Part shown: one piece after another, positions 1-58,143 of the stretch | Layout of the letters: each line of letters begins with the position of its first letter | How positions within the stretch are numbered: the stretch's first letter is position 1 | Made by a program: the position numbers and the translations under genes | The notes under the pieces: model-generated | Seen by the model: the letters and a program-made list of their open reading frames with translations, nothing else | The model's database searches: none | What the model was told of the DNA's origin: nothing | Assembly (NCBI GenBank): GCA_947593355.1 | Contig: CANQDO010000003.1 | Location: 1 to 58,143, forward strand | Source of the DNA: an uncultured Clostridia bacterium | GTDB lineage: Bacteria; Bacillota; Clostridia; TANB77; CAG-508 | DNA: 58,143 bases | Direction: 5' to 3'

Positions 1-9591: not shown

Positions 9592-10053
9592 TTGCAAAAT
9601 ATAGAGTCAAAAGTCGAAAGCTTAATAGAAGCAAAAGTTAAAAGTTTGGGCTATGAATTATATGATGTGCAATATATAAAAGAGGGAAAGGATTATTTCT
9701 TAAGAATATTTATAGATAAACCGGATGGTATAGATTTAAATGATTGTGAAAAAGTAAACGACGGAATAAATGATATATTAGATGAAGCAGACTATATAAA
9801 AGAACAATATTTTTTAGAAGTATCATCACCAGGAGTAGAAAGAATATTGAGGAAAGATAAGCATTTAGAAGCAAATATTGGAAAAGAAGTAGAAATTAAA
9901 TTATTTAAGCCAATAGATAAACAAAAAGAATTTATAGGAATATTAAAACAATTTAATGAAGAAACATTGAAAATAGAAGTACAAGATGGTAAAGATATGA
10001 GTTTGGAAAGAAAAAATATTTCACTAATAAAATTAAAATATAATTGGGAATAA
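9592..10053 (+). CDS. rimP: Ribosome maturation factor RimP
   Basis: LRIFIDK..GI.L.DCE, YFLEVSSPGVER. Confidence 0.95.
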   Translation: MQNIESKVESLIEAKVKSLGYELYDVQYIKEGKDYFLRIFIDKPDGIDLNDCEKVNDGINDILDEADYIKEQYFLEVSSPGVERILRKDKHLEANIGKEVEIKLFKPIDKQKEFIGILKQFNEETLKIEVQDGKDMSLERKNISLIKLKYNWE

Positions 10054-10071
10054 TAAGGAGGAGTAAGAAAA

Positions 10072-11580
10072 ATGAAAAAGAAAAAGGATAGTAAAGTAAA
10101 TGAACCAGCAATAAATAGTACAGAATTAATAGAGGCAATGAATGCATTAGAAAAAGAAAGTGGAATACAAAAGGAATATTTACTAGAATCAATAGAAACA
10201 GCATTAGTTACAGCGTATAAGAGAAATTTCGATTGTGAAGAAGAAAACGTAAAAGTTACAATGGACAAAGAAACAGGCGAAATACATATATATGCACAAA
10301 AAGAAGTTGTAAAAAAAGTAGAAAATGATAAATTGCAAATTAAATTAGATGAAGCTAAAAAAATAAATAAAAATTTAGAAATTGGTGATACAGCTGAAAT
10401 AGAATTAATACCAAGAAATTTTGGAAGAATTGCAGCAGGAACAGCAAAACAAGTAATTATTCAAAAAATAAGAGAAGCATCAAGAGAATTTTTGTACAAT
10501 GAATTCAATGAAAGAAAAGGTGAGATAGTTTCAGGAATAGTACAAAAAGCAGATGGTGGAGTAGTTATAGTAGATTTAGGAAGACTAGAAGGCGTAATGA
10601 CGGTAAAAGAACAAATACCAACAGAGCACTACCATGTAAATGATAAAATAAGAGCTTGTATAATAGATGTAGAAAGAGGTCTAAAAGGAAGTACTCAAGT
10701 AATGATTTCAAGAGCACATAATGATTTTGTAAGAAAACTATTTGAATTAGAAATACCAGAAATATATGAAGGATTAATTGAAATAAAAAGTGTTTCAAGA
10801 GATCCAGGAAATAGATGCAAAGTAGCAGTATACTCTCAAAATCCAAATATAGACCCAGTAGGTTCATGTGTAGGTCAAAAAGGAATACGTATTCAAAATA
10901 TTATAAATGAATTAAATGGAGAAAAAATAGATGTAATAGAATGGAATGAAAACCCAGCAACATTTATATCATCAGCATTATTACCAGCACAAGTTATGGC
11001 AGTAGATGTAAAGGAAGATGAACATTTTGCGCAAGTAATAGTTCCAGATAATCAATTATCTTTAGCTATAGGAAAAGCAGGACAAAATGCAAGATTAGCG
11101 GCAAAGCTTACAAATTGGAAAATAGATATTAAGAGTGAAAGTCAAATAAGACAAGTAATAGCAGAAATGCAAAATGCTGAAGCTACAAATCATGAAGAAG
11201 AGAGCAATACAGAAGTAAATGAAGCACAAGCAATAGAAGAAGCTGAAAAATTAGTTCAAGAGGTAGACATAGAAGAGAAAACAAGCAAGAAGTCAACTAA
11301 GAAAGCTAAAGAAGAAACAGAAGAAAAACCTAAAAAGGGAGCAAAAAAAGCTGCTAAAAAGGATGAAGAAGTAGAAGAAAAGCCTAAAAAAGCTACAAAG
11401 AAAGTTAGCAAAAAAGATGAAGAAGTAGAAGAAAAGCCTAAAAAAGCTACAAAGAAAGTTGCTAAAAAAGATGAAGAAGCAGAAGAAAAGCCTAAAAAGG
11501 CAACGAAGAAATCTAGCAAAAAAGATGAAGAAGTAGAAGAAAAACCAAAAAAAGTAGCAAAGAAAACTACAAAAAAGTAA
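10072..11580 (+). CDS. nusA: Transcription factor NusA with Lys/Glu-rich repetitive C-terminal tail
   Basis: FGRIAAGTAKQVI, DPVGSCVG, LSLAIGKAGQNARLAAKLT. Confidence 0.97.
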   Translation: MKKKKDSKVNEPAINSTELIEAMNALEKESGIQKEYLLESIETALVTAYKRNFDCEEENVKVTMDKETGEIHIYAQKEVVKKVENDKLQIKLDEAKKINKNLEIGDTAEIELIPRNFGRIAAGTAKQVIIQKIREASREFLYNEFNERKGEIVSGIVQKADGGVVIVDLGRLEGVMTVKEQIPTEHYHVNDKIRACIIDVERGLKGSTQVMISRAHNDFVRKLFELEIPEIYEGLIEIKSVSRDPGNRCKVAVYSQNPNIDPVGSCVGQKGIRIQNIINELNGEKIDVIEWNENPATFISSALLPAQVMAVDVKEDEHFAQVIVPDNQLSLAIGKAGQNARLAAKLTNWKIDIKSESQIRQVIAEMQNAEATNHEEESNTEVNEAQAIEEAEKLVQEVDIEEKTSKKSTKKAKEETEEKPKKGAKKAAKKDEEVEEKPKKATKKVSKKDEEVEEKPKKATKKVAKKDEEAEEKPKKATKKSSKKDEEVEEKPKKVAKKTTKK

Positions 11581-11620
11581 ACAAACTATCAAAAATACAA
11601 TGATGTAAGGACGTGAGATT

Positions 11621-11887
11621 TTGAAAAATTTACCAAAACGTACTTGTATAGGTTGCAATGAAATAAAATTAAAAAAAGAACTTATAAGAATTGTAAAAAA
11701 TAAAAGTGGGGAAATATCTTTAGACAAAACAGGAAAAGCAGAGGGCAGAGGTGCATATATTTGTAATAATGTACAATGTTTGGAAAAAGCCATGAAGTCT
11801 AAAAGGTTGGAAAGAAATTTTGAATGTAAAATAGATGAAAATCTATATGAAAGTTTAAAAAATGAAATGCAAAATAGTCAAAATTAA
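11621..11887 (+). CDS. ylxR: YlxR/RnpM family RNA-binding protein
   Basis: PKRTCIGC, KKELIRIV, GRGAYIC. Confidence 0.92.
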   Translation: MKNLPKRTCIGCNEIKLKKELIRIVKNKSGEISLDKTGKAEGRGAYICNNVQCLEKAMKSKRLERNFECKIDENLYESLKNEMQNSQN

Positions 11888-11994
11888 GCAAAAATAAATA
11901 ATGTATTGAAAATGAGCATTAAGTGAAAATATGTATTAGATAAAAATATATGATAGAACTTTATAAATTTAAATATTTAAATAGAGGTGTAAAG

Positions 11995-12315
11995 GTGATA
12001 AATAGCAAAATATTAGGATTGTTAGGCCTCGCTACAAGAGCTGGAAAGACTGTTTTTGGAGCTGAAGCAACACAAGAAGCTATACAAAAAAGAAAAGTAA
12101 AATTAATAATAGTTGCGCGAGATGCAGCAGATAGAACAAAAAGAAATTTTGAAGAATTATGTAATAAAAATGAAATTCCAATAAGAGTTATATTAACAAT
12201 AAACGAAATAAGTAATAGCATAGGGCAAGTAAATAAAGCTATGGTAGGAATAAAAGATATAAATTTTTCAAAAGAAATTTTAAGGATAATTGATGGGGGT
12301 GAAATTATTGGGTAA
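11995..12315 (+). CDS. ylxQ: L7Ae/YlxQ family protein (probable GTG start at 11995; ORF track starts 11950)
   Basis: [22 protein letters not shown]; position between ylxR and infB. Confidence 0.85.
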
Positions 12316-15301
12316 GATAAAAATACATGAAATAGCAAAGGAAACAAACTTAACCAGTAAAGAAGTAATAGAAAAAGCACAAGAAATGGGATATGATATT
12401 AAAAACCATTTAAGTGGTGTGTCTGAAAAAGAGGCAAAAGAATTAAAGAAAGTCCTTTTGGGAGGCAAAATGGAAGAAAACAAAGTAAAGGGTAAGGCAG
12501 AAGCCAAAAAAACAGAAAAGAAATCTGCGCCTGTTATTATAAGAAGAGAAGTTATAATATCAGATGATAAAACAGAAAGCGAAAAAGAAAGAGAAGCAAG
12601 AAGAGAAGAACAAAAAAATAAACAAGTTGGATTCGTAGAAAGAAATAAAAATGCGGATTATAATATTGTGTATAGAAATAAGCCTACAAAACCACTTACA
12701 ATAAGTGAATTATTAGGTATAGGTAAAAAAGAAGAAAAGAAAGAAACTCCAAAAGTAGAAACTAAAGTAGAAGAGAAAAAAGAAGAAGTTTTAGCTAAAC
12801 AAGAGGAAAAGAAAGAAATTAAAGTAGAAAATTTAGATGAAAAACAAAAAGAAATGTCTAATAAAAATCAACAACCAACAGAAGTAAATACACAAAATAA
12901 AGATAAAAATAATTTTCAAAATAAAGAAAATAACAACCAAAATAGAGATAGAAACTTTCAAAGCAAAGAAAATAATAGAGATAGGAATTTTCAAAACAAG
13001 AACAATAATTTCCAAAATAGAGATAGAAGTATGCAAAATAAAAATAATAATTTCCAAAATAGAGATAAAAATATGCAAAATAATAGAAATAATAACTTTC
13101 AAAATAAAGATGCAAAAAATAATTTCCAAAATAGGAATAATTTCCAAGGGCGAGATAATTATAAAAATGGGCAAAATAATCATAATAATTACGGAAAAAG
13201 GCCACTTGATGAAAGAGGAATTGATAGAAATATAAAAGATATAATGGCAATGGATATGCCGGAAAAAGAAAATCAAAGGGATTACAATAGTAAAGCTATA
13301 GATAAAGCTAAGAGCGAGAGATATGAAGAAAAAACAAGAAAAGTTGCCAAAAATAAAAGAGGTGGAAGATTTAACGAAGACTTTGATGATGAAAAATTAA
13401 AGGATTTAAAACAAGTAGACCGCCTATCAAATATGTTTGAAGACCAAGAAGGTGGAATGTTAGATTATTATGATTTAACAACAGCAAGAGGAAAGAAAAA
13501 TAAAAAGAAAGTAAACAAAGATGAGAAAGAAAGGACACAAAAAATATTCAAGTTAACAGAAATTACAATACCTTCATCTATTACTGTAAAAGATTTAGCA
13601 ACAGAACTTAAGAAAACTTCTGGAGAAGTTATAAAAAAATTATTAGATTACGGAATAATGGCAACAATAAATAACGAAATAGATTTTGATACAGCATTTT
13701 TAGTAGCAGGTGAATTTGGAGTAACTGCAAACAAGAAGGAAGAAGTAAAAGAAGAAGATATTCTATTTGACGATTCAGAAGACAAGGCAGAAGATTTAGA
13801 GGTAAGGCCACCAGTTGTAGTAGTTATGGGACACGTTGACCATGGTAAAACATCACTTCTAGATGCTATAAGAAAAACTAATGTTATAGAAGGAGAAGCA
13901 GGTGGAATTACGCAGGCTATTGGTGCGTATAAAGTTGAAGTAAATGGAAGAGAAATTACTTTCTTAGATACACCAGGTCATGAAGCATTTACAAGTATGC
14001 GTGCAAGAGGTGCTCAAATTACAGATATAGCAATATTAGTTGTAGCAGCAAATGATGGAGTAATGCCTCAAACAATTGAAGCTATAAACCATGCCAAAGC
14101 TGCCGATATACCTATTATAGTTGCAATAAATAAAATAGATTTACCAGATGCAAATATAGATAAAGTAAAACAAGAATTAATGAATTATGAATTAGTTCCT
14201 GAAGAATGGGGCGGAAACACAATATATGTACCAATTTCTGCAAAGAAAAATATTAATATAGATGAATTGCTTGAAATGGTACTATTACAAGCAGATGTAC
14301 TAGAATTAAAAGCAAACCCTCACAAACAAGCAAAAGGAGCAGTTATAGAGGCAAGGCTTGATAAAGCAAGAGGTCCAATAGCTACAGTTCTTGTACAAAG
14401 AGGAACACTAGATACAGGAGATACAATAGTAGTTGGATCTTCAATTGGTAGAATTAGAGCAATGAAAAATGATAAAGGTCAAAAGGTTAAAAAAGCAGGA
14501 CCATCAACTCCAGTTGAAATATTAGGATTAACAGAAGTTCCAGAAGCAGGAGATACTTTCTATGAAGTAAAAGATGAAAAAATGGCAAAACACTTAATAG
14601 AAAGAAGAAAACGTCAACAAAGAGAAAAATCAATAAATGATGTTCAAAAAGTTACATTAGATAACTTATTTGACCAAATGGAAAAAGGAAACTTAAAACA
14701 ATTAAATATTATAGTAAAAGCAGATGTTCAAGGTTCAAGCGAAGCATTAAAACAATCATTAGAAAAACTATCTGATGACGAAGTAAAAGTTAAAGTAATA
14801 CATTCTGCAACAGGAGCTGTTACAGAGTCTGACCTAAACTTAGCAAAAGTTGCAAATGCAATCATTATAGCATTTAATGTAAGACCAGTGGCAACAGCAA
14901 AAGAAGTAGCAGAAAAGGAAAATATTGAAATAAAACAATATTCAGTAATTTACCAAGTAATAGATGATGTAAAAGCTGCAATGAAGGGTATGTTAGATCC
15001 AGTATACGAAGAAAAAGTAATAGGAAATGTAGAAGTAAGACAAGTGTTTAAAGTATCAAATGTAGGAACCATTGCTGGTGCTTATGTATTAGAAGGTAAA
15101 ATAGAAAGAAATGCAGGAGTAAGAGTAATACGTGAAGGTGTTGTTATACATGAAGGAAAACTTATATCTTTAAAACGTTTCAAAGATGACGTAAAAGAAG
15201 TAGCAAAGGGCTATGAATGTGGTATGCAAATAGAAAATTACAATGATATAAAAGAAGGAGACATTATAGAAGTTTATGTTATGGAGGAAATAAAGAGGTA
15301 A
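12308..15301 (+). CDS. infB: Translation initiation factor IF-2 (probable TTG start at 12308)
   Basis: [32 protein letters not shown]; Asn/Gln-rich repeats in the N-terminal region. Confidence 0.97.
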
Positions 15302-15329
15302 ACTATTAGGGACGGGGTTAAATAGTTTA
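15299..15329 (+). repeat. Single REP unit overlapping the infB stop codon
   Basis: Exact consensus 31-mer starting at the TAA. Confidence 0.95.
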
Positions 15330-15402
15330 ACAAACTATTTATTAAGTGAGTTTCTAATAATCAAGAAGTAGTATAACAAATTTATATAAGGGATGTGAAA
15401 TT

Positions 15403-15798
15403 ATGGGAAAAGGAAATAAAAAGAGTACTGCTTTAAAAAATAGAAGAAAAGCAAAGAAAAATGAAAAAAGAGCAAAGAAAGAAATGGAAAAGTCACAAAT
15501 GCAACAAGAAGCAGAGATGCAAACTAATCAATCAGAAATAGAAGAAAACAACATACAAGATGAAGAAGTTTATACAGGAGAAGTAAGAAGTATAGATGAA
15601 ATAGTAGAAGAAATGAAAACTATTCAGCAAAAAAGAAAGGAATTTACAGAAAGAATACAATATGATGTTGAAGAACCGATTGATAAAAGAATGCAACAAG
15701 TTTTAGAAAGAAAAAGGGCAGAAGAGGCAGATAGAAAAAGAGACCTCGCATATAAAAAAGTGGTAGACAAAATTTTACGTGGAGAAGAAGAAAGGTAA
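15403..15798 (+). CDS. Hypothetical charged protein
   Basis: 131-aa ORF with plausible RBS; no recognised motif. Confidence 0.6.
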   Translation: MGKGNKKSTALKNRRKAKKNEKRAKKEMEKSQMQQEAEMQTNQSEIEENNIQDEEVYTGEVRSIDEIVEEMKTIQQKRKEFTERIQYDVEEPIDKRMQQVLERKRAEEADRKRDLAYKKVVDKILRGEEER

Positions 15799-15810
15799 AA
15801 GGAGGACAAA

Positions 15811-16161
15811 ATGCCAACAAACGAAAATAGATTAAATCGTATTAATGAAGAATTAAAAAAGGAAATAAGTAATATTATTTCTTTTGAACTTAAAAATCCA
15901 GATGCAACTGGACTTATAAGCGTTACTAAAGTAAAAGTAACACCAGATTTGAAATATGCCAAAGTATATGTAAGCATATTAAATGCTAAAAGTGATGAAA
16001 AAACAATGGAAGCTTTGAAAAAGTCAGCTGGATTTATTAGAAGTCTAACTGCAAAAACAGTAAATTTAAGAATAACTCCAGAGTTAGTATTTGAAAAAGA
16101 TGATTCATTAGAATATGGAATGAAAATAGACTCAATATTAAAAGATTTGAAAAAACAATAA
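15811..16161 (+). CDS. rbfA: Ribosome-binding factor A
   Basis: RINEELKKEIS, VTPDLKYAKVYVS, LRITPELVF..DDS. Confidence 0.95.
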   Translation: MPTNENRLNRINEELKKEISNIISFELKNPDATGLISVTKVKVTPDLKYAKVYVSILNAKSDEKTMEALKKSAGFIRSLTAKTVNLRITPELVFEKDDSLEYGMKIDSILKDLKKQ

Positions 16162-16193
16162 ACTTACATTAAAGGAAGGAATGGAATACAAAA

Positions 16194-17144
16194 ATGACAT
16201 TGGATAATATATTAGAAGAAATAAAAAAGGCAAATTCAATAGTAATATTGACACATGAAAATCCTGATGGAGATGCAATAGGTAGTAGTTTAGCTATGTA
16301 TATTGCATTAAAATCAATGGGAAAAAAGTCAGATATAATTATTCCAGATATGCCAAGAATATATAATTTTTTACCTGAAGCAGATAAGATTATAAAGCAG
16401 AGCGATATTGAGCAATATGATTTAGCTATTGTGTTAGATTGTGCGACAGTAAAAATGCTAAATGGGTTTTCAAAATATTTTGAAGATTCAAAAGTAAAAA
16501 TAACAATAGACCATCATGGAACAAATACAATGTATGGAGATTTTAACTATATAAATCCTGATTCACCAGCATGTGCACAAATATTGATTACTGTATTAGA
16601 GTATTTTGGGGTGAAAATTACAAAGGATATAGGAACGTGTATATTAACGGGAATAATAACAGATACAGGAGGTTTTCAATATCAAAATACTGCACCAGAA
16701 ACGTTTGAATTTGCAGCAGATTTGTTAAGAAAAGGAATAAATGTATCTGAAATATATAAAAAGGTTATGAATACTAAATCAAAAGCCAATTTTGAATTAA
16801 GAAAAAGAGCTATTGACAGAATGGAATTTATAGAAGATGGAAAAATAGCTTTTACATATATCACAAAAAAAGATAATGAACAAACAGGTTCAGAAGCCGG
16901 TGACTATGAAGGAATTGTTGAAGAAGGAAGAAATATAGAGGGAGTTGAGGTTTCTATATTTTTAAGAGAAATAGATAAAGGTTATAAAGCATCACTTCGT
17001 TCTAATGAATATGTGAATGTTTCAGATATATGTTTAATGTTTGGTGGCGGAGGACATGTTCGTGCAGCAGGTTGCAATATGCAAATGCCACTAGAACAAG
17101 CAAAAGAAAAAATTATAAATCAAACAAAAATGTATATAAAATAA
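16194..17144 (+). CDS. nrnA: DHH/DHHA1 phosphoesterase (NrnA-like)
   Basis: HENPDGDAIGS, IDHH, TDTGGF, GGGGHVRAAG. Confidence 0.88.
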   Translation: MTLDNILEEIKKANSIVILTHENPDGDAIGSSLAMYIALKSMGKKSDIIIPDMPRIYNFLPEADKIIKQSDIEQYDLAIVLDCATVKMLNGFSKYFEDSKVKITIDHHGTNTMYGDFNYINPDSPACAQILITVLEYFGVKITKDIGTCILTGIITDTGGFQYQNTAPETFEFAADLLRKGINVSEIYKKVMNTKSKANFELRKRAIDRMEFIEDGKIAFTYITKKDNEQTGSEAGDYEGIVEEGRNIEGVEVSIFLREIDKGYKASLRSNEYVNVSDICLMFGGGGHVRAAGCNMQMPLEQAKEKIINQTKMYIK

Positions 17145-17203
17145 TAATTATATAAACTTAGGGCGTAAGGAATATCTTCGTCCTACTTTATTTAGGGAAA
17201 AAG

Positions 17204-18091
17204 ATGGATGGAATTGTATTAATAAATAAACCTAAAAATTGTACATCACATGATATAGTAAGCAAAGTACGAAAGACACTTAATATAAAAAAAGTTGGAC
17301 ATACAGGAACGTTAGATCCTAATGCCACGGGAGTGTTACCTTTGCTTATTGGTGATGCAACAAAACTTTCAAAATATTTAATTAATCATGATAAAGAATA
17401 TGAAGTAGTTTTAAAATTAGGAATAAAGACAGATACTGCAGATTCAGAGGGAAAAATCATAGAACAAAAGCAAGTAGGAAAATTGAATGAAAATTTGATA
17501 AGTACGGTATTAAAAGAGTTTTTAGGTAAACAAAAGCAAGTACCTCCTATGTATTCGGCGATAAAAGTAAATGGAAAAAAATTATATGAATATGCAAGAA
17601 AAGGTGAAAATATAGAAATAAAACCTAGAGAAATAGAAATATATAATATTGAACTTTTAAATGTTGAAGAAGATGAAATTTCATTTAGAGTAGGTTGTTC
17701 TAAAGGCACATATATTAGAAGTTTGTGCGAAGATATAGCACAAAAATTAGGTACAGTTGGCTATATGAAAGAATTAAACAGAACGAAAGTTGGAGAATTT
17801 TATATAGAAGATGCGATTGATGTAGAAAAATTGAGCAATTTGGAGAAAATGGAAGAAAAATTAATATCAATAGAGCAATTTTTTAAAGACAAACCTAGTA
17901 TAACAATGAATGAAAAAGAGTTAGAAAGGTTTTTAAATGGAGTAAAATTACCATATCAAAACTATAAGAATGGAGTTTACAATATATACAAAAAAAATGG
18001 CCAATACATTGGAATTGGCTACATTGACAAAAATATGTTAAAAAGGGATATAATACTAACACACGATTTATATCATTATAGCATAAAATAA
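17204..18091 (+). CDS. truB: tRNA pseudouridine(55) synthase
   Basis: KVGHTGTLDP, PPMYSAIKVNGKKLYEYAR, CSKGTYIRSL. Confidence 0.96.
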   Translation: MDGIVLINKPKNCTSHDIVSKVRKTLNIKKVGHTGTLDPNATGVLPLLIGDATKLSKYLINHDKEYEVVLKLGIKTDTADSEGKIIEQKQVGKLNENLISTVLKEFLGKQKQVPPMYSAIKVNGKKLYEYARKGENIEIKPREIEIYNIELLNVEEDEISFRVGCSKGTYIRSLCEDIAQKLGTVGYMKELNRTKVGEFYIEDAIDVEKLSNLEKMEEKLISIEQFFKDKPSITMNEKELERFLNGVKLPYQNYKNGVYNIYKKNGQYIGIGYIDKNMLKRDIILTHDLYHYSIK

Positions 18092-18199
18092 TAAAAAGAG
18101 CAAATAATAAAAAATGATAATAAATAATCAAAAATAAGCAAATAACATTTAATCGAATTAGATTAGCTTTAAAGTAAAAAAATCAGCTAATTTGGGAAA

Positions 18200-18228
18200 T
18201 TGAAATAACAATATATATATGTTAATAT
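18200..18228 (+). promoter_or_regulatory. Putative sigma-A promoter of 6S RNA
   Basis: TTGAAA-17bp-TAATAT with upstream TG. Confidence 0.55.
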
Positions 18229-18250
18229 ATAAATAACCTAATCAAATAGT

Positions 18251-18445
18251 TATTAATTTTCCCTGCGTGGTGCGTGTAGACTGAAATTTTATTACCAACA
18301 AATTTTATAAGGGAGTCTGCCTTTGGATGTGGCGTGTATGCTTACTATGTAGTAAGAAACCCAGGAGCATTCAACAAGACACCCACCTGTGCAAACAGGT
18401 ATTAAAAATTTCTTCATCTTACGGCTAAAGTGGGGATTTAATATA
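18251..18445 (+). ncRNA. ssrS: 6S RNA (approximate ends)
   Basis: GC-richer non-coding ~190 nt with closing stem (TTCCCTGCG / GTGGGGA), GGGAGTCTG and ACCCACCTG...CAGGT segments typical of Firmicute 6S; own promoter and terminator. Confidence 0.75.
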
Positions 18446-18456
18446 TTAAAAATTAC

Positions 18457-18487
18457 AGAAGACTTCTATTTTTAGAAGTCTTCTTTG
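18457..18487 (+). terminator. Intrinsic terminator after 6S RNA
   Basis: AGAAGACTTCTA / TAGAAGTCTTCTTT. Confidence 0.85.
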
Positions 18488-18489
18488 AG

Positions 18490-18830
18490 TAAACTAATAG
18501 GGACGGGGTTAAATAGTTTAGCACAATTTATCTTTTTAGTTAAACTATAGGGGACGGGGTTAAATAGTTTAGCCAATTTATTTTATATTTCAAAACAATA
18601 ATATTATATTTTTCGAAGTGACTCGTGGGGACCTTTTTAGAAAATGTTATGAGCGGTAAGCGAATTACATTTTCTTAAATGGGGCAACGTAGAAAAATAT
18701 AATATTATTGTTTTGAAAATAGTATAGATACTTTTTGGCTAAACTATTTAACCCCGTCCCCTATAGTTTAACGGTAATTTCAAAATTACTCTAGTGTGCT
18801 AAACTATTTAACCCCGTCCCTATTAGTTTA
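18490..18830. repeat. Four-unit nested REP palindrome (18490-18520+, 18541-18571+, 18740-18770-, 18800-18830-) with a second type of long-hairpin core (18589-18717)
   Basis: Outer pair TAAACTAATAG variant, inner pair TAAACTATAGG variant. Confidence 0.95.
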
Positions 18831-18885
18831 CTTTTAATAAAAATTATGCTAAAATCAAAAAAACGAACAAAGGAGATGCCAAATA

Positions 18886-19728
18886 TTGAAAGTAGAACAA
18901 TTAATACAATATGGAAAACAATATTTAGAAAAATATAAAATAAATGATATAGGCTTGATAGTAAGGATATTGTTAGCAAAAGTATTAAAAATAGAAAAAG
19001 AAAAATTAATAATAATAAAAGATAATGAAGTAAATGAAGAAAAACAAATAGAATATTTAAAAAAACTAAAGGATATAGCAGATGGAAAGCCACTTCAATA
19101 TATAACTAATAATCAAGAATTTATGAAATTAAACTTCTATGTTGATGAAAATGTGTTAATACCACAACCAGATACAGAGGTTTTAGTAGAAGAAGTAATA
19201 AAATTATCTAAAGCTGGCTCAAAAATGTTAGATATGTGTACAGGAAGTGGTGCAATAGCAATAGCATTAGCGTACTACCTAAAAGAAGTACAAGTAGTTG
19301 CAACAGATATAAGTAGTAAAGCATTAGAAATAGCAGAAGAAAATTATAAAAAAAATAAAAGGGAAAATAGTATAAAATTTATAAAGTCTAATATGTTTGA
19401 AAACATAAATGAAGAGTTTGATATAATAGTTTCAAATCCACCATATATAGAAACTGACGAAATATTAAATTTAAATAAACAAGTGCAAAACGAGCCACAT
19501 TTAGCATTAGATGGCGGTAAGGATGGATTAGATTTTTATAGAATATTTGCAAATGAAGCATACAAATATTTAAATAAAGGTGGATATTTGTGTTTAGAAA
19601 TAGGCTATAATCAAAAGGAAAAAGTAATAGAGCTATTAAACAAAACAAATAAATATAGTGAAATATATGCAAAAAAAGATTTATCAGGAAATGATAGAAT
19701 TGTTATAGCAAAAAGAAAAATGCAGTAA
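18886..19728 (+). CDS. prmC: Release factor glutamine methyltransferase
   Basis: PLQYI, VLIPQPDTE, LDMCTGSGAIA, SNPPY, ALDGGKDGLDFY. Confidence 0.95.
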   Translation: MKVEQLIQYGKQYLEKYKINDIGLIVRILLAKVLKIEKEKLIIIKDNEVNEEKQIEYLKKLKDIADGKPLQYITNNQEFMKLNFYVDENVLIPQPDTEVLVEEVIKLSKAGSKMLDMCTGSGAIAIALAYYLKEVQVVATDISSKALEIAEENYKKNKRENSIKFIKSNMFENINEEFDIIVSNPPYIETDEILNLNKQVQNEPHLALDGGKDGLDFYRIFANEAYKYLNKGGYLCLEIGYNQKEKVIELLNKTNKYSEIYAKKDLSGNDRIVIAKRKMQ

Positions 19729-19774
19729 AAAAAGCGTTAATGAAAAATGATGCTAAAAAGAAAGAGGTGTTTAT

Positions 19775-20641
19775 ATGTCTTTTTCATCTGAAGTAAAAGA
19801 GTATTTAAGTAAAATAAATAATTTGAAAAATAAGGAAGAAGTTAAGTACGAGTTAATAGGCTATTTAATTAGTAATAATACAACTTGTAGTAATTCAAAA
19901 ATAATGTATTCAACTGTAAATGAGTACAATATTAATAGATTTAGTAAGTTGATTTCAAATTTAAATGTTGTAGATTTTAAAATAGAATTAAAAGGTAAAA
20001 ATTATACAATAACTCTTCCAAAAATAAATATGAATGAAATAAAATATATAAATAACAATATAGAAATAAACAATATTGAAGGCGATAATTTAAAGAAAGC
20101 TTTAATTAGAGGGGTATTTTTAGGCGGAGGAAGTATAAATAATCCGGAAAAGAAATATCACATGGAGATAATATTAAGCACATATGAAAATGCAAAATTT
20201 ATAAAAGGTATATTACAAGAAGAAGATATAGAAACTAAAGAATTGCAAAGGAAAACGGGGTATTCTTTATACATAAAGGAAGGTGAACAAATTTCAAAAT
20301 TTCTTGCTTATACAGGTGCAAATACAGCAGTTCTTAAATTTGAAGAAATTAGAGTAATTAGAGATATGAAAAATAATATTAACAGAAAGGTAAACTGTGA
20401 AACTGCTAATATAACTAAGACGGTAAATGCTGCTGTGAAACAAATTGAAGCAATAAAACTATTAAAGAAGCAAAGAAAGTTCGAAAGTCTTCCAGATACA
20501 TTAAAGGAAATAGCAAATTTGAGATTGGAAAATCCAGACGCAACGCTTGTAGAATTAGGGCAAATGTTAAAAACACCAATAGGCAAGTCTGGAGTAAACC
20601 ATAGATTAAATTCAATTATGCAAATTGCACAAATTAAATAA
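19775..20641 (+). CDS. whiA: DNA-binding protein WhiA
   Basis: MSFSSEVKE, RGVFLGGGS, NRKVNCETAN, KSGVNHRL. Confidence 0.95.
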   Translation: MSFSSEVKEYLSKINNLKNKEEVKYELIGYLISNNTTCSNSKIMYSTVNEYNINRFSKLISNLNVVDFKIELKGKNYTITLPKINMNEIKYINNNIEINNIEGDNLKKALIRGVFLGGGSINNPEKKYHMEIILSTYENAKFIKGILQEEDIETKELQRKTGYSLYIKEGEQISKFLAYTGANTAVLKFEEIRVIRDMKNNINRKVNCETANITKTVNAAVKQIEAIKLLKKQRKFESLPDTLKEIANLRLENPDATLVELGQMLKTPIGKSGVNHRLNSIMQIAQIK

Positions 20642-20749
20642 AGGGCAGGTAAAGCAGAAAGTCGAAATAAAAAAAGTAAAATATGAAATAAAAACAAAGT
20701 AAAATGTGAAATAAAAAACAAAATAAGATGCGAAATAAAAGGAGCTATT

Positions 20750-21865
20750 ATGAAGGAAATAGGAATTTATGTTCATATACCATTTTGCAAGCAGAAATGC
20801 TATTACTGTGATTTTCTGTCTTTTGCAAAATGTAATAGTAAAATAGATGCTTATATTAGGGCATTAATAGCAGAAATAGAAAAAAATAAAAACGAAGATG
20901 TGCAAGTTTCAACTATTTATATAGGAGGTGGCACACCTTCTATAATTTGTGAAGATTATATAGAACAAATAATAGAAACTTTAAAAAATAATTTTAATAT
21001 ATTAAAAAATGCAGAAATAACAATAGAAGTAAACCCAGGAACAGTAAATGAAGAAAAACTACAAAAGTATAAAAATATAGGAATTAACAGATTAAGTATA
21101 GGACTGCAATCTACAAATGATAGAATTTTAAAAGAAATAGGAAGAATTCATAATTATGAGCAATTTGTTAAGAACTATAAATTAGCAAGGAAAATTGGAT
21201 TTAACAATATAAATGTAGATTTAATGTTGGCACTTCCTAATCAAACAATTCAAAATTTAAAAGAAAGTATAGAAAAAATAGTAGAATTAAATCCTGAACA
21301 TATTTCGGTATATTCACTTATATTAGAAGAAAATACGGTATTAGAAAAATTAGTGAAAAATGGTGATTTAAAGCTCCCAAGTGACGATACAGAAAGAGAT
21401 ATGTATTGGTATGTTAAAAATAAGTTAGAAGAAGTAGGCTATAAGCATTATGAAATTTCAAATTTTGCCAAACCTAATTATGAATCAAAACATAATGTAA
21501 ATTGCTGGAAGCAGATGGAATATTTAGGGTTTGGGTTAGGAGCACACTCATATTATGAGGATAAAAGGTATTCAAACACAAGCATTTTAGATGAATATAT
21601 AAAAGGTGAAAACCATGTGCAAATTCATGAAATACAAAATTTAGAAGATAAACAAAAGGAATACATGATGTTAGGCTTAAGAAAAATAGACGGAGTAAAA
21701 ATTAGCGAATTTAAAAATAAGTTTGTACAAAATCCTATATATATATTTCGAAAAGAGCTTGAAAAATTGGAGCAAGAGGGCTTAATAAGCATTGATTTAG
21801 ACGAAATAAAACTAACTAATAAAGGAATAGATTTAGCAAATTTAGTATGGGAAGAATTTGTTTAA
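20750..21865 (+). CDS. hemW: Radical SAM heme chaperone HemW (HemN-like)
   Basis: YVHIPFC..KC.YCDF, GGGTPS, HYEISNFA; upstream of hrcA. Confidence 0.9.
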   Translation: MKEIGIYVHIPFCKQKCYYCDFLSFAKCNSKIDAYIRALIAEIEKNKNEDVQVSTIYIGGGTPSIICEDYIEQIIETLKNNFNILKNAEITIEVNPGTVNEEKLQKYKNIGINRLSIGLQSTNDRILKEIGRIHNYEQFVKNYKLARKIGFNNINVDLMLALPNQTIQNLKESIEKIVELNPEHISVYSLILEENTVLEKLVKNGDLKLPSDDTERDMYWYVKNKLEEVGYKHYEISNFAKPNYESKHNVNCWKQMEYLGFGLGAHSYYEDKRYSNTSILDEYIKGENHVQIHEIQNLEDKQKEYMMLGLRKIDGVKISEFKNKFVQNPIYIFRKELEKLEQEGLISIDLDEIKLTNKGIDLANLVWEEFV

Positions 21866-22008
21866 AAATGATACGAAATATGACAAAATGATACAAAAAA
21901 GTAGTTTTTTACATAAAATTAATTGACGTAATATGGAAAAGGTGATAAACTAAAAACATAATTTGTACTTTAGCATTAAATATATTAATTTAATGAAGGA
22001 GGATAGAC

Positions 22009-23196
22009 ATGTCGACGAGAAAAAAGCAGAGCATCTATAATTCAGAAATTCGGGAGAATAACCAGAGTGCAGATAATGTAAAAGAAGTGGTTGACAGTAA
22101 AAACAATAGGAGCAATGCAAAAACAAAAACCAAAAAGCAGAAGGACGCAGAGCTAGGGGGAACCGATAAAAAAACACATGTTGAAGAAAACGAAGACTAC
22201 AAGATTGTATTACCGGATATGAAGTCAATAGAGAAATCTGTTTTGGGAAGCATTGTTGGGCAAGATGAGCAAGTAAGGCAAGTAATTACAGCCATATATA
22301 GGGCAAAGGAATTAAAATCTATTAAAGCTAATGTGCTTATCATTGGAAACAGTGGGACAGGCAAAACAGAAACAATAAAGCAAGTGGCAAAAAGATTAAG
22401 AATTCCTTATACAGAGGAAGATGCTACCAAATATACTCAAGAAGGATATTGGGGTGCAGATGTAGTAGATATGTTGTACCATTTGTTGGACAAAACTAAC
22501 GGAAATATAAAAGAAGCAGAAAATGGTATAATAATTATTGACGAAATTGATAAAAAGGCAGGTAATGATGTACGGGATGTTTCCGGCGTAACTGTACTTA
22601 ATAGTTTATTAAAAATTATTGAGGGGAGTATTGTAGAACTTGACGATTTAGCCGATCCATTTGGAGAAGAAATAATCCAATTTAACACTAAAAATTTAAT
22701 TATAATCTTTTTAGGAGCATTCAAGGGACTGGAAAAAATAAGAGATAAGAGATTAAACAGAAACATGGTGGGATTTGCGTATAATGAAGAGCACAAAAAA
22801 ACAAATGCGCAAAAAACAAGATTTTTGAAACAAGATTTAGTTAAGTATGGAATGCCTGAAGAGTTTGTTGGAAGGATTGATACAATAATTGAAATGAATA
22901 AGTTGACAAAAGAAGATTTGGCAACAATACTGGCAAAATCCAACTTATCCATTTTCAAAAGGTATAGGGCAGAACTTAAAAAGAAGGGGGTTAAATTAGT
23001 ACATTCAAGAAAACTGTATGATATTATTGCAGAAAAGTCTTTGACTTTAGATACTGGAGCCAGAGAATTGAGCAATACTGTAAACTACATTTTCGAAAAT
23101 ATCATTTATGAAGTTTTAGCTAATCCGGGAAAGTATACAAGGTGTGTATTGTCTCCACAGATTGTAGATGATAACACAAAATTTGAATTGTCGTAA
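22009..23196 (+). CDS. ClpX-like AAA+ ATPase lacking the N-terminal zinc-binding domain
   Basis: VGQDE, GNSGTGKT, DATKYTQEGYWG, IDEIDK, RDVSG, VGF loop, GMPEEFVGR, TGAREL. Confidence 0.85.
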   Translation: MSTRKKQSIYNSEIRENNQSADNVKEVVDSKNNRSNAKTKTKKQKDAELGGTDKKTHVEENEDYKIVLPDMKSIEKSVLGSIVGQDEQVRQVITAIYRAKELKSIKANVLIIGNSGTGKTETIKQVAKRLRIPYTEEDATKYTQEGYWGADVVDMLYHLLDKTNGNIKEAENGIIIIDEIDKKAGNDVRDVSGVTVLNSLLKIIEGSIVELDDLADPFGEEIIQFNTKNLIIIFLGAFKGLEKIRDKRLNRNMVGFAYNEEHKKTNAQKTRFLKQDLVKYGMPEEFVGRIDTIIEMNKLTKEDLATILAKSNLSIFKRYRAELKKKGVKLVHSRKLYDIIAEKSLTLDTGARELSNTVNYIFENIIYEVLANPGKYTRCVLSPQIVDDNTKFELS

Positions 23197-23278
23197 GTCA
23201 AAACTTAATATAGGCTCGAGGGCAAAACATTTTTATTAATGTGAATTTTAGAGCAAAATATAGCTATAATTCGAGCTT

Positions 23279-23314
23279 AATGCAAAATACCGCTTAATGC
23301 GGTATTTTTGCATT
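23279..23314 (+). terminator. Intrinsic terminator
   Basis: AATGCAAAATACCGC / GCGGTATTTTTGCATT. Confidence 0.8.
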
Positions 23315-23391
23315 GTATGAGATATATTAATTTACAAAATTTGCGTATATAAATACAATTTTATAAAATCACAAAAAATTCACACAAAAAA

Positions 23392-23468
23392 TTAGCAATC
23401 TGTATTGACATTTGCTAAAATTGGTTATAATATATAACAAGTTAGCACTCTAACTGTTAAAGTGCTAA
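23392..23468 (+). promoter_or_regulatory. hrcA promoter with CIRCE operator (23442-23468) and a degenerate second CIRCE (23392-23418) over the -35
   Basis: TTAGCACTC-N9-AAGTGCTAA; TTAGCAATC-N9-ATTTGCTAA; TTGACA at 23405. Confidence 0.9.
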
Positions 23469-23515
23469 AAGTTAAAATATAAGGTTAAGATAGTTGCAAG
23501 TAAAGAGGTGATAAA

Positions 23516-24586
23516 GTGTTAGACGATAGAAAGAAAAAGATTCTACAAGCAGTAATAGATGAATACATAAACACAGCAGAGCCAGTAAGTTCAGGAGCAT
23601 TAGTAAAAAAATATAATTTAAAATATAGTAGTGCTACCGTAAGAAATGAGCTTGCAGAACTTGAAGGTAAAGGTTATTTAGATAAAACTCACACTTCATC
23701 AGGCAGAGTTCCTTCAGAAAAAGGTTATAGGTTTTACGTAGATGAACTTATAAAAGATGACAATATTTCTTTAGAAGAAATCAAATATATACAATCAAAA
23801 TTAGGTACAAAAGTAAACGAAATAGAAGACTTAACCAAAATTGCAACAACAACTTTATCAGAAATAACACATTATACAACGGTTTCAATAGGGCCAAAAG
23901 CGCAAACGCAGATAATACAAGAAATAAAATTTGTATTGTTAGGTTCAAGAATGTTAATGGTTGTAATAGTTACAGATAGTGGCTTGGTTAAAGAAACAAT
24001 AATAAAATATAATGAAGATATAACTGAAAGTCAAGTAGAAACATTAAATAACCTTTTCAACAGTAAGCTTAAAGGAAAACCGTTAAGTAAAATAGATAAA
24101 CCAATGGAAGAATATATACTTTCAGAAATAAAATATAGCATAGATGTTATAAAACCAATTATAGAGCAAATAAATAAAATAATAGAAGCGGAAGAAAATA
24201 TATATTTAGAAGGAGCAAACAAATCACTTGAATTACCTGAATTTAAAAGCCTAGAGCTTGTGAAAAACTTTGTAAATATATTAGACGAAAAAGACTTGAT
24301 GATAGATGTATTGAACTCAGGATTGGCCAAAGATATAAATGTATATATCGGAGACGAAAATGAAAATGAACAATTAAAAGACTTTAGTATAGTAACTTTT
24401 AAACATTCTGTAGGTGATAAAGATTTAGGAACAATAGGAATAATAGGACCGAAAAGAATGAATTATTCAAAAGTAATTTCAGTAATGAAATATATAAGCA
24501 AAAAAATGAATATGGACTTAAAAATGCAAGATGATGCGGAACAAGATGAAAATAGAACCGAAGACGATAAAAATAATTCAAATTAA
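23516..24586 (+). CDS. hrcA: Heat-inducible transcription repressor HrcA
   Basis: SSATVRNELAELE..GYL..HTSSGRVPSEKGYRFYVD, GIIGPKRMNY. Confidence 0.96.
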   Translation: MLDDRKKKILQAVIDEYINTAEPVSSGALVKKYNLKYSSATVRNELAELEGKGYLDKTHTSSGRVPSEKGYRFYVDELIKDDNISLEEIKYIQSKLGTKVNEIEDLTKIATTTLSEITHYTTVSIGPKAQTQIIQEIKFVLLGSRMLMVVIVTDSGLVKETIIKYNEDITESQVETLNNLFNSKLKGKPLSKIDKPMEEYILSEIKYSIDVIKPIIEQINKIIEAEENIYLEGANKSLELPEFKSLELVKNFVNILDEKDLMIDVLNSGLAKDINVYIGDENENEQLKDFSIVTFKHSVGDKDLGTIGIIGPKRMNYSKVISVMKYISKKMNMDLKMQDDAEQDENRTEDDKNNSN

Positions 24587-24602
24587 ATAAAGGAGGAAAC
24601 AA

Positions 24603-25157
24603 ATGGCAGAAAACGAGGAAAAAAAAGAAGAAAAGAACTTGAAGAATGAAGAAACAGGCAAAAATGAAGAAGACACAAAAAATGAAGAAAATTGTGAAAA
24701 TGAAGAAATGAAATTAAAAGACACAATACTTCTTCAAAAGAAGCAATTAGAAGAACAAGATGATAGGTTAAAAAGATTAATGGCAGAATTTGATAATTTC
24801 AAGAAAAGAAGTTCAAAAGAGAGAGAAGGCTTATATAATTCTTTAGTATCAGACATTTTTACAAACTTGCTACCAGTTATAGATAATTTAGAAAAAGCGG
24901 TGGAAGCTGAAACTAAAGATGTAAATTACAAGCAAGGTGTAGAGCTAGTTTTAAAACAATTTAAAGACGTTTTAAAATTAAATGGTGTTGAAGAAATAGA
25001 AACAGTTGGAAAAACTTTTGATCCTGAACTTCACGAAGCAGTAAGTTTAGTGCAAGACGAAAATTTAGGCGAAAAAGAAATAAAGGAAGAATACAGAAAA
25101 GGCTATAAGATAGGAAGTAAAGTAATACGCCATTCAATGGTAGTGGTTGCAAACTAA
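24603..25157 (+). CDS. grpE: Nucleotide exchange factor GrpE
   Basis: AEFDNFKKR, FDPELHEAV, KGY.IG.KVIR. Confidence 0.96.
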   Translation: MAENEEKKEEKNLKNEETGKNEEDTKNEENCENEEMKLKDTILLQKKQLEEQDDRLKRLMAEFDNFKKRSSKEREGLYNSLVSDIFTNLLPVIDNLEKAVEAETKDVNYKQGVELVLKQFKDVLKLNGVEEIETVGKTFDPELHEAVSLVQDENLGEKEIKEEYRKGYKIGSKVIRHSMVVVAN

Positions 25158-25306
25158 AAAATTAAAAGAATAATAAAAATATTGTAGAGCTATACTAAAT
25201 ATAATAAGCAGAAAATCACTAGTATAGGAATAAAAAAGTTATTAATTTTCATACCAAATAATATTTTGGTAAGCAATATATATAGGTGAATGGAAGTTAA
25301 AAGTAT

Positions 25307-25337
25307 TAAACTATTTAACCCCGTCCCTAATAGTTTA
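25307..25337 (-). repeat. Single REP unit just upstream of the dnaK RBS
   Basis: Exact reverse complement of the consensus. Confidence 0.95.
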
Positions 25338-25338
25338 A

Positions 25339-27237
<1,899 letters not shown>

Positions 27238-27321
27238 TAAAGAAAGATAATAAGTTATACTTGAGCAAGAGGTTGGAAAGGCAAAATTCCAACCTCAAAC
27301 TTAAGTTAAAAGGAGAAATAT

Positions 27322-27696
27322 ATGTCAAAACAAAATTTAACTATATCTGAAATGCAAGAAATGCAACATGAGTTATATGAAGCAAATAAAGAAAAATGGG
27401 GAGATGCAAAACCAGAACATGCTAAAGATCATATATTATTTATGATAGAAGAAATAGGAGAATGCATATCTATTATTAAGAAAAAAGGAATAGACTCAAT
27501 TATGAAAGATAAAGATGTAAGGAGTAGATTCCTTGAAGAGATAACAGATGTACAAAATTACTATATAGAAGTATTAAATAGGCTTAATATAACTCCAGAA
27601 GAATACTCAAATGCGTATATACAGAAGCATATTTACAATATGAACAGAAATTATGAAAAGGATAATTCTAGAAAATATAATAATAAGACATTTTAG
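27322..27696 (+). CDS. MazG-like nucleotide pyrophosphohydrolase
   Basis: EEIGE...EEITDV all-alpha NTP-PPase pattern. Confidence 0.65.
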   Translation: MSKQNLTISEMQEMQHELYEANKEKWGDAKPEHAKDHILFMIEEIGECISIIKKKGIDSIMKDKDVRSRFLEEITDVQNYYIEVLNRLNITPEEYSNAYIQKHIYNMNRNYEKDNSRKYNNKTF

Positions 27697-27708
27697 TAGG
27701 AGGAAAAA

Positions 27709-28863
27709 ATGGCAGGAAAAAGAGATTATTATGAGGTATTAGGTGTAGAGAAAAATGCTACAGATGATGAATTAAAAAAAGCATATAGAAAACTTGCAAA
27801 AAAATATCATCCTGATGCAAACCCAGATAATAAAAAAGAAGCAGAGGCTAAATTTAAAGAAGTAAATGAAGCATATGAAACTTTATCAAACCCTGAAAAA
27901 AGAAGAATGTATGATCAATTTGGACCAGATGGACCTCAAGGTTTCGGAGGAGGAGCCGGAGGTCAAGGAGGCTATTATTCATACTCTAGTTCTGGTTTTG
28001 ATGGTTTCGGTGATTTTGGCGATTTAGGAGATATATTTTCATCATTCTTTGGAGGAGGTTTTGGAGGAAGAACCTCATCAAGGCATACAGGACCAATTAA
28101 AGGTGCAGATTTAAAAACCAGTATAGATATAACTTTTGAAGAAGCATATTTAGGAGTGGAAAAGGAAATATCAATAAGTAGAAATGAAACATGCAATCAC
28201 TGCCATGGAAGTGGGGCAAGACCAGGAACGAGTCCAGAAACTTGTACAGTATGTAGAGGTACAGGTGTTGTAAAACAAGTACAAACAACGATATTAGGTC
28301 AAATGCAAACACAAAGACCATGTAGTAATTGTCATGGAACAGGTAAGGTAATAAAAGAACCATGTGAGGAATGTAAAGGAAAAGGAACTATTAGAAAACA
28401 AGCTAGAATAAAAGTAAAAATTCCAGCTGGAATAGATGATGAACAAACTATAGTATTAAGAAAAGAAGGCGAACCAGGAGAAAGAGGAGGTCCACAGGGA
28501 GATTTATACATAATTGTTCGTATAAAAAGGCATAGCATTTATACTAGAAAGGGAGACAAAGTATTTTGTGATATTCCAATTACATTTACTCAAGCAACAT
28601 TAGGTGCAGAGCTAGAAATACCTATGGTAGATGGAACTAAAGAAAAATATAGAATACCAGAGGGTACTCAAACTGGAACAAAATTTACAATAAAAAATAA
28701 AGGCTTTAAATCAGTAAATGGAAATTATCAAGGAGATTTTGTATTTACTGTGCAGGTTCAAGTACCAAAAAGGTTAAGCAAAGAGCAAAGAGATTTGCTA
28801 GTAGAGCTTGCTAAAACAATGAATGAACAGCCCCCAGTAAAAAAACGTGGCATATTTGGTTAA
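27709..28863 (+). CDS. dnaJ: Chaperone DnaJ
   Basis: J-domain HPD, G/F region, four CxxCxGxG repeats. Confidence 0.98.
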
Positions 28864-29135
28864 ACTATTAAACTATTAGGGACGGGGTTAAATAGTTTAG
28901 TAAATTAATTACTTTATTTCAAAACATAGATATATTATTTATTTAGTAACTCTTAAACTGCATAATAGCTTGTAAAAATTTTATTTTAAGTAAAACAAGT
29001 TTTACAAAATAAAATTTTTACAAGCTATAATTTGTTGCTACCCACAAAATGTTACTAAATAAATAATATATCTATGTTTTGTAAGTATTTTAATATATTT
29101 TTACTAAACTATTTAACCCCGTCCCTAATAGTTTA
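28861..29135. repeat. Two-unit REP palindrome (28869-28899+, 29105-29135-) preceded by an 8-bp partial duplication, enclosing the long hairpin 28917-29084
   Basis: Starts at the dnaJ TAA; core nearly identical to 9249-9417. Confidence 0.95.
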
Positions 29136-29222
29136 ATTAATTTTTGTTATAATATAGTTGAAAAAAAATAGATATTCATGATAAAATATTTTAAAATATT
29201 AAATGTCAAAAAAGAGGTAAAT

Positions 29223-29993
29223 ATGCAAAAATTTTTTGTAAATAATAATCAAATAGAGAGCGGAAAAATAAATATAAATGGTGAAGATGTAAATCATATA
29301 GTAAATGTATTAAGACTAAATACAAATGACGAAATACAAATTTGCAATATAGATACATCAGAAAATTATATAGCTCAAATTACTAATTGTACAAAAAGCG
29401 AAGTAATATGTAAAATATTAAACAAAATAGAAGAAACTGTCGAATCAAATATAAAAATAGACATATATCAAGGGCTCCCAAAAGCAGATAAAATGGAACT
29501 TATTATTCAAAAAACTACAGAAATAGGTGTAAGAAGTATAGTTCCAGTGGAAATGGAAAGGAGCATTGTAAAGTTAGATGCAAAAGATAGGCAAAAAAAA
29601 GTAGAAAGATGGCAAAAAATTGCAGAAGTAGCAGCAAAACAAAGCAAAAGAGATATTATACCTAAAGTAGAAAATTGTATAAATATAAAAGAAATATTGA
29701 ATAGAATAAATAATTATGATAAATTTATAGTAGCATATGAGGAAGAAAAAAATACAACATTAAAACAAGTCTTAAAATCCATAAAGGAACAAGAATTGCT
29801 AGATGGAGAAAAGTTCAAAGATAAAAATATAACAATAGGCGTTTTAATAGGACCAGAAGGTGGAATTGATGCAAAAGAAATAGAATTATTTAAAGAAAAA
29901 GCAAGTATTGTTACTTTAGGCAAAAGAATATTAAGAACAGAAACTGCACCAATAGTAATATCAAGTATTATTATTTATGAATTAGAAAATTAA
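29223..29993 (+). CDS. rsmE: 16S rRNA m3U1498 methyltransferase (probable start 29223)
   Basis: HIVNVLR, KMELIIQKTTEIG, AAKQSKR, IGPEGG, LGKRILRTETA. Confidence 0.95.
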   Translation: MQKFFVNNNQIESGKININGEDVNHIVNVLRLNTNDEIQICNIDTSENYIAQITNCTKSEVICKILNKIEETVESNIKIDIYQGLPKADKMELIIQKTTEIGVRSIVPVEMERSIVKLDAKDRQKKVERWQKIAEVAAKQSKRDIIPKVENCINIKEILNRINNYDKFIVAYEEEKNTTLKQVLKSIKEQELLDGEKFKDKNITIGVLIGPEGGIDAKEIELFKEKASIVTLGKRILRTETAPIVISSIIIYELEN

Positions 29994-30004
29994 GGAGTTG
30001 TATA

Positions 30005-31360
30005 TTGCAAATGAATGAAGAAAAAAATGAAGAACCAAAGAAAAAAACTGTAAGAAGAGTAAAATCAAATGATATTAGCAAAACTGAACTAGAAAATGAA
30101 AAAGTTGAGCCTAAAAAAACGGTAGCTAAAAGGAGTTCAACAGCATTAACTTCGAGCTCAAAAAGTTCGAAAAAAGAAAGTTCAGCAAAAAAAAGTCCGG
30201 CTAAAAAAACATCAACAGTAAAAACTTCAGCAAAAATAAGTTCAACCCAAAAGCTTGTAGAACAAAAGGGTGAGGAAAAAGAAGATGAAGTTAAAGAAGA
30301 AAATATAGAAATTAAAGATGAATTAGAAAGTAAAGAAAATCAAGAAATTAAGAAAACTAAAACACAAAAAGCAGAAGTAGAAGATAGACTTGCTAGTATT
30401 AAAAGCATGCTAGAAGCAAGCGGAAATTTATCGACGCCAAATAAAAAAACAAGAACTACATCAAAAACTAGCACTAAGATAAAGGTTGAAGGTGTTAAAA
30501 GCAAAACTAAATTAGAGAAAAAAGAAGACGAAATACCTAATAAAGAAGAAGTTAAAAGTAGTGAAAGAAAATCAAAAAAAGAAGATATTAACCAAGAAAA
30601 GGTAAAAAGCAAAACAAAACCTAGAAATACAAATAGAATAGAAAAAATAGAAAATACTGATAAAAAAGAAAAAAGCACTAATAGTAAATCAATAAACAAA
30701 GAAAACAACAAAGCTAAAAGAGAAACGGGTAAAGCTAAAGAAAAAAATACAAAAGAAAATAAGAAAAAAGAAACATCAAAAGCACAAATAGAAGAAGATA
30801 TACAAAAAGAATTAGAAGAAGATGAATTAACATCATCAAAAAGAAAAATAAAGAAAAAAGAAGTAAAAGAAGAAGAAAAGTTAAATTTAATAAAACAAGA
30901 AATAGATATTTTTAGAGATAAAAAGAAAAAAAGTTTATCAAAAGTACATAGTAAAGTAACAGCAAATGTAGGAATAATTATGGCCATAGTTTTATATTTT
31001 AGTTTTATGTATTTGGGTTATAAGAATATAGATGCAAATACATTTTTAGTAGATTTAAAAGTGTTTAGCATAATAATAGTAGCAATAACAATATTTATGT
31101 TTGAACTAGCGTATAAAAAAGATAGTGGTAAGTTAGCAATTAATGGAATAGAATTACTAATTATTTCAATAGTAACATTGCTTGCAACATTTGTATATCA
31201 GAGGTATAATGAGTTATTTGTGAAGATAGGAGCAATAGTTACAATTACATTTGTAATGTACTACATATTAAAAACAATCATTATTTATGCAAAAGATAAA
31301 AAACTTGCAAAAAGGCAACCATTTGATATAAAGAAAATAATAAGTGACGAAAGAGAATAG
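30005..31360 (+). CDS. Hypothetical membrane protein: long K/E/S/T-rich N-terminus and about four C-terminal TM helices
   Basis: RBS AAGGAG, TTG start, hydrophobic C-terminal segments. Confidence 0.75.
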   Translation: MQMNEEKNEEPKKKTVRRVKSNDISKTELENEKVEPKKTVAKRSSTALTSSSKSSKKESSAKKSPAKKTSTVKTSAKISSTQKLVEQKGEEKEDEVKEENIEIKDELESKENQEIKKTKTQKAEVEDRLASIKSMLEASGNLSTPNKKTRTTSKTSTKIKVEGVKSKTKLEKKEDEIPNKEEVKSSERKSKKEDINQEKVKSKTKPRNTNRIEKIENTDKKEKSTNSKSINKENNKAKRETGKAKEKNTKENKKKETSKAQIEEDIQKELEEDELTSSKRKIKKKEVKEEEKLNLIKQEIDIFRDKKKKSLSKVHSKVTANVGIIMAIVLYFSFMYLGYKNIDANTFLVDLKVFSIIIVAITIFMFELAYKKDSGKLAINGIELLIISIVTLLATFVYQRYNELFVKIGAIVTITFVMYYILKTIIIYAKDKKLAKRQPFDIKKIISDERE

Positions 31361-31505
31361 TTTACTTAAATGCAAAATAAAAAATAATTTAAATGAAAAG
31401 TAAGTAAATAGTTTAAATGAAAAGTAAGTAAATAATTTAAAGTAATGGTAAGTAAAATAGTAAAATTGAAATAATAAATAATTCAAAAAAGAGGAGAATT
31501 ATATA

Positions 31506-32381
31506 ATGAAAAGTATGACTGGCTTCGGAAGAGCAAAACTTGAAAAAAATAATAGAATATATGGAATAGAAATAAAATCAGTAAATCATAAATATAGTGA
31601 TATTTCAATAAAATTGCCAAGAAGTATAAGCTATATGGAAGATAATATAAAAAAAGAAGTATTAAAAAATATATCAAGAGGAAAAATAGATGTATTCATT
31701 ACTTACGAAAATTATAGTGAACAAGGAAAAGATGTAATAATAAATCATGAATTGGTAAAAAAATATATAACAGAATTTAATAAATTTGCAGAAGAAAACA
31801 ACTTAAGCATGGACATACCTATTACAGAAATAACAAAACTTCCAGATGTACTCACACTAAGAACTATAGAGGATGACGAGGATATAATACAAAGTGAAGT
31901 TTTAGAAGCATTAAATATGTCCATTTCAAATTTTGTAAACATGAGATTGCAAGAAGGAGAAAAAATAAAAGAAGACTTAAAAAGGAGAATAGAAGAAGTA
32001 GAAAAAAAAGTACAGGAAATTTCTGTATATTCTACTGGACTTATTGAAGAATATGTAGTAAAATTAAATCAGAGATTAAAAGAAATGCTAAAAACTGACT
32101 CTATAAACGAAGAAAGAGTATTAACAGAAGTAGTAATATATGCAGATAAATGTTCAATAGAAGAAGAACTAACAAGACTTAATAGCCATATTAATCAATT
32201 TAAACAACTAATTAATGAAGAGCAACCTGTAGGTAAAAAACTAGACTTTCTAATTCAGGAAATGAATAGAGAAACAAATACCATTGGCTCAAAGTCTGTA
32301 AAATTAGAAATAACAAACCTAGTAATTGATATAAAAACGAATCTAGAAGATATACGAGAACAAATACAGAATGTAGAATAA
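31506..32381 (+). CDS. yloC: YicC/YloC family endoribonuclease
   Basis: MKSMTGFGR, EIKSVNH, EELTRL, GKKLDFLIQEMNRETNTIGSK, IREQIQNVE. Confidence 0.95.
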   Translation: MKSMTGFGRAKLEKNNRIYGIEIKSVNHKYSDISIKLPRSISYMEDNIKKEVLKNISRGKIDVFITYENYSEQGKDVIINHELVKKYITEFNKFAEENNLSMDIPITEITKLPDVLTLRTIEDDEDIIQSEVLEALNMSISNFVNMRLQEGEKIKEDLKRRIEEVEKKVQEISVYSTGLIEEYVVKLNQRLKEMLKTDSINEERVLTEVVIYADKCSIEEELTRLNSHINQFKQLINEEQPVGKKLDFLIQEMNRETNTIGSKSVKLEITNLVIDIKTNLEDIREQIQNVE

Positions 32382-32433
32382 CCAAAAGTAGAGTAGAGAC
32401 GCATTATTCTTAAGTAGAAAAGGAGGCGTTGTT

Positions 32434-32667
32434 ATGAAATTAATTAATATTGGGTTTGGTAATATTGTTTCAACAGACAGAGTTATAGCTATAGTAAGTC
32501 CAGAATCTGCACCAATAAAAAGACTAATACAAGACGCAAGAGATAGTGGAAATGCAATAGACGCGACATGTGGAAGAAAAACAAGGGCAGTATTAATAAT
32601 GGATTCAGGTCACATTATTTTGTCTGCTGTACAACCAGAAACCGTGGCAGGAAGATTAAATGAGTAA
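32434..32667 (+). CDS. remA: RemA (DUF370) regulator
   Basis: [41 protein letters not shown]. Confidence 0.95.
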
Positions 32668-32695
32668 ACTATTAGGGACGGGGTTAAATAGTTTA
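32665..32695 (+). repeat. Single REP unit overlapping the remA stop codon
   Basis: Exact consensus. Confidence 0.95.
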
Positions 32696-32741
32696 ATGAA
32701 CTTTATATTAAAATAAGTAAGAATTAAGGGGAGGAATTATA

Positions 32742-32936
32742 ATGATAGTAAAACCAACAACAGCTGAATTACTAAGTAAAACAGATAACAAGTTTAGGTT
32801 AGTAATAGCAACAGCTAAAAGGGCTAGACAAATAGCCAATGGTAGTGATCCATTGGTAGAAAGTGAAGAAACATCACCAGTAACACTTGCTGCAGAAGAA
32901 ATTGCAGAAGGAAAAGTAGAAATAGAAAAGGAGTAA
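32742..32936 (+). CDS. rpoZ: RNA polymerase omega subunit
   Basis: NKFRLVIATAKRARQI, PVTLAAEEI. Confidence 0.93.
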   Translation: MIVKPTTAELLSKTDNKFRLVIATAKRARQIANGSDPLVESEETSPVTLAAEEIAEGKVEIEKE

Positions 32937-32948
32937 TTAAGGGTAATT

Positions 32949-33533
32949 ATGGAGAAAAAACATATTATATCTTTAGGAGGACAACTAGCTAGTGGAAAAA
33001 GCACTATATCTAAAATATTGCAAGAAAATTTAAATTTTGGAATATATAAAAATGGAGATTATTTCAGAAAATTAGCAATGGAAATGGGAATGGACGTTAC
33101 AACATTTAATGTATATGTAATAAATCACCCCGAAATAGATAGAAAAATTGAGTATAGTGCAAAAGAGTATGCTAAAGAGCATGATAATTTCATAATAGAT
33201 GCTAGGTTGGGATTTTATGCAGTTCCAGAATCTTTTAAAGTATATTTAAAAGTGGATATAAATGAAGCAGCTAAAAGAGCATTTTATGATGAAAATAGAA
33301 AAAAATCAGAAAATTTTGCTACTATTGAAGAACAAAAAGAAGATATGATAAAAAGGTATAATTTAGAAAATGAGAGATATTTTAATTTATATGGTGTTAG
33401 AAAAGAAGATGAAAGTAATTATGACTTAATAGTAGATACTACATATATTACACCAGAACAAGCAGCAACAATTATAAAAGAAGAATACTTAAAATGGCTA
33501 GAAAAGGAAAGAAACCGTGTAATAGATGAGTAG
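32949..33533 (+). CDS. Cytidylate kinase-like P-loop kinase (archaeal-type CMP kinase family)
   Basis: IISLGGQLASGKST, GDYFR..A...GM, ID...., DARL, YDLIVDT. Confidence 0.75.
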   Translation: MEKKHIISLGGQLASGKSTISKILQENLNFGIYKNGDYFRKLAMEMGMDVTTFNVYVINHPEIDRKIEYSAKEYAKEHDNFIIDARLGFYAVPESFKVYLKVDINEAAKRAFYDENRKKSENFATIEEQKEDMIKRYNLENERYFNLYGVRKEDESNYDLIVDTTYITPEQAATIIKEEYLKWLEKERNRVIDE

Positions 33534-33655
33534 AATATCAAGAAATTATAAAATGAAGTGCAAAACATAGATAAGATGATACAAATATAATATGCGATAA
33601 AGTAATAATATATAATAGAATAACAATATGCAATATGAAAAGAGATAATTAATAT

Positions 33656-33692
33656 AAAAAAGCGAGGGAAAATAACACAACCCTCGCTTTTT
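33656..33692. terminator. Bidirectional intrinsic terminator
   Basis: AAAAAGCGAGGG / CCCTCGCTTTTT between convergent genes. Confidence 0.75.
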
Positions 33693-33745
33693 GGAGTGCC
33701 TAATATAGGTAATTGCATAAATCACGGACTATAATCGAAACTTAC

Positions 33746-33949
33746 TTAAAAAGAAGAAAAGTCGATTGTTTTGACCGTGGTATTTACCCGTATAGGTGCA
33801 TTGCAACCGGAGATATGTTGCAGGTAACGCTGACTTAAAAGATTGTTATTAATTGCGTCCACCAGCAAGTTGTACAGAGAATCGGTGGGAACAACGTTCA
33901 CCCCATAAACCTTCCATGTGCCTTTTTTGGTTACAATTTTTCTGGTCAT
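33746..33949 (-). CDS. Small hypothetical protein (~67 aa, start MTRKIV)
   Basis: AGGAGG RBS on the minus strand ahead of the ATG at 33949. Confidence 0.6.
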   Translation of the reverse strand: MTRKIVTKKGTWKVYGVNVVPTDSLYNLLVDAINNNLLSQRYLQHISGCNAPIRVNTTVKTIDFSSF

Positions 33950-34146
33950 AATGCAAATCCTCCTGAAATAAAATATTTTACCATATAATATTAACATAAA
34001 AACAAGAAAAAATCAATTAGTAATGAATATTTTGCGAAATATATAAAAAGACATTGACATAATCAATGGAAAATAATATAATAATGTCGTAACTTGTAGT
34101 ATAATTTAGCATTTTTTATGCTAAATGTTTTGGAGAGGGGGCCAAT

Positions 34147-34356
34147 ATGAGAGTGATTGATCTTGAAAAAAACGAAATTGAGGCCTTGACCAGTATTACA
34201 AGGGAAGAGGCAAAAAAGAGGTTGGAATCAGGCAAGCCTGTAATCTGCAAAGTAGATGCAAGGCTATACGAAAGGGTAGAAAGTCCGCTTGATTTAATAA
34301 ATATAATCAACCTCGAAAAAAACAAAATCTATGACAAGCTGACATTTTTTGTTTAA
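34147..34356 (+). CDS. Small hypothetical protein (69 aa)
   Basis: GGAGAGGGG RBS, TTGACA at 34055, own terminator. Confidence 0.65.
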   Translation: MRVIDLEKNEIEALTSITREEAKKRLESGKPVICKVDARLYERVESPLDLINIINLEKNKIYDKLTFFV

Positions 34357-34400
34357 ACTAGGTATAAAAGCTTGTGAACAAATGCTCTGTTGGTCAAAAG

Positions 34401-34436
34401 GAAGAAATCCAGTAAAAATAACTGGATTTCTTCTTG
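34401..34436 (+). terminator. Intrinsic terminator
   Basis: AAGAAATCCAGT / ACTGGATTTCTT. Confidence 0.8.
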
Positions 34437-34485
34437 TTTATTGTAAAAAATTTTGATATACTGTATAAAAATGGAGGAGTTCTAA

Positions 34486-36738
34486 ATGATAGCACAAGTT
34501 ATAATAAATACAAATGCAAAAGAATTGAATAAAACATTTGAGTACAATGTGCCAATAGAAATGCAACCAAAAATAAAAATTGGTAGCAGAGTATTAGTAT
34601 CATTTGGAAGAAGTAAAAGCTTAGAAGAGGGCTTTGTTATAGGCTTTGTAGAAAATTCAAAATACAAATTAAAAGATATAGAAAAAATAGAGGAAAAAGA
34701 TTTTATAGATGAAGAATATATAGAACTTGCAAAGTGGATGGCCAAAAGATATTTTTGTAACATTTCTGAATGTATAAAGTTAATGTTGCCACCAGGAACG
34801 AAAACTAAAACAGTAGATAATAGAGTAAAAGAAAAAACCGCAAAATTTGTAAGTTTGAAAGTAGAAGAAGATAAAGTAAAAGAAGAAATAGAACAAAATT
34901 TGATAAAGTCAGATAAACATATAAGATTACTAAATTTTTTGTTAGAAAATGGTGAAACTAATATAACTGAACTGGAAATGTTTGCAGATGTTTCAAAAGC
35001 TGTAATAAAAACTGTAGAAAAAAATGGCTATATCGAAATAAAAGATAAACAAATTGAAAGAAATCCATTTATACATAAAGTAATGCCAGATAGAACTACA
35101 AATTTAAAATTTACAGAAGAACAGCAAAAAGCATATAATGCAATAGAAACAGCAATAGATGATAAAATGAATTCAGAATTTTTAATTTTTGGTGTGACTG
35201 GTTCTGGAAAGACTGAAATATATCTTCAAGCAATACAAAAGGTATTAAATGAAGGAAAGTCTAGTATTATGCTAGTGCCAGAAATTTCACTTACTCCCCA
35301 AATGGTAGATAGGTTTATAAGTAGGTTTGGAGTAAACAAAATAGCAGTTTTGCATAGTAAACTATCAGTAGGAGAAAGGTTTGATAGTTGGAATAAAATA
35401 AAGTCAGGAGAAGCAAAAATAGTAATAGGTGCACGTTCTGCAATGTTTGCACCAGTTCAAAATTTAGGTTTAATTATAATTGATGAAGAGCATGATAGTT
35501 CATATAAATCAGAAATGACGCCGAGATATGACGTAAGAGTTGTAGCAAGAAAAATTGCTAAAAATAAAAATATTCCTTTAGTGTTAGGCAGTGCTACACC
35601 AGATATGGTAACATATTTTAAAGCAACTAAAGGTGAAATTGAACTTTTAGAACTTACAAAAAGAGCCAATAATTCTAAATTACCTAATGTAGAAATTGTA
35701 GATTTGAGAGAAGAATTGGCAAATGGAAATAGGTCAATGTTAAGCGTAAAACTATACAGCGAAATTGAAAAAAATTTAAAGGAACATCATCAAACGATAT
35801 TGTTTTTAAATAGAAGAGGTTATTCAACATTTATAATGTGCCGAAATTGTGGGTATACTGTTAAATGTAAGCATTGTAATATAACAATGACATATCACTT
35901 AAAGGAGAATAAATTAAAATGTCATTATTGTGGATATGAGGAAAAACCAGTAAAAGTATGTCCTGTATGCAAAAGCGAAAATATAAGATATTTTGGTACA
36001 GGAACTCAAAAATTAGAAGCGGAAATAAATAAATTGTTTCCAAATGCATCTACAATAAGAATGGACGTAGATACAGTAACAAAGAAGAATTCACATGAGC
36101 AAATTTTGAATAAATTCAAAAATGATGGAATTGATATATTAATTGGAACACAAATGGTAGTAAAAGGGCATCATTTTCCAAATGTAACTTTAGTAGGCGT
36201 AATTGCAGCAGATAGTTCGCTTAATATAGATGATTATATGGCAAGTGAAAGAACATTCCAAATATTAACGCAAGTTGAAGGAAGAGCCGGACGAGAGAGT
36301 TTAGATGGGAAAGTTATAGTTCAAACATATAATCCAGATAATTTTGCAATAGAATGTGCGAAAAAGCAAGATTACAAGGCATTTTATAACACAGAAATAG
36401 CTTTAAGAAAGCAGTTGAAATATCCACCCTTTTGCGATATAATAATAATTGGCATTAGCGGGGAAAAGGAGCAAGAAGTTATAAAATTATCAGAAAAATT
36501 ACATAGTTATTTTAAACAAAGAATAATAACTGAAAAAATAGGAATTTTGTTATATAAGCCATTGCCAGCTCCAATAGATAAAATAAAAAATAATTATCGA
36601 TGGAGAATGATTATAAAATGCTTATATAATAAACAAATAAATGACTTAATTAATGATGGATTAGAGCAAATATATAATTCAAATAAAAGTCAAGATGTAA
36701 GGGTTGTGGTTAGCATAAATCCTAGTAGTATGATGTAA
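34486..36738 (+). CDS. priA: Primosomal protein N'
   Basis: GVTGSGKTEIY, DEEH, SAT, zinc-finger cysteines, QVEGRAGR. Confidence 0.96.
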   Translation: MIAQVIINTNAKELNKTFEYNVPIEMQPKIKIGSRVLVSFGRSKSLEEGFVIGFVENSKYKLKDIEKIEEKDFIDEEYIELAKWMAKRYFCNISECIKLMLPPGTKTKTVDNRVKEKTAKFVSLKVEEDKVKEEIEQNLIKSDKHIRLLNFLLENGETNITELEMFADVSKAVIKTVEKNGYIEIKDKQIERNPFIHKVMPDRTTNLKFTEEQQKAYNAIETAIDDKMNSEFLIFGVTGSGKTEIYLQAIQKVLNEGKSSIMLVPEISLTPQMVDRFISRFGVNKIAVLHSKLSVGERFDSWNKIKSGEAKIVIGARSAMFAPVQNLGLIIIDEEHDSSYKSEMTPRYDVRVVARKIAKNKNIPLVLGSATPDMVTYFKATKGEIELLELTKRANNSKLPNVEIVDLREELANGNRSMLSVKLYSEIEKNLKEHHQTILFLNRRGYSTFIMCRNCGYTVKCKHCNITMTYHLKENKLKCHYCGYEEKPVKVCPVCKSENIRYFGTGTQKLEAEINKLFPNASTIRMDVDTVTKKNSHEQILNKFKNDGIDILIGTQMVVKGHHFPNVTLVGVIAADSSLNIDDYMASERTFQILTQVEGRAGRESLDGKVIVQTYNPDNFAIECAKKQDYKAFYNTEIALRKQLKYPPFCDIIIIGISGEKEQEVIKLSEKLHSYFKQRIITEKIGILLYKPLPAPIDKIKNNYRWRMIIKCLYNKQINDLINDGLEQIYNSNKSQDVRVVVSINPSSMM

Positions 36739-36768
36739 TAGCCAAAAAGACTAAAAGGGGGAGAAAAA

Positions 36769-37254
36769 ATGGCAGTAAGAATAGTAAGAGAAGAAGGAGA
36801 CGAAATACTCAGAAAAAAGTCAAGAGAGGTCGAAAATGTAGATGATAAAATAAGAGAATTGCTAGACGATATGGTAGAAACGATGCATAAATATAATGGT
36901 GTAGGTCTTTCTGCTGTACAAGTTGGAGTTTTAAAAAGAGTAATTGTAATAGATTTATATGATGATAAAGGTCCAATAAAGCTTGTAAATCCTGTAATAA
37001 TAAAAGAAAAGGGAGAGCAAGAAGTAGAAGAAGGATGTTTAAGCTTTCCTAATAAATATGCAAGAATAATTAGACCTGCAGAAGTTACAGTGGAAGCTTT
37101 AGACGAGAATGGAAAGAAAATAAAAATTCATGCAAAGGAATTATTGGCTCAAGCATTATGCCATGAAATAGATCATTTAAATGGTATACTTTTTATTGAT
37201 TGTATGATTCCAGGAACGTTACAGTATGTTGAACCTGAAAAGGATAAAAAATAA
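36769..37254 (+). CDS. def: Peptide deformylase
   Basis: GVGLSAVQVG, EGCLS, HEIDHLNG. Confidence 0.97.
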   Translation: MAVRIVREEGDEILRKKSREVENVDDKIRELLDDMVETMHKYNGVGLSAVQVGVLKRVIVIDLYDDKGPIKLVNPVIIKEKGEQEVEEGCLSFPNKYARIIRPAEVTVEALDENGKKIKIHAKELLAQALCHEIDHLNGILFIDCMIPGTLQYVEPEKDKK

Positions 37255-37363
37255 TTTTGTGTATTGCAAATAAAAGAGAAAGGTAAGCATCTTTTATTTT
37301 ACTAGAGAAATAATATGAAAAATATAATATCAGTTTTATACTTTCAAGTAGAACGAGAAGGGA

Positions 37364-38359
37364 ATGAAAATATTTATGAGAATTTTATTTATGGGAACAC
37401 CAGATTTTGCAGAAGAGTCTTTAAGGGAAATTTGTCAAACTGAAAATGAGGTTGTTGGAGTTGTTACAAATCCAGATAAACCCAAGGGTAGGGGAATGAA
37501 AATGGTAGCTTCGCCTGTAAAAGAATATGCCCTTTCTCAAAATTTGAAGGTGTATCAACCAGAAAAGGTTAGAAATAATACAGAATTTATAAATGAAATA
37601 AATGCTTTAAATCCAGATTTAATATGCGTTGTAGCTTATGGGAAAATTCTTCCAAAAGAAATATTAGACATTCCTAAATTAGGATGTGTAAATGTGCATG
37701 CGTCTCTTTTACCTAAATATAGAGGGGCAGCGCCAATTCAATGGGCAGTGTTAAATGGAGATAAAGAAACAGGTGTAACCACAATGTACATGGATGTGGG
37801 AATGGATACAGGAGATATGATTTTAACTGAAAAGGTGCAAATTGGAGAAGATGAAACCACTGGTGAACTTTGGGATAGACTTGCAAAAATTGGAGGTAAA
37901 CTTTTAGTAGAAACAATAGATCAAATAGAAAGGAAAACAGCACCAAGAATAAAGCAAGGTGAAGATTATACAATGGCACCAATGTTAGAAAAAGAAATGG
38001 CAAAAATAGAATGGAATAATATGCCAATGGCTAAAATAAAAAATTTAGTAAGAGGCTTAAATCCAATAATGGGTGCATATACATTTTTGAATGATAAAAA
38101 AATTAAGTTCTGGAAAGTGCAAACTATGCAAAATGAAAAGTTAGTTGAATTGTTCCCTGATTTAGCAGAATATTTTTATAAAGTACAGGACATAACACCT
38201 GGCACAGTAATGTTTTCAGATAGCAAAAAAGGCTTATTTGTTAAAGCAATGGATGGAGTTATAGAAGTAAAAGAAATACAAGGTGAAAACGCAAAAAGGA
38301 TGAATATATCAGATTTCTTAAGGGGTACACCAATAAATGTAGGCGAAATATTTAACTAA
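37364..38359 (+). CDS. fmt: Methionyl-tRNA formyltransferase
   Basis: FMGTPDFA, NVHASLLPKYRGAAPIQ, GMDTGD. Confidence 0.97.
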   Translation: MKIFMRILFMGTPDFAEESLREICQTENEVVGVVTNPDKPKGRGMKMVASPVKEYALSQNLKVYQPEKVRNNTEFINEINALNPDLICVVAYGKILPKEILDIPKLGCVNVHASLLPKYRGAAPIQWAVLNGDKETGVTTMYMDVGMDTGDMILTEKVQIGEDETTGELWDRLAKIGGKLLVETIDQIERKTAPRIKQGEDYTMAPMLEKEMAKIEWNNMPMAKIKNLVRGLNPIMGAYTFLNDKKIKFWKVQTMQNEKLVELFPDLAEYFYKVQDITPGTVMFSDSKKGLFVKAMDGVIEVKEIQGENAKRMNISDFLRGTPINVGEIFN

Positions 38360-38571
38360 ACTATTAGGGACGAGGTTAAATAGTTTAGCAAATTTATTTT
38401 TTTAATTAAACTATTAGGGACGTTGTTAAATAGTTTAGTGGATAATAATGGTTTTATTGTAATATATTAGTGTGTTTTCACTAAACTATTTAACAACGTC
38501 CCTAATAGTTTAATGGTAATTTTCAGTTACGCTAACGTGCTAAACTATTTAACCCCGTCCCTAATAGTTTA
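38357..38571. repeat. Four-unit nested REP palindrome (38357-38387+, 38407-38437+, 38482-38512-, 38541-38571-); inverted homolog of 6152-6364
   Basis: Spacers are near reverse complements of those at 6152-6364; starts at the fmt TAA. Confidence 0.95.
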
Positions 38572-38672
38572 GTAATCAAAAAAATTTTTACAAAAACAGT
38601 TGTAAAATAAAAATCAAATTGGTATACTTATAGTATCTAAATATTTAATATAAAATTTAGGAGGTATAAACA

Positions 38673-39104
38673 ATGGAAGAAAAAGAAGTTAAAAAAGAGG
38701 AAAAAGTAGAAAAAGTCGATGAAATAACATTAACAGATACAAATCAATCAGATGAAATTAAAATAGCAGATGATGTAGTAGCGGTAATAGCTGGTGTAGC
38801 AGTAGCAGAAGTATCAGGAGTTGCATCAATGGCAGGTGGCTTTGCAGGAGGAATTACAGAAGTATTAAGTGGAAAGAAAAATTTAGCAAAAGGAATTAAA
38901 GTAGAAGTAGGAGATAAAGAAACCAAAATAGATGTTAATATTATAGTAGAATATGGTGTAAGAATACCAGATGTAGCTTTTGAAATTCAAAACAGAGTAA
39001 AAAAAGCAGTAGAAACAATGACTGGTTTAAAAGTTTTAGAAGTAAATGTTCATGTACAAGGTGTTAATACAGAAACTAAAGACGAAGAAAAAGATGGAGA
39101 ATAA
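38673..39104 (+). CDS. Asp23/Gls24 (YqhY-like) envelope stress protein
   Basis: IKIADDVVAVIAGVA, KGIKVEV, IIVEYG..IPDVA..IQ, MTGLKV.EVNVHV. Confidence 0.92.
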   Translation: MEEKEVKKEEKVEKVDEITLTDTNQSDEIKIADDVVAVIAGVAVAEVSGVASMAGGFAGGITEVLSGKKNLAKGIKVEVGDKETKIDVNIIVEYGVRIPDVAFEIQNRVKKAVETMTGLKVLEVNVHVQGVNTETKDEEKDGE

Positions 39105-39193
39105 AATCTATCTAAAGGGGGACGCGGAGCTTCTGTGTCCCTATTTAATTAATAATAAAAATTTCATATAATGTAGAAGGGAATGAAATTTAA

Positions 39194-39757
39194 ATGAAAT
39201 TAATAGATAAAATAGGATTAAAAATATTTTCAATATTAGCACTAATACTTTCAGTTATAATGTGTATATTAATATTTAAATGGGTGAGTTTAGATACAAT
39301 AAATTCAATAATACATAGTGCTTTAAATAATGAAGTGGCTTCAAATATAATATTAGCAGTTTCAATAATATTTATTTTACTTGCAATTAAATGTATATTT
39401 TTTAATTCAAAGGTAAGAGAAATAAATGGTGTAAAGGATGGAATCTTACTAAAAAATGATGATGGACAATTAGTTATATCAAAAACTACATTGGAAGAGT
39501 TAGTTAATAATATAGTAGAAGGTTTTGAAAGTGCAGAAAATCCGGTTACTAGAATAGTGCTAGATAAGGAACATAATTTGATAATAAATGTAATGTTTAA
39601 TGTCAAAGAATCTGCAGTAATAAAAGAGTTATCATCAAATCTTCAAACAAAAATAAAAAATACAATTAAAAAGTCTTCAGATTTAGAAGTAAAAGAGGTT
39701 AATATAACAGTAAGGGAATTGCAGAAGAAACCTGAACAAACCGTGACAACTATATAA
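39194..39757 (+). CDS. amaP: AmaP-like alkaline shock response membrane anchor
   Basis: Two N-terminal TM helices, G.L.IS..T.E.L; synteny with asp23. Confidence 0.75.
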   Translation: MKLIDKIGLKIFSILALILSVIMCILIFKWVSLDTINSIIHSALNNEVASNIILAVSIIFILLAIKCIFFNSKVREINGVKDGILLKNDDGQLVISKTTLEELVNNIVEGFESAENPVTRIVLDKEHNLIINVMFNVKESAVIKELSSNLQTKIKNTIKKSSDLEVKEVNITVRELQKKPEQTVTTI

Positions 39758-39823
39758 TTATAAAGCAACTGGCGAAAGGTAAAATACAGAGTTTAAAAGT
39801 TGTGCCTAGAAAGGATGGTTAAT

Positions 39824-40027
39824 ATGGACAATTTTAAAGAGTTCTTTTCAAATTATGGAGGTATTGTAATAGGAATAATAGTAGCAATATTGCTAATGCT
39901 TACAAGGTTATACATAGTTATAATTGGTATAATAGTAATTGTTGCATGTGCGTATGCAGGTAATTATATACAAAAGAATAAAGATCAAGTAAAGGAAAAA
40001 TTGAAGAATTTTATAGATAAAATGTAA
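39824..40027 (+). CDS. Small membrane protein (DUF2273-like)
   Basis: Two hydrophobic helices; position between amaP and nusB. Confidence 0.7.
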   Translation: MDNFKEFFSNYGGIVIGIIVAILLMLTRLYIVIIGIIVIVACAYAGNYIQKNKDQVKEKLKNFIDKM

Positions 40028-40036
40028 GAGGTAGTT

Positions 40037-40450
40037 ATGAATAGAACAGAAACCAGAGAATTAACATTTAAATTGTTATATAGTAATGAAATTCAAAAAG
40101 ATATTGGACAAGAACAAGTTGATATTTTTATTGAACAATTTGAAGTTAAAAACGAGAACGAGAAAAAATATATAAAAGAAACTTTTGATGGAATTAACAA
40201 AAATTTAGATGAAATAGTAGGCTTAATAGAAAAAAATTTAAAAGAAAAATGGTCAATAGATAGAATATCTAAAATAGATATAGCAATTTTAAAACTTGCT
40301 ATTTATGAACTTTTGAATTCAGATGTTCCATATAAAGTTGTTATAAATGAGGCGGTAGAGCTTGCTAAAAAGTATGGTGATGATTCTTCAAAATCATTTG
40401 TAAATGGTATTTTAGCAAGTATTGTGAAAGATAAAAATATAAGCGAATAA
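40037..40450 (+). CDS. nusB: Transcription antitermination factor NusB
   Basis: W.IDRI.KID.AIL.LAIYE, VINEAVELAKKYG, FVNGIL. Confidence 0.96.
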   Translation: MNRTETRELTFKLLYSNEIQKDIGQEQVDIFIEQFEVKNENEKKYIKETFDGINKNLDEIVGLIEKNLKEKWSIDRISKIDIAILKLAIYELLNSDVPYKVVINEAVELAKKYGDDSSKSFVNGILASIVKDKNISE

Positions 40451-40589
40451 AATGATTAAAATATAAGTACATAATTGTAATTAAAGTATAATTAAAAAAT
40501 AGCTAAAAGAAGTGAACCAAGTAGTAAAAAATACAAATAAAGTATATAAATCAAAGCGAACCAAATAGCAAAAAGCAAGGAGAAATAAA

Positions 40590-41777
40590 GTGGAGTATAA
40601 GCCAATATCAGTTACAGAATTAAATATGTATGTTAAAGAAAAATTTCAACAAGATGAATTTTTAAACAATGTTTTAGTAAAAGGTGAAATATCAAACTTT
40701 AAGCACCATTATACTGGGCACATGTATTTTACGCTCAAAGACGAAAATTCTTTAATAAAATGTGTAATGTTTAAAACATATACTGCAAATTTAAATTTCA
40801 TTCCAAAAGATGGAATGAAAGTAGTTATTTTGGGAACTGTGTCTGTGTTTGAAAGAGATGGAGTATATCAAATATATGCAAAAGCAATGAAACAGGATGG
40901 AATTGGGGATTTATATGCAGAGTATGAAAGGTTAAAAGCAAAGTTAGAAAATGAAGGCTTATTTGATGCATCTCACAAAAAGAAAATTCCTATAATGCCT
41001 AAATGCATAGGAGTTCTAACATCCAATACAGGAGCAGTAATAAGGGATATTATAAATGTATCTACAAGAAGAAATCCAAATGTGTATATAAAGTTATTGC
41101 CTGTACCAGTGCAGGGAAAAGATGCAGCACCTAAAATAGTAAGTGCAATTAGTTTGATGAATGAAAAAAAGTTAGCTGATGTTATAATTGTAGCAAGAGG
41201 AGGAGGGTCTTTAGAGGATTTATGGCCTTTTAATGAAGAAATAGTAGCCAGAGCAATTTATGATTCTGAAATTCCAATAATATCAGCAGTTGGGCATGAA
41301 ACAGATTTTACAATAGCAGATTTTGTGGCAGATTTAAGAGCGCCAACTCCGTCAGCAGCCGCAGAATTAGCTGTTGCAAACATAGATGATGTAAAGGAAA
41401 GATTACATATTTATAATAATAGATATAAAACTGCTTTAAAGAAAAAAGTAGAACTTATGAGATTAAGATTTGAAAAATGTATGAAGAGCAGAGCTTTTTC
41501 AAATCCGTTACAAAATATAAATGAACAATATATGTTACTTGACAAAAAGGTCAAAGGAATAGAAAACGCAATAAAAATAAAATTAAAAGATTCAAGAACA
41601 AAAATGGTAAAGGAAATAGCTAGAATAGACGCTTTAAGCCCTTTAAAAACATTAATAAGAGGCTATTCAATTACAGAATTAAATGGAAAAATAGTTAAAA
41701 GTTCAAAAAGCTTAAAAGCAAATGACCAAATAATATTAAAATTTATAGATGGAGAAAACAGAGCTAAAATTTTGTAA
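40590..41777 (+). CDS. xseA: Exodeoxyribonuclease VII large subunit
   Basis: GEISNF, GHMYFTLKD, ARGGGSLEDLW, SAVGHETD, RAPTPSAAAE. Confidence 0.96.
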   Translation: MEYKPISVTELNMYVKEKFQQDEFLNNVLVKGEISNFKHHYTGHMYFTLKDENSLIKCVMFKTYTANLNFIPKDGMKVVILGTVSVFERDGVYQIYAKAMKQDGIGDLYAEYERLKAKLENEGLFDASHKKKIPIMPKCIGVLTSNTGAVIRDIINVSTRRNPNVYIKLLPVPVQGKDAAPKIVSAISLMNEKKLADVIIVARGGGSLEDLWPFNEEIVARAIYDSEIPIISAVGHETDFTIADFVADLRAPTPSAAAELAVANIDDVKERLHIYNNRYKTALKKKVELMRLRFEKCMKSRAFSNPLQNINEQYMLLDKKVKGIENAIKIKLKDSRTKMVKEIARIDALSPLKTLIRGYSITELNGKIVKSSKSLKANDQIILKFIDGENRAKIL

Positions 41778-41781
41778 ATAA

Positions 41782-42276
41782 ATGGAGGAAATGAATATGA
41801 ATAAAAAAGTAGCATTAATAGCAGCATTGGTATTAGTAATATGTGCGGCAATAATAGTGGCATCTATAATTAGCAATAATGAAAATCCAAATAATAATAT
41901 TGAAGAAAATATAACTGGCAATGTATTTCAAAATGAAATGCAAAATGTTGAAAACAACCAAAGTACTGAAAATGCTGTAGCAAATGAACTACAAGCAGAA
42001 AATGTAGTAGAAAACACACAAGTTACAAACAGCGAAAAAACAAGTGAAGGAACTAATCAAGGTGCGCCATCTGCACCATCTAAAACAGGCGAAGAAATTG
42101 CAATAGAAATAGTAAAAGGAGAATGGGGAGATGATGCCAGTGTTGAGTTCATTGCAGAGAAAAATGAGGATGGAACTTATACAGTGGCAGTTAGAAATAA
42201 ACAAACAACTAGAGCAGAGGCTTTTTACACTGTAAATGTACAAACTGGCATTTTTGTAGAGCAAGATGTTTATTAA
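41782..42276 (+). CDS. Hypothetical membrane-anchored protein inserted between xseA and xseB
   Basis: N-terminal TM helix, Asn/Glu-rich linker, small C-terminal domain. Confidence 0.7.
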   Translation: MEEMNMNKKVALIAALVLVICAAIIVASIISNNENPNNNIEENITGNVFQNEMQNVENNQSTENAVANELQAENVVENTQVTNSEKTSEGTNQGAPSAPSKTGEEIAIEIVKGEWGDDASVEFIAEKNEDGTYTVAVRNKQTTRAEAFYTVNVQTGIFVEQDVY

Positions 42277-42326
42277 GGAAAAATTAAGCTGGAAGGACTT
42301 TTGAAAATGTTTTTCAAAGAAAGGAA

Positions 42327-42566
42327 ATGAAAATGGGTAAGGAAGATATAAATTTTGAGAAAGCAATGGAAAATTTGGAACAAATAGCAAACGAATTGGA
42401 AAAAGGAGATTTAGATTTGGATAGTTCTGTTGCTAAATTTGAAGAAGGTATGAAACTTTCAAAAAAGTGTAGTGAGATTTTGGAAAATGCTGAAAAAAAA
42501 ATTACTATTTTACTACAAAAAGATGGAGAATTAGTAGAAGAAGATTTTGAAAATGATGAACAATAG
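42327..42566 (+). CDS. xseB: Exodeoxyribonuclease VII small subunit
   Basis: FEKAMENLEQI..ELE.GDL.LD.S...FEEG..L. Confidence 0.95.
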   Translation: MKMGKEDINFEKAMENLEQIANELEKGDLDLDSSVAKFEEGMKLSKKCSEILENAEKKITILLQKDGELVEEDFENDEQ

Positions 42567-42583
42567 AAAAAGGGGAAACAAAA

Positions 42584-43018
42584 ATGCTAGGATTTTATCA
42601 AGAATATAAATATTTAATAATGCCATTTGCAATATGGTTTTGTATACAATTATTTAAACTAATATGGGATTTAGTAGTAACACATAAATTTAATTTTAAA
42701 AGAATATTGGGAGCAGGAGGTATGCCAAGTTCACATTCAGCAGTAGTAACATGTCTTGCAACTATGATTGGAAAAACTGCAGGGATAAATTCATATCAAT
42801 TTGCAATGGCTGTTGTATTTGCATCTGTTGTTATGTATGATGCTGCAGGAGTTAGAAGAGCAGCTGGTAAACAAGCAAAATTATTAAATAAAATAATAGA
42901 AACACCAGGGCTTACTGGTGGCGAAGTATCAGAAAAGTTGGTAGAAGTATTAGGTCATACTCCTAAACAAGTTTTTGTTGGAGCAGTAATAGGAATTATA
43001 GTAGGCTTAATTGTTTAA
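42584..43018 (+). CDS. Divergent PAP2 family (DUF212) membrane protein
   Basis: GGMPSSHSA, VMYDAAGVRR.AG, LGHTP. Confidence 0.92.
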   Translation: MLGFYQEYKYLIMPFAIWFCIQLFKLIWDLVVTHKFNFKRILGAGGMPSSHSAVVTCLATMIGKTAGINSYQFAMAVVFASVVMYDAAGVRRAAGKQAKLLNKIIETPGLTGGEVSEKLVEVLGHTPKQVFVGAVIGIIVGLIV

Positions 43019-43115
43019 TACATAAATTGCATAATGTACAATTTAAGGTAAAAAATCTAAAATACATAAAATTTTAAAAAACATAAAAATCATAAAACGC
43101 ATAAAAGGAGGAACA

Positions 43116-44798
43116 GTGATGGAAGATATAGAAATTGCAAGAAGTGTAAAGCTAGATAATATAGTGGATGTAGCCAAAAAATTAGAAATAGATGAAGAAG
43201 AAATAGAGCAATATGGAAAATATAAAGCTAAAATTTCTTTGAATACCTATGAAAAATTAAAAAATAATAAAAATGGAAAACTAATATTAGTTACAGCAAT
43301 TAATCCAACTCCATTAGGAGAAGGAAAAACAACAATGGCAATAGGCTTAGCAGATGGAATTAGAAAGGTTGGAAAAAAATCAGTTCTTGCATTAAGAGAG
43401 CCATCACTTGGACCAGTATTTGGAATAAAAGGTGGAGCAACAGGTGGAGGTTATTCACAAGTAGCTCCTATGGAAGATATAAATCTTCATTTTACAGGGG
43501 ATATTCATGCAATTACGTCAGCAAATAATTTATTATCTGCTATGATAGATAATCATATATATAATGGAAATGAATTAGGGTTTGAAAAAGTGACATGGAA
43601 GAGATGTGTAGACTTAAATGATAGGCAATTAAGAGTTGTAGATACGGGGTTATCAGAAGAAAAAAATATTGTACCTAGAAGGGATGGATTCGATATATCT
43701 GTTGCCTCAGAAGTAATGGCAATTTTTTGCTTAGCAAAAGATTTAAAAGATTTAAAAAGAAGACTAGGCAATATAATAGTAGGCTACAATAAAGAAGGAA
43801 ACCCAATAAAAGCATCAGACTTAAAAGCAGAAGGAGCAATGGCAGTGTTATTAAAAGATGCAATCAATCCAAATTTAGTACAAACATTAGAGCACACACC
43901 TGCAATTATACATGGTGGACCATTTGCAAATATTGCACATGGATGTAATAGTGTTATAGCGACAAAATTAGCATTAAAATTAGGAGATTATGTTGTAACA
44001 GAAGCGGGATTTGGAGCAGATTTAGGAGCAGAAAAGTTCTTAAATATAAAAACAAGAGTATTAGGAGAAGTTCCAAGTGTAGTGGTATTAGTTGCAACAA
44101 TTAAAGCATTAAAATATCACGGAGGAATGCCAAAAGAAGATATAAAAACAGAAAGCATAGAATTCTTAAATAGAGGAATAGAAAATTTATTAAAACATGT
44201 AGATAATATAAAAAATAAATTCGGTTTAAATGTAATAGTTGCAATAAACAAGTACACACATGACACACAAAAAGAAATTGAATGCTTACAACAAAAATTA
44301 TTAGAAAAAGGAGTAATGCTAAGTTTAGTAGAAAGTTGGGAAAAAGGCGGAGAAGGTGCCGTTGATTTAGCTAATAAAGTAATACAACTTTGTGAAAATA
44401 GTAAAAATCAAAATGATTTTAAATATATATATAACTTAGAAGATAGTATAAAAGAAAAAATAGAAAAAGTTGCAAAAAGTATATATGGAGCAACAGAAGT
44501 GGAATACTCAGAAGAAGCAATAGAGCAAATAAAACAAATAGAAGAAACAGAAAACGGAATATACAAAAAAGTTCCAATTTGCATAGCAAAAACACAATAC
44601 TCATTATCAGATGATGCTAAAAACCTTGAATGTAAAGAACCTTTTGCAATACATGTAAAAGAAGTAAAATTGCGAGCAGGTGCTGAATTCATAGTAGTCC
44701 TAACAGGAAAAATAATGACAATGCCAGGACTTCCAAAGAAACCAGCAGCAGAACAAATAGATATAGATGAAAAGGGAAATATCGTAGGAATATTTTAA
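43116..44798 (+). CDS. fhs: Formate-tetrahydrofolate ligase
   Basis: TPLGEGKTT, REPSLGP, GGATGGGYSQV, HGGPFANIAHG, TEAGFGADLG. Confidence 0.97.
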   Translation: MMEDIEIARSVKLDNIVDVAKKLEIDEEEIEQYGKYKAKISLNTYEKLKNNKNGKLILVTAINPTPLGEGKTTMAIGLADGIRKVGKKSVLALREPSLGPVFGIKGGATGGGYSQVAPMEDINLHFTGDIHAITSANNLLSAMIDNHIYNGNELGFEKVTWKRCVDLNDRQLRVVDTGLSEEKNIVPRRDGFDISVASEVMAIFCLAKDLKDLKRRLGNIIVGYNKEGNPIKASDLKAEGAMAVLLKDAINPNLVQTLEHTPAIIHGGPFANIAHGCNSVIATKLALKLGDYVVTEAGFGADLGAEKFLNIKTRVLGEVPSVVVLVATIKALKYHGGMPKEDIKTESIEFLNRGIENLLKHVDNIKNKFGLNVIVAINKYTHDTQKEIECLQQKLLEKGVMLSLVESWEKGGEGAVDLANKVIQLCENSKNQNDFKYIYNLEDSIKEKIEKVAKSIYGATEVEYSEEAIEQIKQIEETENGIYKKVPICIAKTQYSLSDDAKNLECKEPFAIHVKEVKLRAGAEFIVVLTGKIMTMPGLPKKPAAEQIDIDEKGNIVGIF

Positions 44799-45938
44799 AC
44801 TATTAAACTATTAGGGACGTGGTTAAATAGTTTAATGGATTTCTAATAAATCAGAATGTTTATTAATTGTTATATATAAAAAATAGTTTTTAGAATATAT
44901 AAATATGTATAAATAATATGTATAAAATAAATTTTTGATATATAAATAATTAAAATAAACAAAAAGAGGAAAAGATGTAAAATATCTTAAAAGGGCCTAA
45001 AATAAATTTTTATTCTTAAATGATTAAAAATCGTTTAAAAAGCATGAGAAATAAGTATAAGTAATATTTATATTTATTGCTCATTTAAAAGAAAGGAAAG
45101 TGATTTTTATGCCTAGAATAGCAAGAAAAGATTATGATACATCTTTTTTTCATGTAATAATTCATGCAGAAAAAGATGAGTATATATTCAAGGAAAGAAG
45201 GTATAAGCAAAAATATTTAGACTTAATTAATAAAACAAAAGAAGAAATTGATATACAAATAATTGCATATTGCATTATGGATAATCATGTACATATGCTA
45301 GTATATGCCAAAGAAATAGAAAATTTATCTAAATTTATGCAAAGAGTAAATACATCATATGCCATATATTATAATAGAGTATGCAAAAATCAGATTGGAC
45401 ACGTGTATAAAGATAGATATTTGAGTGAGCCAGTAAATGGTAGGAGATATTTTTTTAAATGTATAAATTACATACATCAAAATCCTGTAAAGGCATGTAT
45501 AGTATTGAAATGTGAAGACTATGAATATTCTTCTGCTAATGATTATATAAATAATAGTGGTTGTGCAAAATCTGAAATATTAAGTACAATATTCGAAAAT
45601 GAAAATTATGTAGATTTAATAAATCAGTATAATAAAAACATTAATTTATTTATGGATATAAATCAAAACATAAATGAGAAAATGGATAGTTTAATAAACG
45701 AATTTATGGATGAAAATTCATGTAGTATAATTGATGTTTTGAAAAATTATAGAATTTTTTCAAATCTTATAAAATTTGTAAAAGATGGGGGAAGTATCAC
45801 ATATAATGATATTATAAAAAAATTCAATATTCCAAGAAATAGATTAGTTAATATATTAAAAAGTTGATTATATGCATCTCTGTATATAATAAAAGATTAT
45901 ATACAGCTAAACTATTTAACCCCGTCCCTAATAGTTTA
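44796..45938. mobile_element. REP-bracketed RAYT locus: REP+ 44804-44834, transposase, REP- 45908-45938
   Basis: Inverted REP pair flanks the HUH transposase and its very AT-rich leader; begins at the fhs TAA with an 8-bp partial duplication. Confidence 0.85.
45109..45867 (+). CDS. REP-associated tyrosine transposase-like HUH/Y1 protein (start MPRIAR; ORF track starts 45100)
   Basis: MPR..R, FHV, AYCIMDNHVHML (HUH), M..VN..YA.YYN, GHV..DRY.S, YIHQNPVKA (catalytic Tyr), YSS; C-terminal extension. Confidence 0.9.
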   Translation: MPRIARKDYDTSFFHVIIHAEKDEYIFKERRYKQKYLDLINKTKEEIDIQIIAYCIMDNHVHMLVYAKEIENLSKFMQRVNTSYAIYYNRVCKNQIGHVYKDRYLSEPVNGRRYFFKCINYIHQNPVKACIVLKCEDYEYSSANDYINNSGCAKSEILSTIFENENYVDLINQYNKNINLFMDINQNINEKMDSLINEFMDENSCSIIDVLKNYRIFSNLIKFVKDGGSITYNDIIKKFNIPRNRLVNILKS

Positions 45939-45979
45939 GTTAAGAATGTGAAAAATATGTGAAAATTACTAAATATATA

Positions 45980-46036
45980 TTGACTTTTTATACAAATGGG
46001 TATAAATTATTAGCAGTCTTGAATAAAGACTGCTAA
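45980..46036 (+). promoter_or_regulatory. groESL promoter with CIRCE variant (46010-46036)
   Basis: TTGACT -35; TTAGCAGTC-N9-GACTGCTAA perfect inverted repeat. Confidence 0.88.
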
Positions 46037-46058
46037 AATATTATATAATTATTTATAG

Positions 46059-46352
<294 letters not shown>

Positions 46353-46437
46353 ATCATATATGTTAAATAAAATACATATTGTATAAAAATATATATGAAA
46401 AATGTAATGATAAAATGATGAGGGACTTAAGAGGTGT

Positions 46438-46468
46438 TAAACTATTTAACCCCGTCCCTAATAGTTTA
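46438..46468 (-). repeat. Single REP unit abutting the groEL Shine-Dalgarno
   Basis: Reverse-complement consensus; its terminal A is the first base of AGGAGG. Confidence 0.95.
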
Positions 46469-46469
46469 G

Positions 46470-48113
<1,644 letters not shown>

Positions 48114-48116
<3 letters not shown>

Positions 48117-48330
48117 ACTAATAGGGACGGGGTTAAATAGTTTAGCACATTAGTGTGTAACTTTGAAATTACCGTTAAACTTTTGGGGACGGGGTTAAAT
48201 AGTTTAGTGAATTAATTGCTTTATTGCAAAATAATTAATATACTCTCACTAAACTATTTAACCCCGTCCCCAAAAGTTTAACTAAAAAATAAATTGTGCT
48301 AAACTATTTAACCCCGTCCCTATTAGTTTA
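48114..48330. repeat. Four-unit nested REP palindrome (48114-48144+, 48176-48206+, 48250-48280-, 48300-48330-)
   Basis: Outer pair TAAACTAATAG variant, inner pair TAAACTTTTGG variant; starts at the groEL TAA. Confidence 0.95.
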
Positions 48331-48412
48331 GTTGCAATATTATGGAAAGTATGATAAAATACTAGTATGCAATTTTTATGGATGTAAAAATATATCAAGA
48401 GGAGAACGCAAA

Positions 48413-49222
48413 ATGAAAAGAGAAAACCGGATTTATACAGAATTAGAGAAATCGTATGATGCAGAAAGAATAGACTTCTTTAATAAGGAATTCTTTCGGA
48501 GAGACATGAAAATTTTATTAGATTTTTCAATGTTTTATGTTAAGAAGTTTATGAGTATAGTATATTCAAATGTATTTTTTGGAAATACTTTATACGTAAC
48601 ACAGCAAGCACTTAAAACAGCAACTAAAATGGCAAATGGCAAAATTTATGCTTCAGAATCAGATATTCGAAATTGTAAGTTATTTCTGAATTTCTTGAAA
48701 GGCGATAAAAGGAAGAAAATAGAAATAGTTAAATTAGAAGGGCAAGATGTTGTAGAATATGTAAAATCTAATGAACATATGATTTTGTATGTTTCTAGTG
48801 CTAATTTTTTTTATGAAGCGCAATATAGAGGAGCAAGAGTTAAGTTATATGACAGACATTGTGGAGTGTATAACGAAAGGAGCATAAGATACGATACTCT
48901 TGGAATGTTATTCTTTGATGAAGAAAACAACATGTATATTCCAAGTGATGGTTCAAAACCCGGTACAACTAAAAGAGTTTTCAGTTCATGGTTTAAGGAA
49001 AAATATGGCGAAAGAATAAAAGTTAGTATTGGAGATTATGTAGTAATTAGAAAGGAACTGCCAGAAATAATAACAATCGTAATTTATAGGATAGTGAATT
49101 ATCATTCTAGAAATAATGCTATAAAATTACTCTGGACGGATATTAACAAAAGTGACGCTAAAAGCTCATATGCTAATTATCCTGAACTTCAAACTTTAAT
49201 AGAAATGAATTTATATAATTGA
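48413..49222 (+). CDS. Hypothetical protein (probable ATG 48413)
   Basis: AGGAGA RBS; TTGCAA-17bp-TAAAAT promoter at 48332-48360; no confident family. Confidence 0.65.
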   Translation: MKRENRIYTELEKSYDAERIDFFNKEFFRRDMKILLDFSMFYVKKFMSIVYSNVFFGNTLYVTQQALKTATKMANGKIYASESDIRNCKLFLNFLKGDKRKKIEIVKLEGQDVVEYVKSNEHMILYVSSANFFYEAQYRGARVKLYDRHCGVYNERSIRYDTLGMLFFDEENNMYIPSDGSKPGTTKRVFSSWFKEKYGERIKVSIGDYVVIRKELPEIITIVIYRIVNYHSRNNAIKLLWTDINKSDAKSSYANYPELQTLIEMNLYN

Positions 49223-49320
49223 ATATTTTTACTAATTATAAAGAGGGTGTCCTAAATTGAACTATACCCCAAAAAGTAGAGTTTAGAAAAAAGGGTGCCT
49301 AAAAAAAGAACAGAGTAATT

Positions 49321-50231
49321 CTAATTAGAGTTATTCTGTTCTTTTTGATATTTATCTTTGAATTCTATTGGAGTTAAATATCTTAATGATTTTTGTATTC
49401 TATCATTATTATAATAGTAAATATAATCTATTATCTCCTGAATTAACTTTTTATCATTTTCTATTTGTATTTTTTTATTATATATTAATTCTGTTTTTAA
49501 TGTAGAAAAGAAGCTTTCTGTTGGAGAATTATCTATTGGTTTTCCTTTTCTTGACATACTTTGTAAAAAATTATTATCTTTTAATATTTTTTGAACAATT
49601 GGATGTGTATATTGAAATCCTTGATCACTATGAAAGAAGGTTCCTTCTTCTATTGCTTTATTTTTAACTTGATTTATTGTATCTATTACTAATTTCATAC
49701 TCGGAGAATAACTAACTTCAACTGCCTCTATAACTTTAGTATAGAAATCTTTTATTATTGAAACATATACTTTTTTTCCACTTTTTTTAAATTCAGATAT
49801 ATCTGTCGCTAATTTGTCATAAGGAGAACTTGCTTCAAAATTTCTATTTAATTTATTTCTTGAAAATACTGTTTTACTTATTCCATACCTTCTTTGTTTC
49901 GGACGTACAACTGATGTTAAGCCATATTTTTTCATTAATCTAGCAATTCTTTTATGATTATATTTTTTATTATATATTCTTTCATATTCATGTGTCATTC
50001 TTTCTGAACCCATTCTAAATTTATGCTTTTGTTGTAATTTTTGTAAATTTGCAACAATTTCTTTTTTTCTTTATTCACATTTCCTCTATGTTTTTGCCAG
50101 TTAAAAAAGCCAGATTTACTCACTTTTAAAATTTCACAAAGTAAAGAAATTGTATAATTTTCTTTTAATTCATATATCACATTAAATCTAATGTTTTTGC
50201 TTACTGATTCAATATTTCCAATGTTTTTTTT
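49321..50231 (-). CDS. IS3 OrfB DDE transposase, split by a second frame change at 50061-50068
   Basis: LCEILKVSKSGF in one frame; NHKRIARLM, TDISEF, HSDQGFQY, SMSRKG..DN...ESFF..LK.E in the next frame. Confidence 0.85.
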
Positions 50232-50494
50232 AATACATCTCTCTCAGCTTTTACATATGTTAATTCTTCTTCTATACTAGAAAAGTGTTTTTTATTAATT
50301 CCTTTTTTACTAGATTTTCCAGTATTATTCTTCTTCAATTCTTCAACTCCACCTAATTCATATTTTTTAAACCATTTTCGTACTGTTGAACGAGGAATTC
50401 CGTATTCTTTCTCAATTTTCTTTTCTCCCATTCCATTTTCTGTATGTTCTTTACATATTTTTAACTTTATTTCTAAATCATATTTTTTTCTCAT
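50201..50494 (-). CDS. IS3 OrfA (HTH)
   Basis: KYDLEIKL, YGIPRSTVRKW.KKY...G; ends at an A8 slippery run. Confidence 0.88.
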   Translation of the reverse strand: MRKKYDLEIKLKICKEHTENGMGEKKIEKEYGIPRSTVRKWFKKYELGGVEELKKNNTGKSSKKGINKKHFSSIEEELTYVKAERDVLKKTLEILNQ

Positions 50495-50823
50495 ATTATT
50501 ATCACCATAATGATTATATCATAAAAAGAGACACAGAAAAACATTTCTATGTCTCTTTGGGCACCCTTTTTTCTAAACTCTACTTTTTGGGGTATAGTTC
50601 ATTTTTAGGCACCCTTTTTTCTAAACTCTACTTTTTGGGGTATAGTTCATTTTAGGACACCCTCTTTTATAATTAACAAAATTTGAAAATAAAAATAAAA
50701 TTATCTATTGTGTATAACTTGAAAATTTAGTATAATAGTACAATAGAGAAAGCAATTTTGAATAAAATAATTGTTTACTACTATATAAGCCTTGTAATAA
50801 AACTAGAAAGGAATGAAAATTAC

Positions 50824-52227
50824 ATGAACGTAAGAAAAGTATTTAAAATAATAGGAAAAATTTTATTTTTTATAATTATAATTGCTATTTTAGTAATAGC
50901 ATATTTAATTTATTCTAAATATAATTTTAATGAATATGTAAAAGCAGAGTATAATAGAGGACTTTCTGAATTTGAAAGAGATAGTAAAGTGAAATATTCT
51001 GAAACAAATAGTTATAAAATACATAGTGAACAATATAATGATGCCATGTTTTATAAAGAAATACCAGTTTCTCCAAATACAGCATATAGAGTTACTTGTA
51101 TGGTAAAAACTGAAAATGTAGAAAATGAAGAAGATAATGCAGATTCAGGAGCACATATATGTTTAAATAAAACTATGGAAAAATCTGTAGATGTAACAGG
51201 GACAACAGATTGGACAAAACTTGAATTTGTATTTAATTCAAAAGATAAAACTAAGGTGGAAGTAGGATTTAGATTAGGTGGTTATGCAGGAAATTCAAAA
51301 GGAACAGCGTGGTTTTCAGATTTTAAAATAGAATCTGGAAGTGCAGATACATCAAACACATGGAATTTCTTATGCTTGCTATTTGACAATGTTAATGTAA
51401 ACATACCATATGATAACGGAGAAAGAAATGTAAAATTGCATTTATCGCAAGAAGATAAAGAAGACATGAAGACTTGTATTGAAAGATTTAAAACATCATT
51501 ATCAGAATTATCTAAAGGAAAGATAAATGCCAAATATGAAGTAAAAGAAATAACAGAAGAAATAACTACAATGTCACATGACAAAGATAATGGATATTAT
51601 GTATCTCCAACAGATGTTAAAGAAACATTGGACAAATATATTGATGCTGGAAAGTATGATCATATTTTTATAGCATTTAGAACAGGAGATATAAATACGC
51701 AAAATGAAATACCAGTTAATGATTGGATAGGACTTGGAGGAATGCAATACAGGGGCATAGGATTTTCAAATATAAGACTTCCAAATGAGTCTAATAATTA
51801 TATTTATAAATATGACACAAGAATAAACACATTTCCAGAAGAAGTATATATACACGAATTTTTGCATACTTTAGAAAGAAATTCAGAAGAATATGGGTAT
51901 GAGGTACCAGAGCTACACTCATATTCATATTACGGATACCAAGATCAAAAATTAGTAGGCTTAAAAGATTGGTACAAAGATTATTTGAATTGTGAAATAA
52001 GGTCATCTAGTGGAAATATTGGATTAAATGAGGAAATATTTACTAAAAAGCCTGCAAAAGCAAGTGATTTTAATTTATCAATAGAACTTAATGATTTAAA
52101 AGAGCCTGCAAACATTTTTGAAGAAATAGGAATATTGTTTAAAAAATTAATAAAAATGTTTAGCAATGAAAGTAGCCCAAATATTGAAAATCAAAATGAA
52201 TTAGTAGAAAGTGAAATAGGAGCATAG
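50824..52227 (+). CDS. Membrane-anchored protein with CBM4/9-like domain and HExxH motif (probable start 50824)
   Basis: N-terminal TM helix; PNTAYRV...VKTENV, GTTDWTKL.F.F, GTAWFSDF; HEFLH. Confidence 0.65.
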   Translation: MNVRKVFKIIGKILFFIIIIAILVIAYLIYSKYNFNEYVKAEYNRGLSEFERDSKVKYSETNSYKIHSEQYNDAMFYKEIPVSPNTAYRVTCMVKTENVENEEDNADSGAHICLNKTMEKSVDVTGTTDWTKLEFVFNSKDKTKVEVGFRLGGYAGNSKGTAWFSDFKIESGSADTSNTWNFLCLLFDNVNVNIPYDNGERNVKLHLSQEDKEDMKTCIERFKTSLSELSKGKINAKYEVKEITEEITTMSHDKDNGYYVSPTDVKETLDKYIDAGKYDHIFIAFRTGDINTQNEIPVNDWIGLGGMQYRGIGFSNIRLPNESNNYIYKYDTRINTFPEEVYIHEFLHTLERNSEEYGYEVPELHSYSYYGYQDQKLVGLKDWYKDYLNCEIRSSSGNIGLNEEIFTKKPAKASDFNLSIELNDLKEPANIFEEIGILFKKLIKMFSNESSPNIENQNELVESEIGA

Positions 52228-52266
52228 CAGTTAAAAAACTAAATAAAGCCAATAATAGAAAGAAGA

Positions 52267-53295
52267 ATGAAAATGAAAGTAGCAGATTTTAATTATGATT
52301 TACCAAAAGAATTAATAGCACAAGTACCAATAAAAAATAGAGATGAATCTAGGCTTATGGTATTAAATAGAAAAACAAAAACAATAGAAGATAAAACATT
52401 TAAAGATATATTAAATTATTTAAATCCAGGAGATTGCTTAGTTAGAAATAATACTAAAGTATTACCAGCAAGATTATATGGAGTAAAAGAAGAAACTGGG
52501 GCAAATGTTGAATTTTTATTGCTAAAAAGAATAGAAGGAGACATTTGGGAAGTTATGGTAAGACCAGGAAAGAAATTATTACCAGGTGCAAAAGTTTCTT
52601 TTGAAAATGGAATATTAAAAGCAGAAGTGCTAGAAAAAATGGATGAAGGAAACAGAAAAGTAAAATTTGAATATGATGGTATTTTTAATGAAATATTAGA
52701 TAAAATAGGGTTAATGCCATTGCCACCATATATAAAAGAAAGATTGAAAGATAAAGATAGATATCAAACTGTATATGCTAAATATGAAGGCTCAAGTGCA
52801 GCCCCAACAGCAGGATTGCATTTTACAGAAGAATTGTTAGAAAAAATAAGGCAAAAAGGTGTTGAAATAGCAAATGTTACACTACATGTTGGAATAGGTA
52901 CATTCAGACCAGTAAAAGAAGAAACAGTAGAGGCACATGACATGCATAGTGAGCACTTTTATATAAAGCAGGAAGACGTAGATAAAATAAACAATACAAG
53001 AAAAAATGGAGGAAGAATTATTGCAGTAGGAACTACATCTTGTAGAGTATTAGAAACAATTGCAGATGAAAATGGAATGGTTAAAGAAACAGAGGCAGAT
53101 ACAAAAATATTTATATATCCAGGCTATAAATTTAAATGTATAGATGCACTTATTACAAACTTCCATTTACCAGAATCAACATTAATAATGTTAGTTTCAG
53201 CATTAGCAGGAAAAGATTATATAATGGAAGCATACAAGCATGCTGTAGAAGAAAAATATAGATTTTTTAGTTTCGGAGATGCAATGTTAATCAGT

Positions 53296-53298
<3 letters not shown>
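52267..53298 (+). CDS. queA: SAM:tRNA ribosyltransferase-isomerase
   Basis: [52 protein letters not shown]. Confidence 0.97.
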
Positions 53299-54663
<1,365 letters not shown>

Positions 54664-54675
54664 AACATAAGAGGA

Positions 54676-56109
54676 GTGAGTATTATGCAAATAATAGGAG
54701 AAGAAATGCCAGATACTGAAAATAAAAACAAAAAAATGATAAAAATAATACTTATTATAGTAGCAATTTTATTTATCTTAAGTATAGCTTTAATATGTTA
54801 TATAATATATTTAAGTTCCACACAGTTTAAATTTACAGTAGATGATAAATCAATATCTAAATTTTCAGAAGATTTATTTATTTTTGAAGAAGATAAAGTA
54901 TATATATCAATAAAAGATTTCGCAAGTTTAGTAGGATATGCAGCATATAATGGAGGCTATGGAAGTGCTACGCAATTTTCAGAAGATACTACGAAGTGTT
55001 ATATACAAAGTTCGAATGAAATAGCTTCATTTGAAATGGATTCAAGCAGAATATACAAAACAGAACCTAACAGTGAAGATGAGTTTGAATATTTTACATT
55101 ACAAGAACCAGTAAAATACATTAATAATAAATTATATTTAACACCTGAAGGAATGAGCGTAGCTTGTAATGTAAAAATAGTATATAGTAAAGAAAAAAAT
55201 AGTATAACAGTAATAACACTACCATATTTAGCACAAGCATATATAGCATCATATACTAATGCAGGAATAGAGAAAAATTTTAAAAACCAAAAGGCTATAT
55301 TATATGATATGTTAGTTATTACTGATGGGTCAAAGAATAGACCTCAATATGGTGTATATTCAATTTCTGAACAAAGGGAGATTATAGGAACAAAATATAG
55401 TAAAATAGAATTTGTAGAAAGTACAAGGGAATTTATAGTAACAACATCTGAACAAAAAGTAGGAATAATAACAGCGACAGGTCAAACAAAAGTAACTCCT
55501 CAATATACTGAATTAAAGCAAATAGATAGAGATTTAAACTTATATTTAGCAACAAATAGCAATGGCAAAAAAGGAATAATAGAAAGAAATGGAAAAATAT
55601 TAATATATTTAGAATATGATGAAATAGGAATAGATACGAAACAGTTTTCAAATAGCAATATAAAAAATAAATATCTATTATTCGATAACTGTATTCCTGT
55701 AAAACAGAATGGTAAAATTGGGTTATATGATAAAAGAGGAAATCTAATAGTTCCAGTGGAATATGACGATATAGGATATATAGTAGGTTCAAATAATAAA
55801 GCATATAATAATGTAATTACAATACCTGAAATTGAAGGAATAGTATTAGGTAAAGAATTAACTCTTGAAGATAACAAGAAACAGAAACTATATACTGTAG
55901 TAAATTCATCAGGAAAAGAATTAATTCCATTATCAATAGAATCAATATATTCTATAACATCAGAGGGAAGAGAGGAATATATAATGGTAAATCAAGGAGT
56001 AAACTATAATGTTCTAGATTTTATTGCAAGGAATACATCAGTAGCAGGTGAAAATACTAACACAAATTCGCAAACAAGTACAAATACAGTAGTAAATGAA
56101 GAAAGTTAA
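54676..56109 (+). CDS. Hypothetical membrane-anchored surface protein with WG-like repeats
   Basis: N-terminal TM helix; repeated KxGIIxxxGxxxxxxxYxxI units. Confidence 0.65.
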   Translation: MSIMQIIGEEMPDTENKNKKMIKIILIIVAILFILSIALICYIIYLSSTQFKFTVDDKSISKFSEDLFIFEEDKVYISIKDFASLVGYAAYNGGYGSATQFSEDTTKCYIQSSNEIASFEMDSSRIYKTEPNSEDEFEYFTLQEPVKYINNKLYLTPEGMSVACNVKIVYSKEKNSITVITLPYLAQAYIASYTNAGIEKNFKNQKAILYDMLVITDGSKNRPQYGVYSISEQREIIGTKYSKIEFVESTREFIVTTSEQKVGIITATGQTKVTPQYTELKQIDRDLNLYLATNSNGKKGIIERNGKILIYLEYDEIGIDTKQFSNSNIKNKYLLFDNCIPVKQNGKIGLYDKRGNLIVPVEYDDIGYIVGSNNKAYNNVITIPEIEGIVLGKELTLEDNKKQKLYTVVNSSGKELIPLSIESIYSITSEGREEYIMVNQGVNYNVLDFIARNTSVAGENTNTNSQTSTNTVVNEES

Positions 56110-56306
56110 ACAACAAGTACAAACGCAGTTGAAGATGAAGTAACAGGTTCAAATTCAATTGCAAATAAGGAAAATGAAGTAACAAGATAGTAATTATAAG
56201 AGTTCTAAAAAAATAACCTCCGAATAATATTAATAAACGGAGGTTATTATTATGGAAAAAATAATTTTTTCATATTATGCCTACATTTAAGCAAAATAAG
56301 AAAGGA

Positions 56307-56708
56307 ATGGATTTTATGGAAAATATAGATAAAGAAGGAATGTACAAAAATATTATTAATATAATAAAAGGTACCGTAATAGCAATAATTATTACATTAA
56401 TAGGATTATTAATTTTTGCTACTGTACTTACGTATACAGATGTGGGAGAAGAAACTATAAAGCCTGTTATAATAGTTATTACGGCAATTAGCATATTAAT
56501 TGGAAGTGGAATTAGTACAAGGAAAATAAAAAAGATGGGTTTAGTAAATGGAGGTATAGTAGGATTAATATATATTCTATTAATTTATATAACATCTAGT
56601 ATAACAGGTTCAGGATTTGCTTTAAATATGTATTCTGCAATGATGTTAGGTGCTAGTGTTATAGCTGGAATATTAGGAGGAATTATAGGTGTTAATATGA
56701 AAAAGTGA
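56307..56708 (+). CDS. TIGR04086/YrzE-like membrane protein
   Basis: Four TM helices, G...G...GL.Y, C-terminal GILGGIIGVN; downstream of tgt. Confidence 0.75.
   Translation: MDFMENIDKEGMYKNIINIIKGTVIAIIITLIGLLIFATVLTYTDVGEETIKPVIIVITAISILIGSGISTRKIKKMGLVNGGIVGLIYILLIYITSSITGSGFALNMYSAMMLGASVIAGILGGIIGVNMKK

Positions 56709-58143: not shown

What the first reader, a model, noticed from the sequence alone, without database searches (positions are those of the whole stretch)
44796..45938. Candidate clostridial REP-RAYT system: a HUH transposase bracketed by a 31-bp hairpin found 30 times in 58 kb
Seen: the unit TAAACTATT-AGGGACGGGGTTA-AATAGTTTA (9-bp stem, G-rich loop) occurs 30 times at 12 intergenic loci. 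One inverted pair (44804-44834, 45908-45938) encloses an intact Y1 transposase with the HUH motif (NHVH) and YIHQNP. Established: REP-flanked RAYT/TnpA-REP genes that disperse REPs/REPINs are best described in Proteobacteria, where REPs have a 5' GTAG/GGAG tetranucleotide and a GC-rich stem. Here the stem is AT-rich, there is no GTAG, and the conserved part is the GGGAC loop. Inference: a distinct repeat-transposase partnership in a Firmicute, with this gene as the mobiliser.
Basis: partly seen in the sequence, partly recalled or inferred. Interest (0 to 1): 0.9.

Follow-up and report, generated by a model that had tools for sequence, protein, structure and literature searches.

The report
Hairpin repeats with their tyrosine transposase
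A small gut Clostridia genome carries about a hundred copies of a short palindromic DNA element together with the single transposase-like gene that most likely spreads or maintains them, a Gram-positive counterpart of the REP/RAYT systems known from Proteobacteria.

Summary
The 31-mer occurs 30 times in the window (0 expected) and 222 times in the 1.52-Mb genome. It is nearly always arranged as '+-' or '++--' palindromic, extragenic elements without target duplication.

The enclosed gene (45109-45867) is a single-copy Y1 HUH protein. Its core resembles E. coli TnpAREP (Z 16.0). Its C-terminal domain resembles DnaA domain IV (Z 6-7).

Evidence for a gene-repeat partnership:
- Of 42 genomes of the genus, only the three with an ortholog of 85% identity or more carry the 31-mer (222, 165, 237 copies), and it flanks the gene in all three.
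- The loop word GGGACGG is at background (1-5 copies) in 8 of 8 genomes without a homolog and at 22-282 copies in 32 of 34 genomes with one.
- In 60 of 68 homolog loci with significant flanking inverted repeats, those repeats hold GGGAC, often in the loop of a stem whose sequence differs from locus to locus.

This is not a new kind. It fits the TIRYT/TIRtron class (Di Nocera 2013; TnpAY1 subclass 2.1), whose inverted repeats share GGGGWSAS.

Three points add to that class: the loop placement of the motif, the REPIN-like abundance, and insertion directly after TAA stop codons. Mobilisation itself is inferred, not shown.

The parts
45109..45867 (+). Single-copy Y1 HUH tyrosine transposase-like gene (RAYT/TIRYT type), 252 aa from the ATG. 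The ORF is open from the GTG at 45100.
   Evidence: Pfam Y1_Tnp E 1.8e-13. NCBIfam REP_Tyr_transpos 66.6 bits, below its cut-off of 80; IS200 model 25 bits. The model matches 4er8 with Z 16.0 over residues 1-186 and DnaA domain IV with Z 6.1-6.7 over 187-252. The own genome holds only 2 Y1 genes.
44804..44834 (+). Left terminal hairpin unit of the gene-bearing element (1 mismatch to the consensus).
   Evidence: The same unit flanks the orthologs in G048 and G049.
45908..45938 (-). Right terminal hairpin unit, inverted (0 mismatches).
44796..44803 (+). 8-nt partial copy of the unit's 5' arm. Its TAA is the stop codon of the upstream formate-tetrahydrofolate ligase gene.
   Evidence: In G043 and G002 the same gene ends on the TAA of the unit itself.
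46438..46468 (-). Third, solitary unit between groES and groEL. The same layout is present in G043.
6152..6364 (.). '++--' palindromic element, 213 bp.
   Evidence: In G049 the same site holds a '+-' element of about 120 bp.
9201..9468 (.). '+-' palindromic element, 268 bp.
   Evidence: Against G049 the units are 62 of 62 identical and the interior 75% identical.
15299..15329 (+). Solitary unit. Its TAA is the stop codon of a 1003-codon ORF.
18490..18830 (.). '++--' element, 341 bp, just downstream of the 6S RNA gene.
25307..25337 (-). Solitary unit upstream of a dnaK-like ORF. It is decayed in G048.
28869..29135 (.). '+-' element, 267 bp, 93% identical to the one at 9201 over its interior.
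32665..32695 (+). Solitary unit. Its TAA is the stop codon of a 91-codon ORF.
38357..38571 (.). '++--' element, 215 bp. Its left TAA is the stop codon of a 335-codon ORF.
48114..48330 (.). '++--' element, 217 bp. Its first TAA is the groEL stop codon.
   Evidence: G048 has a 68-bp '+-' element at this site.
53296..53517 (.). '++--' element, 222 bp. Its left TAA is the stop codon of a 351-codon ORF.
5539..5575 (+). Copy of a second repeat family (two GGGAC words around a short palindrome). This family flanks the paralogous Y1 gene on contig C7 of the same genome.
   Evidence: It is present at the same site in G048.

Best explanation
The gene at 45109-45867 is a chromosomally fixed, single-copy Y1 HUH enzyme of the RAYT family, of the TIRYT / TnpAY1 subclass 2.1 type. 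It has a TnpAREP-like catalytic core and a C-terminal helix-turn-helix domain resembling DnaA domain IV. The 31-nt units are its cognate ends. Two inverted units bound the gene, and about a hundred gene-less palindromic elements of 68-340 bp carry the same ends; these resemble REPINs.

Proposed mechanism, by analogy with IS200/IS605 TnpA and E. coli TnpAREP. On single-stranded DNA each unit folds into a hairpin. The protein reads the conserved loop word GGGACGG, while the stem serves only as structure and is free to change. The protein cuts and rejoins DNA at the foot of the hairpin through the tyrosine of YIHQNP. Elements are placed directly 3' of a TAA without target duplication, which is why many sit exactly on stop codons.

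Shown here: the anatomy, the co-occurrence of gene and repeat, the covarying stems between loci, the absence of duplications, the TAA position, and the stronger conservation of units than of element interiors.

Inferred: binding, loop reading, the cleavage position, and that the protein moves the elements rather than only maintaining them.
For: (1) Specificity within the genus. The 31-mer is found in G000 (222 copies), G048 (165) and G049 (237), with one near-match in G043, out of 42 genomes. Only these three hold an ortholog (100, 93 and 85% identity). The next best are 54% (G043) and 48%. The orthologs in G048 and G049 are flanked by the same unit.

(2) Second pair in the same genome. The 39%-identical paralog on contig C7 is flanked by a different inverted repeat, which has about 30 copies. 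Its ortholog in G048 carries that repeat too.

(3) Motif against gene across 42 genomes. GGGACGG occurs 1-5 times in 8 of 8 genomes without a homolog (reversed-pattern control 4-20). It occurs 22-282 times in 32 of 34 genomes with one. Spearman correlation of homolog matches against motif count is 0.71, against 0.17 for the control.

(4) Generality. Of 92 loci, 68 have significant flanking inverted repeats, and 60 of those 68 hold GGGAC. A perfect stem of 6 bp or more encloses the motif in 38 of 81 motif instances, against 2.6% when the 3' partners are permuted between loci.

(5) Architecture. The 101 clusters comprise 59 '+-', 21 '++--', 1 '+-+-' and 20 single units; '-+' never occurs. Whole elements fold as long hairpins, z -18 to -20. 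No target duplication was found: for example GT..GT 0 times against GT..AC 8 times. 94 of 101 clusters are extragenic.

(6) Constraint. Where the architecture is the same, units are 94-100% identical between species and element interiors about 75-80%.

(7) Protein. 4er8 (TnpAREP bound to a REP hairpin) is the best structural match (Foldseek E 4.2e-6; Z 16.0, rmsd 3.0, 155 aligned). HUH, the tyrosine and NP are invariant in 38 homologs.

(8) Vertical, single-copy behaviour. The order fhs - gene - groES - groEL is kept in G048, G049, G043 and G002.

(9) TAA. The unit's first three bases are the stop codon of an ORF of 80 codons or more at 50 of 182 outer ends; ORFs run in through the other two frames at 8 and 18 ends. 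In the window, at 4 of 5 such sites with orthologs in the element-free G043 and G002, the ortholog ends at the same codon on its own TAA (8 of 8 comparisons).

(10) The flanking 16-mer is the most abundant 16-mer of the genome, at 180 copies.
Against: - No movement was seen. At every window site that could be scored, G048 and G049 also carry a unit or element, so the family predates these three species.
- No compensatory change occurs within the family. Position 8 is T to A in 64 of 225 units without a change at position 24, and the flanking positions 0:32 and -1:33 vary independently.
- The hairpin is weak, -3.7 kcal/mol.
- The covarying stems would also fit a protein dimer reading an inverted repeat in duplex DNA.
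- The gene falls below NCBIfam's RAYT cut-off (66.6 against 80 bits), and there is no GTAG.
- A gene does not always come with a family. G007 (1 motif copy) and G023 (4) have a homolog without enrichment, and G002, G012, G014, G055 and G056 are near their controls.
- The three repeat-bearing genomes are probably one clade, so their agreement is one evolutionary event.
- The DnaA-like match has Z of only 6-7, a range the tool warns may reflect a common helical arrangement.
- TAA adjacency is not seen for the second family.
- My flank script mis-framed L004, L007 and L012, so their rows are unreliable. One search shows inverted repeats with the motif at all three.
- The G-handle loci and the named genome-contig loci overlap (L002 and L018 are the same place), so the 92 loci are not independent.
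Confidence: 0.72

Rival explanations
1. The elements are no longer mobile. The units are kept because the host uses them, for example as transcript ends, mRNA stabilisers or protein-binding sites at gene ends. The Y1 protein has a maintenance or unrelated single-strand-DNA role, such as homogenising or resolving hairpins, rather than transposing them.
For: All window sites are shared by three species. Units are 94-100% conserved against 75-80% for element interiors. 50 of 182 ends sit exactly on stop codons, and elements are somewhat more frequent between convergent genes (14 sites) than divergent genes (6), against a background of 107 and 117. The gene sits at a fixed locus in species down to 48% protein identity.
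Against: About 100 near-identical elements must have spread at some time. The architecture at one site differs between species ('++--' against '+-'), so turnover continues. The catalytic HUH, Tyr and NP residues are invariant in 38 homologs, which argues for a kept cleavage activity. This reading also largely overlaps with the best explanation.
Confidence: 0.17
2. The repeats are ordinary MITEs moved by an unrelated (DDE) transposase. The Y1 gene merely lies between two of them by chance or because the site is a hotspot.
For: Inverted terminal units with discrete size classes look like MITEs. There are three units around this locus, including one beyond groES.
Against: No target duplication was found at 79 elements. 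The same bracket is present at the orthologs in G048 and G049, and a diverged version in G043. A different repeat brackets the paralog. 60 of 68 homolog loci with significant inverted repeats carry the GGGAC word. The motif is at background in all 8 genomes of the genus without a homolog.
Confidence: 0.04
3. The 1.1-kb unit 44804-45938 is an autonomous IS200/IS605-type insertion sequence that copies itself, and the short elements are its deletion derivatives.
For: It is a Y1_Tnp domain protein between hairpin ends, without duplication, inserted after a short word.
Against: There is one copy per genome, plus a 39% paralog with other ends. The genomic position is the same in five species. The tyrosine motif is Y---NP rather than the Y---Q of IS200 (motif rule from PMC6006769, Table 1). 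The IS200 model scores 25 bits against a cut-off of 55. The ends are inverted rather than in the same orientation.
Confidence: 0.04

Closest known systems
TIRYT / TIRtron (Di Nocera, De Gregorio, Rocco 2013, PMC3733652), largely equal to TnpAY1 subclass 2.1 of Quentin et al. 2018 (PMC6006769) and RAYT Group 1 of Bertels et al. 2017 (PMC5581495)
   Same: - A RAYT-like Y1 gene is flanked by inverted repeats instead of GTAG REPs.
- The repeats share a G-rich word. The published consensus is GGGGWSAS. Here most units read AGGGACGG, variant units read GGGGACGG, and relatives read GGGGACAC.
- The repeats form dispersed families arranged as dimers and clusters.
- The protein has NHVH, about 240-250 aa, SS after the core, and a C-terminal HTH likened to Bac_DnaA_C.
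- Proteobacterial plasmid homologs at 29-34% identity carry GGGGTCAG or GGGGACAG in their inverted repeats.
   Different: - Quentin et al. report no REP-like structures for subclass 2.1, and Bertels et al. report only about 12 copies of the flanking 16-mer for Group 1. Here the flanking 16-mer has 180 copies in 1.5 Mb.
- The motif sits in the loop of a hairpin whose stem covaries between loci. The passages I read do not say this; Figure 9 and the supplements could not be seen.
- The tyrosine motif is YIHQNP, not YIELNP or Y[IV]HLNP.
- The host is a low-GC gut Clostridia lineage.
RAYT (TnpAREP) with REP/REPIN, E. coli and Pseudomonas type (subclasses 2.2 and 2.5; PDB 4er8; PMC8266576)
   Same: - A single-copy, vertically kept Y1 gene is bracketed by inverted copies of an extragenic palindrome that is dispersed in about 100-200 copies, mostly as inverted doublets forming long hairpins.
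- Each paralog has its own repeat family.
- 4er8 is the best structural match.
   Different: - There is no 5' GTAG/GTGG word and the stem is AT-rich.
- The conserved word is in a 13-nt loop.
- There is an extra C-terminal HTH domain.
- The score is below the NCBIfam RAYT cut-off.
- The residues aligned to E. coli W94/Q95 are Y/K.
IS200/IS605 (IS608, ISDra2) TnpA
   Same: - The Y1 HUH fold.
- Hairpin ends and no target duplication.
- Insertion directly 3' of a short word; TAA is inferred here.
   Different: - It is not multicopy and has no tnpB.
- The motif is Y---NP rather than Y---Q.
- The ends are inverted.
- The gene stays at one chromosomal locus across species.
Rolling-circle Rep origins (stem-loop with a conserved loop word and a variable stem)
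   Same: An HUH enzyme is paired with a hairpin in which the loop sequence is conserved while the stem varies. This is recalled general knowledge, not tested here.
   Different: About 100 chromosomal sites, no replicon, and the repeat boundary lies at the foot of the stem rather than in the loop.

Membership tests
Y1 HUH transposase superfamily (Pfam PF01797) | HUH metal-binding motif and a single catalytic tyrosine on a C-terminal helix | tested here: met
   NHVH and YIHQNP are present. H60, H62, Y121, N125 and P126 are invariant in 38 homologs. Pfam scores 51 bits against a cut-off of 23.
Y1 HUH transposase superfamily (Pfam PF01797) | Fold of IS200/TnpAREP | tested here: met
   The model has pLDDT 84.3. 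4er8 gives Z 16.0, rmsd 3.0, 155 of 165 residues aligned; 2vhg gives Z 9.5. Foldseek hits 1-30 are all Y1 transposases.
RAYT / TnpAREP (class 2 of Quentin 2018) | Y---NP tyrosine motif | tested here: met
   YIHQNP. The rule comes from PMC6006769, section 15.
RAYT / TnpAREP (class 2 of Quentin 2018) | Low copy number, with no near-identical copies in the genome | tested here: met
   The genome has 2 Y1 genes, 39% identical to each other. It is a 76-contig assembly, 96% complete.
RAYT / TnpAREP (class 2 of Quentin 2018) | Gene flanked by inverted copies of a palindrome that is dispersed in extragenic space | tested here: met
RAYT / TnpAREP (class 2 of Quentin 2018) | 5' GT[AG]G word at the foot of the hairpin | tested here: not met
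   The positions before the unit are R and Y only, and the unit starts with TAAACT.
RAYT / TnpAREP (class 2 of Quentin 2018) | NCBIfam NF047646 equivalog score | tested here: not met
   66.6 bits against a cut-off of 80.
TIRYT / TnpAY1 subclass 2.1 | HuH motif NHVH or NH[YF]H | tested here: met
   NHVH here; NHAH or NHVH in the homologs.
TIRYT / TnpAY1 subclass 2.1 | Y motif YIELNP or Y[IV]HLNP | tested here: inconclusive
   YIHQNP agrees at Y, I, H, N and P but has Q for L. That spelling is the one listed for subclass 2.6. No tree with named subclass members could be built.
TIRYT / TnpAY1 subclass 2.1 | SS motif after the core, and a distal C-terminal HTH (Bac_DnaA_C, HTH_23 or HTH_28 like) | tested here: inconclusive
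   YSS is conserved, with S141 invariant. Residues 187-252 match DnaA domain IV in four entries (Z 6.1-6.7, rmsd 1.9-2.7), but such Z values can arise by chance. Pfam gives only HTH_24 in 2 of 38 homologs and no Bac_DnaA_C hit. The C-terminal domain folded alone was poor, pLDDT 56.
TIRYT / TnpAY1 subclass 2.1 | Flanking inverted repeats with GGGGWSAS | tested here: inconclusive
   The consensus unit has AGGGACGG (6 of 8 positions) and variant units have GGGGACGG (7 of 8). Relatives have GGGGACAC (8 of 8). Distant plasmid homologs have GGGGTCAG or GGGGACAG.
IS200/IS605 | Y---Q motif, multicopy near-identical elements, ends in the same orientation, often with tnpB | tested here: not met
   tnpB was not searched for by family.
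MITE moved by a DDE transposase | Direct target-site duplication | tested here: not met
   79 elements were examined. Flanking dinucleotides behave as an extension of the inverted repeat (62 of 79 at 1 nt), not as direct repeats beyond palindromic words.

The most novel reading that the evidence does not exclude
Proteins of this class read their ends in a different way from all RAYTs and IS200 transposases studied so far. The specificity word (GGGACGG, extended to GGGGACGGTTCT in distant relatives) lies in the hairpin loop, the stem is a free structural scaffold, and a DnaA-domain-IV-like domain assists. This is closer to how rolling-circle Rep proteins read an origin. In this clade the elements are placed exactly behind TAA, so that they dock on stop codons. 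If so, Clostridia hold a widespread, unstudied REPIN-like system with its own recognition logic, contradicting the published view that subclass 2.1 has no REP partner.
Probability: 0.35. Interest if true: 0.7.

Novelty: new member of a known kind. Interest (0 to 1): 0.5.

Why it matters
REP/REPIN-RAYT systems are a textbook case of a domesticated transposase living with a population of non-autonomous elements. They have been worked out almost only in Proteobacteria. My searches found no paper that holds RAYT, REPIN and Firmicutes together, and only three papers that hold the word TIRYT.

This locus gives a clean Gram-positive example. It has one gene and about 100 elements in 1.5 Mb, with two cognate gene-repeat pairs in one genome. 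The genus contains natural controls: genomes with and without the gene, and with diverged pairs.

It shows that the largest and least understood RAYT group (subclass 2.1 / Group 1), reported as not REP-associated, can carry a dense repeat population. It also suggests concrete substrates for a first biochemical test of that group: loop word, stem swaps, and the TAA junction.

For annotation it explains dozens of genes whose stop codon lies inside a repeat, and why assemblies of these gut genomes break at these sites.

Tried and rejected
- **CGTC-tagged REPs** (the reverse complement of GGGACG holds CGTC). Rejected: those have 8-9 bp stems, 4-5 nt loops, the tag at one end and no transposase partner (PMC3733652 passages).
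- **Extension of the stem by the flanking R/Y positions.** Rejected: positions 0:32 and -1:33 pair no more often than expected if independent (93 against 92.3, and 92 against 87.2).
- **Empty sites among the three repeat-bearing species.** None was found in the window's synteny, so boundaries had to be taken from the more distant G043 and G002.
- **TAA as a general target.** Not seen for the second repeat family.
- **Sequence match to solved structures.** Only E 0.22 to 4er8.
- **The C-terminal domain folded alone.** pLDDT 56.5, not used for a search.
- **Rfam.** No family lies on the repeats.
- **Plasmid collection.** No DNA match to a 280-nt element.
- **Sequencing runs.** No RNA holder was listed. 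All five runs are contigs from rabbit gut metagenomes of two studies, so expression and excision could not be examined. Contigs end inside the units. One joint (53347 to 53477, 18 other letters between) appears in X2 and X4. At 88% likeness it may come from a sister species in the same sample, so I draw nothing from it.
Supplements were not requested. Additional files 4-5 and Figure 9 of PMC3733652, and Table S1 of PMC6006769, may already show hairpin-type inverted repeats or Firmicute examples that I could not see.
- **A tree with named members of Quentin's subclasses** was not built, because no named sequences were at hand.

Full report
**1. The observation.**
The 31-mer TAAACTATTAGGGACGGGGTTAAATAGTTTA, with up to three mismatches, matches 30 times in the window; shuffled sequence gave none. 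Units at 44804-44834 (+) and 45908-45938 (-) bracket an ORF with NHVH and YIHQNP. The database homologue starts at the ATG at 45109 and has 252 aa. As single-stranded DNA the unit folds into a 9-bp stem with a 13-nt loop (-3.4 to -3.7 kcal/mol, z -3.6 to -5.2).

**2. Genome-wide anatomy.**
- The window is contig C3 of a 1.52-Mb, 76-contig, 27.9% GC assembly.
- It holds 222 units at up to 3 mismatches, 111 on each strand, and 226 at up to 4 mismatches.
- These form 101 clusters: 59 '+-', 21 '++--', one '+-+-' and 20 single units. Several singles lie at contig ends, and two are the pair around the gene. The order '-+' never occurs.
- Sizes fall into classes of 68-70, 104-143, 183, 223-274 and 341 bp.
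- Whole elements are long imperfect palindromes, z about -18 to -20.
- The conserved unit begins sharply at position 1.
- There is no direct target duplication. The two bases outside behave as a weak extension of the inverted repeat.
- 94 of 101 clusters are extragenic in a genome that is about 85% coding by a crude ORF call.
- The elements make up 1.05% of the genome, and the 16-mers of the unit are the most abundant 16-mers in it, at 180 copies.
- Within the family I found no compensatory change. Position 8 is A instead of T in 64 of 225 units, while its partner never changes.

**3. The protein.**
- Pfam Y1_Tnp scores E 1.8e-13.
- NCBIfam's RAYT model scores 66.6 bits, below its cut-off of 80. 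The IS200 model scores 25 bits.
- An AlphaFold model built on 38 homologs has pLDDT 84.3.
- Its best match is 4er8, E. coli TnpAREP bound to a REP hairpin: Foldseek E 4.2e-6; Z 16.0, rmsd 3.0, 155 residues, model residues 1-186.
- Residues 187-252 align to DnaA domain IV in four entries: 1l8q Z 6.7, 1j1v 6.3, 8btg 6.2, 3pvp 6.1. This is suggestive only, by the tool's own warning.
- HUH, Tyr, Asn-Pro and a Ser after the core are invariant in the 38 homologs.
- The own genome has only one other Y1 gene, on contig C7, 39% identical.

**4. Is the gene tied to the repeat?**
Four independent lines say yes.

(a) Among 42 genomes of the genus, the 31-mer family is present in G000, G048 and G049 only (222, 165 and 237 copies), with one near-match in G043. 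These three are the only genomes with an ortholog of 85% identity or more. The next best are 54% and 48%. In G048 and G049 the ortholog is bracketed by the same unit.

(b) The C7 paralog is bracketed by a different repeat, with two GGGAC words around a short palindrome. This repeat has about 30 copies, one of them in the window at 5539-5575. Its G048 ortholog carries the same repeat.

(c) The loop word GGGACGG is at or below the reversed-pattern control (1-5 copies) in all 8 genomes of the genus without a homolog. It is at 22-282 copies in 32 of the 34 genomes with one. The exceptions are G007 and G023, and several others are close to their control. Related genomes are not independent, so I give no weight to the p-values.

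(d) I examined 92 loci with homologs: 12 from G handles and 80 named Clostridia, Negativicutes and Bacilli records such as Sporomusa, Syntrophomonas, Desulforamulus, Alkaliphilus, Halobacillus, Mesobacillus and Dorea. Of these, 68 have flanking inverted repeats above shuffled controls, and 60 of the 68 contain GGGAC. The stems around the word differ from locus to locus yet stay complementary. A perfect stem of 6 bp or more encloses the word in 38 of 81 instances, against 2.6% when 3' partners are exchanged between loci. Three loci (L004, L007, L012) were mis-framed by my script and are wrongly counted among the failures; one search shows motif-bearing inverted repeats at all three. Some loci are duplicates of one place (L002 = L018).

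**5. History.**
- The order fhs - gene - groES - groEL is kept in G048, G049, G043 and G002. Over these species the protein falls to 54% and 48% identity, while the first 200 GroEL residues stay 91-93% identical.
- G043 even keeps the layout '+ gene - groES -' with a diverged unit.
- The gene therefore behaves like a resident, fast-evolving chromosomal gene, not like an insertion sequence.
- Every window site that could be scored is also occupied in G048 and G049.
- The architecture differs, however. The site at 48114 is '++--' of 217 bp in G000 and '+-' of 68 bp in G048. The sites at 6152, 38357 and 53296 show similar differences.
- Where the architecture is the same, units are 94-100% identical and interiors 75-80%.
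- The family is therefore old, still being remodelled at fixed sites, and its units are under constraint.

**6. Where the elements sit.**
At 50 of 182 outer ends the unit's first three bases, TAA, are the stop codon of an ORF of 80 codons or more. ORFs run in through the other two frames at only 8 and 18 ends. In the window this holds for six ends, groEL among them. For five of them orthologs exist in the element-free species G043 and G002. At four of the five sites the ortholog ends at the same codon on its own TAA, followed by unrelated sequence (8 of 8 comparisons). At the fifth site the orthologs run 7-13 residues further. The simplest reading is insertion directly 3' of a TAA with no duplication. 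IS200/IS605 elements likewise insert 3' of a short word; that rule comes from PMC8266576, discussion read. The second family does not show a strict TAA.

**7. Comparison with what is known.**
- Canonical REPs have a 5' GT[AG]G word and are partnered with subclasses 2.2, 2.4, 2.5, 2.7 and 2.8 (PMC6006769, sections 12 and 15).
- Di Nocera et al. described RAYT-like genes flanked by long inverted repeats sharing GGGGWSAS. Some are self-complementary and form moderately abundant families in dimers and clusters. They named these TIRYT/TIRtron (PMC3733652, passages).
- Quentin et al. placed 20 of 26 TIRYTs in subclass 2.1. That subclass has NHVH, a median length of 238 aa, an SS motif and a C-terminal HTH likened to Bac_DnaA_C. 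They state that no REP-like sequences were found for it.
- Bertels et al. found Group 1 also in Clostridia, with flanking 16-mers at only about 12 copies (PMC5581495, passages).
- The present system fits this class in protein features and in the repeat word. Distant proteobacterial plasmid homologs that I fetched carry GGGGTCAG or GGGGACAG in their inverted repeats.
- It is thus a new member of a known kind.
- Beyond the texts I could read, it adds four things: the loop position of the word with covarying stems, a repeat density typical of REPIN systems, the genus-wide gene-motif correlation, and the docking on TAA stop codons.
- No biochemical work on this class was found: three papers hold 'TIRYT', and the TnpAREP SELEX study covers Bertels' groups 2 and 3 only.

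**8. Mechanism and confidence.**
I hold the gene-repeat partnership as very likely, about 0.85-0.9. The mechanistic model has three parts: a single-strand hairpin read through its loop, cleavage at the stem foot next to TAA, and movement or maintenance of '+-' doublets. I hold that model as plausible, about 0.5. The main alternative for the stems is recognition of a duplex inverted repeat by a dimer. The main alternative for function is that the elements are now host-used and the protein only maintains them.

Noticed in passing
window 46010-46036: A perfect 11-bp inverted repeat with a 5-nt spacer lies upstream of groES. It resembles the CIRCE operator of HrcA; that name is recalled, not tested. 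The terminator scan flagged it on both strands, and the same palindrome is present in G043.
   Followed up: no
window 18257-18440 (+): A 6S RNA gene (Rfam RF00013, 107 bits). A 341-bp '++--' element begins 50 nt downstream of it.
   Followed up: no
window 687-855: This stretch is about 90% similar to the interior of the 268-bp elements at 9201 and 28869 (inverted repeats I2, I3 and I8). No 31-mer unit within 3 mismatches lies at its ends. It may be an element that lost its terminal units.
   Followed up: no
window 49198-49305 and 50602-50709: 108-nt inverted repeats, 81% complementary, enclose about 1.3 kb. Two 48-nt direct repeats lie at 50556-50651. These are unrelated to the 31-mer family and may mark another mobile or regulatory structure.
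   Followed up: no
window 11257-11580 and 12894-13130: In-frame tandem repeats with a 54-nt period (5-6 copies), and AT-rich 21-45-nt repeats, lie inside or near the long ORF that ends at 15301.
   Followed up: no
own genome C9:16675-16790, C9:19125-19240, C67:11150-11265: A third, related palindromic repeat has four GGGGACGG words per copy. No Y1 gene of its own was found in this assembly.
   Followed up: partly
own genome C1, C11, C17 (e.g. inner units of '++--' elements): Variant units read GGGACGGTGCT or GGGACGGTACT in the loop. They exceed 4 mismatches and so are not in the count of 226 units. The true number of units is therefore somewhat higher.
   Followed up: no
window 53347-53477: Contigs of runs X2 and X4 join these two places with 18 other letters between. 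This is a shorter form of the '++--' element, like the 112-bp form in G048. It may come from a sister species in the same rabbit-gut samples.
   Followed up: partly
window 58082-58143 (+): A tRNA gene cut off by the end of the window.
   Followed up: no
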